In this document: piece after piece, positions 1 through 64,000 of the stretch
Position numbering within the stretch: position 1 is the first letter of the stretch
Layout of the letters: each line of letters begins with the position of its first letter
DNA from: Methanoregula sp.
Lineage (GTDB): Archaea > Halobacteriota > Methanomicrobia > Methanomicrobiales > Methanospirillaceae
NCBI GenBank assembly: GCA_039698055.1
Contig: JBDKTL010000043.1
Location: 1 to 64,000, forward strand
Direction: 5' to 3'
Length of the DNA: 64,000 nt
Program-made: the position numbers and the translations under genes
The notes under the pieces: generated by a model
Database searches by the model: none
What the model was told of the DNA's origin: nothing
What the model saw: only the letters and a program-made list of their open reading frames with translations

Positions 1-94
1 CAAGCCTCACATGAGTCTCAACTGGGATGAACCGTGTAACGTCTTCTGGTACAAATTGCCTCCGGAGAGGATTTTGGATTATGCGAAGAAATGG

Positions 95-1504
95 TTATAT
101 GTGTAAAATTAATTCGGGATTCCACAAATCCACGATATCATGCAAGTTAAAATATCGATGAGTAATGTAATTTCGAATGTCAGCCATCTTTTTAAATTTA
201 TTATCCGTAGAAGATCTTCCCTCTAAATCTCTTCGGATACTATCCATTGCAACAAGATGACGATTCCACGAATTTTTTTCCAAAAGATCAGTCTGAGTGA
301 AAATTGTGTCTCCCCAAAAATTTACTTTTGAATCATCTAAACCCAATTCCTCGTAATCATTTAATAGTAAAGCAATTTTGTCGTATATATTCATGATTAA
401 AACAAATGATTGTTTTAACGATTCAATATTGAACAGATAATTTAAACTGTAATCCGGTTCGTAGCGTTGTTTATCTAAAAAAATAAGGTCTTTATGCCTG
501 AAATGAGACAGTGCGAGAGTAACCCGAGCTGTCTTATAATCGTCTCTCAAAGCAAACCATTTCTTCATCAACTCATATGATCTTTTGTTGTCATGAATTG
601 ACGTAATAAACCTAAAATCGATTAAATCTAATGATTTACATGAGCACTCGTGACAATCAAAATGGACATTAAGAAAAAGGCCGTTGTCTTCACAAAACTT
701 CTGATAGAACTCTTGAAAACCTTCAGAGGATTCTTTATAATAATTAAACTTACTACCAAGAACTCCTTTTTTTCGGGGTATCAATTTTTTAAGGGTTCGT
801 TCAGGATTAAATTTGATTTTATTTGCTTCAAAAAAATCATCTGCTGTTTTTTTTAACGATGGATTTATCGGATTGTTTGGATTCAAAGAATATTCCATTT
901 TCAAAAAAGTCATCGCATGAAGCCATAACAATTTCTTATCTTGTTCGTTTGTTACGAACGTCGAAAGATGCCAAGAGCACGTTCCACGCGCTGCCCAAGC
1001 ATTATAATGGGTGGGATTTCTTACGATCGCATTATCGTAGCATTCGATTCCTTCTAAATACCGACCTAAATCATTAAAAGTATTTCCTAAATTTATCCAA
1101 ACCTCCGGTTGATTGTCATCTATCGATAAAGATTCTTCAAAAAGACCTTTAACTTTTTCTAGATGCTCTATTATTTCAGGGTTTAATTTCCCCTTATTCG
1201 TCATTAGATCAAAAAGTGTTAGTTTTTGGTATGCGTTTCCAAGATTGTATAGGTGATGGGTTTTATTTTTTGGATCTTTCTCAAGAACAAACTCTAAATG
1301 GTTAATGGCTTCAAAAATTTCATTTCTACAATGAATGTTCCCATCCCACCGATCAACGAGAATTATCGCCTTTAAAGATCTAGCCTGTATGGTATTTTTG
1401 TCTAATTTTGGAATTGTGTCAAAAACCTTAAGGGCTTCATCATATTGATAATTTTGATACAATTTGGATGCATTTGCAAGAATTATTTCAGTTTTTTTCA
1501 TCAT
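95..1504 (-). CDS. TPR-repeat protein with C-terminal HEPN domain (LA2681-like), putative defence RNase
   Basis: TPR helices (YNLGNAY, WINLGNTFNDLGRYLEGIECYDNAI); C-terminal RNYITH = Rx4H HEPN motif; AT-rich; C-terminus may be shortened. Confidence 0.7.
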   Translation of the reverse strand: MMKKTEIILANASKLYQNYQYDEALKVFDTIPKLDKNTIQARSLKAIILVDRWDGNIHCRNEIFEAINHLEFVLEKDPKNKTHHLYNLGNAYQKLTLFDLMTNKGKLNPEIIEHLEKVKGLFEESLSIDDNQPEVWINLGNTFNDLGRYLEGIECYDNAIVRNPTHYNAWAARGTCSWHLSTFVTNEQDKKLLWLHAMTFLKMEYSLNPNNPINPSLKKTADDFFEANKIKFNPERTLKKLIPRKKGVLGSKFNYYKESSEGFQEFYQKFCEDNGLFLNVHFDCHECSCKSLDLIDFRFITSIHDNKRSYELMKKWFALRDDYKTARVTLALSHFRHKDLIFLDKQRYEPDYSLNYLFNIESLKQSFVLIMNIYDKIALLLNDYEELGLDDSKVNFWGDTIFTQTDLLEKNSWNRHLVAMDSIRRDLEGRSSTDNKFKKMADIRNYITHRYFNLHDIVDLWNPELILHI

Positions 1505-1582
1505 TTTTCTTTCCGTAAAATCTTCTTTTCTTTGAAGCCTTTTGAACAGCCATAAATGATGCTCAACCGCATACCCTTAAGC

Positions 1583-2374
1583 CTACAAATGCCACCGGGT
1601 CCGGTACGCCAAGCAAACCTTCTCCAGCATCTTCTGGTATTCAGCATCGATATCGACACCGAGATTGTTTTCCCGGGCAAGAGATGGCGGGTTCACGTTG
1701 TCGATGAACACCGGGACGAAGAGAATATAGTCATACCCCTTGACATGGGTAAGCCCGATCTTCCGTGTGGGAAGCCCTTTGAATTTCTCCATCGTCTGCG
1801 CAGGATCGTTCGCCCGGTTTTCACTGATATCCTCTTCAAAATCTGTCCATAATGTCTGATCGCCGGAAGATAACCGGGGCACAACGGAGTCCTGGAACTC
1901 CCGGGGTTTCTTTTTGAAATGGGACTTGACGCCGTCGGGGATATTCAGTACCCGTTCGGCAATCCCGACCATGACAGTCGCTCCCATGATGATCTCGGAT
2001 TTTATCCCGTGAAGATCCTGCAATACTTCGTAGAGGTCGTCGAACCGTGCATCGCGGTTGCGGTGAGCGGTTATTACGGATTTATTCTCGATGCAGATCC
2101 TGACGTTCCGGAGATCGGGATTCCCGGCAACATCCGGTTCCCCGATGAGCAGATCCATCTTTCTCCCCCTTTGGGTGGGAGACTCGACATTCAGCCAGCT
2201 CTTTACGATGTGATTATCGATGTCCTGCTTCAGTTCCGGACATTTCAGCATAAGATCCCGGAAGATTCCCCGGCTGACGATATCCGAGTGCATCTGCTGG
2301 CGGTGATTATGGTAGTGTTCCATCACGATGTTGTCGATCACTTCGTCGAAAGGTGTTTTCATCATATCATCCAT
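1583..2374 (-). CDS. Putative type II restriction endonuclease (PD-(D/E)xK fold)
   Basis: MDLLIG...IENKS catalytic-like motif; overlaps the stop of the upstream methyltransferase. Confidence 0.65.
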   Translation of the reverse strand: MDDMMKTPFDEVIDNIVMEHYHNHRQQMHSDIVSRGIFRDLMLKCPELKQDIDNHIVKSWLNVESPTQRGRKMDLLIGEPDVAGNPDLRNVRICIENKSVITAHRNRDARFDDLYEVLQDLHGIKSEIIMGATVMVGIAERVLNIPDGVKSHFKKKPREFQDSVVPRLSSGDQTLWTDFEEDISENRANDPAQTMEKFKGLPTRKIGLTHVKGYDYILFVPVFIDNVNPPSLARENNLGVDIDAEYQKMLEKVCLAYRTRWHL

Positions 2375-3782
2375 TTACGGCAATTTCTGGAGAATCTTCA
2401 GAACCGTGAAGAAGGCTGGCTTTCTGCCCCGAGAGCCATCCAGGTTCCAGAATGCCAAGTGGAACAGGTACCTGTTTCAGTATCGTACTCTGTAACCGGA
2501 GAAATCCGTTCGCTGCCCGCTGGCAGTTCGACTCCAGCCACGACCGGACCTCACGGGAATTGAGATAATCGTTGAGCACTTCGATATGGTCGGGATTCTT
2601 TGGGATGATGTAATATACCGAATGGCCCGGGACAATTCCACCCGAATCGTCAATCCTGAAGAAGGGCATTTCCGTGATATCCTTGCAGAGAATTTTCCGT
2701 TGCAGTATCTGGTTAAGCGGCGGATTTTCATGGAATGCGTACCAGGGTTTTTTTGCCGTACAAGTCCGTTTCAGCAGTATGCTGTGATTTTGGGGGATCA
2801 GTAAAAAGTTTTTCAGTGCACCAAGCTGGCTTTCCGGAATTAATTTTCCATTTAGATCATACGGAGTGAGCATTTGAAGATCCGACTGGACATCACGCGA
2901 ATTCGATGACAGATCTCTTCCGGCTATTGTGGGGAAAGCAAACATTTTCAAATCTGTGGGGATCACCTGTTTTTTGTGGACAAAGACTGCATCCGCTCCG
3001 GTTGCGACCCCACAACTGATCCGGAGACATACCTCGCCGAGCGTACAGTACCCTGCTTTTTTTTCTGTTTTCCCGTAGAGGGAAGGAAATGCAGATGTAC
3101 CATCCTTTGGCAGGTCGACAGATTTTATATGACCATCACGGAATACTATCATAGTCGGCCTATCTGATTTCTGGGGAGTTATCGTGGTAATGGCAGGGTA
3201 CGTAACCAAGCTCCCGAATGATTGCTCATGGATCAGATCGATCTCATCGATGTAATATCCCGACAGGATGATCCTGAGCTGGGACGCACTTTTTACGGAG
3301 AGATATTTTTCTGGTGTTATGAAGACGAGTCTCCCCTCTTTTTCCAGGCAATGGAGCGCCTGTTCGAAGAAGAGGAAATAAAGATCGAATCTTCCCGTTG
3401 CCGAGCGAAATCGCATCCGGTATTCCCTCTTTTCGTGCTCGGATAACCCGTTAATGGGAACGTACGGTGGATTCGCGATGATAAAATCAAATTTCCGGTC
3501 AGGAACTCGCAGGAGAAAATCCTCGTGCCTGATTTGTATTGAAGGATATCCTGAATATTTTTCACACGCTATTGCGAGGTGGCTAGAATCGGAATCGATA
3601 CCTGTAATGCAGGGGATTTCCCGGTTGTTTTGATCGCACCACCGTATTATCCCGTCGATAAATGCCCCCCGTCCGCAACCGGGATCAAGGAGTGTGTCCT
3701 CTGGTTCCGGTGGCACTTTTTCAAATAATTTTGCCACCATGAGATCGACGATAGATGGTGGCGTTGGGACAAACCCTTTCAT
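2367..3782 (-). CDS. N6-adenine DNA methyltransferase (gamma class, TaqI/Eco57I/PaeR7I-like)
   Basis: Motif I DPGCGRGAF, motif IV NPPY, DLYFLF, GVATGAD. Confidence 0.9.
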   Translation of the reverse strand: MKGFVPTPPSIVDLMVAKLFEKVPPEPEDTLLDPGCGRGAFIDGIIRWCDQNNREIPCITGIDSDSSHLAIACEKYSGYPSIQIRHEDFLLRVPDRKFDFIIANPPYVPINGLSEHEKREYRMRFRSATGRFDLYFLFFEQALHCLEKEGRLVFITPEKYLSVKSASQLRIILSGYYIDEIDLIHEQSFGSLVTYPAITTITPQKSDRPTMIVFRDGHIKSVDLPKDGTSAFPSLYGKTEKKAGYCTLGEVCLRISCGVATGADAVFVHKKQVIPTDLKMFAFPTIAGRDLSSNSRDVQSDLQMLTPYDLNGKLIPESQLGALKNFLLIPQNHSILLKRTCTAKKPWYAFHENPPLNQILQRKILCKDITEMPFFRIDDSGGIVPGHSVYYIIPKNPDHIEVLNDYLNSREVRSWLESNCQRAANGFLRLQSTILKQVPVPLGILEPGWLSGQKASLLHGSEDSPEIAVNG

Positions 3783-3934
3783 AAGAATTTCCTATCCATA
3801 TCTGAAGGATCGAGAGTATTAAGGATATCGGAGTGAACCGCGAAAGTAAACACGTATCACAATAAGTAAAACCCTCGACAAAGCAACCCGGCGACACCTA
3901 TAATGAGGGGGCATCTCACCATTCCCATGAGAGG

Positions 3935-4084
3935 TGATTTGGCCCTCATTTGACCGGTAGGTTGCCTTATCGTGCCCGGAAAAAACACTAAATAGCACTA
4001 TTACAGCAAAGAATAATCCGGAAAACGGCCTGTAGTGCCGTACGGGTTGCCGCAGGAAATCACCCGGTAAAAATCCGCGCAGAG
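3935..4084. repeat. Imperfect ~150-bp direct repeat, copy 1 (copy 2 at 5796-5948)
   Basis: Shared blocks CATTTGACCG, GTGCCCGGAAAAAA(A)CACTAA, AGAATAATCCGGAAAACGGCC, CAGGAAATCACCC. Confidence 0.8.
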
Positions 4085-4317
4085 ACGCGATTGGAGGGAC
4101 AATCTCGAAGATTGCGATAGATAGCCTTGCCGGGTTGGTACACTTTCATCGCCCGGTTTGGTGGGAGGTCCGGGGGATTATTCCCGACATTTTTACGAAT
4201 ATCCCTTGGACATCCCCCGGATTATGGGTGCAGTGACCCCACAATTCCCGGGACACACTATTTTCTCCATGGAGGCGGTTCTGCATATATGGGGCCAATA
4301 TACCCCCATGATCCAGA

Positions 4318-5442
4318 TTATTTTCCATCCCGCATCTCGCCCTTCTTCCCCCGTTCCGCAAGCCGCTCCCGCGCATTCGTCACCGCTGCCTTGAGTTTCT
4401 GCTCCAGAACTTCACGGGGCGGCAGTTCGGTAAGGTACTCGGCAACACGGATGCTGCTCGCCTCGAGTTCGAGGAGTTCGATATGCCCGACAGACGAACC
4501 CGCACAAAGAATCAGCCCAATCGGAGGCTCCTCTCCCGGCTGCCGATCGTACTTGTCCAGCCAGCGCAGGTACAGCTCCATCTGCCCCTTGTCAGCCGCT
4601 TTGAACTTCCCGAGCTTGAGGTCAATCGCGACAAGCCGGCGAAGTTTCCGGTGATAGAAGAGCAGGTCGATATAGTAGTCCTCGGCATCGACGGTAATCC
4701 GCTTTTGCCGGGCAATAAAAGAGAAGTCGGTACCAAGTTCGAGGATAAACAGTTCTAATTCACGAAGGATAGAATTCTCCAGATCCTTTTCGGAAAACGT
4801 ATCGGACAGGCCAAGGAATTCGAGGAAATATGGGCTCCTGAAGACGAGGTCCGGCGTCATCCGGTCTTCTTCGCGGAGCGCTGCGAGTTCCTTCCGGGCC
4901 AGCTCTTCCGGCTTCTTCGAGAGGGCGGTTCGTTCGAACAACATTCCCTGGATCTTTGCCTGCAGGGTCCGGACACTCCACCGTTCAAGCCGGCACATCT
5001 CCGTGTAAAATTCGCGGGCAAGCGAATCATCGACATAGATAAGATTCCTGAAATGTGTCCAGCTCAATTGTCCACTCAGTGAGTGGATTATTGTCCTGTC
5101 GGGAAATATTTCCGCAAACCGGACCATGTTGAACAGATTGGTACGCGTGAAACCAGGGCCATACTGCGTGACCAGTTCACCGGATAATGTATCGAGCACC
5201 TGTTTACCGTACGCTGCACGTTCATCCTTAAGAATCTCTTTTCGGATACGTTCGCCAATATCCCAATAGAGCAGGACCATCTCGGAATTTACACCGATTG
5301 CAACCCGGACCCGGGCTGATTCGATGAGTGCCTGGAGATCCCCCAGCAATGCGGGTGGGACTGGAGAAGATTTACGATCCAGGGTGTCCCGGGAGATTGC
5401 CTCGCTTGTCTTTTTCGTCAGATTCTTTCCAGCCTTCTTCAT
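4318..5442 (-). CDS. DUF1016/YhcG-family PD-(D/E)xK nuclease
   Basis: LSWTHF, WSVRTL, YYIDLLFYHRKLRRLVAIDLK, GQMELYL, PIGLILC; start uncertain (5442 or 5490). Confidence 0.9.
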   Translation of the reverse strand: MKKAGKNLTKKTSEAISRDTLDRKSSPVPPALLGDLQALIESARVRVAIGVNSEMVLLYWDIGERIRKEILKDERAAYGKQVLDTLSGELVTQYGPGFTRTNLFNMVRFAEIFPDRTIIHSLSGQLSWTHFRNLIYVDDSLAREFYTEMCRLERWSVRTLQAKIQGMLFERTALSKKPEELARKELAALREEDRMTPDLVFRSPYFLEFLGLSDTFSEKDLENSILRELELFILELGTDFSFIARQKRITVDAEDYYIDLLFYHRKLRRLVAIDLKLGKFKAADKGQMELYLRWLDKYDRQPGEEPPIGLILCAGSSVGHIELLELEASSIRVAEYLTELPPREVLEQKLKAAVTNARERLAERGKKGEMRDGK

Positions 5443-5795
5443 CAGATCATCTCTGTTTAGCATTCCCCTCGAATCCAGCATTGTTTGCATCGGAGCCAGA
5501 ATTGTCCACGCACTGTGTGGATTGTTGTCTTCTCCGGGAGCGGACGATGTTCCCCCGGTGCCGGATTATGCCCCGGTCCAGAACCAAACCACTCTTCTCC
5601 CGCCATGCGTACGAATTGCTGTGTTACTGGTCACATTCGACCGGGCATGAAATATAGTTAATGAAAAATCCGGGCAAAGGTATCACGCCCGGATAAACAC
5701 GCCGCAAACCCACCATTCTCCCCAGGCTAAACCCGCCAATCAGCCCGATCGGAACTATATCACCAAAAACCAACACTATTGTTTTACGATTCCTA

Positions 5796-5948
5796 TGATT
5801 TTGCCCCCATTTGACCGTTATATGGCCATATTGTGCCCGGAAAAAAACACTAATATAGCACCATTACAACAGAGAATAATCCGGAAAACGGCCCGTCCAT
5901 CGCATACAGGCTCCCACAGGAAATCACCCTGCAAAAAGACGCCCACAG
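5796..5948. repeat. Imperfect ~150-bp direct repeat, copy 2
   Basis: Aligns by eye with 3935-4084. Confidence 0.8.
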
Positions 5949-6232
5949 AAGCGTTCCGGCAGGCGATATTTCCTGGCATGATGACCAGATCGATCCGACC
6001 GGACTTTCGCCCTCCAAAAGCGTACATTAGCGTACAATTTCCCGCCCCAATCGTTGTCCGATTGACGTAAAACCAACGTTACACATGATTTTGAAAAGCC
6101 TGAGTAAAAATGCTTCCCATTTTGCACATAATTCCGGAAATGTGCCTCCTGAAAGGGCAATCCAGGGCCGTACATGGCCCGGATTGGCTCCACGAATCGT
6201 ACCTCTCACAATGGAGATAACCGGGGCGTACC

Positions 6233-7429
6233 CTACAGGCAGGAGAGAATCTTCTCCCTTTGCCATGCCGACCCGAGCACGACAGCGCCGCCATCGGGGG
6301 TTGGGGCAATCCGGATGACCCCGTGCCAGTCGGAAGGAACCGGTGTCTGCCACACAAACTGCCCGTCGTCCCTCATCCTCACGATAAGATGCGGGGTGCC
6401 ATAGCCGTAGGAGGACCCGGCATCCTTCACCCGGAAGCGGGTTGCAAGGTAATCCTGCCCGGAGGTCTTTACTACGGGCGGGGAAATATCCGGCATCCGC
6501 TGCTGCAGGACCGTGCCGTTGTCATCGAATGTGACGGAAAATGTTTCCAAGACATTCATTGGAGTTATGTCAGATTTCCGGGCCGATTCGTAAAAGACCT
6601 CAAACGTCCCCGGCCGGACCTCGGCCATCAGGACCGGCCGGTTGTCCCAGGACTGCCCGAGCGTTGCATTCCACACGACCCTCCCGCTACGGTCGAACCG
6701 GAAGTAATTGAGTTCCCGCACATCATCCGCGTACCCCTCGATAAGGCAGCCGCCATCGGACGCAGGAAGGAGCGGGTGCTCATGAAGAGCAATAAGAGGA
6801 AGGGCATCGCACCTCCAGCGTTCGTTGCCATCGGTATCAAGATTCATGAGCATGGAGTTTCTCCCGCTGAGATTTTCTGCCAGTACAAAGAACCCGCCAT
6901 TAGTAGTGGGTGCGAAATGCGAGGCATACCCATAGTCTGCAAACGGGATCTCGCGGCTGACGTTCCCGTCCGCATCCAGGACAAGAATTCTCCCGGGGAA
7001 GATCGTCCCGGCAAAGAACCCTCCGCCGGGGTTCGGGAAGAGGCCCGTGAATGTTCCTTTATATTCCGGGTATAACCGGTTCCATTCCACCGCCCCGCTG
7101 CTGTTGAGCCGGATGAGCCGGGCTGCCGGCAGATCAATTCGGAAATCGTTTCGTCCTGACAGGATATACCCGGCATCAGCCGTAGGGACAATCTCGTTCG
7201 CCGTGTCGTCCTCGCCGCTATCGATTCGGGTCTGCCACTGCACGTTCCCGTCGGGGCCAAGCTTCATGACCATGATATCTGCTGGCGGAAGCCCGCATTG
7301 TGCCGTACTAAAACCCATGGAAAAATATGCCCAGATCGCGACTATCGCAATGCCCAGGATTCCCCCCACAAGTATACCGAAAAACCATCTGTTCGGGATC
7401 TCTTTTTTCAGCAGGTCGCATAGATGCAT
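6233..7429 (-). CDS. Membrane-anchored extracellular beta-propeller-like protein
   Basis: N-terminal TM helix, repeated 'LD.DGN..W' and 'T.DGG' blades; start uncertain. Confidence 0.65.
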   Translation of the reverse strand: MHLCDLLKKEIPNRWFFGILVGGILGIAIVAIWAYFSMGFSTAQCGLPPADIMVMKLGPDGNVQWQTRIDSGEDDTANEIVPTADAGYILSGRNDFRIDLPAARLIRLNSSGAVEWNRLYPEYKGTFTGLFPNPGGGFFAGTIFPGRILVLDADGNVSREIPFADYGYASHFAPTTNGGFFVLAENLSGRNSMLMNLDTDGNERWRCDALPLIALHEHPLLPASDGGCLIEGYADDVRELNYFRFDRSGRVVWNATLGQSWDNRPVLMAEVRPGTFEVFYESARKSDITPMNVLETFSVTFDDNGTVLQQRMPDISPPVVKTSGQDYLATRFRVKDAGSSYGYGTPHLIVRMRDDGQFVWQTPVPSDWHGVIRIAPTPDGGAVVLGSAWQREKILSCL

Positions 7430-7909
7430 GATGTATCCTGATAACGAGGGGATGTCACAATACCGGATTTGCGATTGCAGTAATATTATCATTTGTATTT
7501 TTATCCGGGCGTCACGCACAACCACAGATCCCTGGCCGGGTAAATTTCAGTTACCAGACCGGCGATCTCTGCATCCGCTCATCCACAACGTAATCTCAGC
7601 AGAAAAACAGTACACATGAATGCCCGGCCCCTTAGGCTGTAACTCTCCCGGATGCTTGGGAGCCATGGAAAACAATCGTCGGGTTGAGAGAGAAAGGAAT
7701 ATACCATTTTTTACCGTAGATCATGAAGCGATATCCCGGATTGCAACAAAAAATATACCGGAGACAAAAGACAGGACTGCGGGGATTCTCAGGGAATATT
7801 CCCGATAAGATGTCAGCATTAAAACGACATCGGCCACCTCAACTTTACCGCAACAGATAAAAATAGTAATCACTTACACAGGTTTACCCACTAAAAAAGA
7901 GCGTATTTC

Positions 7910-8512
7910 ATGAATACCCACAGCTGGCTGAATCCCCATCTTGAGAGAAGAAATTCAGGTACGCATGGCTGGGGGATATTTGCCAACGCAGACATAAAAA
8001 AAGATGAGAGGCTGGCAATATTCGGGGGGAAGATCATGCTGATCGATGAGATGTATCAGATCCCTGTGGATATGCAGCGATATACCATGCAGATCGAAGA
8101 GCGGTTTGTCCTTGGTCCTGCCAGTGCAATCCCGGAAGATACGGACTTTTTCAATCACAGCTGCGACCCGAACAGTGGTTTTAAAGGCCAGGTTTTCCTG
8201 GTTGCCATGCGGGACATCAACGCCGGGGAGGAGATCACCTTTGATTATGGCGTGACCGTTTCAGAATCGATGGGAAGCACGATGATCTTTGAAATGGATT
8301 GTACGTGTGGGTCTCCCCGGTGCCGGAAAACAATAACGGAACAGGACTGGATGCTTCCTGAATTACAGGCACGGTACAGGGGCTATTTTTCTCAATACAT
8401 CCAGGACAAGATAGAGAGATCGAATCAAAACGGTTGCGGGGAACGGATAAATGCCGACGTTGGTATCCCGGATGAAGAGAAAAACCAGATTGATGTTACT
8501 GTGGTGACGTAA
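7910..8512 (+). CDS. SET-domain protein-lysine methyltransferase
   Basis: HGWGIFA, NHSCDPN, GEEITFDY, post-SET CTCGSPRCR. Confidence 0.9.
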   Translation: MNTHSWLNPHLERRNSGTHGWGIFANADIKKDERLAIFGGKIMLIDEMYQIPVDMQRYTMQIEERFVLGPASAIPEDTDFFNHSCDPNSGFKGQVFLVAMRDINAGEEITFDYGVTVSESMGSTMIFEMDCTCGSPRCRKTITEQDWMLPELQARYRGYFSQYIQDKIERSNQNGCGERINADVGIPDEEKNQIDVTVVT

Positions 8513-9097
8513 GTCCCCGCTGTGAGATTCGATAATACCAGGGGCCGGATTTTAAAAAATAGAGAGGTCTATTGGTTCCACTTTAATCTCTTGACCGGCA
8601 AGACCGCAAAGAGCCGGTTTTTTCGACCCCCATTCGGATATGGGTGAACTCACTAAAATCCTGAATAGCAGATCCCCCTCACCCACCAGCCACCCCCACC
8701 CCGTCCACCACAATTGTACCCATGTGACCCCCTCCACACCCTCAATCATAAAAAGCCCCCCAACGTAAGAAATTTTACCGTCATAAAATAGCGAACAATC
8801 CAGCATCATTTTGGCCTGAAAATACAAAGGTCATGAAGGGGGTCGCACAGGTACATTTCAAACAGCCACGACCCGGCGACCCTGCCAACAGGGGACATGG
8901 GGACACGATCATGCCTTATGATTTACGTCAGAAATTTTTTATTGTTGAGGGGCCTCACGCATCCACGTACGCGATCGGGCCTTATTACAAATGTACCTAT
9001 GCGACCCCCTCTTTGCCCCGCAATAAAAATCCGCACATGGACGCGATTGGCAGACCCGCAAATAACTCTTTATGGGGTACCTTCGCAACCTATATCC

Positions 9098-9238
9098 ATG
9101 GATAAACAACCCCAGACCCCGAGGGTAAAGCGCGATCGCCCGATCTGTGAACGGTGCCAGGACCCAAAAATCGTCCAGAAGCCCGATGGCAGCTACCGGT
9201 GCAGGCGATGCGGCTTTGACAGCGCCAAAGGAAAGTAA
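9098..9238 (+). CDS. Small basic zinc-ribbon protein (46 aa)
   Basis: MDKQPQ...CERC...YRCRRCGF; two CxxC pairs. Confidence 0.55.
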   Translation: MDKQPQTPRVKRDRPICERCQDPKIVQKPDGSYRCRRCGFDSAKGK

Positions 9239-9311
9239 GTAAGCGGCCCCAAAGGTGTGACGCCCGGATGGGCTGTTCCCCCCCCAGCCAGCATGGGCCT
9301 ATTTTAATAGA

Positions 9312-9983
9312 TTATTGATACTCCAGTGGATCGTTTACACCCGCGTCACGGAACGCTTCCAGCCGTTCATTACACGATCCGCATTTTCCGCATGATTTCT
9401 CTTCGCCTTTATAGCAGGACCAGGTCAGCGAATAATCCACGCCAAGAAAGAGCCCCCTTTTTACGATATCGCCCTTGGACTTGTAGAGATACGGCACTTC
9501 CAGGATCACATCGCTCCAATCGCAGAGATGAAAGGCCGTCGCCATTGCACTGACAAAGGCAGGCCGGCAATCCGGATAGATGGTGTGATCGCCCGCGTGT
9601 GCGCCGTAGAACAAACGGTGTGCCTGTATTCCGATGGCATATGCGGCAGCAATGCTGAGGAGCACCATGTTCCGGTTGGGAACCACGGTCTGTTTCATGG
9701 TTTCGTCGGCATAATTGCCGTCGGGGACTGCCCAGTCGGTGCGGGTCAACGAAGACGGTGCGATATCGTTTAAGAACCCGGTATCGATAATCTTGTGGGG
9801 AATGCCGAGGTTCCGGCAGATTTTTTGGGCACAGGCAATCTCCTTGTTGTGTTTTTGCCGGTAGTCAAACGTTACTGCATGGACGTCGTACCCCTGGTCG
9901 ATGATATCGTAGAGCAGGGTGGTGCTGTCCATCCCGCCGGAGAGGATGAGGACGGTCTTAGTTACGTGTGGATTGGTTGTCAT
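9312..9983 (-). CDS. queC: 7-cyano-7-deazaguanine synthase
   Basis: SGGMDS, VPNRN, YPDCRP, TWSCY...CGKCGSC. Confidence 0.95.
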   Translation of the reverse strand: MTTNPHVTKTVLILSGGMDSTTLLYDIIDQGYDVHAVTFDYRQKHNKEIACAQKICRNLGIPHKIIDTGFLNDIAPSSLTRTDWAVPDGNYADETMKQTVVPNRNMVLLSIAAAYAIGIQAHRLFYGAHAGDHTIYPDCRPAFVSAMATAFHLCDWSDVILEVPYLYKSKGDIVKRGLFLGVDYSLTWSCYKGEEKSCGKCGSCNERLEAFRDAGVNDPLEYQ

Positions 9984-10165
9984 CTGAGATATTTCAGGTT
10001 TTACGCGGGATAAGAGAATAAAGCTTGGTTTTTGGGGAGGACCCGGATGCGTGTGTTCCGCAGGATCGGCCGGGGAGGTTACATCTGAAAGGGGGTGATG
10101 CCTGGCCGGAACCCACCCGGATCCTGGTTCGGCAGCGAGCCAATGTCGATGCGATCACGATACTT

Positions 10166-10618
10166 TCAGTTATTTGCCGTATAGATCTCCCTTCTGCAGA
10201 ACAGGTAAAGTGCGAGCAGGAAAAACGATCCCACCATAACCGCAACCGCCCAGACAATCGGGCGCCAGGTAGCCACCTCGCCAAGCAGCGACACCTCCTT
10301 AAATTTCTGACCGGCATGGATATTCTCTGCATCGAAGTATACGAGAATTGCACTCAGGAGGCTGAAGGGTATGAGGAGGTTAATGTGAGCTGCTGAGTAA
10401 AGGCCCGCAAGGAAGAGTACGATTAACAGCAGGTTTGTCTGGTATTCCGGCCGGTGTTCTGCCGGTAACGGGTTATCCGCAGATCCTGCTGCGGGACCCC
10501 TGGGAGCAGGGGTTTTTGCCATGCCCTCGTATTCAGGGGCAGCAAACGTGTGGGTTTTCGGGTGAGAACCCTGCGGGCACCATCCCAACCATCCCCGGAT
10601 GACTTCAGTGATATGCAT
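10166..10618 (-). CDS. GWCP-leader (DUF1673-like) membrane protein
   Basis: MHITEVIRGWLGWCPQ, TM helices. Confidence 0.7.
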   Translation of the reverse strand: MHITEVIRGWLGWCPQGSHPKTHTFAAPEYEGMAKTPAPRGPAAGSADNPLPAEHRPEYQTNLLLIVLFLAGLYSAAHINLLIPFSLLSAILVYFDAENIHAGQKFKEVSLLGEVATWRPIVWAVAVMVGSFFLLALYLFCRREIYTANN

Positions 10619-11219
10619 AACAGGAACACCTCGCCGCAGTAAATGAACGGGTTTTTTTGTCAAACATCAGGATGCACCCGGTTCTTTGCTCCCACACCAG
10701 GATCAGGGCAAGGACGTACCAGGGCACGAATGCAAATCCTGTTGCAAATGCGGGGAATGCCAGTGCACCTGCAATCGAAATAACCGCGAGTATTCCCCCG
10801 AGGATGATAATAAACCAACACGGAATTATACCGGCGATAAAGAATGAAATGATATAATCGCCCGGCCCGGTCTTTATGGTCATCCCTTTCACGAGCATCC
10901 CGAAACTGTTCCAGAGCCACGGTGCGAAGAATGCAAAGAATCCCAGTCCTGTGATCGTTCCAAGGATCAACATCAGCCTCGTGATATAGTCGGCCTGGAA
11001 AAACGCCACTGCGGGTATGGCAGCCAGAGTGAAAAAGACCGCCAGGAGCAGTACCTGGTTCCTGTACCGCTGCAACCTCCCGGCCGGTTGCGAGATTCCA
11101 TCCCGTTGTACCTGTATACAGTCCACGACTTCTTCATGCAGCTCTCGCGACGACTGCAACCGCATGGGGGCATTCGGGCACCAGCCGAGATGTCGTTTAA
11201 ATGCGTCAATCATGTACAT
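10605..11219 (-). CDS. GWCP-leader (DUF1673-like) membrane protein
   Basis: MYMIDAFKRHLGWCPNA, 4 TM; paralog of 11825-12418. Confidence 0.75.
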   Translation of the reverse strand: MYMIDAFKRHLGWCPNAPMRLQSSRELHEEVVDCIQVQRDGISQPAGRLQRYRNQVLLLAVFFTLAAIPAVAFFQADYITRLMLILGTITGLGFFAFFAPWLWNSFGMLVKGMTIKTGPGDYIISFFIAGIIPCWFIIILGGILAVISIAGALAFPAFATGFAFVPWYVLALILVWEQRTGCILMFDKKTRSFTAARCSCYAYH

Positions 11220-11817
11220 GTTCTGCCTCTTTTTCCAACCCGAGAGTCGTACCGTTATAGTGCAACTGACGATGAGTTTTCGATTCCCAGATCCCAACGC
11301 TGACAAGTATCCCCCACATGGAAGCCGCAACGAATCCTCCGGCAAAGGCTGTTGTCATTTTCAATGTAACACCGGGAAAAACCCCAAGAAGAACAAGTAC
11401 CGGAACAACGATGAATAAAACAGAGATAACAACCGATAGCGATCCGGAGATTTTGTCATAACGGTTCCAGAGAACCATCGGGCCATCGTGAAGCACTTTG
11501 TTGAATATATACCAGTACCAGATCCCAAAAATTGCCGATGTCGGTAATCCCACTACCAGACCAAGGATAAACAGGGAGATGGCGGACCATCCCCCAAAGT
11601 GTACAAACAACAGGTATCCAACGATAGAAAACCAGATGGCGAGCAGCAGCATCTGGTTCCGGAACAGGCCAAGCCAGTTCGTTGCTCGGGTTTTTAACGA
11701 TCCTTTTTGGGAAGAAGTTTCTGTCATAGGTTCCCGCTGAACCGGTGTGTTCAAAACCCGTGACTGTGCGTTCGGGCACCAGCCAACATAGTGTTTTATG
11801 GTCTCAACAATGTGCAT
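11206..11817 (-). CDS. GWCP-leader (DUF1673-like) membrane protein
   Basis: MHIVETIKHYVGWCPNA, 4 TM. Confidence 0.75.
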   Translation of the reverse strand: MHIVETIKHYVGWCPNAQSRVLNTPVQREPMTETSSQKGSLKTRATNWLGLFRNQMLLLAIWFSIVGYLLFVHFGGWSAISLFILGLVVGLPTSAIFGIWYWYIFNKVLHDGPMVLWNRYDKISGSLSVVISVLFIVVPVLVLLGVFPGVTLKMTTAFAGGFVAASMWGILVSVGIWESKTHRQLHYNGTTLGLEKEAEHVHD

Positions 11818-11824
11818 TTCCCGA

Positions 11825-12418
11825 TCACCTCGCTACAGTAACCAAAAAGGTTTTTTTATCGAAAACCAGGATATACCCGGTCCTCCGCTCCCAGAGCAGG
11901 ATCAGGATGAGAACGTACCATGGAATGAATGCGAACCCCACGGCAATCGCAGGGAGTTCCAGCGCGGTTTCGAGCGGGACGATCGAGAGCGATGCCATGA
12001 CAAGGAGCACGACAGCCGCCAGGATTACGCCGACAACGAAGAACAGGATTATATATCCCTCCGGCCCGGTCTTTTGCTTCTTCTCCTTCACGAGTGTCAG
12101 GTCGAAGCTGCACCAGAGCCGCCGGCCGGAGAATGCAAAGATCACCAGTCCTGCAATGATTCCGATATACACAGCACTCATGAAACCGAGAGCATAAAAA
12201 GATCCCATGAATGGGATGAAGGCAATGGTGTAAAAAACCGACCAGAGGAGTACCCGGTTCCGGTACCGGTTCAGCCATCCGCTGACTGCGGGCGTCCCGG
12301 TCGCGTCAGCTGGAGGATCAGCGGCGTTTTCATGAAGTACCGGCGCCAGTCGTTGCGGCACTGCGTGGACCTGCGGGCACCAGCCGAGATATTTCCGGAT
12401 TGTTTGTGCAAGCTGCAT
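11825..12418 (-). CDS. GWCP-leader (DUF1673-like) membrane protein
   Basis: MQLAQTIRKYLGWCPQ, 4 TM. Confidence 0.75.
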   Translation of the reverse strand: MQLAQTIRKYLGWCPQVHAVPQRLAPVLHENAADPPADATGTPAVSGWLNRYRNRVLLWSVFYTIAFIPFMGSFYALGFMSAVYIGIIAGLVIFAFSGRRLWCSFDLTLVKEKKQKTGPEGYIILFFVVGVILAAVVLLVMASLSIVPLETALELPAIAVGFAFIPWYVLILILLWERRTGYILVFDKKTFLVTVAR

Positions 12419-12420
12419 GT

Positions 12421-13179
12421 TCAGACCGCCCCCCCACGCCACTTCGACAACATTTCAGATATGTTGCTGGGATCCTCGACATACAGTCCGAAGATTTTTT
12501 TGTCGTTTGTCGATATCGCAAGTACCTGGGAATAGTGCGATCGGATATACCCGTGATAGAACAACAATCCGAAAAACACGATCACCGCAAGATAGTACAC
12601 CACGAAAACACTGAGAGAGATCCGTGAAATAATTCGTGGGATAAGGAGTGAATTCCCGCCGAACAGAACAGAGGGTATAATACCGGCAAAAAAGATTACC
12701 ATTGCCCCACGGAAAAACCACCGGTGCGTGTGATGGATATTTTTTCGGACATCGATGGTTGTTATCGTGTCTTTTGGGATGATGACGGACTTTGAGAGAG
12801 GCTGCCAGACGGTGATAGATTCCGGGGTAAATTCGATTATCGCTTTTTTAATATCCTGGTGAACCATCCGCACGGCAACAACGAGTATGAAGACACTCAG
12901 CATCAGCATTCCAAGAGAAGACCAGGTTTCAAAAAGGTTGTATCTCATGATAACGAACAATCCCGCGATCGTTCCGCCGAGGATAATGGCAAAGAGGCGT
13001 ATCGACATTCCGGTTGATCCGTAATCCAGGATCACATCCTGCATCGTATATCCACGTTCGCCGACAGGTATCGACATCACGGGATTGGCTGCCCGAATGG
13101 TTCTGGAATGTGTCGCCATCATCCTGTCCGGGCACCAGCCAAGCCATCCGTGGATAACTTCAGAAATCCGGGTGATCAT
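12421..13179 (-). CDS. GWCP-leader (DUF1673-like) membrane protein
   Basis: MITRISEVIHGWLGWCPD; TM pairs flanking a soluble beta-rich segment. Confidence 0.75.
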   Translation of the reverse strand: MITRISEVIHGWLGWCPDRMMATHSRTIRAANPVMSIPVGERGYTMQDVILDYGSTGMSIRLFAIILGGTIAGLFVIMRYNLFETWSSLGMLMLSVFILVVAVRMVHQDIKKAIIEFTPESITVWQPLSKSVIIPKDTITTIDVRKNIHHTHRWFFRGAMVIFFAGIIPSVLFGGNSLLIPRIISRISLSVFVVYYLAVIVFFGLLFYHGYIRSHYSQVLAISTNDKKIFGLYVEDPSNISEMLSKWRGGAV

Positions 13180-14180
13180 GCTAGAGCCCCATCTACCGTT
13201 TTTCCTTCAAACACCGGTGATATTGTCCCGGTCTTTCCATAGGTATAGAGGCCCAATGTGGCAATACCCACGATGGTCGAGCCGATGAACAGGATAACGA
13301 GCATTACCAGCATGTACAGGACAACCGCGACCCCGACCATCCCCGGATTCCCGGAAGAAAAACCGATAATGGATATAGGTACCATCGCAAGGAGCATTAT
13401 CCCAAAAACGATCAGGAAAAAAATACCTGCACAGACGATAACCTCTCCCCACAACTTCCGGACCATCGAGAACGATGTCCTGAGTGCAGGGATCAGACCT
13501 TCATCGTTCAGGACAATGGCCGGGACAACAAACATCGTAAGAATACCAAAAACAATTGTCGCCGCCGTTGAGAGGAGGATAATGGGGATACTGGCTGTGT
13601 AACTATTTGTGATATAGGTGAGTGCGATTCCCGCAAGAGCCCCGATAACCGCCCAGCCTGCAAGAGGCAGGATATGATCTCCCGCCCGGGACAGACCTTC
13701 CCACGGGGTGATCGTTTTCCCGGAAATGAAATAAGAGACACACGTGACCAGACCTCCCAGCAGATAAACCGTGAGGAGCATGGTGACAAGCGCCAGGGTA
13801 AATGTCAGGACAAACCACGGGATAGAGCCCTGTACAACCAGAATTGTTTTAGGAACCGTGACAAGCCCGGTTCCCGAAAACGGGTTGGTTCCGGAATACA
13901 GCTGGATGAGCAGGTTTGTCGCGATACTGAACAGCATGACAAGACCGGTCATGAGCGAGAACCAGAACAGCCGTTTATTCCCAAACAGGAGTCTTATACT
14001 TCCCACAGCCAGCCGGAATCCCCGGTCAATCCGTCCCGATCCCCCGGCGCCACCATCCTGCTGTGTCGGGGATATCGTTACCGGCGGGGTAGAAATAATG
14101 GCCGGTCTGGGGTTAAGTGTCCCTGCGTTCGGGCACCAGCCAAGCCATCCGCGAATAACTTCAGAAATACGTACGGTCAT
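13176..14180 (-). CDS. GWCP-leader multi-pass membrane protein
   Basis: MTVRISEVIRGWLGWCPNA; ~6 TM; body unrelated to the other five. Confidence 0.75.
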   Translation of the reverse strand: MTVRISEVIRGWLGWCPNAGTLNPRPAIISTPPVTISPTQQDGGAGGSGRIDRGFRLAVGSIRLLFGNKRLFWFSLMTGLVMLFSIATNLLIQLYSGTNPFSGTGLVTVPKTILVVQGSIPWFVLTFTLALVTMLLTVYLLGGLVTCVSYFISGKTITPWEGLSRAGDHILPLAGWAVIGALAGIALTYITNSYTASIPIILLSTAATIVFGILTMFVVPAIVLNDEGLIPALRTSFSMVRKLWGEVIVCAGIFFLIVFGIMLLAMVPISIIGFSSGNPGMVGVAVVLYMLVMLVILFIGSTIVGIATLGLYTYGKTGTISPVFEGKTVDGALA

Positions 14181-14623
14181 GCAATCTCCTTTACTTTGGT
14201 AAAGAGTTCTTCTGCCATTTTCGTCGGGTCGGCAGTCTTCTCGATCCGAATACCGAGTTCAGCTGCATAATCCCAGAGCAGTTCGATACATTCCGTATAT
14301 CTCTGGCATGTGCCGCAGTCGCCCTCGTGTTCGTACCAGACCTGCATGCCATGTTTCTCAGAGACAAAGATGATCGCGGTTGTCCGAAACGGCATGGAAC
14401 GCCCGATCAGGATACCCCGCTCCGCATTAATCTTCTCAACGGAGATCTGGTTTGCCTGCGCCATTTCGCACAGCGTGGAGCCGATCTTCTCGTCCATAAG
14501 GAGCAGGGCCCGCGAGACTGCCTGCCGTGAGATGCCCAAAAGGTTTGCTATCGTAATGTTGGGCATGCCGCTGCGCCGCATCTTCCAGAACCCGAACTGC
14601 TTGTCGTTCGTTGGTAGGAGCAT
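14177..14623 (-). CDS. HTH transcriptional regulator with C-terminal Cys cluster
   Basis: ITIANLLGISRQAVSRAL HTH; HEGDCGTCQRYTEC. Confidence 0.75.
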   Translation of the reverse strand: MLLPTNDKQFGFWKMRRSGMPNITIANLLGISRQAVSRALLLMDEKIGSTLCEMAQANQISVEKINAERGILIGRSMPFRTTAIIFVSEKHGMQVWYEHEGDCGTCQRYTECIELLWDYAAELGIRIEKTADPTKMAEELFTKVKEIA

Positions 14624-14625
14624 GT

Positions 14626-14653
14626 GTCAACGTAAGAGTGTTGACTATATAAA
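14626..14653 (-). promoter_or_regulatory. TATA box (TTTATATA) and palindromic operator GTCAAC-N8-GTTGAC of the GWCP operon
   Basis: + strand GTCAAC 14626-31, GTTGAC 14640-45, TATATAAA 14646-53; ATG at 14623. Confidence 0.65.
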
Positions 14654-14811
14654 TTTTCCGGGAAATCCAGGAACGGCAGGGGACAGTTCACCGGCGAAAA
14701 ATATACCTGAAACGCAATTTTTTTAGGCAGCACGACCTGCCACCCGTACCTGACGTTTTTTTTAGCCCCGGCAAAAAGTACCCGGTTAAAAAAGATTTAA
14801 TGGATACGATA

Positions 14812-15336
14812 TTACCGGTCCTTGAACTTCTCAACGACACGGACATTGTCGCCGCGAACCGTGATCGGGATCGGGACGACGCTTTCGTAGAGTTCGACCG
14901 TGATCTCTTCTTTCTGCGAATCGACGCGCTTGACCACCGCTTTCTCGCCCTTGAAGGGCCCGGCGATCAGTTCGACAATCGTGCCCTCGTCAATACCGGA
15001 CACGACCGGCTTGGGGATGAGGAAATGCCCGACTTCGGCAAGACTCGTCTCACCCTTGACGACGACACGCGCATGGGCGATGATCTCGACGAGCTGCTCG
15101 ATCCGGTTCATCTTTTCCGGCGTCTCGACTAAGACGTAGCCCTGGAGCTCGTTTGGCACGATGATCGACGACACTTTGATATCCACGGCTTTTGTTTCAA
15201 TCGCCTTGAGGATATTATCCGCTACCGTACGTTCCTGCTTGGATGTGGTCTTGATCGCAAAGATCCGGTTGTTGAAGACCTCGGGTTCCGCGGGAGTCTG
15301 CGGTGCCGCTGCCCCGGGGTGCGCCTGTTCGGTCAT
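14812..15336 (-). CDS. spt5: Transcription elongation factor Spt5/NusG
   Basis: NGN domain plus KOW (GTIVELIAGPFKGEKAVV). Confidence 0.95.
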   Translation of the reverse strand: MTEQAHPGAAAPQTPAEPEVFNNRIFAIKTTSKQERTVADNILKAIETKAVDIKVSSIIVPNELQGYVLVETPEKMNRIEQLVEIIAHARVVVKGETSLAEVGHFLIPKPVVSGIDEGTIVELIAGPFKGEKAVVKRVDSQKEEITVELYESVVPIPITVRGDNVRVVEKFKDR

Positions 15337-15348
15337 AAGCGATCAGGA

Positions 15349-15555
15349 TTAGAAACCCAGCAGTTTCTTGTGTTCGAAAAATACGTAGATGACAAATCCG
15401 ATCAGGCCGACAAGCAGGACGCCGGCAGCCGCAACGGTCGCAATCTTGGAGAACTCCTCACGGGTGGGAGTGCGCGCGAGTTTCAGGACACGGAAATATT
15501 TGCGGAATAACTCCTCGTGCACGTCTACTTTGATATCAGGTTTTGAAATTTCCAT
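15349..15555 (-). CDS. secE: Protein translocase SecE/Sec61-gamma
   Basis: YFRVLKLARTPTREEF plus TM; ftsZ-secE-spt5 synteny. Confidence 0.9.
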   Translation of the reverse strand: MEISKPDIKVDVHEELFRKYFRVLKLARTPTREEFSKIATVAAAGVLLVGLIGFVIYVFFEHKKLLGF

Positions 15556-15561
15556 ATGCGC

Positions 15562-16653
15562 TCACTTGAGAAAATCGATCTCAAACTGTTTCTGAACTTT
15601 TGGGGTAAGCTTCTCATTACGACCATATATTTGTGGCGACCGTACGCCCGTGACTACCAGCAGTGTCCGCATTTTTCCGGACATTTCGGGATCGACCTGC
15701 GCTCCCCAGATGATACGCGCATTGGGATCGACCCGGTTATAGACTTCCTGCACGACACCCTCCGCTTCGAGCATCGTCATGTCCGGGCCGCCCACCACAT
15801 TGACAAGGGCCGCGGTCGCGCCGGAAATATCCACATCCAGAAGCGGGGACCGGATTGCCTTCTTGACGGAATCAGCCGCCTTGTCCTCGCTGTCACTCTC
15901 TCCCATCCCGATCATGGCAACGCCGCCACGCTCCATGACCGTGCGGACATCGGCAAAGTCGAGGTTCACGAGACCCGGCATCGTGATGAGCTCGGTAATC
16001 CCCTTGACGGCCCGCATCAGCACTTCGTCGGCGATCTTGAACGCCGCGTGCAGCGGCAGCTTGGGCACCACTTCGAGCAGCCGGTCATTGGGCACAACAA
16101 TGACCGTGTCTGCCACATCGCGCAGGCGCTCTAAGCCGGCCTCCGCATTCTCCATGCGGATCGCTCCTTCCGAAGCAAACGGCAGGGTGGTCACGGCAAT
16201 GGTCAGGGCACCTTCTTCCCGCGCCGCCTTTGCAACGACCGGTGCACAGCCGGTACCGGTACCGCCACCCAGCCCGACCGTGATAAAGACCATGTCGCAG
16301 CCGGAGACGATTGCCCGTATCTCCTGCTCGTTTTCAAGAGCTGCTTCCTCGCCGATCTGCGGGATGGAGCCGGCTCCGAGGCCTCTTGTCCGCTGCCGGC
16401 CGATCAGGATTCGCTGGTCGGCATGGGTGCGGATAAGGTGCTGGGCGTCCGTATTGATGGCCACCAGTTTGGCGCCGTGGATACCCTCTTCCATCATACG
16501 GGTAATCGTATTGGATCCGGCGCCCCCGCAGCCGATCACCCTGATCTCGGTCTTGAGCTCGCTCAAGATCTGGTCAAGGTCTTCATTATTCTGGGTAACG
16601 GACGGAGTTGTGTCCATCGCCTTCGTGAGTGCCTCTTCAACAATTGACCTCAT
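15562..16653 (-). CDS. ftsZ: Cell division GTPase FtsZ
   Basis: [22 protein letters not shown]. Confidence 0.97.
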
Positions 16654-17963
16654 GTATAGTTCTCCAATCCCGGGATGTGGATTTTACTATCACGTTCAGA
16701 CGCCACCATGGCGGGCGTGATTACCTGACCGTTGATCTCAACCGGCTGGCCCGCAGCCAGTTGCTTGTAAGCAGGCCCGGCCGTGATCCCCAGATCGCGC
16801 GCTTTTTGGGGATCGAACCGGACCTTATGGATGATCAGGAAATCTTTCTCCGTTGCAGTGATCTCCTTACTACGTATGATTTTTACGCACAACGTATTTA
16901 AAGCATTTATTATTTGCGATGAATACTGGCTATACGTGACAAAAACGGGAAGCAAACGGTTTTCATTCGAGGAAATATGCACAACGGGAAGATCGCAAAG
17001 TCCCCGTATAAATGCCGGTTCGTCAGATTTTACAGTAAATGCGACGAGATCCGGGTTGATGTTCACGGTAACCGGGGCGCCGTCCCCGGCGAGGGCGTGG
17101 ACATAACACCGGGCGCCGGGGGAAACCTGCCCGGCTATTTCCCGCACGGCCCGGTACGATTCCCACGGGAGGTGTCCCATCGCGGCAATCTCGCTTTCCG
17201 AGAGCCGCATCAGGGAAACTGCGTCAAGGATACCAGCCAGCCGGGCAAAAGCTGCATGATCGAGCGCTTTGCGGTCGATGTACGCCGCAACCGCCCCGGT
17301 CTTTTCCACCATCGACCGGACCATCGCCTCATCGATGGTGGCAATCTCGCGGGTGTGGGCGATATGCCCAAATGCCCCCCGTGAAGAGAGCGCGATCTCG
17401 GTTTCCCGTGCTGCGTAATGCGTGCCGCCAAAGCCGATCAGCGGGACGCCCTCAGCAAGGGTTGCACCGAGCACGGCTTCTGCCACGGCACGGCCAGCCG
17501 CCGGGTCTGACCATTCCTTTTCCGTGCTCCCGATCTCGACAAAGAACGAGGGATGGCACAACCCGGTCGGCCCATGGTGCGTCACTTCGTAGGAGACCCG
17601 GTACCCTTCGGGACAGTGCCGGGCGAGCGCCCGCAGGGTTGCCTGCATCATCACGGGCGCTGCCGGGGCAAGTGTCCGGGCGGTGCCGCCAAGTGCTGCC
17701 TCACTGAAATTCCCGGTCACGTGAACCGTGAGGATCGGCACCGGGTTGACACTCGAATGACGGGACAGGAAGATCACGAGATCGGCATCGATCCCGGCGT
17801 CCACATTTTCCGCATGGATCAGCCGGCCTTCCACGTCAAAAAATTCATAGGTGCGGCCTTTACCGTCAGATGCACCCGCCCGTTCGGACAGGCACTGTTC
17901 GATATAGTGCCTGATGTTTTTTCCCGCCATATCCTGCCGGGAATTGATCAGGGCGACCTTCAT
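16650..17963 (-). CDS. dtdA: D-aminoacyl-tRNA deacylase (archaeal DTD2)
   Basis: [36 protein letters not shown]. Confidence 0.9.
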
Positions 17964-18053
17964 AGATCCCGTATACGCTCTATTCATGAAATAAGCCTCG
18001 CGATCGTGCAGGATACGTAAACACTATGATGGAGGACACATCACATTGTTACC

Positions 18054-18230
18054 ATGGACACCGCAAAAATAGAGAAGGCATTCAAAGAAGCAGGCATCGA
18101 AAAAGTTCTCACCTGCCCGCAGGCATTTGCCATTTCAGAGAAGCACAAGATACCAAAGATAGAGATCAGCGAGTACTGCAACTCACACGCGATCAAGATT
18201 CGCGGCTGCCAGTTGGGCTGCTTCAAATGA
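18054..18230 (+). CDS. Small Cys-rich protein (58 aa) ending KIRGCQLGCFK, coupled to moeA
   Basis: Manual translation MDTAKIEKAFKEAGIEKVLTCPQAFAISEKHKIPKIEISEYCNSHAIKIRGCQLGCFK; ATGA overlap with moeA; missing from the ORF track. Confidence 0.75.
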   Translation: MDTAKIEKAFKEAGIEKVLTCPQAFAISEKHKIPKIEISEYCNSHAIKIRGCQLGCFK

Positions 18231-19432
18231 GTCTATTTTTACAGGTCGTTTCTGTTTCCGATGCTATCGCTGCGGTGCGACGGATTGCCGTGCCGGCAGG
18301 GACCGAAAAAGTCCCCCTTACCGATGCACTTCACCGGGTGCTGGCAGAAGATGTGCACGCGGATGTGGATATCCCGGGATTTACCCGGTCGGTCATGGAC
18401 GGGTATGCGGTGCGGGCGGCAGATACGGTTGGCGCCAGCGACGGGATACCTTCCATGCTCACGTTCCGGGGCAGGGTTGCAATGGGCGCTTCCCCGGATC
18501 AAGCGGTCAGGCCGGGGGAATGCATCTACGTGCCGACGGGCGGGATCCTTCCCGAAGGTGCAGATGCGATGGTGATGATCGAGAATACCGAACTGTTCGG
18601 CGATGACGTGCTCGTGAAAAAACCCGCCGCCCACGGGGAGAACGTTCTTTTTTACAACGAAGATTTTTCCCGGGGGGAAACGGCGCTCGAAAAAGGCCGC
18701 CGCCTGTCGGCACAGGACATGGGCGTTCTTGCAGCGGTCGGATACACTAGTGTACCTGTCACCTGTATGCCCCGGGTCGGGATCATATCGACCGGCAATG
18801 AACTGGTCCCGGTCGAAGAAGTCCCCGCAACCGGGCAGGTGCGGGATGTCAATACGTACGTGGTCTCGTCGTTTGTCCGCGAACACGGGTGTGTGCCGGT
18901 CATTTACGGCATCATCAGGGATAACCGGGATGCGTTCCGGACAACTCTTTTCAAAGCCGCACAGGAGTGCGACGCGGTGCTGATCTCGGGGGGGAGTTCA
19001 AAAGATGACCGGGATATGGCCGCCGCGATCATTGCCGAACAGGGCGAGGTGCTGATCCACGGTGTTGCCATTGCCCCGGGAAAACCCACCATCATCGGGA
19101 GGTGCGGCACCGTCCCGGTTCTCGGGCTTCCCGGCCATCCCGCTTCTGCATTTATCGTGCTGCTCGTGATCGGCCGGCACCTGCTCGCGGGCATGACCGG
19201 GCTATCAGATACCGGTGCCCAAACGGTGCCGGCGAAACTCTCGCTCAATATACCGTCAACAAAAGGCCGGGAGGATTATATCCGGGTCGCCCTCAGGGAC
19301 GGGATTGCCACGCCGCTCTTTGGCAAATCGGGACTGCTCAACACGCTCGTGCGGAGCAACGGCCTTGTCCGGGTTCCGGCAGGGAGCGAGGGGCTGGAAA
19401 CCGGCGAGGTCGTGGACGTGATCCTTTGGTAA
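18227..19432 (+). CDS. moeA: Molybdopterin molybdotransferase MoeA
   Basis: SVMDGYAV, TGGILPEGADA, STGNEL, PGKPT, GLPGHP. Confidence 0.93.
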   Translation: MSLFLQVVSVSDAIAAVRRIAVPAGTEKVPLTDALHRVLAEDVHADVDIPGFTRSVMDGYAVRAADTVGASDGIPSMLTFRGRVAMGASPDQAVRPGECIYVPTGGILPEGADAMVMIENTELFGDDVLVKKPAAHGENVLFYNEDFSRGETALEKGRRLSAQDMGVLAAVGYTSVPVTCMPRVGIISTGNELVPVEEVPATGQVRDVNTYVVSSFVREHGCVPVIYGIIRDNRDAFRTTLFKAAQECDAVLISGGSSKDDRDMAAAIIAEQGEVLIHGVAIAPGKPTIIGRCGTVPVLGLPGHPASAFIVLLVIGRHLLAGMTGLSDTGAQTVPAKLSLNIPSTKGREDYIRVALRDGIATPLFGKSGLLNTLVRSNGLVRVPAGSEGLETGEVVDVILW

Positions 19433-21282
19433 AACGCTACCTGAACGTCATATCGCTGGAGGTGGCCCGTGAACTGCTCCGGGCCGGGTTTTCCCCCACG
19501 CCGTCACGCGAACACGTCCCGCTCGAAAAGGCGCCCGGCAGGGTAACCGCAGAACCGATCTTCGCCAGGTACTCGGTCCCGGAAGTCCATCTTGCCGCAA
19601 TGGACGGGATCGCCGTCGTGAGTGCCGATACTACTGGCGCTGGCGACCAGCACCCGATCGCCCTTTCACGGGCACTCCGGGTCAACACAGGCAATGTCGT
19701 GCCGCCGGAATTTGATGCGGTGATTATGATCGAGGACGTGCATATCGATGACGGCCGGTTCACGATCCGCAAAGCCGCTCCGCCATGGCAGCATGTCCGC
19801 CCTGCCGGGGAAGATATCGGGGAATCGGAGATGGCACTCCCGTCCCGTCACCGGGTAAGAGCGTCAGAACTTGGGGCACTTGCTGCATACGGGGTCACCG
19901 ATCTTGAAGTAATTACCGTGAGAACCGGGCTCATCCCGACAGGGAGCGAACTGGTTGCACACGGCACCCACCCGCAGCCCGGGCAGGTGGTGGAGAGCAA
20001 TACCGTGATGGCCGTGGCGATCTTAGAGGAACTTGGGGCGTCCTGCACCCGGTACCCGATGGTAAAAGACGACCCGGTGCTGATCCGCGAAGCGATGGAG
20101 CGGGCGGTAGCCGAAAACGATGTCGTCATCATCTCTGCCGGTTCATCGGCAGGCACCCGTGACTATACCGTAGAGATCATTGCGGAACTGGGCGAAGTTC
20201 TTGTCCATGGCATCGCGATAAAACCGGGAAAACCGGCGATCGTCGGCAGGATCCACAACACGCCGGTCATCGGGATGCCGGGCTACCCGCTCTCGGCGCT
20301 GACCATCCTGCGGGAACTGGTTGTTCCCCTCATGGGGCAGTACGGCCTCCCGGTTCCTGTACCGGAGCATATCGAGGCACAGATCACCCGCACGACCCAC
20401 AAGGACGTGGGAACTGACGAGTTTATTCTCTGTTCGCTGGGGAGAATCGGCACCCGCTGGGTCGTCTCACCCCAGTCCCGGGGTGCGGGTGTGCAGATGA
20501 GCGCGGTGCGGGCAAACGCATTCCTGAAGATCCCGTCAGCAAGCGAGGGATACGAGGCGGGTCAAATGGTGCCTGCTACTCTGACGGTGCCGCGTGCAGA
20601 TGCAGAAAAGGCGCTGCTTGTCACCGGGAGCCATGATCCGGTCCTCGATTACCTTGCCGACATGCTCCAGAAAAAAGGAGTGAGCCTCCATTCCACGCAC
20701 GTGGGAAGCATGGGGGGGATTATGGCGCTCCAGAAGGACGAGTGCCATGCGGCGCCGACCCACCTTCTGGCTGAAGACGGCAGTTACAATATTGCCTTCC
20801 TGAAAAAAATCCTTCCCGGTGAAGAAATTGCCCTGGTATGCGTCGCAGAACGCACGCAGGGGATTGTCTCCCGTGACGGGATCACGTTTGGCGATCTGCC
20901 CGGTCACACGTTCATCAACCGTCAGCGGGGATCGGGCACCCGGATGCTGCTGGATTTTGAACTCCGCAAAACCGGGATTGATCCCTCAACCATCCGGGGC
21001 TACGAGCGTGAAGTTACCACGCATCTTGCCGTGGCACTTGCGGTGAAGTCAAACGAAGCAGACGCCGGCATGTGCGTGTACAGTGCGGCACATGCCCTCG
21101 GCCTTCAGTTTGTGCCGGTGGCATCCGAGCGGTACGAGATTGCCATTCGGAAAAAACATCTTGGCGATCCCCGGGTGGCAGCGCTTATTGACGCGATTGT
21201 GTCACCGGAATTCCACGAGATCCTGCACCGGCTCGGCGGGTACGATACTAAAGAGACCGGCGTGCGGCGCGAACTGCCATAA
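19426..21282 (+). CDS. moeA: MoeA fused to C-terminal PBP (LysR-type substrate-binding) domain
   Basis: AAMDGIAV, TGSEL, KPGKP, GSHD, NRQRGSGTR; TTG start. Confidence 0.9.
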   Translation: MVKRYLNVISLEVARELLRAGFSPTPSREHVPLEKAPGRVTAEPIFARYSVPEVHLAAMDGIAVVSADTTGAGDQHPIALSRALRVNTGNVVPPEFDAVIMIEDVHIDDGRFTIRKAAPPWQHVRPAGEDIGESEMALPSRHRVRASELGALAAYGVTDLEVITVRTGLIPTGSELVAHGTHPQPGQVVESNTVMAVAILEELGASCTRYPMVKDDPVLIREAMERAVAENDVVIISAGSSAGTRDYTVEIIAELGEVLVHGIAIKPGKPAIVGRIHNTPVIGMPGYPLSALTILRELVVPLMGQYGLPVPVPEHIEAQITRTTHKDVGTDEFILCSLGRIGTRWVVSPQSRGAGVQMSAVRANAFLKIPSASEGYEAGQMVPATLTVPRADAEKALLVTGSHDPVLDYLADMLQKKGVSLHSTHVGSMGGIMALQKDECHAAPTHLLAEDGSYNIAFLKKILPGEEIALVCVAERTQGIVSRDGITFGDLPGHTFINRQRGSGTRMLLDFELRKTGIDPSTIRGYEREVTTHLAVALAVKSNEADAGMCVYSAAHALGLQFVPVASERYEIAIRKKHLGDPRVAALIDAIVSPEFHEILHRLGGYDTKETGVRRELP

Positions 21283-21694
21283 GAACCGCGTCCTGGGGGG
21301 TTGCACACTGCTGCACCCCGTTAATATCCCACGTTTTTATCCCAAATACCGGGCGCTGCATCTTGAGCGCAATAGCAATTTCAGACAGCGTGCCATGACT
21401 CCCGCCAATCGCAATCACCGCATCCGCTGACTGGACAATAACCACATTCCGTGCATGGCCAAGTCCGGTCCGGATGACGATGTCCAGAAACGGGTTCCCG
21501 TTGCCGGTATCCGGGAGAATTCCCACGGTTTGCCCGCCCTGTTCGCGTGCGCCTTTGCATGCGGCTTCCATCACGCCTCCCAGCCCGCCGCACACAAGCG
21601 TTTCATGGCTCTGTGCGATGAGCCGGCCGGTTTCCTCGGCTGCGGCTAACTCTTCCGGTGTGGCGTTCGCGGCACCAATGACAGCAATCTGCAT
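21248..21694 (-). CDS. LOG-family Rossmann-fold nucleotide-binding protein (TIGR00725-like)
   Basis: CGGLGGVMEAACKGA, TVGILP, ARNVVI, GGSHGTLSEI. Confidence 0.85.
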   Translation of the reverse strand: MQIAVIGAANATPEELAAAEETGRLIAQSHETLVCGGLGGVMEAACKGAREQGGQTVGILPDTGNGNPFLDIVIRTGLGHARNVVIVQSADAVIAIGGSHGTLSEIAIALKMQRPVFGIKTWDINGVQQCATPQDAVLMAVRAARRSL

Positions 21695-21782
21695 ACCGAT
21701 CCATACACCGCCCACACAATAAAACACGGGCTTCCATGGATTGCAGGACATGCACCGATTACGCCACCTTACCCAGGAGAAC

Positions 21783-21805
21783 CTCCGGCTGATGGTGATC
21801 AACCG
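21783..21805. repeat. 23-bp perfect inverted copy of 23274-23296 (3' end of aldehyde dehydrogenase gene)
   Basis: CTCCGGCTGATGGTGATCAACCG vs CGGTTGATCACCATCAGCCGGAG. Confidence 0.85.
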
Positions 21806-21893
21806 GGTGGCATCCCAAAGTCCCCCTCTTAAAATATAAAATCATCAATTACAATCGACAATTTTATCATATATCATCAATTATATCTGACAC

Positions 21894-23198
21894 ATGGAAC
21901 AGAGCATACGGATTGCCCTTGAAAGCCAGAACCCGTGGTGGTTCGATAAACCGTTCACCTCCGGTGTGGACCGCTTAGTCTGGTTCCCACAACTCCAAAA
22001 TTACATCCCTGTGCGGGAGATCCTGCTGCTGATCGGCGCCCGCAGGACCGGGAAATCCACGCTCGTATACCAGATCATCCGCTCCCTGATCGATGCGGGC
22101 ACCAGGAGCGAGGCCATCCTGTATCTCAACCTTGACGAACCCCTCTTTGTCAACCGGGCAAAAGATCCCGGGTTCCTCCGCGAACTCATCGAAGACCACT
22201 GCACACGACATCCCGACATCGCACAGTTCACAATCTGCATCGATGAGATCCAGAACTTCGAACACTGGGTGGCAACGGTAAAGACCATCTATGACACACG
22301 CCCCGACATCAAACTGATCCTGACCGGTTCAAGTTCGACCCTACTCCAGCGCGAAATCAGCACCCGGCTCTCCGGTCGATACTTTTCCATCACCATCTGG
22401 CCGCTCACGTTTAACGAGAGCCTTACATTTTCCGGCATCGGCACACCGACAACAATCCAAAAACGCCAGCATGTCACCACGTACCTGACCTTTGGAGGAT
22501 TTCCCCGCGTGGTACTCGAACCGCAGGATGACATAAAAAAAGAGATTCTCAAAAATTATTATGAAACCATCTACCTCAAGGATATAATCTATCCCAACAA
22601 TGTGAGAAATAACAGCGATTTGTACGATGTGCTCTATTTCCTGATCTCAAATATCGGAAACCCGCTCTCTTACAACCGGATTGCAGGTACGCTACATATT
22701 GCCCCTGAAACCGTGCGGGAATATATCGGATATGCTGAAAATGCGTTCCTGCTCTCTTCAGTGAAAAAATTCGATTACTCGGTGAAAAAGCAGCTGGCAA
22801 ACCAGAAGAAAGTTTATTGCGTTGATACCGGCATCATAAACGCTGTCGCCTTTTCTTTCTCGGAAAACCGGGGGAACCTGCTTGAAAACGCGGTATTCAT
22901 GGCGTTGAAAAAGATACCTGGTGAGATCTACTACCACCGGGATCGATACGAGTGCGATTTTGTGGTAAAAACGTACCGGAAGATTTCACTTGTTCTCCAG
23001 GTTACCGAATCACTTGCCAGCCCAAATACAAGGACACGGGAGATCCGGGGGTTGTGCGAAGCGATGACAGCATACGATCTCAAAGAGGGGCTTATCATCA
23101 CCCGGGATGAATCCGGAGAGGAAACGATTGACGGCAGGCGTATCCATATCCTGCCCGTTTATGAATGGTTGGAAACGATGCGGTCCAGAACTAAATAA
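21894..23198 (+). CDS. AAA+ ATPase (AAA_14 plus DUF4143-type nuclease-like C-terminus)
   Basis: GARRTGKST, IDEIQN, LTGSSS, GGFP, KKVYCVDTG, ECDFV. Confidence 0.88.
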   Translation: MEQSIRIALESQNPWWFDKPFTSGVDRLVWFPQLQNYIPVREILLLIGARRTGKSTLVYQIIRSLIDAGTRSEAILYLNLDEPLFVNRAKDPGFLRELIEDHCTRHPDIAQFTICIDEIQNFEHWVATVKTIYDTRPDIKLILTGSSSTLLQREISTRLSGRYFSITIWPLTFNESLTFSGIGTPTTIQKRQHVTTYLTFGGFPRVVLEPQDDIKKEILKNYYETIYLKDIIYPNNVRNNSDLYDVLYFLISNIGNPLSYNRIAGTLHIAPETVREYIGYAENAFLLSSVKKFDYSVKKQLANQKKVYCVDTGIINAVAFSFSENRGNLLENAVFMALKKIPGEIYYHRDRYECDFVVKTYRKISLVLQVTESLASPNTRTREIRGLCEAMTAYDLKEGLIITRDESGEETIDGRRIHILPVYEWLETMRSRTK

Positions 23199-23254
23199 AA
23201 AACGATCTTTTTCCCAGGAATTATGCGGGTGGATGCATCCCCACAAGTCCCCGT

Positions 23255-24688
23255 TTATTCCACCCCGCCGTCACGGTTGATCACCATCAGCCGGAGTTCG
23301 GTCATCTCTTCGATAGCATACCGTGGACCTTCCCGCCCTATACCCGAGCTTTTCACCCCGCCATACGGCATCTGGTCAGCCCGGAACGTGGGAATATCGT
23401 TGACCTGCACACCGCCGACATGCATCTCCTCAAATACCCGCATCGCACGGTTGATGTTCTGCGTGAAGATACCGACCTGCAACCCATAGTCACCGGCATC
23501 TGCCATCTTCACCGCTTCAGAAAAGTTGTCGTAGGGAGTGATGGAAATGACCGGGGCAAACACCTCTTCCCGGTTCACCCGCATCTCCGGCGTCGTACCG
23601 GTAAGCACGGTTGGCTGGAACATCGTCCCTTCCAGTGTCCCGCCGGTCAGGCACCGGGCACCCTGCATGATGGCTTCCTGCACTTTTGCATACGCCTGCT
23701 CCGCTTTCACCCGGTCAATCATCGGCCCCACATCGGTTGCCGGGTCACAGGGATCGCCAACATTTAACTGGTTTATCGCGGCGAGGATTAATGCAAGAGC
23801 CCGTTCATAGATCGACCGGTGCAGGAATACCCGTTGTACCGAGATGCAGACCTGCCCGGCGTTGATAAAACCTCCTGCGGCAATCCTTTGTGCGGCATAT
23901 TCAAGATTGGCATCCTCGTGCACGATCACTGCGGCATTCCCGCCCAGCTCCAGCCCGACTTTTTTCCTGCCGGCAATCTCCCGCAGGTGCCAGCCAACCT
24001 CACAACTGCCGGTAAACGAGAGAAACGCAATGCAGGGGTCACGGACAAGCTGTTCCGCACGAACACCCGGGCAGGGCACCACGCTGATCGCATCCGGGGG
24101 CAGCCCGGCATCAAGGACCATCTCTCCCAGCAAGAGACTGGATACCGGTGTCGCTGACGCCGGCTTGAGGATAATGGAATTTCCTGCGGCAATCGCAGGA
24201 GCAAATTTGTGGCATGCGAGGTTAAGCGGGAAGTTAAAGGGAACGATGCCCAGCACCGGGCCGAGCGGAAACCGCCTGATATACCCGGTCCTGCCCGTGG
24301 TGTCTTCGCTCCAGTCAAGCGGGATGATCTCCCCGTAGATCCTCTTTGCCTCCTCAGCCGCAGTCCGGACCGTCATCCCGGCACGGGCGACCTCGTTTGT
24401 GGCAAACTTCCGGGTTTTACCGCCCTCCATTATCAGGACATCGACGAGTTCGTTTGCGCGTGAATGGATTTCCCCGGCAAGATTTTCAAGAATCTGGGCG
24501 CGGGCATGGCTCGAAAGCACCCGGGTCTCGGAAAATCCCCTGACTGATGCGGCAACTGCCTCCTCTAACTCGGCATTACCTGCCTGGCAGACTTCCGCGT
24601 ACACGTCACCGGTATAGGGAAACCGGACTTTGACGATCTCGTTTGTCTCTTTAAAGACGCCACCAATCAGGAGCGGGTAAGGTTTCAT
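23255..24688 (-). CDS. NAD(P)-dependent aldehyde dehydrogenase (lactaldehyde dehydrogenase/GAPN-like)
   Basis: PFNFP, FTGS, LELGGN, GQVC, EEVFAP. Confidence 0.92.
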   Translation of the reverse strand: MKPYPLLIGGVFKETNEIVKVRFPYTGDVYAEVCQAGNAELEEAVAASVRGFSETRVLSSHARAQILENLAGEIHSRANELVDVLIMEGGKTRKFATNEVARAGMTVRTAAEEAKRIYGEIIPLDWSEDTTGRTGYIRRFPLGPVLGIVPFNFPLNLACHKFAPAIAAGNSIILKPASATPVSSLLLGEMVLDAGLPPDAISVVPCPGVRAEQLVRDPCIAFLSFTGSCEVGWHLREIAGRKKVGLELGGNAAVIVHEDANLEYAAQRIAAGGFINAGQVCISVQRVFLHRSIYERALALILAAINQLNVGDPCDPATDVGPMIDRVKAEQAYAKVQEAIMQGARCLTGGTLEGTMFQPTVLTGTTPEMRVNREEVFAPVISITPYDNFSEAVKMADAGDYGLQVGIFTQNINRAMRVFEEMHVGGVQVNDIPTFRADQMPYGGVKSSGIGREGPRYAIEEMTELRLMVINRDGGVE

Positions 24689-24883
24689 GTCCGATCAGTC
24701 CATTTTTCTGGTATTATCGTCAGATGGTGCTCACGGGATATACGCGGATAGATATCGCCCTGCCAGAATACCACGGTACTCCATAAAGAACTGCCGGTGC
24801 AGAACACGATAATTACTTTGTTTAGTGGCACAAATATTTCTCCACGATTAAACGGTCGTCCCAATAGATACGAGAGGGGTTTT

Positions 24884-27800
24884 GTGAAGGAAGTTACCGC
24901 GAACTTTGACGCGAAAAGCATCGAGCGTGAGGTGCAGGAATACTGGCGCACTCACGGGACGTACAAGGCAGTAAAAGAGCACCGGTGTGCAGGAAAAGCG
25001 TTCTTTTTTGTGGACGGGCCGCCCTACACGACGGGCCAAATCCACCTTGGCACGGCATGGAACAAGATCCTCAAGGATTCCATCCTGCGCTACCAAAGGA
25101 TGAACGGCAAAAACGTGATCGACCGTGCAGGATACGATATGCACGGCCTGCCCATCGAAGTAAAAGTGGAGCAGCAGCTGGGGTTTAAATCCAAAAAAGA
25201 CATCGAGACGTTCGGTATCCGGAAGTTTATCGACCAGTGCCGTGAGTTTGCCATCAAAAACAAGGAACTCATGGATACCCAGTTCGAGAGCCTCGGTGTC
25301 TGGCTCGATTTCAAAAACGCGTACCAGACCGTCAGGCCCGAGTATATCGAAGCGGCATGGTGGACGCTTGCCCGGGCACAGGAAAAAGGTATGCTCGAAC
25401 GCGGGAACCGGGTTGTGAACTGGTGCCCCCGGTGCGAGACGGCAATTGCGGATGCGGAAGTGGAATACTGGGACGAGACTGACCCCTCGGTCTTTGTGAA
25501 GTTCCCGATCCGGGGAAAACCCGGGGAGTATCTTGTCATCTGGACAACAACCCCGTGGACACTACCGGCAAACGTCGCTGTAGCCGTGGCAAAGGATTTT
25601 GTATACGCCAGGGTCCATGCGACAAAAAATGATAAAGAGGAATATTTCTGGATTGCTGAACCCCTCGTCAAGTCAGTCCTGAAAAAAGGCCGTTACAAGG
25701 ATTACAAGGCTCTTGAAACAAAGAAGGGTTCGGAACTTGCCGGCTGGGAATACGATTCCCCGCTTGCTGAACAGGTGCCACTCCAGAAGGATATCGCCCA
25801 CAAAGTAGTCGTAGCGGATTTTGTCGCAATGGAGAACACCGGCATGGTGCATATTGCCCCGGGTCACGGGTGGGACGACTACGTGCTCGGGACAAAAGAG
25901 GGGCTTGCAATTGTCTGCCCGGTTGACGGTGCAGGAAAATTCCGCGAAGAAGCGGGGATTTTTGCCGGCCAGTATGTACGGGACTCTAACCAGAATGTGC
26001 TCGAAGCGCTGGGCGATTATTTGCTCGCACAGGAAAAAGTGGTCCACCGGTACGGCCACTGCTGGCGCTGCAAGACGCCAATCATCTTCCGGGCAACCTC
26101 GCAGTGGTTCTTAAAAGCATCCGAGATGCGGGACTTCATGCTCCACGAGGTCGAGAAAGTCACGTGGTATCCCGAATGGGCCGGCAGCGCCCGTTTCTAC
26201 GACTGGATTAAGGAGGCACGTGACTGGTGCATCTCCCGCCAGCGGTACTGGGGCATCCCGATCCCAGTCTGGGTCTGCACAAAATGCGACAAATACCGGG
26301 TCATCGGCACCATCAAAGAGCTCGAAGATGCAAGCGGCAAGAGCCTTCCCGATCCGCACCGCCCGTTCGTGGATGATGTGAAGATCCCGTGTACCTGCGG
26401 TGGCGAGATGAAACGGGTCGAGGATATCTTCGATGTGTGGTTCGACTCCGCCGTTGCGTCATGGGCAACACTCGGCTTTCCCGGGAAAACCGCAGATTTT
26501 GAGAAACTCTGGCCGGCAGACTTTATCACCGAAGGGCAGGACCAGACCCGTGGGTGGTTCTACTCGCAGCTGGGCGCGAGCACGATTGCGTTTGGCAAGG
26601 CGCCCTACAAGAGCGTCTGCATGCACGGGTTTGCTCTTGATGCTGAAGGCAAGAAGATGTCTAAGAGCCTCGGGAATGTCGTAGCTCCTGAAGAGGTCAT
26701 CGCAAAGGTCGGCGTTGATGTGCTCCGCCTCTACGTGCTCTCCTCATCAGCACCGTGGGATGACCTGAAGTTCAACTGGGACGGCGTTGCCACAATCAAC
26801 CGTGCGGCAAACATCCTCTGGAACGTGTACCGGTTCCCGATGCCGTACATGATCCTCGACAAATTCGAACCGGCATCGAAAAACGGTGCCTGGGACGACG
26901 CGTATGTCCGGGCAAACCTGCTGAAAATGCCCGATGAGGACCGGTTCATCATCTCCCGGATCAACACGGTCGCGGGCATTGTCGATGCAGCGATGAAAGA
27001 GTGCCAGCTCCACCGTGCGACACGCGAGCTCACGAACTTTATTCTCGAGGATCTCTCGCGCTGGTATGTCCAGCTCGTCCGGCCCCGCATGTGGCTTGAG
27101 GGCGAGTCGGAGCAGAAACAGTTTGCCTACGAGACGATCTATTATGTCATGCGCCGGCTTATCGGCCTCCTCGCCCCGTTCTGCCCGCACATCACCGAAG
27201 AGATCTACCAGAACCTCAAATGTGCCGGCGATCCGGCAAGCGTGCATATGCTGGACTGGTTTGTCCCCGAGCCTGCACTCATCAACCCGGAACTCGAACA
27301 TGCAACCGAACTTGTCCGCTCATTTGACGACGCAGTGCAGAACGCCCGTCAGGCAGGCAGGCGCAAACTCCGCTGGCCGGTAAATGAAGTGGTCGTTGTG
27401 ACCGACACAGAGACGGTCAAAGACGCTGTTGCCCGCCTCAATGCTATCTGCATGGACCGGGCAAACGCCCGGCAGGTCAAGGTCGTCATGGGACGCTGGG
27501 ACCGGGTCGGCTGGCATGCGGAGCCGGTGATGAAAGCGCTCGGTCCCGCGTTTGGCAGGGACGCACCCCTGGCGAAAGCCGCAATCGAGAAGGCGGATGG
27601 CAACCGGCTGAAAAGCGAGACCGGTGCCGGCCGCACCGTCACCCTTGTCGAAGGGGATCATCATTTCGAGATTGGTGCTGCGCAGGTGACGTTCACCGAG
27701 AAACTCCCTGCTGATGTCTTCTCCGCTCCGATGACGGATGCAACGGTGTACGTGGACGTGGCACTCACACCTGACCTCGAAGCGGAAGGCTATGCCCGTG

Positions 27801-28066
27801 AAGTGATCCGGCGGATACAGGAAATGCGCCGGCAGCTCGATCTCGCAGTCGAGGACTTTATCATCGTCGATGTCGGTATTGCCGACACGCGGATCTGTGA
27901 TCTTGTCAGCTCCGGCTGGAATGCCGGGATTGCCGAAGAGGTCCGGGCAAAGGCTCTCTCGCTCCACAGCCTGACCGAACCGGCAGCAGCGGCATATCAG
28001 CTGGTCAAAGAGTGGGATGTCGAAGGCGTCGCAATGACGATCGGGATCTCACGCACAAGCGACTGA
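24884..28066 (+). CDS. ileS: Isoleucine--tRNA ligase
   Basis: DGPPY..HLGT, WTTTPWT, DWCISRQRYWG, EGQDQTRGWF, KMSKS; GTG start. Confidence 0.97.
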   Translation: MKEVTANFDAKSIEREVQEYWRTHGTYKAVKEHRCAGKAFFFVDGPPYTTGQIHLGTAWNKILKDSILRYQRMNGKNVIDRAGYDMHGLPIEVKVEQQLGFKSKKDIETFGIRKFIDQCREFAIKNKELMDTQFESLGVWLDFKNAYQTVRPEYIEAAWWTLARAQEKGMLERGNRVVNWCPRCETAIADAEVEYWDETDPSVFVKFPIRGKPGEYLVIWTTTPWTLPANVAVAVAKDFVYARVHATKNDKEEYFWIAEPLVKSVLKKGRYKDYKALETKKGSELAGWEYDSPLAEQVPLQKDIAHKVVVADFVAMENTGMVHIAPGHGWDDYVLGTKEGLAIVCPVDGAGKFREEAGIFAGQYVRDSNQNVLEALGDYLLAQEKVVHRYGHCWRCKTPIIFRATSQWFLKASEMRDFMLHEVEKVTWYPEWAGSARFYDWIKEARDWCISRQRYWGIPIPVWVCTKCDKYRVIGTIKELEDASGKSLPDPHRPFVDDVKIPCTCGGEMKRVEDIFDVWFDSAVASWATLGFPGKTADFEKLWPADFITEGQDQTRGWFYSQLGASTIAFGKAPYKSVCMHGFALDAEGKKMSKSLGNVVAPEEVIAKVGVDVLRLYVLSSSAPWDDLKFNWDGVATINRAANILWNVYRFPMPYMILDKFEPASKNGAWDDAYVRANLLKMPDEDRFIISRINTVAGIVDAAMKECQLHRATRELTNFILEDLSRWYVQLVRPRMWLEGESEQKQFAYETIYYVMRRLIGLLAPFCPHITEEIYQNLKCAGDPASVHMLDWFVPEPALINPELEHATELVRSFDDAVQNARQAGRRKLRWPVNEVVVVTDTETVKDAVARLNAICMDRANARQVKVVMGRWDRVGWHAEPVMKALGPAFGRDAPLAKAAIEKADGNRLKSETGAGRTVTLVEGDHHFEIGAAQVTFTEKLPADVFSAPMTDATVYVDVALTPDLEAEGYAREVIRRIQEMRRQLDLAVEDFIIVDVGIADTRICDLVSSGWNAGIAEEVRAKALSLHSLTEPAAAAYQLVKEWDVEGVAMTIGISRTSD

Positions 28067-28187
28067 CCATAATTCCGGGATGAAGCCTTTTTAGCTGACG
28101 GAACCGATTGTGGCGAGGGTTTGAGCGATGCGGGAAATGAAAAGCAATACGGGAAGGAGCCCGGGTGACTGTGGGAGTTGGACAGGC

Positions 28188-28649
28188 ATGACCCTGCTGA
28201 CCAGAATCAAAGAACAGGTTGCCCTCATCACATTTCTTGCCGTCTTGTTGGCAACCGTGGTGTATGCATTCACCAGGATGCGTCCGTCCGGGCAGATGGG
28301 TACAGGTGAGGTCATCGTCTATGTCCTCATGGTCCTGTCCTTTTATGTTGTATCCTCAGTTATACCTGCAATCGCCGTCATATATGGATGGTACACCGGA
28401 AACAGGATAGGTTCGGTACTTATCGGAGTATGTCTGCTGCCGGTTATTTTTATCCTGGGATATATCGTGATATCCAATCATAATATGGTGTTTTTTCACG
28501 TTACCGGGACAATCGTGTATGTCGCCATTCTTTCCGGGATCGCCGGGTTCGCGGGTTATTGTGCTGCACAGAGGACAAAGTCCTGCCTTTCCGTGGCGAT
28601 TGCTCTCAACGGGATCTGGATCTTCGTGTTGATGCAGGGGTTCAATTGA
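28188..28649 (+). CDS. Hypothetical membrane protein
   Basis: About 5 hydrophobic helices. Confidence 0.6.
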   Translation: MTLLTRIKEQVALITFLAVLLATVVYAFTRMRPSGQMGTGEVIVYVLMVLSFYVVSSVIPAIAVIYGWYTGNRIGSVLIGVCLLPVIFILGYIVISNHNMVFFHVTGTIVYVAILSGIAGFAGYCAAQRTKSCLSVAIALNGIWIFVLMQGFN

Positions 28650-28960
28650 GGTTGACACAATAAAAAAATCCAGGGGAAATATTGTTGTATGCAAGAGTCT
28701 TGTCCGTTACCTGCTTGTAAATGCCCTTTTGCGACAGGGCCAGGGCAACCGTGTCGCCCGGGGGTTACGGCTTTTTGAGCGCAACCCTCTGGACATCTGC
28801 CGGGAAATAATTTTACTCCCTTCACGGGGGGAACGATCCCAGGAGGGTCGTGTGGGTACCTTACCACGGTTACCTGACACAGGGCAGCAGGGATGTCTTG
28901 CAGGTGCCGGGGTTTGCCCGATTTATCCCCGCTGCATACGAATTTTAGAGATACGATCAA

Positions 28961-29527
28961 TCACTGGATGTATGTGGGCCATTTCACCATGTTCTTTTTG
29001 AGGTTGAGAATTTTGCCGTCAATTGTGAAAGTGCCATCCCCGTTGTGGTGGATGACCCGGCGTTCCCTGCGCCCCGTATCGATCCAGGCTTTGACACCTT
29101 CCAGGATGAAAAGATTGTACGTCCCGGCAAGGCTTGTGTCTTTCACCCGGCATTCGAGATTGACAAGGCATTCGGCCACGAGCGGCGGCGTTACCTTTTC
29201 AGCGGGCACCGGTGTCAGGTTAAAGGCGTCAAACTTGTCGATGTCCGCTCCCGAGCAATTACCAATTCCGACGACGCTTTTTGCGAGATCGACCGTAGGA
29301 ACAGCGATCACGCACTCCCCGGTTTCGCTGAGTGCACGAAAGCTGTGATCCCATGGCCCGATGATGCAGCCAAAGAGCGGCGGATCACCGTCCTGTATCA
29401 CCATGTGGTAACTCATCGTCATGATATTGGGACGGCCGTTATACTGCGTTGTCACCAGGACAACTGGCCCCGGCTCAATGAAGCGGTAGACACTGGATAA
29501 CAAAAGATTGTCCATCATAATGGTCAC
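28961..29527 (-). CDS. Flavin reductase-like FMN-binding protein
   Basis: PGPVVLVT, GNCSGADIDKF, ECLVNLEC. Confidence 0.88.
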   Translation of the reverse strand: MTIMMDNLLLSSVYRFIEPGPVVLVTTQYNGRPNIMTMSYHMVIQDGDPPLFGCIIGPWDHSFRALSETGECVIAVPTVDLAKSVVGIGNCSGADIDKFDAFNLTPVPAEKVTPPLVAECLVNLECRVKDTSLAGTYNLFILEGVKAWIDTGRRERRVIHHNGDGTFTIDGKILNLKKNMVKWPTYIQ

Positions 29528-29718
29528 ATTTTCCCTATCGCATATATCAGGATTGTTATCCTGTTGAAGACACCCGGGATTTCATGAGCCGGACCGTAAA
29601 TCCGTTTTTTTTTGATAGAAGGTATCCCTGTATTCCGAGCGTCCATTTTTTAAGTCATGAGCAGAGGTGAAATAATATTTGGCGCACGATGGATCAAAAA
29701 AGGTATGCAAAGCGCTCT

Positions 29719-32259
29719 TCAGGGTTTTGTCTCATCCGTAAACCGGTACGCCCCTTTGGGCACTGCAATCTCGAACCGGGCGCCTTTTCCGGGCGTTCCG
29801 TTTTCAGCGATCGCGATACCGGTAATGGAAAGGATTTCCCGGGTGAGAAACAGCCCAAGGCCGGTATTTTCCCCAAATCCCTTCTCAAAGATATGGTTTT
29901 TGTCGGCAGCCAGCACTCCCCTGCCATTATCCTCGCACGAGATGACAAGATTGCCCTCTGCCGTATGCACGGAAACCGAAATTGCCGTCATCCCGCTGCC
30001 CCCGTGACGGAGGGCATTTTCGATCAGGTTGTAAAAGACCTTCTCAAAGAGCGGGTCAGCATACACTTCAAGGTCTGCACGGTCCATAATGACAGGAATT
30101 CCCCGCATGGGAAGATGGGCGGTCGCACGGGTTATGCTGTCATTGACATTCTGCCACGACGGCACCGCAACACCAAGGTCCTGGTATTCCCGGGTGAATA
30201 CAATCTGGCGATCGATTGCCGTGGCGGTTTTTTGTGCAATGGCAAGAAACCCGGCCGTTTTTTCATCCGTGATGGTTTCACCGGCAATTTCAAGAGCCCC
30301 GCGCAGTGCCGTCAGCTGGTTGATGACATCGTGCCTTGTGATGCTGGAGAGGAGATTGAGTTTTTTATTTGCGAGAATGAGCGAGTCCTGGGTTTTTTTG
30401 AGGTCAGTGATATCGGTCAGCACGTTCAAAGATGCCGGAGATCCTTCAAAATCGATCAGGGCACCGTTAAGGATCACCGAACGCCGACTCCCATCGGTCG
30501 TAAGAATATCGATTTCGTAGGGCTCTATGACTTCTCCCTGCATCCTCCTGTGCATGGCAGATAAAATTTTTTCATGATATTCAGGAGCGATAAAGGGCAG
30601 TACAGGGTGGTGCACGACGTTTTCACGGAGAACGCCAAGTCCCCGTTCACATGCCAGGTTGGCATAGAGTATCTCGCCATTTCGATGCACAAGGACATAA
30701 TCCGGCAGGTTTTCCGACAGGGTCCGGAACCGCTGCTCACTCTCCCGCAACTCATCCACGACATGCTTCTTTTCAGTGATATCGGCGATAATACAGACCG
30801 ACCGGAAATAGGCACCGTCCTTGTCTTTGAGTCCGGTGGAATTGATGCTGACATCAACGAACGCACCATCTTTTTTCACCATTTTATAGATGTTATTATA
30901 GGACGATCCCGTTGACAGGATTTTGGTAAGGCATCCCTGTGCCTTTACAATCTGGTCCGGATGGATGATCTTTGCCACCGATTGCCCGATAATCTCTGAT
31001 TTTTCATAGCCCAGCAGGTCCTTAACCCGCTCGTTACAGTCAACGATAAAACCCTGCCGGTTCACGGTGATAATCAGGTTTGCTGCCGTGTCAAAGATCG
31101 TCCGGAACTTTTCTTCGTTCTGGATGAGCGCCTCTTCTGCCCGCTTGCGCTCTGTTACATCAGAGAAGATGGTCGTGAATTCACCAGTTTTTGGACTATA
31201 GACATTTACTTCAAAATGTTTGCCAAGCTCGGAACTGAAGTTCTCAAATAACTGCTGCTCCCCGGTGAGCGCTGTTTTCCCGTACCGTTCGATCCAGACC
31301 GGCTCAAGCCCGGGGAGTACCTCAAGCGCGGTCTTTCCAAGGATATCCTCCCGTTTCAGCCCGGTCAGCCGTTCGAATGCAGGGTTAACATCCATAAACC
31401 GGTAATCGACCGGTATGCCCGCTGCATCACAGATGATTTCATGGTGGGCGAACCCGTTGAGCATGGTGGTAAAAAGCGACCGGTAATTTTCCTCGCTATG
31501 CCGCAGGGCATCTTCATCATGTTTACGTTCGGTGATATCCCGGGCCGAGGCATAGAACAGGGTGCCTTCCGAGGGATAAATTCTCCATTCAAGCCAGCGA
31601 TACGTGCCATCCCTGCAACGGTACCGGTTCACAAGATTCAGCACCGGACGATTTTTAGTCAGTTCCTCCATCGCAGCCGTCGTGCTTAGGAGATCGTCCG
31701 GATGAACAAACTCAAGAGCGGATTTCCCGATAAGTTCCTGGAGCGGGTACCCTAAAAGCCGCTCCCATTCGGGGTTCAGCTGGACGAACAACCCTGCTGT
31801 CGTCATGATAGCGTAGAAATCCAGGGAGACGACAAAAAACATTTTCATCTCCTCTCTCTGCTCGCGCAGCGCCTGTTCTGTCGTTCGTTTTTCAACAGCC
31901 GTCCGTATTTTTAAGGAAAGCTCGGCAAACTGCGCTTTGGGATCTCCGCCTTTCTGGAGGTAGAAGTCAGCACCATTCTCAAATGCTTCAATGGCAATTT
32001 CTTCGCGCCCTTTCCCGGTAAAGATGATGAACGGGATGAGCTTGTCGGTCGACCGGACGAGTTTTAAAAATTCAATGCCATTTATCCCCGGCATCTGGTA
32101 ATCGGAGACAATTGCCTGGATTTGAGTGGATTTCATCCGGTCGAGTGCGTCAGATGCGGAGAGTGCCGTCGTCACCGAGAATTCCCCGGTCATCTCCAGG
32201 AACTGTTTGCCGACATCGAGAAGTGAGGATTCATCGTCAACATAGAGAACAGGAATCAT
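29719..32259 (-). CDS. Hybrid histidine kinase (REC-4xPAS-HisKA-HATPase)
   Basis: YVDDE, SDYQMP, PAS repeats, ITRHDVINQ, NLIENA, DNGRG, TGLGL. Confidence 0.92.
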   Translation of the reverse strand: MIPVLYVDDESSLLDVGKQFLEMTGEFSVTTALSASDALDRMKSTQIQAIVSDYQMPGINGIEFLKLVRSTDKLIPFIIFTGKGREEIAIEAFENGADFYLQKGGDPKAQFAELSLKIRTAVEKRTTEQALREQREEMKMFFVVSLDFYAIMTTAGLFVQLNPEWERLLGYPLQELIGKSALEFVHPDDLLSTTAAMEELTKNRPVLNLVNRYRCRDGTYRWLEWRIYPSEGTLFYASARDITERKHDEDALRHSEENYRSLFTTMLNGFAHHEIICDAAGIPVDYRFMDVNPAFERLTGLKREDILGKTALEVLPGLEPVWIERYGKTALTGEQQLFENFSSELGKHFEVNVYSPKTGEFTTIFSDVTERKRAEEALIQNEEKFRTIFDTAANLIITVNRQGFIVDCNERVKDLLGYEKSEIIGQSVAKIIHPDQIVKAQGCLTKILSTGSSYNNIYKMVKKDGAFVDVSINSTGLKDKDGAYFRSVCIIADITEKKHVVDELRESEQRFRTLSENLPDYVLVHRNGEILYANLACERGLGVLRENVVHHPVLPFIAPEYHEKILSAMHRRMQGEVIEPYEIDILTTDGSRRSVILNGALIDFEGSPASLNVLTDITDLKKTQDSLILANKKLNLLSSITRHDVINQLTALRGALEIAGETITDEKTAGFLAIAQKTATAIDRQIVFTREYQDLGVAVPSWQNVNDSITRATAHLPMRGIPVIMDRADLEVYADPLFEKVFYNLIENALRHGGSGMTAISVSVHTAEGNLVISCEDNGRGVLAADKNHIFEKGFGENTGLGLFLTREILSITGIAIAENGTPGKGARFEIAVPKGAYRFTDETKP

Positions 32260-32273
32260 CAGGTATCTCCGTT

Positions 32274-34220
32274 TTAGGGTATCACGGGTGAAACAAACCG
32301 GTATGCCCCTTTGGGCACCATGATCTCAAACCGTGCGCCCTTTCCGGGCTCACCGTTCTCGGCGATGGTCATGCCGGAAAGGGTAAGGAATTCCCGGACA
32401 AAGAACAACCCGAATTTGCCCCCGCCGCCCACGACCCGGTCAAAAATGTGGGGTTTTTGTTCAGAGGGAATACCGACCCCGTCATCCTCGCAGATCAATA
32501 CCATTCCATCCGATGTTTCCTGGCACGAGAATGAGATGCGGGTAATTTTTTTGCCATGGTATATGGCATTGTGAATGAGGTTGTAAAACACCCGGTTGAT
32601 GAGCGGATCGGAATAAATCTCAAGCCCGCGAAGATCGCTGTCCAGGACCACCGCATCCTTCTGGCTCATGAGCGCCAACTGTGCCCGGATTGTTTGTTGA
32701 AGCGGAACCCATTGGGACTGGTCAATTCCCATCTGCTGGTAATCCTTGGTATTTTTGATCAGGTTATGAATCGCTCCAAGAACCGCTTCCTCTTTTTTGA
32801 TAAGGGCAAGCCGGTCCTGTTTGGTTACCGCGTCTTTTAAGAACCCGGCATATGCCCGGAGTCCGGTAACCTTGTTCTGGATATCCTGGTACGTCACATC
32901 GGTCATAAGGGCAAGTTTCCGGTTCGCGAGATGGATTTTCTCCTCTGCCCGTTTGCGGTCGGTGATATCCCGGACAATGGCCCACATACCTTCAGCCTGG
33001 CCGGTAGTATCCCGGATCAGGGAAGTCCGCACCTCCACCGGAACAATGGTCCCGTCCTTTTTCCGGTATTCCTTCTCGTACACATCTGAATACCCGCGCG
33101 GCAGGGTTTGGGTTTCAATGACAAAATTTTCAAACGCCTGCCATTTTTCCGGGGTCAGGTCAAGGTACGTCAGCGCGGCCAGTTCCGTATCGGAATATCC
33201 CAGCATCTCCTTAAACGAATGATTGCATTCCTGGATCCTGCCCGCCATATTGACCCGGACAAAAGCATCCATCATACTCTCGTACAGTTTCCGGTACCGG
33301 GTCCCGGACTGGCGAAGTTTTTTCTCAGCCTGTTTGCGTCCGGTGATATCCCGGAAGTACCACACCCTCCCGTAATATTTTCCAGATTCCCCCAGCATCG
33401 GGGCCGAAAACCGCTCCAGCACCCGCCCGTCTTTAGCGAAGATCTCCTCAAAACTCTTCTCGTCTTTATGATCGTAGAGGTGCCTGACCCGGAGAAGGAA
33501 CGCATCGGGATCGACGAGTTGTTCCCCGACGTGCTGCAGCAGGGGTTCATCAATATGGGATACAAGCAGGGTATCGGGAACACCCCACATCTCAATAAAT
33601 TTCTGGTTATAACTGAGGATATTCCCGTTTTCATCCACGATGAGAATCCCATCAAGGGCGGTTTCCTGTTGCGTTGACAGGATGACATTTTTAAACCGCA
33701 TCTCTTCTTCCACCCGCTTTCGTTCAGAGATTTCTCCCTCAAGTTCCCTCATTTTCTTTTCCAGTTTGTGGAACAATACTGCATTGTACAGCCGAAGTTC
33801 CTCCATCTCTTCACCTTGAGATTTTACCGGGGAGCCGGGTGTTGTGTGTCGTGCTTTTTCCAGAACTTCGCGCACCGCCTGCACGAGGACTTCAGGCTTT
33901 TGTGGTTTAACCATGAACCGCTCTGCGCCAAGGCTGAGGGCAAACTGCTCATCCTTTGGGTCAGTATACGTCGCGGTATAGAATATGAAGGGAATCGTAG
34001 TGAGCCGCTCCTCTGCTTTCCACTTCCGGCAGAGCTCAAAACCGTCCATGACCGGCATAAGGATGTCGGCAATAATAAGGTCGGGTGGATTTTTCAATGC
34101 GGCATCCAGAGCTTCGGCACCATTCCGGGCTAATATTACTTCAAACTGGTGCCCTTTCAGGATCGACTCCAGCAGGTACAGGTTCTGCGGGTTGTCGTCG
34201 GCGATAAGAATTCTCGTCAT
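32274..34220 (-). CDS. REC-PAS-PAS-HATPase kinase-like protein lacking the phospho-acceptor His
   Basis: ADDN, DILMPVMDG; H-box reads VTYQDIQNK. Confidence 0.85.
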   Translation of the reverse strand: MTRILIADDNPQNLYLLESILKGHQFEVILARNGAEALDAALKNPPDLIIADILMPVMDGFELCRKWKAEERLTTIPFIFYTATYTDPKDEQFALSLGAERFMVKPQKPEVLVQAVREVLEKARHTTPGSPVKSQGEEMEELRLYNAVLFHKLEKKMRELEGEISERKRVEEEMRFKNVILSTQQETALDGILIVDENGNILSYNQKFIEMWGVPDTLLVSHIDEPLLQHVGEQLVDPDAFLLRVRHLYDHKDEKSFEEIFAKDGRVLERFSAPMLGESGKYYGRVWYFRDITGRKQAEKKLRQSGTRYRKLYESMMDAFVRVNMAGRIQECNHSFKEMLGYSDTELAALTYLDLTPEKWQAFENFVIETQTLPRGYSDVYEKEYRKKDGTIVPVEVRTSLIRDTTGQAEGMWAIVRDITDRKRAEEKIHLANRKLALMTDVTYQDIQNKVTGLRAYAGFLKDAVTKQDRLALIKKEEAVLGAIHNLIKNTKDYQQMGIDQSQWVPLQQTIRAQLALMSQKDAVVLDSDLRGLEIYSDPLINRVFYNLIHNAIYHGKKITRISFSCQETSDGMVLICEDDGVGIPSEQKPHIFDRVVGGGGKFGLFFVREFLTLSGMTIAENGEPGKGARFEIMVPKGAYRFVSPVIP

Positions 34221-34609
34221 CCACTTCCATCCCCTGTTGTTTCGGGCGACAGGTAGTGCTCGATCTGCCCGGTAAATGTTTTCGGGTTGATGGGTTTTTC
34301 GATATAACCGGTGCATCCTGCCGCAAGCGCTTTCTCGCGATCGCCTGCCATCGCGTAGGAGGTCAGGGCGACTATGGGAGTTGCAGCCAGTTCAGGGCGC
34401 GTACGAATTTCGCGGGCTGTCGCGTACCCGTCCATGACCGGAAGCTGGATATCGAGCAGGATAATACGGGGGAGGGTTGCAGCGGCAAGATCGATGCCTT
34501 CCTGTCCGTCCCGGGCCCTGATGACCTCGTAGCCTTTCGCACCAAGTATGAAGCTGACCAGGTAGAAGTTCTGGTCATTGTCTTCGATATACAGAATTTT
34601 TGTGTTCAT
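34217..34609 (-). CDS. Single-domain response regulator (DivK/CheY-like)
   Basis: [23 protein letters not shown]. Confidence 0.92.
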
Positions 34610-36519
34610 GGTATGCTCCCTTCAGCAGGCAGGATGACACTAAACGTGCTTCCTTTGCCCGGTTCACTTTCTACTCCTATAGTACCACCCATCAGACCCA
34701 CGAGCTTGCGGGAGATGGAGAGCCCGAGCCCGGTACCGTCATGCTGCCGGGTCAACCCGTCATCTACCTGCCTGAATGGTCTGAACAGCTTATCCAGATC
34801 CATCTTGTTAATCCCGATACCCGTATCAATTACCCGAATCACTACCTTCTCCCCTTGCTGCAAGCACTCGATCCTGACGCGTCCCTTATCGGTAAACTTG
34901 ATCGCGTTGCTCATAAGGTTAAGAACGATCTGTTCGACGCGCCGGGAATCGCCCCGGATCATTCCCACACCGGGGGCAATCTCCAGTTCAAGCGGGAGGT
35001 GTTTTTTATCGGCCAGCGGCTTCATGATCCGGACAACTTTTTCAAGCACGGACTCAACGTTTACCGGTTCATTTGCGATCTTGAGCTGCCCGGCCTCGAT
35101 CTTCGAGAGGTCCAGCACATCGTTGATCAGGGAAAGCAGGTGTTCCGAGCTTTCGGACACCATGCCCAGTTGTTTTTTCTGTTCATCATTTAAGGGGCCT
35201 GCCAGTTCCTGGAGAAGAATGCCCGAGAACCCGATAATGGAGTTGAGCGGGGTGCGCAATTCGTGCGACATGGTGGCCAGGAATGCCGACTTGAGCTGGT
35301 CGGCAGACTCGGCAGCTTCTTTTGCCGTGGCCAGTTCCCGGGTGCGGTGGGCAACAATCTCTTCGAGATGGTCGCGATAGGCTTCAAGCTCGGCAAGCGC
35401 ATTATTCCGCTCCTGTTTTTCGGTCTGTATCTTTTCAACCATCGCCTTGAACGAAGAGGCAAGGCTCCCGATCTCACCTGCTCCCCCGGTACTGATCTCC
35501 TGGTCGAGGTTGCCGGTCTCTGCAATCTTCCTGCTAACTTCCGTCAGGCGGGAAAGCGGCCGGATCACGGTGCGATTGAGGACGATAAGGGTAAAGCCAC
35601 TGAGCAGGACAAGGGCGAGCAGAACAAACAGCAGGATCCGCTGGATGGATTCGTTGAATCGCTGTTCGATGGTACTGAAGGGAACAAACGTGCCAATCTT
35701 CCAGCCAAGTTCCGGGGAGGTGTAATACATCAGGTACGTCCCGTTAAGAACCAGCACGCCTTCCTTTGTTGCAAGAAACACGGGGGTCCGGTCACCAAGG
35801 ATATCGCTGATGTTGCCAAAGAGGCGGGAGGAATCGCCGGTCGCAAGGATCGTGCCCTTCTGGTCTGTGAGGATCATCTCCCCGCCGTTGATGCTCCCGA
35901 CCGTGGAGATGTAACTGGTCAGATTGACAAGGGTGATATCGGCGCCCACGACCCCAATCATTGTCCCGTTCTGGTCAAGAAGGGGGGTGACGATCCCGAT
36001 GTTCACATCCGGTGTCGTGACCGCCCGGTACGGGTCTGTCACGGTCACCTGCCCCGGGTGTTCTTTTGCGAGGATGTACCATGGGCGCTCACGGGGATCG
36101 TATGCCGTAGGCAGCCGGGGATACGATCGGACAAATGCCCCGTTTTCCCGGCCCATGTACACCGAACTGACGTATGGGTGCGAGGTCTGGTAATCCCGGA
36201 GGATATTGATAATCGCCTGTTCCTTATCGCCAACAGAAGGGTTGAAATTCCCTCCAGAGGCATTCAGGAAATTCGTAAAACTGGCATCGTCCCTTGTCTG
36301 GATATTATCGTTAAGCGACAGGGCAAGGACATCGTATTTTGCTTCCCCGATAAAATTGGAGAGGGCAAAATCGATGTGCCTGAGCTGGTTGATGGAATCC
36401 CTAGAGATGGTATCAAGGTTTTGCTGCTGGAGGGTTGTCGGGAGCACACCCCCGATAAGGACCAGTACCAGTACGGCAATGAGCAGGTAGATCAGCAGGA
36501 CCCTTGACTGGAGTTTCAT
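34606..36519 (-). CDS. Membrane sensor histidine kinase (dCache-HAMP-HisKA-HATPase)
   Basis: 2 [11 protein letters not shown] Cache motif, [26 protein letters not shown]. Confidence 0.93.
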
Positions 36520-36958
36520 CAGTATGCGGTCATTGGTATTGAATGAATTTAATAATATGCGTATTTTTTAAATGGGGTTCAATATTCGGTTGGAATGGCA
36601 TTGGTTATCCCGGAGAACGGGAAGATACATGCCCGTAAAGCCCGGGCCAAATACTATACAAACGAAGGGAAGGATACGAGGGCTATCATAAGGCACGGTG
36701 CCATTATGCCCGCACCGCTGAATTGCGGGCGATGGAAACCAGAAAACGGGTGAATCATCGGAAAATATCGTGAGAAATCCTGGATATCGGGACCCGGTGG
36801 AGAAACTGGCACAAAAAAAGAGGTTTGTCGACCACGTCTATCCTAGTGGCTGTATTGCTGCTGACATGGATTGTTGATCTTTGATAAATGCCGTCAGGTT
36901 TTGTGGAAATGGTTACAGGAATGAGGTGTAAGCCATGAACGGGGAGGGAGGTCATCCC

Positions 36959-39900
36959 TTATTTCCCATCGGTAAAACGGTACGCTCCTTTGGGCAGCGT
37001 GATCTCAAACCGGGCGCCTTTGCCCGGCTCACCATTTTCGGTGATGGCCATGCCGGAAAGGGTAAGGAATTCCCGGGCAAAGAACAACCCGAATTTGCCC
37101 CCGCCGCCCACGACCCGGTCAAAAATGTGGGGTTTTTGTTCAGCGGGAATACCGATCCCGTCATCCTCGCAGACCACAACCAGTCCCTCAGGGGTTTCCT
37201 GCCAGCCAAAGGAGACCCGGGTAATTTTTTTTCCATGGTGCAGGGCATTATGGATAAGGTTGTAAAACACCCGCTCGATGAGCGGATCGGCGTAGATCTC
37301 AAGCCCGTTCACGTCATTATGCACAACCACATTATCCTTCTGGCTCATGAGCGACCACTGGACCCGGATGATCTGTTCAAGCAGCATCCAGCGGGATTGA
37401 TCAATTCCCATCTGCTGGTAATCCTTGGTATTTTTTATCAGGCGCTGGATCGTGGCCAGTACCTTGTCCTCTTTAGTGATGAGGGAAAGCCGGTCCTGTT
37501 CATTTGCCGCTTCATTCATGAGCCCGGCATAGGCCCGGAGTCCGGTGACCTTATTCTGGATATCCTGGTACGTGATATCGGTCATAAGGGCAAGTTTCCG
37601 GTTCGTGAGCCGGGTCCTTTCTTCATCCTTTTTACGTTCGGTAATATCTTCGGAAATTCCCAGTAAATATTTTGGTTTCCCCTCTTCATCCACGAGGGGA
37701 ATTTTCTTGGTATGGAGGATTCTTTCCCCTAAGGAACGGGTATATACTTTATCCTCGGGAATATCCACCAGTTGATTCCTGATAAGGACCTCCCGGTCCT
37801 TTTCGGTAAAAGACTCAGCCTCGGTTTTCGGGAAGAAGTCATAGTCATTTTTCCCCACCATATCTTCCCGTGAATAGCCGAGAAGATTTTCACCCGCTGT
37901 ATTCAGCCGCACATAGCGAAGGTCCGCTGCATCCTTTACGAAGATCATGTCAGGGATGTGTTCGACAATATTGTCGAGGAACTGTTCGCTCTGCCGGAGT
38001 GCGGATTCTGCCCGTTTGGCAGCAGTCACATCCCGGATCGTATGGACAAAGCCGGTGAGTTGTTCCTGTTCGCCAAAAATGGGATCGACCGTTACATCGA
38101 ACCATTTGTCACCGGTATTGAATACCATCTCTTCCCGGTGGTGGGACTGTTTCAGCCGCATAATCGGGCAATCGGGTATGGCTGTCGTTGTTCCATGGAC
38201 GATCTCCCAGCATTGCCTGCCGATGAGTTCATCTTCAGATCTCAGGTTGAAAAGATCCAGCATTGCCTGGTTACACTGGACAATCTTCTGGTCGGCACCA
38301 AGCAGGCAGATAGCATCGTTTGTTGCTCCAAAGGTCGTCTTCCACTGAATGAGCGCATCCCTCAATGCCACTTCCACGGCTTTGCGTTCGGTGATATCCT
38401 GGATGACACCGATAATCTTTACTACGGCACCGGAATCATCGTCAATGACCCGCCCGGTCCCGTAGATTGTGCGGATTGTTCCATCCGGGCGGATGAGCCG
38501 GTACTCTTCCGGCGGGTAATAGTGAGCGGTTATTGCCCCGGCGAGGACCTGGTCATGCAGATCCAGGTCATCGGGATGGATTCGCTCCCGGATTTTTTCC
38601 AGTTTAAGATCGAACTGCCCGGGTTCATAGCCAAAGATCCGGTAGGTCTCATCCGACCAGGTAATGACATTCCCGACAAGGTCGTACTGCCAGCTCCCGA
38701 CATGAGCAATTGACTGTGCCTGGGACAGATCTTCATTCATTTCCCTGATGAGAAGTTCTTCCTGTTTCCGTTGGGTGATGTCAAGAGTAACACCCCGCAT
38801 GCGAACCGCTTTGCCGGATTCGTCATAATCGCCCCGCCCGATCGCGGATATCCAACGAACCGTTTTATCAGGCCAGACAGCGCGGTATTCGGTATTATAA
38901 TCGGTCTGTTCCTCCAGTGCCTGACGAACGGCACAATCGGTCTGTTCCCGGTCGCCGGGATGCAGCGCGGACAGGAAAATTTCATACGTTATGGGCTCGC
39001 CCGGGGGCAGGCCGAACATGGTTTTACCTTCACCAGACATTGTCAGCTCTCCCGATTCCAGGTCCCAGTCCCATGTTCCCAGCCGGCTCGCGATGATGGC
39101 AAGCCGGAGTTGTGCCTCGCTCTTTTTGAGGGCAGTCTCAACGGTTCGTCTTTTTTGGTTGGCACTGTCGATGGCAGTACCAACAGTCGCGGATGCTCTC
39201 CCGACAACGTAGGTCGTGATGATAGTGATTGTCACGAGAAATAGCGCCATAGTTAACGCTGTATTCAATTTATAAACCGGGAACAACGTCACCGTCAGGA
39301 AATTTTCAACGAAGATGAGGATGATTACGAGGGGCACAAACGTCCGCAGGAGATGGGATTTTGTCGAATTTCCCATAAACCAGGCAAGAGGGAAAGATTT
39401 TGGACCGGCCGTGGAAATCAGTCCCGCACCGAGGAGGAGCAATGCAATCGTGGATGCCGGGGCAATGGGAAGAATCGGGGTTCCATACAGGAAGGGGATG
39501 CCATAGATATAGCTCAGCAGGAAGGTAATACTGATGAGAAAAACAAACAGGCCAAGGATGCCGGCTGCATTTTTCATGCGCTGTACCTGGTCCCGTGACC
39601 CGGTAACGTACACAAGGAAAAACATCGCAAACGATGTGGGGATAATAAGTCCCGCAGCAACCGGGGATATGGGGGTGGTGGGATTTGCAAGGATGACATT
39701 CCCGATCTGGTACATCCATACCTCAGCCGCGAAGTGTTGTCCCAGCACTTCGAGGGGAAATTCAATGAGCGAGAAGATGGCAATGACAGCAATCACGGCG
39801 AGGATGCATGACCGTAGTACGCCACGGAACGGTTTTTTCGCGTGGAATGCAAGGATCAGGCCAAAGAGGATCCATATTATTGCAGCGGAAAATGCAATGG

Positions 39901-40087
39901 TCTTATACCCCGGATACAAAAAAGCATACACCGGAAGGTTTACGTGTATGCTGGCAAGTTCCAGGATGCTGATAAGCACCGCACCGATCCCAAAGATCGC
40001 CGCCAGTTGCTGACAGGCAGGATCGCTGATCACGGTCCCGCCGTTTTCCGGCATATCGTGAGCACGCATTTCAGGCATGACGGTCAT
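36959..40087 (-). CDS. Multi-TM, multi-PAS kinase-like protein lacking the phospho-acceptor His
   Basis: About 8 TM, 4 PAS, ITYQDIQNK, HATPase nearly identical to that of 32274-34220. Confidence 0.85.
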   Translation of the reverse strand: MTVMPEMRAHDMPENGGTVISDPACQQLAAIFGIGAVLISILELASIHVNLPVYAFLYPGYKTIAFSAAIIWILFGLILAFHAKKPFRGVLRSCILAVIAVIAIFSLIEFPLEVLGQHFAAEVWMYQIGNVILANPTTPISPVAAGLIIPTSFAMFFLVYVTGSRDQVQRMKNAAGILGLFVFLISITFLLSYIYGIPFLYGTPILPIAPASTIALLLLGAGLISTAGPKSFPLAWFMGNSTKSHLLRTFVPLVIILIFVENFLTVTLFPVYKLNTALTMALFLVTITIITTYVVGRASATVGTAIDSANQKRRTVETALKKSEAQLRLAIIASRLGTWDWDLESGELTMSGEGKTMFGLPPGEPITYEIFLSALHPGDREQTDCAVRQALEEQTDYNTEYRAVWPDKTVRWISAIGRGDYDESGKAVRMRGVTLDITQRKQEELLIREMNEDLSQAQSIAHVGSWQYDLVGNVITWSDETYRIFGYEPGQFDLKLEKIRERIHPDDLDLHDQVLAGAITAHYYPPEEYRLIRPDGTIRTIYGTGRVIDDDSGAVVKIIGVIQDITERKAVEVALRDALIQWKTTFGATNDAICLLGADQKIVQCNQAMLDLFNLRSEDELIGRQCWEIVHGTTTAIPDCPIMRLKQSHHREEMVFNTGDKWFDVTVDPIFGEQEQLTGFVHTIRDVTAAKRAESALRQSEQFLDNIVEHIPDMIFVKDAADLRYVRLNTAGENLLGYSREDMVGKNDYDFFPKTEAESFTEKDREVLIRNQLVDIPEDKVYTRSLGERILHTKKIPLVDEEGKPKYLLGISEDITERKKDEERTRLTNRKLALMTDITYQDIQNKVTGLRAYAGLMNEAANEQDRLSLITKEDKVLATIQRLIKNTKDYQQMGIDQSRWMLLEQIIRVQWSLMSQKDNVVVHNDVNGLEIYADPLIERVFYNLIHNALHHGKKITRVSFGWQETPEGLVVVCEDDGIGIPAEQKPHIFDRVVGGGGKFGLFFAREFLTLSGMAITENGEPGKGARFEITLPKGAYRFTDGK

Positions 40088-40614
40088 CCTCCGTGACGTT
40101 AATTTTTATTGGTTTTCCTGAACCGCTGGTTTCTCTCCCAAAGATAATCGCCGGCGCCGAAAAGCCGGAAAAAATATCCGGCATCACCTGGGTTTTAGGG
40201 CAGCTGCGGGTGATCGAAGCGGACAGTGCGGGAATCGCTTCACATTTGTTTTTCGGCTGAGGGAACATTGTGCCGACACCAGGGAGTTCCTGTCCGGCGT
40301 CGGGTAGGGATATCGTATCGATCAACTTCACGGAATTCGTGGTATTCCAACGACAAATTTACTTCAGGTTACTTATAGGTTTCTCCCGGCTGTTCCGGGG
40401 CATGAAGATAGCAATCGATGTACTGGTACCGGTGATAAAAAATGCCGTCGCGTCTTTATCCGGGGATGACGGGGACTTTTCCGGCAGAGGTTATGCGTTA
40501 CTTTTTCCATATGAGGCAGAGAAAAGGTATGCGCGAACCCGCACGTACAGGGTAAACGGGGCAGAATAAGGTTTAAAACGGGGATATGCCTGTTTTGCGG
40601 GGCGATAAAAAAAA

Positions 40615-41892
40615 TCACCCGACCGGGTTTTCTACCCGGCCCATGAAAAGAATAGTTCCCTGTTCGTTGTCCCTGATGAGGAAGATGAAGGGGTGATCTG
40701 CCAAAAATACCGGGATGGGATCTTCTGAGGAGGGAGCACCTTTCCCCAGCATCACAACAGCGGTCGCTGCGGAAGCCTCGGTGCCTTCTTCATCCACATC
40801 CACGTACGCCTGGTGAATAATTTTTTCGATATAGAGATATTGCGTTCCATCCATACCGGAGAAATCCGCATCACCGCCAAATGCGGTACGCATCCCCAGC
40901 TCCTCAAATGTCGGGCGCAGCGAGTATTTTGTTTCAAGGGTAAACTTCGGCAGGTAAACATTCACGCGCCGGGACACAGAGGAGTTTTGTAATGCCGAAA
41001 GATTGTGGGGTTCAAGATACGTCTCTGCCGCTGCAAGGTCATCGTTTGTGGGGAGCAGGATAAGCATGGACAGCCCGGACCCGTTTTCCTGTTCGTAAGG
41101 TATGCTGAGAAGCTGGACATTCCCGGTCTGGGCGTACGGGTATATGGCATCCGCATAGGTTCTCTCCATCATAATGACCGGAACGCTTTTCCCGGAAGAG
41201 AGCCGGAAATCTGCTTCCCGGGTTTTATTCTTATCAAACTGCCGGGCCCACGTACCCTTGAAGTAAACAGCATTTGTTATTACCAGCCGGGTCAACGGGG
41301 TAATTGACCCTGCGGGCAGCAAATCCTGAATGGTATCGTGGGTTTTTTCTCCCACCCACTGGTTGATGGTGGTCCGCGAAGCATCCGGTTCATTGATGAA
41401 ATCAAGGTTCGTTGTGTTAGCGGAATAATAGGTCCGGGCTGTACTGATATATCCGGGAAGAAACGGGTACGACTTTTCTGCAAAGAGTGCGTTTGCCGTA
41501 AGCAGGGTAAAGTTGGCATTTTCACGGTTTGTGTCCGCATTGAGCGTAAAGTATCCCTGCCTGAGAAGGGAGGTATTCCCCGGGAAGTGGAAAACGGACC
41601 GGATTTCATCTGCGGTACTCCCCCGGGCACCCTCGTACGCTACCGCAAGTGCTGACGATAGGGAGAACGGCGACAGGAAGATATTGGCTCCCGCATACGC
41701 CTTATCATGCGCCATCTGTGAATACAGGTCGTATGCGAACCGGTTGTTTGCTTCAACGACGCCGGTTCCGCTGTCAGAAGAGGGACTGTCAGCAGGTAGT
41801 TGTGCCGGTATCGTCCCGGTACATCCTGCAAGAACCACGCCGATAACGACCAGTGCCGCAAGGGCACCTATGGCAATTGTTTTTGCTGCCAT
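40615..41892 (-). CDS. Serpin (serine protease inhibitor) with lipoprotein-type signal
   Basis: VLAGC lipobox; NIFLSPFS, NAVYFKGTW, hinge EEGTEASAAT, ADHPFIFLI. Confidence 0.93.
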   Translation of the reverse strand: MAAKTIAIGALAALVVIGVVLAGCTGTIPAQLPADSPSSDSGTGVVEANNRFAYDLYSQMAHDKAYAGANIFLSPFSLSSALAVAYEGARGSTADEIRSVFHFPGNTSLLRQGYFTLNADTNRENANFTLLTANALFAEKSYPFLPGYISTARTYYSANTTNLDFINEPDASRTTINQWVGEKTHDTIQDLLPAGSITPLTRLVITNAVYFKGTWARQFDKNKTREADFRLSSGKSVPVIMMERTYADAIYPYAQTGNVQLLSIPYEQENGSGLSMLILLPTNDDLAAAETYLEPHNLSALQNSSVSRRVNVYLPKFTLETKYSLRPTFEELGMRTAFGGDADFSGMDGTQYLYIEKIIHQAYVDVDEEGTEASAATAVVMLGKGAPSSEDPIPVFLADHPFIFLIRDNEQGTILFMGRVENPVG

Positions 41893-42300
41893 GGCTGAAC
41901 CTTTGCCCGCAGGCAGGTTAAATCTGGCGTTAGGTGCGGTTTTTTTCACAGTTATTGCGCGATGATCGGGTTCACGCGTTTTTCATGGAATATATTTTTT
42001 TAACCAGGCATTATCCTCACCACCCTGATAATCAGGACATTTCCCGATCATTAACAAGATTAAATGGTCTATTTCGCTTAATCCGGGAAAAACCATCTTA
42101 CCTCATGGGGAAGCTCTCCCCCTGTATACCGTGAACGATGGCGGAGAACGAAAACGAAAGGGGGAATAACCTGTTTGAATGCACACAAAGACTCAAAAGG
42201 GAAATCGGGTGCGGGCTCGCTATCGCAAGTCTTCCTTGCCGCGATGGGTGCTATGCTTATGGTTTCAGGATTATAAAAAAAGAAAAAAGTAGGAGTGCAT

Positions 42301-42513
42301 ATGTCCAGAAAGACTGCCGCGACAGCCCCGTTTACCTGCCCCAAATGCGACCATACTGAGGAAAAATTCCAGAATACCTGTCCTGCATGCGGGCGTCCCT
42401 ACGTCCGCGATTACATCGATACCCAGATGCATCCCCGGGATCCTAACCCCCGGGAATTATTATTGGATCGCTCGTGTGCAACGTTTATTATCGCGAGGGA
42501 GTGGGTGCAATGA
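42301..42513 (+). CDS. Small zinc-ribbon protein
   Basis: CPKC...CPACG; preceded by AGGAG. Confidence 0.55.
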   Translation: MSRKTAATAPFTCPKCDHTEEKFQNTCPACGRPYVRDYIDTQMHPRDPNPRELLLDRSCATFIIAREWVQ

Positions 42514-43541
42514 ACCAGTATCGTTTTCCCGGGTGGTTCATCATCCCGGGATGTTTCCTGATATTTTTGGCGCTCACCGGATCCGTCCATGCTACACCTT
42601 CGGTTGACCTTACCCTCACACCTTCGCATATTCCGCCGTTCTCAACGAACCAGCCTCCCGTCTATGCCTTTGGAGAACCCGTTGTCGTGAAGGTCAGTCT
42701 TACCAATCAGGGATCTGATCCTATCACCGTTATGGGCTCTCCTCCCAGGATGGGAATCAATCACCGGAACCAGACCGATTTCCTGATCTTCCAGCGATCC
42801 ACCGGTACTGCTGCAATCGGGCCGGGACGCACCCTTGTATTCGATTTTACCTGGGACCAGAAAGATGCACAGGGATTGCAGGTTGATTCCGGGCTCTATA
42901 CCGTAGGAGTATATTATTTACTTTCGAAAAATACTGCCGGGGACTGGGACATCTCCCACGCGGACCCGTATACCCGGACCGTCGATATTATTGTCCTGCC
43001 AAAAGCCGGTGCATTGACAACAGATATTCCGGTCAACCAGTCACAGGTTATGGATAATGTATCCGTAATCCTCGAATCAATCCATGTCACCAATACTACA
43101 GGACAGGTAAATTTCACGGTTCAGGTGCCGGAAGATATCCAGTACCGGACTCATCCTGCCGGATGGAAAATGTGTTACCTGGATTTCATATCCATTGAAG
43201 CGCAGTATTCCATCGATCACGATTCCCCCCGGGAATTTTATTACCGCGGCCAGAATTGCGATCCTCCCCACACGTTCCGGTCGATGTATGAGATGGACCC
43301 GATCCCGGCAGATGCTCATGAGATGGAGATCAATCTCACCGCATCCGGTTCTCACCGGGGATCGTGGATCTTTCACGTGAACCTGACACCAACTTCACCT
43401 GTGCCGGGCAACGCTGCAGGCTCATCACGTCCAACGTCGCCATCACAACCAACACCACTCTCATCCTTTCTCGTGACCATTTCTCTATGCTGCAGTGCGG
43501 CGGGATATGCTCTCATCAGGATGAAACGGGAGCGATCGTGA
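42510..43541 (+). CDS. Secreted/surface protein with C-terminal Pro-rich linker, TM and basic tail
   Basis: Signal peptide, Ig-like FTWDQKD..G, QPTPLS-TM-RMKRERS. Confidence 0.7.
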   Translation: MNQYRFPGWFIIPGCFLIFLALTGSVHATPSVDLTLTPSHIPPFSTNQPPVYAFGEPVVVKVSLTNQGSDPITVMGSPPRMGINHRNQTDFLIFQRSTGTAAIGPGRTLVFDFTWDQKDAQGLQVDSGLYTVGVYYLLSKNTAGDWDISHADPYTRTVDIIVLPKAGALTTDIPVNQSQVMDNVSVILESIHVTNTTGQVNFTVQVPEDIQYRTHPAGWKMCYLDFISIEAQYSIDHDSPREFYYRGQNCDPPHTFRSMYEMDPIPADAHEMEINLTASGSHRGSWIFHVNLTPTSPVPGNAAGSSRPTSPSQPTPLSSFLVTISLCCSAAGYALIRMKRERS

Positions 43542-44362
43542 TGAACAATCCCAGGAATGAGAATAATCTTACATGGATCGTGGCTGGTATAGGCATTATT
43601 ATTTTGATCATTCTCTCATACGCCACGATGGTTATGTGGGATCTGGCTCACCCTGTTCCAAAAAATCCTGATAGCGCGATCAACCTGACCCCACCCGATT
43701 TTTCTGCACGGGAGATTCAGCCGGATCAATCTCCCTGGATTCGTATCGATCCTATCGGGGATGCGTATCGTGGCGATGCGATTACAATCTCCGGTACAAC
43801 CAGCGATCCTGGGGGCAACATGATTCGGGTCGTGATTGCTGCACCGGGTACTGCCCGGCAGCGTACCTGGGCTGGAAACACGGTTGCTGCTACACCGGAA
43901 CCCGGCGGTCGGAACCGGTGGTCGTTTGTCTTCGATTCGACTTCGTTTAACACGTCAGGAAACGTGGTTACGGCCTGTATCGAAAACACATCGGCGGACA
44001 TGTGTGCGTCACGACAATTCAACCTTAATGAACCGTTACACCTCGCGGTTACACCCGCAGGTTGCTGGCAAAGGATAGACCCCGTCACTGATCATGGATC
44101 TGGCGAGGTGTTTACCATAAACGGGACAACCAACTGCAGACCGGGTGACAGGATCACCGTAGAAATTGTCTCTGTCTCTTCAGGGAAATCCACCCGGGAC
44201 TACAGCAATGGTGATGTAGAGGTCAGGCAACTTTCCACGAGTACGTATGGCTGGTCGGTTACTATCGATTCCTCAGCATTTGGTCCGGGGCTAAAAACGG
44301 TAACTGCCTGCGGAGTTGGGATTTGCGGATTCCAGACATTCAGTATTACCGATCGCTCGTGA
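43541..44362 (+). CDS. Membrane-anchored surface protein with two Ig-like repeats
   Basis: TM, then two 'W.RIDP..D...G..(F/I)TI.GTT' repeats. Confidence 0.7.
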   Translation: MNNPRNENNLTWIVAGIGIIILIILSYATMVMWDLAHPVPKNPDSAINLTPPDFSAREIQPDQSPWIRIDPIGDAYRGDAITISGTTSDPGGNMIRVVIAAPGTARQRTWAGNTVAATPEPGGRNRWSFVFDSTSFNTSGNVVTACIENTSADMCASRQFNLNEPLHLAVTPAGCWQRIDPVTDHGSGEVFTINGTTNCRPGDRITVEIVSVSSGKSTRDYSNGDVEVRQLSTSTYGWSVTIDSSAFGPGLKTVTACGVGICGFQTFSITDRS

Positions 44363-44547
44363 TGATGAATCATGATCCAAGCGGATGTTGCCAAATTCCA
44401 AAAACGTTATCAGGAGAGGAATTATGAACATCATTGGTGCAGGTGTAATCACACCGGTGGTGTTCCTGATGCCAATCGGATGCACGCGAATACTTGCCTG
44501 CGGGTCAATGGAGAAATGGGAAATGAACGAAGAGACTCGGTGAAATC

Positions 44548-45549
44548 GTGGAATATATTACGCACACAAGAAGTATCCGCCTGTTCGCGCTTGCCGTAAT
44601 CATCGGAATCGCGTGTCTTGGTTCAATAACGTGGATAAAACAGGTTGTCAACCACGAGTTTTTCTGGTGCGGGATTCACGGGATATTTGTCGAGTTTGGT
44701 TTTTTTATCGCGTATGTGCTGGCAATAATCCTGGCAGGTTTCATCGCGTCGCTGATATTCCGGAAATATACCAAATCCCGTAAGGATCTTCTGGTGATAA
44801 GTGCCTGCTCGGGCTGCGTGACAGGAATCTTCTATCTCCTTGGCATGTTGTTCCTGAGCGTCGTCTATGAATACCAGCTTGGGCATTATATCGCCAGTAC
44901 AACTGTTGTGGATATCATTCCCCTGACATTTATGCATTTTTTCTGGAGCGGGCCCTTTATGCTCCTGATACTTCTTGCAATCGTGGGTTTGGGAATCACA
45001 GGGTCTCTGGTTTTTTCATACTGCGATCGCACTCCGGAAGATAGCCTGGCAGGTACGAAAACCCCGGGAAAAAAACCAGTGCGCGTCAGAATTGTGATTG
45101 TTGTGTTTATCGCAGCGATCCTGATGAGTATTATCCTTCCCCTTGGCGGGGGTATCGTGGCTGTCAGATCAGGAACGATTCCGTACTCGTTCTGTGCCCC
45201 CCCAAATCCCGTTTCCATGAAGGTAACAAGATCAGACAATTCGACGATCACCCTGCAACTCTCCCTGGATTATGGTGGCCATACAAGGGACCGCTCGATT
45301 CCCATTATATCCCAACCGTTGCAGATCATGGTTGATGACCGGGATTTCCAAAACCAGTCCATTATCCGCCAGCAGGGACTGCCCGATACTATCAATCCAC
45401 CTGAAGGGATCACACAGTACACCGACGGGTTGTCTGTGACCATCAGCGGACCGGATCTTGTCCGGAATGAATCCCTCGGACGCCATGTCTATGTCATCAG
45501 TTATTATGATCAGGATAATCCGTGGGTTGTTGTCGATACGGAGGTGTGA
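44548..45549 (+). CDS. Hypothetical membrane protein with C-terminal extracellular domain
   Basis: 5 TM followed by a soluble domain. Confidence 0.6.
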   Translation: MEYITHTRSIRLFALAVIIGIACLGSITWIKQVVNHEFFWCGIHGIFVEFGFFIAYVLAIILAGFIASLIFRKYTKSRKDLLVISACSGCVTGIFYLLGMLFLSVVYEYQLGHYIASTTVVDIIPLTFMHFFWSGPFMLLILLAIVGLGITGSLVFSYCDRTPEDSLAGTKTPGKKPVRVRIVIVVFIAAILMSIILPLGGGIVAVRSGTIPYSFCAPPNPVSMKVTRSDNSTITLQLSLDYGGHTRDRSIPIISQPLQIMVDDRDFQNQSIIRQQGLPDTINPPEGITQYTDGLSVTISGPDLVRNESLGRHVYVISYYDQDNPWVVVDTEV

Positions 45550-45642
45550 ATTTTCCTCTTTTAAGGGCGTATCTCCCGTCAGCAGTACGGGCGCACCCCG
45601 GAGTGTCACCATTATCGCAGCAACCCACCAACAGAGGAGTGA

Positions 45643-46056
45643 GTGATAATGACGAGAAAAGACGCATCCAACCTGCTTGGCATATACCTTGTGGTATTTC
45701 TCACGCTCTTGGCAGCCTCGTCCCTTTTTGTATTCACGATCAACTGGGAGGACTGGTTCTTCGGGATAAAACTTGACGGGTGGCCGGCAGGGATTTATTT
45801 GTTTTCAAAAGCAGCAGTTGCAGCACTGCTGATATTTTTCCTGGTGAAAAATGAGAGAAACCGGATCCTGTGGAGCGCCCTGTCCATATTTTTCCTTGCG
45901 TTTGTGTTCATTTTGCCGGTTTTTTCCCGCCAGCGGAACCTGAGAACCGGGCTTGGCTGGACGATATTCTGGATAGAACTTGCGCTCATGATAGTAATAC
46001 CAGTAATCCTGCTGGTCGGTTCCCTGGTGATGAACCGGATGCACCAAAAGGAGTGA
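45643..46056 (+). CDS. Hypothetical 4-TM membrane protein
   Basis: Hydrophobicity; GAGGAG upstream. Confidence 0.6.
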   Translation: MIMTRKDASNLLGIYLVVFLTLLAASSLFVFTINWEDWFFGIKLDGWPAGIYLFSKAAVAALLIFFLVKNERNRILWSALSIFFLAFVFILPVFSRQRNLRTGLGWTIFWIELALMIVIPVILLVGSLVMNRMHQKE

Positions 46057-46071
46057 ACAACCCTGAAAAAA

Positions 46072-46721
46072 ATGACGCCATCAATAATTTTCCTCGCATT
46101 GCTGCTGGGAGGTATCCTGCTGGTACCACCGGCGGGTGCAGGAATACAAGAGGCAAAACGGGTTTCCCGGAAAATGACACCGAAGGGTATCTCCCGGTCG
46201 ATGTCCTGTCGATTGATCCTGTAATTAAGAATGCAACACCCGATTACCAGTTTTTGATTTTGAGCCCCGAAGGAAAAGAAAATCGGCTGCACGATCTGGA
46301 TGCGGCGTTTGATTTCCTCTATCCCGGCGATCCGCAGAAAGATGCCCGGAAAGCCGGGCTGAAGCAGGATATGCAGGATATATGGGATAAATACCCGGTC
46401 GTTTTTGAGACAACACCGGGAGGACCGGGGTATCCCACCTATGGGGGGTCCATCGTCACGGCAAGGTTTGCACCTGCACTTCAGAATATCCGGTTGACCG
46501 GCGACGAAAATGAAGTTATCAGGAAAAGTTCGGCTATCATGAACGAAGCATATCTCCAAAAACAACCGCCTGGTTCCCCGTACGCCTCCACGAGCTCTCC
46601 GGATTCGCCGGGGATTTCCCCAACCCGTCAACCCGTACCGCTCAGTCCCCTGCTTGCGTGCGCCGCGTTTGGCTGTGCGGGATGTATCGGGGTAATGAGA
46701 AAAAAAATGTGGGAGAAATAA
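46072..46721 (+). pseudogene. Frameshifted surface protein (signal peptide out of frame with body)
   Basis: ATG 46072 gives MTPSIIFLALLLGGILLVPPAGA in one frame; body ending QPVPLS-TM-RKK is in another frame. Confidence 0.6.
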
Positions 46722-46730
46722 TCGCGCCGG

Positions 46731-47459
46731 TCAGGCCCCGACAAGATTTTTAAGGAATTCCTGCCCTTCCGGCGTCGTAAACAGCAGGGGATCCCGGTTG
46801 GTGGTGACGATGCTCCTGTTCACCACCACCGTTTTTTTTGTCTTTGGGTTATAGCCTTCTTTCTCAATTTCCGTTTTGCAGACCAGCACGCCACGGCGCT
46901 GCCATGCCGGCGTTCTTGCAAGGTTGACACCCCGCGAATGCATCATCTCGTGGAGCTCTTTTGCCGGCATGCCTTTGAGCCTGGCTGCGGCGGCAGTCGC
47001 GCTCATCCCTTCAGAGATCAGCGCCTGCTGGCAGTAGGCGTTGATATGGTTGCGCCATGCCTCATCCTGCCGGCTGATCATGTACTCAACCGCCGATGCC
47101 GGCGTTGCCTGCACAATCCGGGCATCAAACGACAGCGGTTCGCGGATGCCCAGTGCAAGAGTCAGGGCACTTGCAGCGAACGATGCCGCCACCGAATCGA
47201 TCTTCTCCACCCGCCCCGAGAACGGGAGTTGCGCCAGGTACAGGCTGATCTCATCGGAGAACGTGTACGCAAACACCGGTGAAAGCCCGCTCTCCCCCAC
47301 GAGCGCCCGGCAGACAGAGACCATCGCATCGTTGAACCGGTCATCAAAGGGCTTTTCAAACGCAAGGACTTTGGTCAGCCGGTGAAATGCCCGGCCATCC
47401 AGCCGGACAAAAACCGGGGGGATCGTGGTTATATTTGAAAAAATTTCCCGGTTTTCCAT
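46731..47459 (-). CDS. thg1: tRNA(His) guanylyltransferase / Thg1-like protein
   Basis: RLDGRAFH, YTFSDEIS, FDAR, RQDEAWRN, WQRRG. Confidence 0.92.
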   Translation of the reverse strand: MENREIFSNITTIPPVFVRLDGRAFHRLTKVLAFEKPFDDRFNDAMVSVCRALVGESGLSPVFAYTFSDEISLYLAQLPFSGRVEKIDSVAASFAASALTLALGIREPLSFDARIVQATPASAVEYMISRQDEAWRNHINAYCQQALISEGMSATAAAARLKGMPAKELHEMMHSRGVNLARTPAWQRRGVLVCKTEIEKEGYNPKTKKTVVVNRSIVTTNRDPLLFTTPEGQEFLKNLVGA

Positions 47460-47528
47460 ATCAGGATCCTTGAACGGGAGAAAAGAAAAACCGCGTGGGC
47501 TCCCGCACCACGCTTATACTGTATTGAT

Positions 47529-47798
47529 TTACTGATCTTCGAATGAGCCGCCCTGGGCAAATGCACCCGGGAGATGACGGATAAGAACGATATCGTCGAT
47601 AGCGCTGATGATCCGGTAGGGGATCTTCAATCCCTTGTAGTTCTTGAGCTCGAAAAGCTGGTCGTTGACCTTGCCGACAACAACTGAATCAATCTTCTTA
47701 GCTTCTACGTCTATGACTACATCTTCGACTTCACCGATGAACATTCCCTTGTCCGTGTAAATCTGCAGCCCGAATAAATCTGTAATCTGGGTTTCCAT
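47529..47798 (-). CDS. PRC-barrel protein (CdpB-like)
   Basis: IYTDKGMFIGEVEDVVID, IPYRIISAIDDIVLI. Confidence 0.85.
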   Translation of the reverse strand: METQITDLFGLQIYTDKGMFIGEVEDVVIDVEAKKIDSVVVGKVNDQLFELKNYKGLKIPYRIISAIDDIVLIRHLPGAFAQGGSFEDQ

Positions 47799-47850
47799 CG
47801 TTATCAGATGAAAGTATATACCATATGGGTTAAAAAGATAACCTTACTTT

Positions 47851-48984
47851 ATGGACGGGTCATTTCGGATCGGACGGATATTTGGCATTCCCATCTTTAT
47901 TCATTATACATTCCTGCTCGTAATCCCGCTGTTCGCCTGGATTATCGGCAGCCAGATCGCGCTGACAACGGATATGCTCAAAGATCTCTTCGCGATACCG
48001 ATCGACACGAGCGGCATCACGTCGGGATACATGCCCTGGGTGCTGGGAACCGTCGTTGCATTCGGGCTTTTTTTCGGCGTGCTTGTCCACGAGCTCGCCC
48101 ATTCTCTTGTCGCCCGGACAAAGGGCCTTAAGATGCAGAGCATCACGCTCCTGATGTTTGGCGGCGTCGCCCAGATGGACGAGGGCGTCCCTGACCCGAA
48201 AGTCGAACTGCCCATGGCACTCGCCGGGCCGATCATGAGCCTGATCTTCGGCGTCATCTGCTGCGGGCTTGTCTATGTTGTCCCGCAGATGACCGCCGAC
48301 CCGGCAACTGCCGGCATCCTGATCTTTGTCTTTGGCTATCTTGGCGTGCTCAACATCATCCTGTTTGCCTTCAACCTGCTGCCGGCGTTCCCCATGGACG
48401 GCGGCAGGGTGCTGAGGGCGATCCTTGCAAAACGGATGCCACTGCACCGGGCAACCCGTATCGCGGCAAATGTCGGCAGGGGATTTGCGATCATTTTTGG
48501 TCTTGTCGGCCTGTTCTTCTTCTCGCCGTTCTTAATCCTGATCGCGCTCTTCATCTACATCGGTGCGAGCATGGAATCAACGGCGGTCCAGTATAATTTC
48601 CTCCTGCAGGATATCACGGTGGGGAGCATGATGAGTTCCCCGGTAATCACCGTCCCCTCAAACCTCCCGCTCGCAAAGATCGTCGAGTTAATGTATTCGA
48701 GCAAGCATCTCGGGTTCCCGGTGATCGAGCGGGATTCGCTGGTTGGCATGGTCACGCTCGTAGACGTTAACCGGACGTCACCCATAGACCGGGACGCGAT
48801 GCAGGTAAAAGATATCATGAGCCGTGACCCGATCACCCTTCCCCCCACGGCGCCGCTGGTGGACGCGCTGCGGATAATGTCGGTAAGAAATATCGGCAGG
48901 ATACCGGTTGTCCAGGACGACAGGATTGTCGGTATCGTGACCCGCACCGATATCCTGAAAGTGACCGAATTAAAAAAGATCTGA
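47851..48984 (+). CDS. Site-2 (M50) zinc metalloprotease with tandem CBS domains
   Basis: HELAH, NLLPAFPMDGG, CBS pair. Confidence 0.93.
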   Translation: MDGSFRIGRIFGIPIFIHYTFLLVIPLFAWIIGSQIALTTDMLKDLFAIPIDTSGITSGYMPWVLGTVVAFGLFFGVLVHELAHSLVARTKGLKMQSITLLMFGGVAQMDEGVPDPKVELPMALAGPIMSLIFGVICCGLVYVVPQMTADPATAGILIFVFGYLGVLNIILFAFNLLPAFPMDGGRVLRAILAKRMPLHRATRIAANVGRGFAIIFGLVGLFFFSPFLILIALFIYIGASMESTAVQYNFLLQDITVGSMMSSPVITVPSNLPLAKIVELMYSSKHLGFPVIERDSLVGMVTLVDVNRTSPIDRDAMQVKDIMSRDPITLPPTAPLVDALRIMSVRNIGRIPVVQDDRIVGIVTRTDILKVTELKKI

Positions 48985-48990
48985 TCTTTT

Positions 48991-50649
48991 TTACCGGTTC
49001 ATCTCACGAAAATCCATCACCGGATCGATTGCCGATTTCCCCGCCACGTTCCGGTATGCCGCGATATCCTTAAACGGCCGTTTTGCGATCACCGCCGCCA
49101 CTTTTTTCTTCCCGATGCCCGGAAGCCACCGGAGTGCGGATGCCGGGAGCGTGTTGATTGCCACCGGCACCGGCAATGCGGTGATGGATCGCATGCCCCA
49201 GTCCACCACCACGGCGTCGATCACCGTGTGGATCGGGAGATTCAAGGGTATGCCGACAAGGATCGGGTATGAACCCGGCTGCCGGCCAAAGGAGAGTTCA
49301 CCGGAGACCTCGACCCGCACATCGCAAAGCACCGTCCCCACCGGGAACACCCGCTGGAGCATCGGGAAGTCGATCTTCTGCCGGACAAATTCCTTGAACT
49401 CTTTGAACCGCCGGTCATGCTTCCCGAGCGTGTTGTTCGTGTACGCGGGGGTTCCCTCAAACGGCATCACCTGCCGGATATTCACGCGCCGGACAAGGAG
49501 CCCTGCGTCGAGCACTTTTTTGAGGAACAGCTCATTTTTCCCGTACGTGGCGTCCGTCTCGCCTGCCAGACCGCAGACAAAATTCAGGCCCGGCAGCAGT
49601 TCGGGAATCCCGTCCTTTCGTATCCCGCCCAGTTCGTTGACGATTTCAATTGCCCGGAACACCTCGTCTGCCTGCGCTTTGAGATTGTTCGCCACCACAA
49701 CGGCAGGATCGGCGGTCTCCATGCCAAACGCGGCAACGTCGCCGGGCGTGTGGTGCCGTATGATCGCCGCGAGCGCTTCACGGCTTTTTTCTTCGTGGTG
49801 TGCAATCGTTGCCGGGTTCGTGTTGTCGATGTGGAGCGTCTTTAGATCCGGCGCGGCGGATCGGATTTGGGAAAAAAGTTGTTCCAGCAAATCCGGGCGG
49901 GGTGCCGGGAACTCGCCTGCTCCGGCGCCATATGCAAGGATGTCCGGCTGCCGGCCGACCCGGAAGTGCCGGGCGCCATGACCATACAGTGCTGCAACTT
50001 CCGCAACGATACCCCCGATACTCCGGTATTTCGGCAGGCCATAGAACGGTTCCGTGCAGAACGAGCAGCCACCGGTTGCCCCGTGCGAACAGCCCCGTGC
50101 GGTCTCCAGTTCGCACATCACGTACGGGTAATCGGGGTGCTGCGTAATGATCCCGCTGCCCCGGATACTCCACGGATCGGTGCGGGCGTAGTCGAGCACC
50201 CCCACCGGTTCGTTCCCCGTGAGATATTCATCGAGCGCGATGGCCGGCTCTCCCACAAGGAGTGCATCAAACCCGGAGATCTCCTGCCGCCGGGCTTTTG
50301 TCCCGCCCTCATGCGCATACCCGAAACCGATGGGCCCGCCGACCAGTTTTTTTGGCCCCCGTATCATGTGGCCGGTCTGCTGGATCTCGGTGAGCGTGGC
50401 AGGAGTCCCCCCGAGATATTTGCCCGGCACCGTAACCCCCGCAATCATGACGAGCAGGTCAGCCCGGGACATCTCGTTGATCCATTTTGTATCGGTGCGG
50501 AGCTGGTCGATGGTGAGATAACGGGCGGTAAACCCGTGGGCGGCAAGCGCTCCTGCCACCGTCCGTATGTAGGGCGAAACGTAGGGCGGGACGCCGAGAC
50601 ACGCGGGTTCGTCCACGTACCCGTCAAGGATGAAAGCGTCAGCAGGCAT
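48991..50649 (-). CDS. Radical SAM protein with C-terminal TRAM-like and HhH motifs
   Basis: RGCSHGATGGCSFC (Cx7Cx2C), LPGIGKK. Confidence 0.85.
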   Translation of the reverse strand: MPADAFILDGYVDEPACLGVPPYVSPYIRTVAGALAAHGFTARYLTIDQLRTDTKWINEMSRADLLVMIAGVTVPGKYLGGTPATLTEIQQTGHMIRGPKKLVGGPIGFGYAHEGGTKARRQEISGFDALLVGEPAIALDEYLTGNEPVGVLDYARTDPWSIRGSGIITQHPDYPYVMCELETARGCSHGATGGCSFCTEPFYGLPKYRSIGGIVAEVAALYGHGARHFRVGRQPDILAYGAGAGEFPAPRPDLLEQLFSQIRSAAPDLKTLHIDNTNPATIAHHEEKSREALAAIIRHHTPGDVAAFGMETADPAVVVANNLKAQADEVFRAIEIVNELGGIRKDGIPELLPGLNFVCGLAGETDATYGKNELFLKKVLDAGLLVRRVNIRQVMPFEGTPAYTNNTLGKHDRRFKEFKEFVRQKIDFPMLQRVFPVGTVLCDVRVEVSGELSFGRQPGSYPILVGIPLNLPIHTVIDAVVVDWGMRSITALPVPVAINTLPASALRWLPGIGKKKVAAVIAKRPFKDIAAYRNVAGKSAIDPVMDFREMNR

Positions 50650-51259
50650 AGCCGATCAGCGCGAGAAGTTTTCGCGCCCAGAACAGTTTTCCCCGTTTGA
50701 GCGGGTCCACGTTTTTGTCATCGAGATCAAAGCCGGCAAACTTGACCATCCGGGCGCCCAGCGCATCGGCGGCAAAGACGGCCCGGTCACCATCCGTGAA
50801 CCCGCCAAAATTGTGGACGTGCGGGAGCGGGGTGCCCTGGGTTGTCGCAACCACCGGGCCTTTGAATCTCGGGACCCAGTGCCGGAGGAGCGGCATATTG
50901 TCGCCATGCGCATGGACGACCACGATAGTTCCTGCATCGTTCATGTCGAGAAGCTGGTCGGTGGCGCCATCCAGATCGGTAAAGACCGCGTCCGGGCGGA
51001 TGCCGTTTTCCGCGAGCACATCGGCAGCCGCATCGGCAGCAAAGACCACTCCGCTGACCCGGCCCAGCTCTTTTTTCAGGCAGGGAGCGTTGCCGCAGAC
51101 CGTAACATCGCTGCCCCGGGTGAGGGATTCCAGCAAGGAAAGGTCGTCGCGGGTGACCAGCGTGGCGAGCAGCCGTGCTGCGGTTTCGTCATCTTCCCGC
51201 GAGAACCCGAAATACTCAAGGATCTCGCGGTAGTGCGGCTCCCACCATTCAAAGTTCAT
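50639..51259 (-). CDS. mptE: 6-hydroxymethyl-7,8-dihydropterin pyrophosphokinase (MptE-like)
   Basis: TDLDG, HAHGDN, NFGGFTDGDRA. Confidence 0.85.
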   Translation of the reverse strand: MNFEWWEPHYREILEYFGFSREDDETAARLLATLVTRDDLSLLESLTRGSDVTVCGNAPCLKKELGRVSGVVFAADAAADVLAENGIRPDAVFTDLDGATDQLLDMNDAGTIVVVHAHGDNMPLLRHWVPRFKGPVVATTQGTPLPHVHNFGGFTDGDRAVFAADALGARMVKFAGFDLDDKNVDPLKRGKLFWARKLLALIGYAC

Positions 51260-52718
51260 TCTTCTTGTCCTCGTTTTCGAGGCCGACGAGGTTCTTGAAC
51301 TTCTGGAGGATCGGCTCGATGATGATGCCAAGGAGCTCGTCCTTGTTGGTCACGTTCCCGAAATAGTGGAGCGGGAGCGTAGCTGCTGCCATGTTCGGGT
51401 GACCGCCCGCATCGCCCATGTCGCCGAATGCCTCGGCGAGTGCGTTGCCGATATGGAGCCGGATATCCCGGTTGCGGGCCGATATCACGATGGACGTGTC
51501 GGTGATGCCATACACCAGTGCCGTGTTCACCCCTTCAAGGGTGATGAGAAGGTCAGCAGCCTGCGGGAGGGCATCGCGGTTCATGACAAAACCGACGTTC
51601 GAGAACAGGTACCCGCTCTGGATCTTCCGGTACTGGATCGCTTTTCCCATCACGTCAAGGGTTTCCTGCGACATGGACGGCGACATGATCTTGTCGAGCA
51701 GATCGGAGTCCGTGAGCGGCAGGAGAAATCCCGCGTACGCGAGATCCTGCGGGGTGACGTTGCGCTTGAACTCTTTTGTATCTGTCCTGATACCGTAGAG
51801 GAGTGCAGTTGCCACCCGCTTGTCCACCGGGATGTCGAGCTCCTGCAGGTACTGGGTGAGGATGCTTGCCGTCGCCCCGGCACCGGGCCGGATATCCACA
51901 AAACTGCTCTGCGTGGAGAGGTGTTGTGCGTCCTTGTGGTGATCGATGATGATGTTGAACCGGGTCTGCGGCGGCACGTCGTTATTTGCGCCGGGCGCCG
52001 GGCAGTCGACAAGAGCAAGGTAGGTGCAGCTCTGGAGCGCTTCAATCGTCAGGTGCTCCATCTTGATATCGAGCAGGTTGACAAAAGTCCGGTTTTCCTG
52101 GTGGCCGATATTGCCTTCATAAAAAATCCGGGTGGTGAGGGTTTTTGCGTTGGCGTGCCGGGCGATCTCGGCAAGCGCCATCGCACTGGCAATCGCGTCC
52201 GGGTCCGGGTTCTTGTGCGTGACGATGCCAAGCGTGCCGTCCCAGCCTGCAAGGAGCGTAAAGAGCCGTTGCGAGATCCGGTTTGCGTGCTGTTTTTTTA
52301 CCTGGTGGATGGCCGCCCGGGCGACCACTTCCTGTGGGTAGATAACAAAATCCGCTCCGGATAACGTGAGTTTTTCTGCACTCACCGGGTCGATGGCCCG
52401 GGCGATAACCTGCACGAGAGGGTACCGTTTTTTTATTGTCAGGACCGCCGCAAGGTTTGCACCAGCATCACCGGTCATCACAAATGCAATCTCGAACGGG
52501 GGCAGGCCAACGAGCATATCCGGTGTTGTAATATCCCGCACGTAGGCATCGGATTTCTGGTCCCTGAGGTGCCGGACCCGGGTTTCATCTTTATCGACAA
52601 CAATCACCCGCTCGTGTTCCTTGTCGAGCTCGAGAATGATGTTGTACCCGTTCGTGCCGCAGCCAAAAATGCAGTATTTTATCGGTTCTGCTGATTCAAA
52701 TACGCCGGTTTCAGGCAT
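51249..52718 (-). CDS. TrkA-N (RCK) plus DHH/DHHA1 phosphoesterase
   Basis: GCGTNG NAD-binding motif, HKNPDPD, IDHH, GGH. Confidence 0.88.
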   Translation of the reverse strand: MPETGVFESAEPIKYCIFGCGTNGYNIILELDKEHERVIVVDKDETRVRHLRDQKSDAYVRDITTPDMLVGLPPFEIAFVMTGDAGANLAAVLTIKKRYPLVQVIARAIDPVSAEKLTLSGADFVIYPQEVVARAAIHQVKKQHANRISQRLFTLLAGWDGTLGIVTHKNPDPDAIASAMALAEIARHANAKTLTTRIFYEGNIGHQENRTFVNLLDIKMEHLTIEALQSCTYLALVDCPAPGANNDVPPQTRFNIIIDHHKDAQHLSTQSSFVDIRPGAGATASILTQYLQELDIPVDKRVATALLYGIRTDTKEFKRNVTPQDLAYAGFLLPLTDSDLLDKIMSPSMSQETLDVMGKAIQYRKIQSGYLFSNVGFVMNRDALPQAADLLITLEGVNTALVYGITDTSIVISARNRDIRLHIGNALAEAFGDMGDAGGHPNMAAATLPLHYFGNVTNKDELLGIIIEPILQKFKNLVGLENEDKKNEL

Positions 52719-52812
52719 GTTACCAAAGATGTACGGCGCTGTGCATATTAAGTGATTCTCCATGATGGTTTTTCCAAAACCTTTATTCAGCATCATCGAC
52801 CACATTAGTAGG

Positions 52813-53175
52813 CTAAGTGGGTCTGTAGCTTAGTTCGGCATAGCGGCGGACTCTTAATCCGCAGGTCAAGGGTTCAAATCCCTTCAGGCCCGTTTTCTTT
52901 TGTGATTCTGACTCTCGCAGAGTTTTATTTGATTTTTCATTCGGTTTAAACTCATTATTTCTGATTTCGGTTATGTCAGTTTCGACATTTTTCAAATTCA
53001 ACGGTTTAAACTCGTTAGATTCTGTTGATAGGAAGAAACCACCATCAACCTTGCAGATGGATACAGGCTTACCGATAAGTGCGCGATAATGACTCCAAGG
53101 GAACTGGATATAAGGAGCGAGGAATCCTTTCTTTGGATGCAATTTTTTAAATTGAGTTTTCGTAATTAATTCTAT
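52813..53175 (-). pseudogene. Putative N-terminal fragment Int(N) of a split integrase, reading antisense through the tRNA
   Basis: Open frame IELITKTQFKKLHPKKGFLAPYIQFP...TGLKGFEPLTCGL runs through the tRNA; same strand as Int(C) at the far end of the island; family assignment is inference. Confidence 0.5.
52819..52892 (+). tRNA. tRNA-Lys (CTT)
   Basis: Acceptor GGGTCTG/CAGGCCC, anticodon arm GCGGA-CTCTTAA-TCCGC, T arm GGTTCAAATCC; CCA not encoded. Confidence 0.95.
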
Positions 53176-53276
53176 ATTTTACAATAGATTTTAGAAAGAT
53201 TATAGATTATCATACGGTGAAAAAAATTGCTTTATGGAAGAGAGATTGATTAAAGAATAAGACGAGAATATAAATT

Positions 53277-53465
53277 ATGTCATTATACGATACAATTGTT
53301 CAAGCAGTCGGGGCATTATTTATTATCTATATTTTCGGATTTGTTGTTCTACCAGCGTTTGCGACCGCTACAGGTCAAAGCACATTACTTTTCACAATAT
53401 TATTCATTTTACTCGCTATAAGCGTCGTCATTAGCGTTATTGTAGCAATCAAAAGGAGCCTTTAA
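53277..53465 (+). CDS. Small 2-TM membrane protein
   Basis: Two hydrophobic helices, basic C-terminus. Confidence 0.55.
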   Translation: MSLYDTIVQAVGALFIIYIFGFVVLPAFATATGQSTLLFTILFILLAISVVISVIVAIKRSL

Positions 53466-53466
53466 C

Positions 53467-54096
53467 ATGGTATTAAAAGAATTAGATCACTATTTTGGAA
53501 TATATAGGGATCTTGTTATCGGTTTAACCTTTCTAGTAGCTCTTGCTGCAATAACAGGTTTTAAATTGGATATCCCCACTTGGTTCAATTCCTTAACACC
53601 TGAAGGTAAATTCTATTCACTTATTCTTCTCGATGCAATTTTTACGCTATTTGTAGGATATGTGATTTATTCGAAGTTGGATGAGAAAATTCAGGGGATA
53701 AGAACTACAAATTCGGGTATAGAAATAAAACCAATTTTCCTTTCAGAAATCAGAGCATTAAAGATACAATTAGAACCGATTATTGCAGCACAAACTGATA
53801 TGACCACTTTGAGTAAAATAATCATGAAGGATTTTGGCAATGGGATGCCAAAATTTTATCCTAATAATGGAGCTTTCCATTTATACAAAGAAAAAATACC
53901 ACTTCTTGATTTTGATTTACAGTCTAAACTTTTGCAGTTCTATCAAAAAATAACTCAAGCAAGTGAATGCCATCAACAGATCTTCCAAAAAGACCCTTCA
54001 AGAGCCGATTATACAAAAATTCAATGTTTTAGCAATTATTTGAAAGAAGCGAATGATCTGATACCCCATCTCCTTGAGAAACTACAGTCGTCCTGA
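53467..54096 (+). CDS. Hypothetical protein, 2 N-terminal TM plus helical cytoplasmic domain
   Basis: ORF directly coupled to 53277-53465. Confidence 0.6.
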   Translation: MVLKELDHYFGIYRDLVIGLTFLVALAAITGFKLDIPTWFNSLTPEGKFYSLILLDAIFTLFVGYVIYSKLDEKIQGIRTTNSGIEIKPIFLSEIRALKIQLEPIIAAQTDMTTLSKIIMKDFGNGMPKFYPNNGAFHLYKEKIPLLDFDLQSKLLQFYQKITQASECHQQIFQKDPSRADYTKIQCFSNYLKEANDLIPHLLEKLQSS

Positions 54097-54291
54097 AATA
54101 TTAGAATAATTTTGTTTTCGTCTAATCTGTGTCACGTAAGGAACACCAATCTTTTCTGCAATCTCCTTGTAGTTCATTCCATCTTTGTGAAGAAGATCAA
54201 CATACTTCCAATCGATATCTTTGAAGGGTCTACCGCAATGTTTCCCCTCATCCCTTGCTCTTTGCATTCCAACCTTTGTCCTCTCAATAAA
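54082..54291 (-). pseudogene. Serine recombinase (resolvase) C-terminal remnant
   Basis: IERTKVGMQRARDEGKHCGRP plus HTH (MNYKEIAEKIGV); catalytic N-terminus absent. Confidence 0.75.
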
Positions 54292-54350
54292 TTACATGCA
54301 GCTTTTCAGTTAATACTGAAACTTGAGTTTATTATCGCTATCTCTAACCC

Positions 54351-55796
54351 TCAATTCCTATTCTTGATTAATTCGGTTGCTTGAATTACCCCTTTCTCAC
54401 TTAAGACATTAAGTAAAACATCGTGTGCTTTTCGGACACCTTTTCCTCCACCTAAGAATGCAAAGGGTGAAGTTTGTTTATCCCAATCAAAATCATCTAA
54501 AAGTCCGAGGAATTTCTTAATTGAATCCTTATCGTAGGGATCTAGATTATCGCTAATACACCAAGAGTAAACATTATTTGCAAGATAATTAAATGCGTAA
54601 ATCGAGGTTGTTCGAAGCATCAAGAATTGTTTCCGTGTTTTTTCTTCGAACGTTTGAGGGAACATTTCTCTGATACAACCCCAATAATTTATTAAAAATG
54701 TCTTTTTCTGATCAAAATCCAATTCTTTAAACCGATTATTATCAAAAAGTGGTTTCAACGACGATACAAAGGAGAATAATGGCACCGGATGCCCATTACT
54801 CATTGTTCCACCGAGATTGATGAGCCCTTGAAATGGTGATGATTCTTTATTAAGTTCGTTTACAATGGGAACAATTTCTGTTCTCCATTTTTCCTTATCA
54901 ATAATCGGAATCCCAGTAATCCCTGCCTTTAGTGTTTTATATGCTAATTCATCTTTTAAGGAGGGATTGACGGGTTTTTGAGTTTTATTAATAATAAAGA
55001 AAAATGCACCCTCTAATTCGGACTGTTTGATTTTCAGATTTTCAGGCGATTCTTTTTCCATTTTTTTAATTATTGCTTTAGAATCGACGAAAACAATTGG
55101 GATTTCAAAAGACAACAATTCCGTGTATTTTTTTATCAATTCTTCTCGATTGGGTAATGAGTGCTTCGTCTGCAGTTTTTTGATTTCTTTATAGATCTCC
55201 TCAAATCCACCGGTTCTTTGCTGTCCGTCCAAAATTGAAATTGCCCCGGGTTTCAATGGAATTTCAAGAATTCCCCTATCATCATCAGAGGATTTGAATT
55301 TTGCATTACCAAAACTTGCTAATATTGCTGGAATAATAGAGATAGAACAACCTTCGAGATATTTTTTTATTTCACTTGTTCTTTCACGGAATTTCTCTCG
55401 TTGATATCCATCCAATACCTCGTCTCTCCACTGGTCAGAGGTAGATAATAACAAAAGTTCCTTCGCCTGGACTTTACCAATATAAAGGGGCATTCCTTTT
55501 TGTTGAATTTTGATTACCTTAATCTTCAGAGTTACATCAGAGATTTTTTTCCATACTTTTTCCAAATTTTGCGATTGGATTTTGGGATAATTCCTATAGA
55601 TATCAATTATTTCGATGACACTGAGATTGTTAAAATCGCTTGTTATCTCGTTCTGTGCAATCTTCTCTAAAGTATCATTCATTTTATCAGGGAAGAATAA
55701 TGCAGGATTATTCCAGCAGTTCTCACAGACATATCTTCCATCATAGGGGCCGTGTTGGGGTCCTTTAATCTCAAATCCACATGAGGAACAAATCAT
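54351..55796 (-). CDS. Zn-finger plus DGQHR (DndB-like) domain protein
   Basis: CSSC...CENC N-terminus; GYQR, ILDGQQR, FFIINKTQKPV. Confidence 0.82.
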   Translation of the reverse strand: MICSSCGFEIKGPQHGPYDGRYVCENCWNNPALFFPDKMNDTLEKIAQNEITSDFNNLSVIEIIDIYRNYPKIQSQNLEKVWKKISDVTLKIKVIKIQQKGMPLYIGKVQAKELLLLSTSDQWRDEVLDGYQREKFRERTSEIKKYLEGCSISIIPAILASFGNAKFKSSDDDRGILEIPLKPGAISILDGQQRTGGFEEIYKEIKKLQTKHSLPNREELIKKYTELLSFEIPIVFVDSKAIIKKMEKESPENLKIKQSELEGAFFFIINKTQKPVNPSLKDELAYKTLKAGITGIPIIDKEKWRTEIVPIVNELNKESSPFQGLINLGGTMSNGHPVPLFSFVSSLKPLFDNNRFKELDFDQKKTFLINYWGCIREMFPQTFEEKTRKQFLMLRTTSIYAFNYLANNVYSWCISDNLDPYDKDSIKKFLGLLDDFDWDKQTSPFAFLGGGKGVRKAHDVLLNVLSEKGVIQATELIKNRN

Positions 55797-56878
55797 TTCG
55801 ATGCACCCTTCTTTTTTTCGGCATATAATTCAAAAGCTTCTTCGAAATCCGTAGCTCTGTTAAATTTGTTCACAAGTCCGTCATACGCCGGAAATGCACC
55901 ACCATATCCAATGACTCTTCGTGCATGTTGAACAAGTTCGATTTTATTCATATCCCAATTTGGAGAAATAAAAGTATTTTTCTCGATTGCGTAGAGAGAT
56001 TCATACCTCATAGGATAACATACGATACCCCAGTTTAAGATTTCCCGAACGCGATTAAAAAATTCATCTGGTGTCTCTCTATAGTTGAAAAGAGTATACA
56101 CAAAAATATCCCTTTTTTTAATACCGGCATCAAGTAAACGCTCAACAGCCTTTTTTACAAATTTTTGTTGATCATGAGAATCATACGCAAGCCGTATGGT
56201 AGAATCAAGTTTTAGAGAAGCGATCATTTTTGCAACGGGCTCTGTGATGAGTTTTGCATCAATACCCTGATTGAAGTCAACCTTTTTATCGAAATCGATG
56301 AGTTCCTTAAAAATATCCATACGGTATTTGTTTGCAAGAAAATTGTTGTCAAAAAAAATAATTTTTGTATGTCTACCCAGAACAAATGGGTTGATGCTCT
56401 TTTTCAGTGAATTCATTTTTCCTTCTAAACGAGGAACAGCACAAAAATCACATTTATTGCAGCAACCTCTTGACGAGAAAATAATACTTCCATCCCAATC
56501 TGGGACTAAATCATAATCCGGGAAAATATTCTCGGCTTTTGAACAGAGACCTTGGTATATTCGATCGGCACCGGATAGTCTTGCATGATCAGGAAGGAGG
56601 GATGCATAGATGCCCCCAAGCCAAATTTCCGCTTTTGGAAATTCTTTTTTGTAAAATGAAACTGCCTCCCAAACTGGCTTCCACGCCCATGAGAATAGAC
56701 TGGTGACGTATATTTTATTAGGATTCGTTTTCGGAATTCTTTGATCCTTTTTTTCGAAATCAATTAATTCCGTTGTATCACCTTTTGTTTTATGGTATGC
56801 AGAAAGTTTTAAGAGACCAATTGGCGGGAATTTGGAATAATATGCGGGTTCGACGAGAAGTATGTGATTGGTCATCAA
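55793..56878 (-). CDS. Radical SAM enzyme with B12-binding-like N-terminal domain
   Basis: PPIGLLKLSAYHK, GGIYAS, SRGCCNKCDFC (CxxxCxxC), DNNFLA, DFNQGID. Confidence 0.88.
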   Translation of the reverse strand: MMTNHILLVEPAYYSKFPPIGLLKLSAYHKTKGDTTELIDFEKKDQRIPKTNPNKIYVTSLFSWAWKPVWEAVSFYKKEFPKAEIWLGGIYASLLPDHARLSGADRIYQGLCSKAENIFPDYDLVPDWDGSIIFSSRGCCNKCDFCAVPRLEGKMNSLKKSINPFVLGRHTKIIFFDNNFLANKYRMDIFKELIDFDKKVDFNQGIDAKLITEPVAKMIASLKLDSTIRLAYDSHDQQKFVKKAVERLLDAGIKKRDIFVYTLFNYRETPDEFFNRVREILNWGIVCYPMRYESLYAIEKNTFISPNWDMNKIELVQHARRVIGYGGAFPAYDGLVNKFNRATDFEEAFELYAEKKKGASK

Positions 56879-56936
56879 GGATAGGTTAGTGATCTACATT
56901 ATTTAAGATCTTTTATTTTGAAGATCCCAAAAGCGA

Positions 56937-59300
56937 CTATGAAGAGGGTGTTGGAGGAGATGCCAATCTTGGTTTTAACACATCATAGATCATGGTGACA
57001 TACTCCAAATCTTGAGCTGTAACACCCTTTGGTTTTATCGAATGAGCAACCTGTTTGCGGATGTTATTGAGTTTGGTGAACCAAGATAATTTTTTCGATT
57101 TGCTATCATTAGGTTTTGAATTAATTGAAAACGTTTCACCAAATAGACTCCACTCGGAATCGATTATTTCCTTCAAATCAATTAAATCAATGAACTTTTC
57201 GTAATCGTTCAATTCTCCTTCTTCATCAGCCCGTTTCATGGCTTTTGCCCTAATTGGGGATGAAACTTTAAACCACCATTGAGAACGTTCATTTCCATAA
57301 TTTGCTTTTAAGGTACTGAAAACATAATCGTGAACCATAGGTTCAATTTTATCCAGAACGATTTCCCTAGTTGCTTGATTAATCGATGGATCCTTCTTCT
57401 TCAACCACTCTTTTAAAATTTCAGGCTCAAATTCCGGGTATTGCTCATGAATCTTCGAGAGTAATACTAAAGTACTATCTTTCACCCCTACTTCACCAGT
57501 GCCACGTCGCAATTCTGAACGAACTTGGGGGGGGATATCAGCTAAAAATTTAATGACAGGTGTGACGTATTTCTCGGTATGCTCAAGAAGAACAGGAGTT
57601 TTTAACTTTCTTGGGTCAACCTGGTCTTTAATAGAAATATGGTCGAAAATAAATTTCAGTGTTTTCAATGTTGATAATATGCCCAGATTTGTACAGATGA
57701 ACCCGCCATCACCGCTTCCAATATCCCATTGAGTTTTTACTTTATCGTTTTTCAGAAATAACGAATAATAACCGCTAATTACTTCGACCCCTCTTATCAA
57801 CGTTGAATCCAGATCATTATGGTATAAAGGCCCATGCGTGATGTCATGAGTTTTCTTATTCAAGACTTCACCGAATAGACGATCTTTTTTCATTTCTGTG
57901 ACTAGTCCGGTCAATGTTAAATTCCGGTTTTTGGTTTTATTTCCTCCAACTTTTATGACCTTGTCTCTCAAGGGAGAGTTTTTGTCTTTATCTAGTTGTT
58001 TTACTAAATTTGCAAGTAAAGCGTCCAAACGAAGATTTGGATCATCTGAATTCCAATTTAATTCAGAGTGAAGGTCTAATAATTGGTTTTTTGGTACTTT
58101 TACTTGTTCTCCATTAATGTCAATAAATAACTGAGCTTGTGTTGCTGAATCTAAATTTTCAAAAGCTATAACAGGAATCGTTGCCGTCTTCGCCTCTTCC
58201 AAATTTGCGAAGGCAAATAAACGGTGTTGACCATCAATAACTTGTGCACATTGATATATATTCGGTAAATACAACTTCCCAAGAACTGCATTTTGTCCAG
58301 CCATATCGGCGGCTTTATCGAATCTTAGCGGACTGTCAGTTCGAATATTTAGAACAATATTTGTTGGAAAAATTCCCTTCTTGTCCCGAATGTATTCTGC
58401 GATTTTATTCAATCGCTTCTTTTTGGCCATTCTTTGATATGAATCGAGAGATTCAATATTTCTTTTACCTCTGTGAGCGATATATGCTAATTTAAGCAAT
58501 TTGTCAGGTTCGATTACAAAAGAGTAGAATTCTTTTTCGCCCATTGTTCCTTTCATAGCCGGGATTGAATCGATTAAATTTGGGATCTCTCGTTTTTCTA
58601 GGAAATCGGATAAAAATTGGTATTTTGCGGCGTGACCAAAATGTTTCGAAAACTCATTGTAATAATCTAAAAGCGGATCATCAATGATGAAAATATTTGC
58701 CAGATCGGCCCGTTGCCTATCATTATCATTTATATCGATATTTTTCGTTGCAAGAATCCATACAAATTTAAATTTTTGAGGTTCCCCCTTATCATTATAA
58801 TATTGATTAATTGAGAGATCAATATCTCTTCGAATTGCTTCTATTTCAGTAATATCTGTGTTTAACGATTTTTTTGTATGTTGTTCTTCTGCAGATTTAC
58901 ATTCTACAATACAGATACATTGATCTTCCCTTGCGAAAACATCGATTTGTTTTGTGATGTTGGATTCAAATCTAGGGATAACAAAATTTTTTGATTCTTT
59001 ATTCATTTCAAAAAAGCCCATGCGGTAAAAAATACACCACACTTCATCCTCAAAACCAGAACCAATATCCTTCAGTTTCCTTAATTTAATATGTGTTTTA
59101 CTTCGGCTACGGACTTTTTCCCACTTATCATTCAAGAATGATGAAATATCTTGTTTAACTACATTTTTTGACACATATTTTTGATTTCTTTTACTATATG
59201 CCCGATCAAGATCCTCTCCTGACACAAGACCTTGGAACGGCGACAACGACGTTTTTGTTTCAGCACCATTCTTTTTTGAAGGAGTGGAATTTCTGACCAT
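56937..59300 (-). CDS. PD-(D/E)xK nuclease - DGQHR (DndB-like) - Swt1-like HEPN fusion
   Basis: FEDEV...QIDVFA...IVECKS; SYQR, FPTNI, VIDGQHRL, LFIDINGEQ; C-terminal WW...LIDLKEII...NNIRKQVAH. Confidence 0.82.
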   Translation of the reverse strand: MVRNSTPSKKNGAETKTSLSPFQGLVSGEDLDRAYSKRNQKYVSKNVVKQDISSFLNDKWEKVRSRSKTHIKLRKLKDIGSGFEDEVWCIFYRMGFFEMNKESKNFVIPRFESNITKQIDVFAREDQCICIVECKSAEEQHTKKSLNTDITEIEAIRRDIDLSINQYYNDKGEPQKFKFVWILATKNIDINDNDRQRADLANIFIIDDPLLDYYNEFSKHFGHAAKYQFLSDFLEKREIPNLIDSIPAMKGTMGEKEFYSFVIEPDKLLKLAYIAHRGKRNIESLDSYQRMAKKKRLNKIAEYIRDKKGIFPTNIVLNIRTDSPLRFDKAADMAGQNAVLGKLYLPNIYQCAQVIDGQHRLFAFANLEEAKTATIPVIAFENLDSATQAQLFIDINGEQVKVPKNQLLDLHSELNWNSDDPNLRLDALLANLVKQLDKDKNSPLRDKVIKVGGNKTKNRNLTLTGLVTEMKKDRLFGEVLNKKTHDITHGPLYHNDLDSTLIRGVEVISGYYSLFLKNDKVKTQWDIGSGDGGFICTNLGILSTLKTLKFIFDHISIKDQVDPRKLKTPVLLEHTEKYVTPVIKFLADIPPQVRSELRRGTGEVGVKDSTLVLLSKIHEQYPEFEPEILKEWLKKKDPSINQATREIVLDKIEPMVHDYVFSTLKANYGNERSQWWFKVSSPIRAKAMKRADEEGELNDYEKFIDLIDLKEIIDSEWSLFGETFSINSKPNDSKSKKLSWFTKLNNIRKQVAHSIKPKGVTAQDLEYVTMIYDVLKPRLASPPTPSS

Positions 59301-59350
59301 GCAAACAACTTAACTTCACCGAATGCTGAAATTAACCTTTCTATTACCTT

Positions 59351-59882
59351 TCAAGATTTCGAATTAAAATATTGAATTCTTACCGATCCCCAATGCTCCA
59401 TGAACCTCTTATAAACGTTCTCCAGCAGAAATTGTTTATAAGATGTCCAATTAATCGAATTGACACCATGAGACATTATAAAGTTCTTATTAGCGTCGTT
59501 GAATCCGATCTCATCTGACTTCTGCTCGAAGAATTTACGGAGATCCTTTAATTGGAGATTGCCCATTGTCTATGAGAGTGGAACTGAATTTCGTGATAAC
59601 CATTGTTTCAAGCCCTCATAACTAAACAAACCCTCATCAGATGATCTTCCTTCAATAGCATCAATGAGGTGTGGAATAATTAACTGATGAAGTGGAGCGT
59701 AGTGTTCTAATCGAATTTTATCTTGCCTTGCTTGAACAGTTAAGACAGGAGGAGATCGGTTCAGCGCATCACGGAACTGTCCAACGGTAATCCTGCATGC
59801 TGTTATTACTCTCTGACCTGAATATGCAAGAAATAGGATAGCGCAGCAATAGTTTTGTTTTTTTGGTCCATCCCAATTTTTT
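59351..59882 (-). pseudogene. Tyrosine integrase catalytic fragment Int(C) with internal amber stop
   Basis: YSGQR, QDK, KDLRK, MSHG, TSYK; in-frame TAG at 59570-59572; 5' end missing. Confidence 0.8.
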
Positions 59883-60674
59883 TTACCAGAACTCGAACGC
59901 ACCCATACCAAGGTTGCCCCAGTACCAGCTCTGGTGGATAATTTTTCCCTTTGCATCCGGCCCGGCTGCGCCAAGCGCCGTAAAGAGCGGCATGAAATGG
60001 TCGGGATAATACTGGGCGTGGATGGCCGATGGTGCGAGCTCACGGTAGCTGATCAGGCTCTTTTTGTCACCATACGTCACTGCCCGGTTCAGCCACTCGT
60101 TGAACGCGATCGCCCAGATCTCAGTCCGTAGTCCTTCACCCAGTGCAACCGTCGGATCGCCAAGCGGGTGAACCGCCCCGCCGCTGCCGATGACGAGCAC
60201 GCCTTCCTTCCGGAGGGGAGCGATTGCTTCGCCGAGTGCGAGGTGAAGAGCCGGGTCAAGATGATCCTGGATCGATAACTGGACTACCGGAACCGTAGCA
60301 TCCGGGAACATCAGCATTGACGGGACCCATGCCCCATGGTCGAGCCCCCGCCCGGTATCCCTGTCGCAGGGAAGTCCTGCTGCTTCAACAAGGCCGGCAA
60401 CCCGTCGGGCAAGATCCGGGGAGCCCGGCGCCGGGTAGGTAATCCGGTAGAGTTCATCGGGAAATCCGTAGAAATCGTGAATGGTCGGGGGACGGGCAAT
60501 CGTGTTCACCGAAGGACGGGTTGTGTTCCAATGCGCCGATACGCAGAGCACGGCACTAATATCCGTAAAATGTTTTCCAAGCCCAGCAAGAAACCTGCGG
60601 GCCGGCACTCCCTGTTCCAGCGCGAGGGTTGGTGCACCGTGTGACACAAAAAGAGTGGGAAGGGAATCCGGCAT
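59883..60674 (-). CDS. DODA/LigB-type extradiol dioxygenase family protein
   Basis: SHGAP, SAHW, HDFYGFP, GLDHGAW, GSGGAVH, DHFMPL. Confidence 0.92.
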   Translation of the reverse strand: MPDSLPTLFVSHGAPTLALEQGVPARRFLAGLGKHFTDISAVLCVSAHWNTTRPSVNTIARPPTIHDFYGFPDELYRITYPAPGSPDLARRVAGLVEAAGLPCDRDTGRGLDHGAWVPSMLMFPDATVPVVQLSIQDHLDPALHLALGEAIAPLRKEGVLVIGSGGAVHPLGDPTVALGEGLRTEIWAIAFNEWLNRAVTYGDKKSLISYRELAPSAIHAQYYPDHFMPLFTALGAAGPDAKGKIIHQSWYWGNLGMGAFEFW

Positions 60675-61342
60675 GATGGATGATACTGTGTTCTGAAAAG
60701 CAAAAAAGAAGTGGATGTCTCGTTACTCCTCTCTTAAAAAGCCGTCGATTGAACCAGGGAGTTCCCCCACCGTCCGGCATACAGCCCTAAAAGATGCCGG
60801 GAATAATCCGGACCTGCACCACTTCACTGCACCACAGTCCCCCTCAAAACAGGATCTAGCCTGGACAAACTACAAACCCACAGGCACCCCCCCACCCCCC
60901 GCCAAAATTTTTCCGGCCCAACTCTGATCGCCCCGTAAATATTTCTGTCGCGACTCGGATCGCGTTGAAAAAAAATCCGGCGCGTACCCGATCGGGCCGG
61001 AAAAATCGTGGTCGACCCCTTCCCGGCAACACCATTTCCGTCGAAATCAACTTTCGGGAAGGGGGTCCGATCGCGCCGGAATTATTTTTGCCTCACCTCA
61101 GATCGGGCCAAAAATATTTTTGGCTCGTACCGGATCGGGCCGGAAAAAAATCTGGCACGATCGCGATCGGCCCGTGCATTTTTTTATCCTCATGACCCGA
61201 TCAGCTGACCATCTCAATCCGGGCTGTTTGCGAGGACGGAATAGATCTGAATCCGGGTTATGATTCTGCACCACGTTTTATAGGATGTGTATTCAATTGG
61301 TGCGCTTCCTCTTGGAAAATCAAAAATCTGGTGCTGCTTTGG

Positions 61343-61438
61343 CCAGCCCAAATCCCTACGCGATCATTCCCTGCGACTGATAAATCTAAAGACGGGACCC
61401 CGTCCGTCCACATAGGTGAGGGTTGACTGGTGTCTCCC
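61343..61438. repeat. ~95-bp imperfect direct repeat, copy 1 (copy 2 at 62860-62954)
   Basis: CCAGCCCAAA, ACGCGATCAT.CCCTGCGACTGATA.ATCT.AAGACGGGA.CCCGTCCG. Confidence 0.85.
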
Positions 61439-61820
61439 AACTCACGCACAGGGTAATCGTAAAATCCACAATGGTGTCCGAAGTGGGGGTTCCGGGATCT
61501 TTGCCCCAAAACAGGCCTTCTTTTCATTTTCACCCACTATAGCCCGGTTTTGAAAAGATCCGCCGTCCAAAGCCCGCTATTAACGCACATTTTAGAGTTC
61601 ATTTTATACCGAATTTTGGCAAACAGGGCGATTATATCGGGGTTTCCGAAAACCGTGTGTTGGAATTCGCCATTTTTCGCAAATAATTCGGGAAAATGAT
61701 CATCTTTCAATGTCTGGGCACGTGGAGTCTCCGACGGAGAAGTGATCCTGGCAGAGAGCAGGTCTTCAATGCCCGTCAGCCAAGGTTTCGTCATTTTTGT
61801 TCACGATCCGCAAACATTTT

Positions 61821-61859
61821 GTTCATGTAACGTGAACCTATTGTTCAGGATCCATGAAC
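61821..61859 (+). promoter_or_regulatory. Tandem GTTCA-N7-TGAAC operators
   Basis: 61821-61837 and 61843-61859; the second overlaps the ATG at 61854. Confidence 0.7.
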
Positions 61860-62411
61860 GAACGACCGCATGATTTCTCCGCGCTCTTCAGGACGGAGGA
61901 ACGCATAACCCTCCTCCGTGCTGCTCTCACCATGCCAAAATGTACGGTGCGGCAGATAGCATCAAAGACCGGGTTGTCAAAAGGACTTGTCTCCCCGTAC
62001 CTCGCCCTGCTCGAACGCGAAGGGCTGCTTGAGAAGGACGAACGAATATACAAACTGAAGTTTTCCCCGCTGGCTGTAGCCGTGAAACGTCTCCTGAATA
62101 TCGATCTCGTCACTGCCGTTTTCAAAAAACCGGCATGGGCGTCCGGCATCGGAATGTACGGGAGCTGGGCTGGTGGGACGAACACAGAGGAGAGCGATAT
62201 CGATCTCTGGGTGTATTGTGAAAACCTGCCGCCGGGAATTCTGGTCGCAGAGCTTGAGCGGGAGATATCGCGTGCACTTTCTGCGGAAGTCCATGTTCTT
62301 ATCCTCACTGAAGAGAAGATTACCAGGTTGAAAGGATCTGATGAACCGTTTTACCGGTCGTTTGTGAAACAATCGATCACGTTCGAAGGTGATTTCCCTG
62401 ACACGGCTTGA
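61854..62411 (+). CDS. wHTH-minimal nucleotidyltransferase (MNT) antitoxin
   Basis: VRQIASKTGLSKGLVS HTH; YGSWAGG...SDIDL. Confidence 0.88.
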   Translation: MNERPHDFSALFRTEERITLLRAALTMPKCTVRQIASKTGLSKGLVSPYLALLEREGLLEKDERIYKLKFSPLAVAVKRLLNIDLVTAVFKKPAWASGIGMYGSWAGGTNTEESDIDLWVYCENLPPGILVAELEREISRALSAEVHVLILTEEKITRLKGSDEPFYRSFVKQSITFEGDFPDTA

Positions 62412-62832
62412 TGAGTGTTACGAACGCGGGCTTCTGCGAAAGGTTCCGGGATCAAACGATAAAGCGATGCAGTCACTTGCACAAGCGCGGGAGTGGGTGA
62501 CCGAGGCCGGATATGATTGCGATGCAGGATCGCTCCGGTCTGCACTCATGGCGGCATACAGGGGATATTTTCATGCAGCCCGTGCTGTTTTAATTCGCGA
62601 CGGGGTAAGGGAAAAAAGTCATTATTGCATCGGCGTATATATCGAATCATATCGCGAAAAGGGATTGCTGGAAGACGAATGGGTCTTACAATTCGATCAT
62701 ATGCGGGGACTGCGACAGGATGATCAGTACAGCCTGGACGCTCGCCCGACGGTTGAAGAAGTCCGACAGGCTTTGGGGGATGCCGGAAACTTCATCGAAC
62801 GGATGGAGCGTCTGGTGAAGACTCCGCGATAA
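62389..62832 (+). CDS. HEPN-domain protein (MNT partner)
   Basis: AY.GYFHAARAVL, KSHYC, RQDDQY (Rx4Y). Confidence 0.88.
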   Translation: MISLTRLDECYERGLLRKVPGSNDKAMQSLAQAREWVTEAGYDCDAGSLRSALMAAYRGYFHAARAVLIRDGVREKSHYCIGVYIESYREKGLLEDEWVLQFDHMRGLRQDDQYSLDARPTVEEVRQALGDAGNFIERMERLVKTPR

Positions 62833-62859
62833 TTTTTTTGCAACCTCAAACCGCCCCGA

Positions 62860-62954
62860 CCAGCCCAAAGTTTCCACGCGATCATGCCCTGCGACTGATA
62901 CATCTGAAGACGGGAACCCGTCCGATCACACCGTCAGAGGTTGGCTGATGCCCC
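62860..62954. repeat. ~95-bp imperfect direct repeat, copy 2
   Basis: Aligns with 61343-61438. Confidence 0.85.
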
Positions 62955-63014
62955 TGATCGGCACAGAATATATTATTGCGGACAGGAAAGGATTACATGG
63001 AACAGTGAGATAGT

Positions 63015-63587
63015 ATGGAATTCAAAGGAAGCATAACCGAGAAAAATCTTCTCGCTGCATTTGCCGGCGAGTCGCAGGCACGGAACCGGTATACCTTTTT
63101 TGCAAGCGCGGCAAAAAAAGAAGGCTACGAACAGATAGCAGCACTCTTTTTACAGACGGCTGAAGAGGAAAAAGAGCATGGAAAACTCTTTTTCAAACAG
63201 CTCAAAGGCGGCGAAGCCACGATCACCGCATCCTACCCTGCCGGTATGATCGGGACAACAAAGGAGAACCTTGCCGCTGCCGCAGCTGGCGAGAAACTGG
63301 AATGGGGCACGCTCTACCCGGGCTTTGCCGCGACCGCGAAAAAGGAGGGATTCAGGGAGATCGCGAAGCTCTTTGAATTGGTTGCAACGGTCGAAGCCCA
63401 CCATGAAGCCCGGTACAGAAAACTCCATGCTAACATGGTGAAGGGAACGGTCTTCAAATCCGGGACGTCCGCGAAATGGTACTGCCGGAACTGCGGCTAT
63501 GTCCATGAGGGGAAAACCGCACCGGCCACATGCCCGGTCTGCGATCACCCGCTGGCATATTTCGAGATCGCGCCAGAGAATTACTGA
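63015..63587 (+). CDS. rbr: Rubrerythrin
   Basis: [25 protein letters not shown]...CPVC. Confidence 0.95.
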
Positions 63588-63768
63588 TATTTTTTTTTTA
63601 GGGGCTGTACCAGATTAGAGTTTTATATCCCCCCACCGCCTCAACGTTCCCGGGTTGTTGCATGGGTGTTCCGTAATTAAACATGAACTCACACTTCGAC
63701 GAGCCACCGGGTGTAGCTCATCCGCCCCGGCCGTTAACAATCCGCTAAAATATCCCAGATGCCTCACA

Positions 63769-64000
63769 TCACCGCGCCATCAGCGCGAACACACCCCATC
63801 CAAGGTATTCACGCGTGTACGCGGCGTAGCGTTTTGGTTCCAACGTCAGGCTGGCCCTGACTTCTTTCGCGAAGTCGTCACCGGGATTCGCTTCGAGCCA
63901 CCGGCGCATGGTGAGCCACTTGGCCGCTTCGTACCTGTCCCAGCCACCATGGTCAGCCAGAACCATTTCCACAACATCGTAGTTGAGGTCGCAAAAAGAT
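63769..64000 (-). CDS. Class I SAM-dependent methyltransferase, C-terminal part (runs off window)
   Basis: WDRYEAAKWLTMRRWL...REYLGWGVFALM resembles the C-terminus of YjhP-like methyltransferases. Confidence 0.65.
   Translation of the reverse strand, partial: SFCDLNYDVVEMVLADHGGWDRYEAAKWLTMRRWLEANPGDDFAKEVRASLTLEPKRYAAYTREYLGWGVFALMAR

What the first reader, a model, noticed from the sequence alone, without database searches (positions are those of the whole stretch)
54351..59300. Candidate new DNA-modification/defence system: nuclease-DGQHR-HEPN + radical SAM + ZnF-DGQHR
Seen: three intact co-directional genes (58-bp gap, then a 4-bp overlap) form the main surviving cargo of a decayed tRNA-integrated element whose integrase and resolvase are broken. 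Gene 1 fuses a PD-(D/E)xK motif (ID..ECK), a DGQHR domain and an Rx4H HEPN tail. Gene 2 is a CxxxCxxC radical SAM enzyme with a B12-binding-like N-terminus. Gene 3 has a C4 Zn finger and a DGQQR variant. Known: DGQHR/DndB-like domains accompany DNA phosphorothioation (dnd, DndB) and 7-deazaguanine insertion (dpd, DpdB). The island has no dndCDE or dpdA/TGT; the only chemistry gene is the radical SAM enzyme. Inference: the radical SAM enzyme with a DGQHR partner installs an unknown DNA or nucleotide mark, and the nuclease/HEPN-DGQHR protein restricts unmarked DNA or triggers abortive infection.
Basis: partly seen in the sequence, partly recalled or inferred. Interest (0 to 1): 0.9.

Follow-up and report, generated by a model that had tools for sequence, protein, structure and literature searches.

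The report
Radical-SAM enzyme replacing a restriction system's methylase
Three intact genes on a foreign DNA island in a methanogen look like a restriction-modification system whose usual DNA methylase has been replaced by an uncharacterised radical-SAM enzyme, which would mean an unknown chemical mark on DNA.

Summary
The three genes, their spacing and all quoted motifs are real. The "broken integrase/resolvase" remnants were not confirmed. Gene 1 is nuclease–DGQHR–HEPN, gene 2 a compact B12-domain-type radical SAM (rSAM) enzyme, gene 3 a Zn-ribbon–DGQHR protein.

Four results point to the rSAM as a DNA-marking enzyme:
- In 80 gene-1-centred metagenome loci, 59 carry a Dam-type adenine DNA methylase beside gene 1, 10 carry this rSAM, and none carries both. 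The window's nearest gene-1 relatives include both kinds.
- The rSAM family is fused to DNA C5-cytosine methylases (2 cluster representatives) and to an N6/N4 methylase (1).
- In 18 of 80 rSAM-centred genome loci it adjoins PbeA/PbeC-type genes, where DndCDEA or methylases sit in published systems. No DndC was found in the 10 such genomes tested.
- It occurs alone in phages (phrog_9298; Marinitoga camini virus 1, 44% identity).

The rSAM is also linked to SNF2- and GHKL-ATPase cassettes. Gene-1, small-DGQHR and rSAM genes recur on plasmid pNL1.

No specific Pfam, NCBIfam or PADLOC model fits the rSAM, and ten paper searches found no description.

Best reading (about 0.6): a restriction-modification-like system with rSAM chemistry. 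The mark is unknown and nothing has been shown experimentally.

The parts
56937..59300 (-). Gene 1 (787 aa): N-terminal PD-(D/E)xK-type nuclease (about residues 60-240), DGQHR/ParB-like domain (248-472 and beyond), and C-terminal Swt1-type HEPN (about 649-754). Proposed restriction/effector component.
   Evidence: The AF2 model (pLDDT 84) has weak Foldseek matches: Cdn1/Can2/Card1/NucS nucleases for the N-terminus and the ParB N-domain for the middle. A full-length orthologue is on plasmid pNL1 (33% identity, E 2e-130).
57885..58559 (-). DGQHR domain core of gene 1
   Evidence: TIGR03187, 173 bits against a cut-off of 58.85. The DGQHR motif is invariant.
55793..56878 (-). Gene 2 (361 aa): compact radical SAM enzyme with an N-terminal B12-binding-like domain. 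Proposed DNA-marking enzyme.
   Evidence: Matches phrog_9298 at E 1e-64. The family has 511 clusters (50% identity) at E<=1e-30.
54351..55796 (-). Gene 3 (481 aa): C4 Zn ribbon plus DGQHR-family domain (DGQQR). Proposed NTP-dependent DNA-engaging helper of the rSAM, by analogy with DpdB.
   Evidence: It lies immediately downstream of the rSAM in 15 of 80 rSAM-centred genome loci. These rSAMs form one clade.
52818..52893 (+). tRNA-Lys(CTT) at the left edge of the low-GC island
52894..59880 (.). Low-GC island (GC about 0.36-0.42 against 0.53-0.61 in the flanks) that carries the three genes
   Evidence: The right edge abuts the stop codon of a high-GC 263-aa ORF at 59883.
59351..59880 (-). Two same-frame ORF pieces separated by an in-frame TAG at 59570-59572.
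   Evidence: No Phage_integrase hit here, and no PDB or plasmid match.
54082..54267 (-).
   Evidence: No HTH_7 hit. The only match is to Thermococcus plasmid ORF t26-31p, of unannotated function.

Best explanation
This is a restriction-modification-like defence module on a horizontally acquired island, in which an rSAM enzyme takes the place of the usual DNA methyltransferase.

Inferred mechanism:
1. The rSAM (gene 2) uses a 5'-deoxyadenosyl radical, and possibly cobalamin, to put a so far unknown covalent mark on the cell's own DNA.
2. The translationally coupled Zn-ribbon-DGQHR protein (gene 3) acts as a nucleotide-hydrolysing, ParB-like DNA loader or presenter for it, as DpdB does for DpdA.
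3. Gene 1 reads DNA through its own DGQHR/ParB-like domain. It cuts DNA that lacks the mark with its PD-(D/E)xK nuclease. The HEPN RNase is a second, possibly abortive, effector.

Shown here: the domains, the conserved catalytic motifs, the gene linkages, the fusions and the distribution. Inferred: that DNA is the substrate, the direction of discrimination (unmarked DNA is attacked), the role of gene 3, and any chemistry.
For: 1. Displacement in place. Of 80 gene-1-centred metagenome loci (the best 80 of 525), 59 have a D12-class N6-adenine DNA methylase directly beside gene 1 (PF02086; 5 of 5 tested at E 1e-44 to 1e-57). Ten have this rSAM within 5 kb, none has both, and 11 have neither, 8 of those with a flank under 1.1 kb. 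On a FastTree of 84 gene-1 proteins the rSAM label needs at least 6 changes. The window's gene 1 sits in a 5-row clade (support 96) with two rSAM-linked and two Dam-linked relatives.

2. Fusions. P0337 and P0413 are a DNA C5-cytosine methylase followed by this rSAM (M.HaeIII E 2.8e-29; 8yf3 E 1.9e-27). P0245 is this rSAM, then a weak ParB_N match, then an N6_N4 DNA methylase (E 5e-16).

3. Modification slot of Pbe. PbeA (E 4e-225) and PbeC (E 5e-136) cassettes adjoin the rSAM in 18 of 80 rSAM-centred genome loci. DndC was found in 0 of the 10 such genomes tested. Xiong 2019 (PMC6459918, passages read) reported 320 of 553 PbeAC pairs without dndCD and proposed pairing with other modifications.

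4. Other partners are DNA-acting NTPases or nucleases: SNF2 (ZorD/DpdE-like), GHKL, PLD, an Eco57I-type methylase and ParB_N. Seventy-three of 80 loci carry at least one recurrent module.

5. Stand-alone phage copies. The rSAM matches phrog_9298 at E 1e-64. Fifteen GenBank phage records match, including Marinitoga camini virus 1 at 44% identity over 96% of the length. One IMG/VR virus has it two genes upstream of a ParB_N-N6_N4 methylase.

6. Recurrence of the three families. They recur in the same order in L001 and L003 and, with all three genes in pieces, in L045, and as rSAM-g3-g1 in L109. More distant relatives of the three families lie together on conjugative plasmid pNL1 and in L116/L119 and L128.

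7. Precedent. The DGQHR protein DpdB is an ATPase required for DpdA to insert preQ0 into DNA (PMC10164549, abstract read).

8. Patchy distribution. Gene 1 is in 7 of 401 genomes of the phylum (own genome included) and in 0 of the 11 other genomes of the genus.

9. Own genome: no dnd or dpd genes.
Against: - No experiment of any kind: no modified nucleoside and no phenotype.
- Gene 1 is not obligately tied to the rSAM. Only 10 of 80 gene-1 loci have it. In genome G237 an intact gene 1 and the rSAM lie on different contigs.
- Between the window and L003's contig, the rSAM is 82% identical but gene 1 only 49%. So the modules are exchanged and might be merely co-located.
- The rSAM scores below the curated cut-off of every Pfam and NCBIfam model.
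- Its nearest folds include enzymes that act on small molecules, proteins and tRNA: AprD4, TsrM, MgmA and MiaB. The fold therefore does not point to DNA.
- Fusion to methylases could mean that it elaborates a methylated base rather than marking DNA alone, yet the window has no methylase beside it.
- The 80 loci in each survey are the best-scoring of 481 and 525 confirmed candidates, not random samples.
- MAG-derived loci can be chimeric.
Confidence: 0.6

Rival explanations
1. The rSAM is a nucleotide-modifying antiviral effector, like viperin or the 1,2-diol dehydratase AprD4. It would make a chain-terminating or otherwise toxic nucleotide, and the neighbouring NTPase/nuclease proteins would sense infection or regulate it.
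For: AprD4 is among the best fold matches (E 5e-9). rSAM enzymes are known in defence: viperins, and Ophion in bioRxiv 2025.09.30.679545 (passages read). The defence-island context also fits.
Against: - The rSAM is mutually exclusive with a DNA methylase beside gene 1 (0 of 80 loci with both).
- It is fused to DNA C5 and N6/N4 methylases.
- The partners already carry nucleases as effectors.
- The rSAM is the constant, highly conserved element (53-85% identity to the window's protein in a 17-sequence alignment drawn mostly from archaea) while the partners vary. That is the opposite of the usual pattern of variable effectors.
- No PADLOC model matches it.
Confidence: 0.12
2. The adjacency is defence-island co-location. 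Gene 1 would be an autonomous nuclease, and rSAM plus gene 3 a separate two-gene unit whose function has nothing to do with protecting DNA from gene 1.
For: - Seventy of 80 gene-1 loci lack the rSAM.
- G237 has the two genes unlinked.
- The rSAM-gene 3 pair also occurs with Pbe or PLD cassettes in place of gene 1.
- Gene 1 has diverged far more than rSAM and gene 3 between close loci.
Against: - The either/or pattern with the Dam methylase implies that gene 1 needs a modification partner.
- rSAM linkage arose at least 6 times on the gene-1 tree and in both major rSAM clades.
- The same three families are together on pNL1 at 26-33% identity.
- Three own-phylum genomes with stop-interrupted gene-1 copies (G337, G217, G362) have no rSAM hit. 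This is a small sample from genomes 82-90% complete.
Confidence: 0.15
3. The rSAM modifies RNA or tRNA (MiaB/RimO-like), or matures a partner protein, rather than DNA.
For: Fold matches to MiaB, RimO and MtaB, and to the protein methylase MgmA. Gene 1 carries a HEPN RNase domain.
Against: - Only three cysteines are invariant, so there is no auxiliary cluster as methylthiotransferases have.
- The partner families are too varied to share one protein substrate.
- The fusions are to DNA methylases, not RNA methylases (best PDB matches M.HaeIII and M.HhaI).
Confidence: 0.08

Closest known systems
Dpd system (DpdA transglycosylase with DpdB DGQHR ATPase; 7-deazaguanine in DNA)
   Same: A DGQHR/ParB-like protein is coupled to a DNA-modifying enzyme. 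Both DGQHR proteins here have DpdB as their best PADLOC match (E 1e-22 and 3e-15). The defence logic is restriction-modification. DpdB is an ATPase needed for insertion of the base (PMC10164549, abstract).
   Different: There is no DpdA/TGT-like gene in the island. The genome's single TGT is on another contig. DpdB equivalog scores are 75.8 and 51.4 against a cut-off of 300. The catalytic enzyme is an rSAM, and there are no dpdC-K genes.
Dnd/PbeABCD phosphorothioate-based defence (also called the CxC ABC-ATPase-DndE system)
   Same: Relatives of the rSAM, with or without gene 3, sit directly beside PbeA/PbeC cassettes (18 of 80 loci). Published systems have DndCDEA or cytosine methylases in that position (PMC6459918 and PMC10853773, passages read). 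A DndB-like domain is present.
   Different: The window has no PbeA/PbeC and no DndC/D/E. DndC was found in 0 of the 10 Pbe+rSAM genomes tested. The mark cannot be assumed to be phosphorothioate.
Two-gene restriction-modification pair: nuclease-DGQHR-HEPN protein plus Dam-type (D12) adenine methylase
   Same: It has the same restriction-like protein family as gene 1. This is the commonest context of that family (59 of 80 loci). A ParB-HEPN fusion (Saro_3948) was listed by Anantharaman et al. 2013 (PMC3710099, table passage). I did not check that it is the pNL1 protein.
   Different: In the window the methylase is replaced by the rSAM plus a Zn-ribbon-DGQHR protein.
B12-binding-domain radical SAM enzymes (TsrM, MgmA, CysS, TokK, OxsB, AprD4) and MiaB/RimO
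   Same: Overall fold (Foldseek E 2.6e-11 to 5e-5, TM about 0.6). It has the CxxxCxxC motif and the PPxGL and GGxxxS motifs of the N-terminal domain.
   Different: At 361 aa it is much shorter. There is no auxiliary-cluster cysteine set and sequence identity is 10-16%. The genomic context is defence or restriction-modification rather than biosynthesis or translation. Cobalamin use is untested.
Ophion and prokaryotic viperins (rSAM enzymes in phage defence)
   Same: An rSAM enzyme inside a defence locus.
   Different: Ophion is a viperin-like rSAM with a PHP and a PRTase protein (bioRxiv 2025.09.30.679545, passages read). Here the rSAM is of the B12-domain type, the partners are DNA-acting, and no PADLOC model matches it.

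Membership tests
Radical SAM superfamily | CxxxCxxC cluster-binding motif in a partial TIM barrel | tested here: met
   C139/C143/C146 are invariant in 17 of 17 sequences. The AF2 model matches solved rSAM enzymes. Pfam PF04055 scores only 15 bits against a cut-off of 29.5.
Cobalamin-dependent (class B) radical SAM methylases | N-terminal cobalamin-binding Rossmann-like domain that binds cobalamin | tested here: inconclusive
   PF02310 scores 19.7 bits against a cut-off of 32.1. The fold resembles TsrM, TokK and OxsB, but also AprD4 and MiaB. Cobalamin binding cannot be read from sequence.
Methylthiotransferases (MiaB/RimO) | Second, auxiliary [4Fe-4S] cluster bound by three N-terminal cysteines, plus a TRAM domain | tested here: not met
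   No conserved cysteines outside CxxxCxxC. The protein ends at residue 361 with no extra domain. NCBIfam hits cover only the motif region.
DGQHR domain family (TIGR03187) | Score over the domain model's cut-off, and the DGQHR motif | tested here: met
   Gene 1 scores 171 bits and gene 3 scores 104 bits against a cut-off of 58.85. Gene 1 has DGQHR; gene 3 has DGQQR.
DndB (phosphorothioation regulator) / Dnd system | DndB equivalog score, and dndC, dndD and dndE present | tested here: not met
   TIGR03233 scores 30.9 bits against a cut-off of 328. No DndC over cut-off in the genome.
Dpd system | DpdB equivalog score, and a DpdA (TGT-like) gene in the cluster | tested here: not met
   NF041060 scores 75.8 and 51.4 bits against a cut-off of 300. 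The only TGT hit is on contig C37.
PbeABCD | PbeA (HKD nuclease-helicase) and PbeC (CxC ABC ATPase) in the locus | tested here: not met
   None of the three window proteins has a PbeA or PbeC hit. These genes are present beside rSAM relatives elsewhere.
PD-(D/E)xK nucleases | D...(D/E)xK catalytic motif on a restriction-endonuclease fold | tested here: met
   D120 and E133 are invariant and K135 is at least 90% conserved. Fold matches to Cdn1, Can2, Card1, NucS and AF1548 are weak (E 3e-3 to 0.1). Pfam Card1_endonuc scores E 0.12.
HEPN (Swt1-like) | Rx4-6H motif in an all-helical domain | tested here: inconclusive
   The motif is present and is kept in 16 of 18 sequences. The region is helical in the model. 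Pfam scores 20.4 bits against a cut-off of 27.5, and PADLOC PDC-M34B scores 6e-6. No HEPN structure appears among the listed fold matches.
Classical restriction-modification system | A nuclease paired with a SAM-dependent DNA methyltransferase | tested here: not met
   No methyltransferase is among the three genes. Relatives of gene 1 do have one (59 of 80). That is the basis for calling this a variant.

The most novel reading that the evidence does not exclude
The rSAM family (phrog_9298-like; 511 clusters at 50% identity with E<=1e-30) would be a new class of DNA-modifying enzyme. It would make a radical-derived mark on DNA, an epigenetic self-mark not yet described. One possibility follows from its fusion to C5-cytosine methylases and from the many apparently anaerobic organisms and phages among the records that carry it: it may work on the methyl group of 5-methylcytosine or thymine, as an oxygen-independent counterpart of TET/JBP-type hypermodification. 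Cells would use the mark as the self label for at least four unrelated restriction-type modules: nuclease-DGQHR-HEPN, PbeABCD, SNF2 cassettes and GHKL cassettes. Phages would use it for anti-restriction.
Probability: 0.4. Interest if true: 0.92.

Novelty: new variant of a known kind. Interest (0 to 1): 0.82.

Why it matters
The self-marks I know of in restriction-modification-type immunity are methylation, phosphorothioation and 7-deazaguanine (from my own knowledge, not checked here). An rSAM enzyme serving as the marking component would add a new chemistry to DNA epigenetics. It could explain many 'orphan' PbeABCD systems that lack dnd genes, an open point raised by Xiong et al. 2019. It would also assign a function to a widespread family found in phages, plasmids, archaea and bacteria that currently has none.

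The family is testable in cultured material: plasmid pNL1 of Novosphingobium aromaticivorans, rhizobial plasmids, Marinitoga camini virus 1, and the Bacteroides and Clostridium phages that carry relatives.

Tried and rejected
- Complex prediction of rSAM with gene 3: no verdict (scores 0.21, 0.48, 0.00). It counts neither for nor against binding.
- RNA evidence. Three metatranscriptome runs from one study hold short, 100%-identical contigs over parts of gene 3, gene 1 and the ORF piece at 59658-59837. None lies inside gene 2. The tool warns that DNA carry-over is possible, so expression is not shown.
- Hidden DGQHR/ParB relatives among the unknown neighbour families c2, c8, c10, c16, c11 and c5: hhalign found no relationship (probabilities 1% or less).
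- Profile searches of the rSAM and gene-1 alignments against PDB sequences gave only spurious PPR matches or nothing.
- att repeats of the tRNA at the far end of the island: none found.
- Integrase and resolvase identity of the flanking ORF pieces: not supported.
- An SSV-type split integrase across the tRNA was considered from the ORF at 52813-53142, which overlaps the tRNA. It was dropped for lack of any family match or repeat.
- P0356 and P0368, which have N-terminal extensions on the rSAM: no PDB sequence match.
- The careful IQ-TREE run for the rSAM tree did not finish, so the quick tree was used. The quick run for gene 1 did not finish either, so FastTree was used.
- Krishnan et al. 2020 (NAR, ABC ATPase classification) first described the CxC-DndE systems. 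It is not held, so I could not check whether it mentions this rSAM.
- Supplementary data of PMC6459918 and PMC10853773 were not opened. They list gene neighbourhoods and may bear on this.
- Ten paper searches found no paper that links this rSAM with DGQHR, Pbe, GHKL or restriction-modification.

Full report
**What is in the window.** Three co-directional ORFs lie on the minus strand at 56937-59300 (gene 1, 787 aa), 55793-56878 (gene 2, 361 aa, TTG start) and 54351-55796 (gene 3, 481 aa). They are separated by a 58-bp gap and a 4-bp overlap. They sit in a low-GC stretch (0.36-0.42) between flanks of 0.53-0.61. The stretch starts right after a tRNA-Lys(CTT) at 52818-52893.

Gene 1:
- A DGQHR domain (TIGR03187, E 3e-50; best PADLOC match DpdB, 1e-22).
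- A weak Swt1-type HEPN match at the C-terminus (Pfam E 7e-4, below cut-off; PADLOC PDC-M34B 6e-6).
- A very weak Card1-type nuclease match at the N-terminus.
- In an 18-sequence alignment of full-length relatives, D120, E133, C134 and DGQHR 356-360 are invariant, K135 is at least 90% conserved, and the R-x4-H motif is kept in 16 of 18.
- An AF2 model (pLDDT 84) gives weak fold matches. The N-terminus resembles PD-(D/E)xK nucleases (Cdn1, Can2, Card1, NucS, AF1548) and the middle resembles ParB N-domains.

Gene 2:
- An invariant CxxxCxxC (C139/C143/C146) and no other conserved cysteine.
- It scores below the curated cut-off of every Pfam and NCBIfam model and matches no PADLOC model.
- Its AF2 model (pLDDT 88.9) resembles B12-domain rSAM enzymes and MiaB/RimO at TM about 0.6.

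Gene 3:
- An invariant C4 Zn ribbon and a DGQHR-family domain. The motif reads DGQQR here and DGQHR in more distant relatives.

The genome is 93% complete. It has only these two DGQHR genes, no DndC over cut-off, and a single TGT on another contig.

Two ORF pieces share a frame across a TAG. Pfam Phage_integrase and HTH_7, PDB sequence searches and plasmid searches gave nothing for these pieces. No att repeat was found.

**The rSAM family and its neighbours.**
- The family is large. The word-index search found 2332 proteins at E<=1e-3 among 3951 candidates. A full profile search of 50%-identity representatives gave 4592, 2165 and 511 clusters at E<=1e-3, 1e-10 and 1e-30.
- It is strongly conserved: the 17 aligned sequences, mostly archaeal, are 53-85% identical to the window's protein.
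- I took the best 80 of 481 confirmed loci in species-representative genomes and clustered their neighbours.
- Seventy-three of 80 carry at least one recurrent module within 5 kb. Six of the 7 without one have a short flank.
- Counts overlap: GHKL ATPase 27, unknown family c2 22, Pbe-type genes 18, gene-3-type immediately downstream 15, unknown pair c8/c10 11, SNF2 cassette 10, full-length gene-1 type 5, other DGQHR 5, c16 5, nucleotide cyclase-like 5.
- Annotation: c4 is PbeA (E 4e-225), c6 is PbeC (E 5e-136) and c12 is a ZorD/DpdE-like SNF2 helicase.
- Other loci have a PLD nuclease, an Eco57I-type methylase, a ParB_N protein, or a GmrSD gene nearby.
- On a quick maximum-likelihood tree, the rSAMs followed by gene 3 form one group of 16 rows (support 89) inside a starred clade of 20. 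The outer module varies within that group: gene 1, Pbe or PLD cassette. Gene-1-only pairings occur three times in the other major clade (the careful search did not finish).

**The trio elsewhere.**
- The same three genes in the same order occur in L001, L003 and L045. In L045 all three are in several frame pieces.
- L109 has rSAM, gene 3, then gene 1.
- Conjugative plasmid pNL1 of Novosphingobium aromaticivorans carries PIN-like, ATP-binding, small DGQHR, rSAM and ATP-binding genes in a row. A convergent 769-aa protein is a full-length gene-1 orthologue (33% identity, E 2e-130). The rSAM there is only 26% identical to ours.
- A Bradyrhizobium plasmid has the same five-gene row with a DEAD-helicase cassette instead of the gene-1 orthologue.
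- L116/L119 and L128 resemble pNL1.

**The key test, starting from gene 1.** I scanned metagenome contigs with the gene-1 alignment, kept the best 80 of 525 confirmed loci and clustered the neighbours.
- Fifty-nine of 80 loci have a roughly 285-aa protein directly beside gene 1 on the same strand. It is a D12-class N6-adenine DNA methyltransferase (PF02086; 5 of 5 tested, E 1e-44 to 1e-57).
- Ten of 80 have the rSAM (HMM E<=1e-8), 7 of them with a GHKL gene.
- None has both.
- Eleven have neither. Eight of these have a flank shorter than 1.1 kb. L129, L134 and L182 do not.
- On a FastTree of 84 gene-1 proteins, the rSAM label needs at least 6 changes. The window's protein lies in a 5-row clade (support 96) with two rSAM-linked relatives (L001, L003) and two Dam-linked ones (L107, L108, 50-51% identity).

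So gene 1 is ordinarily the nuclease of a two-gene restriction-modification pair, and the rSAM has repeatedly taken the methylase's place. This is the strongest argument that the rSAM marks DNA.

**Fusions.**
- Among longer relatives, P0245 (782 aa) joins this rSAM to a weak ParB_N-like stretch (E 0.039) and an N6_N4 DNA methylase (E 5e-16).
- Fourteen of the 150 listed representatives are 540 aa or longer.
- Two of them (P0337, P0413) are a DNA C5-cytosine methylase followed by the rSAM (M.HaeIII E 2.8e-29; 8yf3 E 1.9e-27).
- One (P0320) fuses the rSAM to family c2 (E 1e-26).
- Six carry intein-like insertions (see the last section).
- Two (P0356, P0368) have unexplained N-terminal extensions.
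- The remaining three (P0383, P0414, P0432) showed only the rSAM domain and were not looked at further.

**Pbe link.**
- Xiong et al. 2019 showed that DndCDEA-PbeABCD protects against a haloarchaeal virus. They noted that 320 of 553 PbeAC pairs lack dndCD and might pair with other modifications (PMC6459918, passages read).
- Aravind's group re-described Pbe as the CxC ABC-ATPase-DndE system coupled to phosphorothioation or to cytosine methylases. 'Radical SAM' appears in that paper only in connection with DndC (PMC10853773, passages read).
- Here the rSAM occupies that position in 18 of 80 loci. DndC was found in none of the 10 such genomes tested. The completeness of those genomes was not reported.

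**Mobile elements.**
- The rSAM matches phrog_9298 (E 1e-64).
- It matches 15 GenBank phage records. Marinitoga camini virus 1 has a stand-alone copy at 44% identity over 96% of the length.
- It occurs in 3 IMG/VR contigs. One has terminase and portal genes, with the rSAM next to a PDDEXK gene and two genes upstream of a ParB_N-N6_N4 methylase.
- It matches 22 plasmid records.
- A stand-alone copy in viruses fits a self-marking or anti-restriction role better than a toxin or effector role.

**Results against, or limiting, the reading.**
- Gene 1 is linked to the rSAM in only 10 of 80 gene-1 loci.
- In genome G237 an intact gene 1 and the rSAM lie on different contigs. The rSAM there ends a PLD-containing cassette.
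- Gene 1 differs far more than the rSAM between related loci (49% against 82% on L003's contig). The modules are therefore exchanged.
- Fold similarity does not point to DNA.
- The methylase fusions may mean that the rSAM elaborates a methylated base, yet the window has no methylase beside it.
- Both surveys used top-scoring loci, many of them from MAGs.
- Gene 1 is patchy: 7 of 401 genomes of the phylum (own genome included) and 0 of the 11 other genomes of the genus.
- Three own-phylum genomes (G337, G217, G362) have stop-interrupted gene-1 copies and no rSAM hit. G327 has gene-1 pieces at contig ends and also no hit. These four genomes are 79-90% complete. This fits a dependence of gene 1 on the rSAM, but the sample is too small to weigh.

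**Mechanism proposed.**
1. The rSAM marks the cell's own DNA.
2. Gene 3, translationally coupled to it, is its ParB-like, NTP-driven DNA partner. This is by analogy with the DGQHR ATPase DpdB, which DpdA needs to insert preQ0 into DNA (PMC10164549, abstract).
3. Gene 1 cuts unmarked DNA, with the HEPN domain as a second effector.

The domains, motifs, linkages, fusions and distribution are shown. The substrate, the direction of discrimination, the role of gene 3 and the chemistry are inferred. I put this reading at about 0.6. The rivals are a nucleotide-modifying effector (0.12), mere co-location (0.15) and an RNA or protein substrate (0.08).

**Novelty.**
- No Pfam, NCBIfam or PADLOC model covers the rSAM above threshold.
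- Ten full-text searches found no paper that links it to DGQHR, Pbe, GHKL or restriction-modification.
- The only other rSAM defence system that turned up, Ophion, is different: a viperin-like rSAM with PHP and PRTase proteins.
- Krishnan et al. 2020 is not held, and supplementary tables were not opened, so an earlier passing mention cannot be excluded.
- The logic is that of restriction-modification. The marking enzyme would be new. Hence 'new variant of a known kind', with high interest.

**Other points.**
- Six of the 14 long representatives carry intein-like insertions at two conserved sites. One is in the CxxxCxxC motif and one follows the DFNQxxD motif. Most junctions read C...HN|C or C...GN|C.
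- Complex prediction gave no verdict.
- The RNA runs were inconclusive.

Noticed in passing
Proteins P0319, P0327, P0329 (first site) and P0344, P0366, P0375 (second site), all relatives of window gene 2: Six of the 14 long rSAM representatives carry 260-500-aa intein-like insertions at two conserved sites. One is at or in the CxxxCxxC motif and the other is right after the DFNQxxD motif. Most junctions are typical of inteins (C...HN|C or C...GN|C). This marks DFNQxxD as a probable functional site.
   Followed up: partly
window 59351-60043 (-): Two ORF pieces share a frame and are separated by a single TAG at 59570-59572. The upstream piece overlaps the 3' end of a high-GC 263-aa ORF.
   Followed up: yes
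Protein P0320; family c2, e.g. L016:6952-7995 and L031:6561-7610: An unknown ~350-aa family (c2) flanks the rSAM in 22 of 80 loci, often divergently transcribed. It has weak HTH_23, PDC-M38A and PD-Lambda-5_A matches, and it is fused to the rSAM in P0320 (E 1e-26). It may be an alternative DNA-binding partner that plays the role of gene 3.
   Followed up: partly
L096 (NC_009426.1, plasmid pNL1, record 114946-125348): A cultured, genetically tractable bacterium carries PIN-like, ATP-binding, small DGQHR, rSAM and ATP-binding genes plus a convergent full-length gene-1 orthologue on a conjugative plasmid. It is a ready experimental model.
   Followed up: partly
L045 (5690-10532): A close relative of the whole trio has gene 1 in six frame pieces and gene 3 in four, while the rSAM is intact. 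This is either decay or long-read assembly error.
   Followed up: no
L002, L004, L005 and L106 (G237:C2): A further recurrent cassette ends in the rSAM: a ~1110-aa, a ~650-aa (c24), a PLD nuclease (~275 aa) and a ~1100-aa protein. All but the PLD have no Pfam match. It is reminiscent of large BREX- or DISARM-like systems.
   Followed up: partly
G337:C21, G217:C336, G362:C102: Gene-1 relatives with in-frame stops occur in three genomes where no rSAM was found (genomes 82-90% complete). This fits loss of the nuclease once the marking enzyme is gone, but n = 3.
   Followed up: partly
L095 (4843-5616): In one viral contig the rSAM follows a DUF5906 (primase/helicase-type NTPase) gene and lies near a DUF5131 (phage Gp37/Gp68 family) gene.
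   Followed up: no
window 1-2000: A second low-GC stretch (0.375) lies at the very start of the window, well below the window's usual 0.5-0.6.
   Followed up: no
window 61854-62411 (+): A 185-aa ORF just outside the island looks by eye like a small nucleotidyltransferase (GS...DxD-type motif). No family search was run on it.
   Followed up: no
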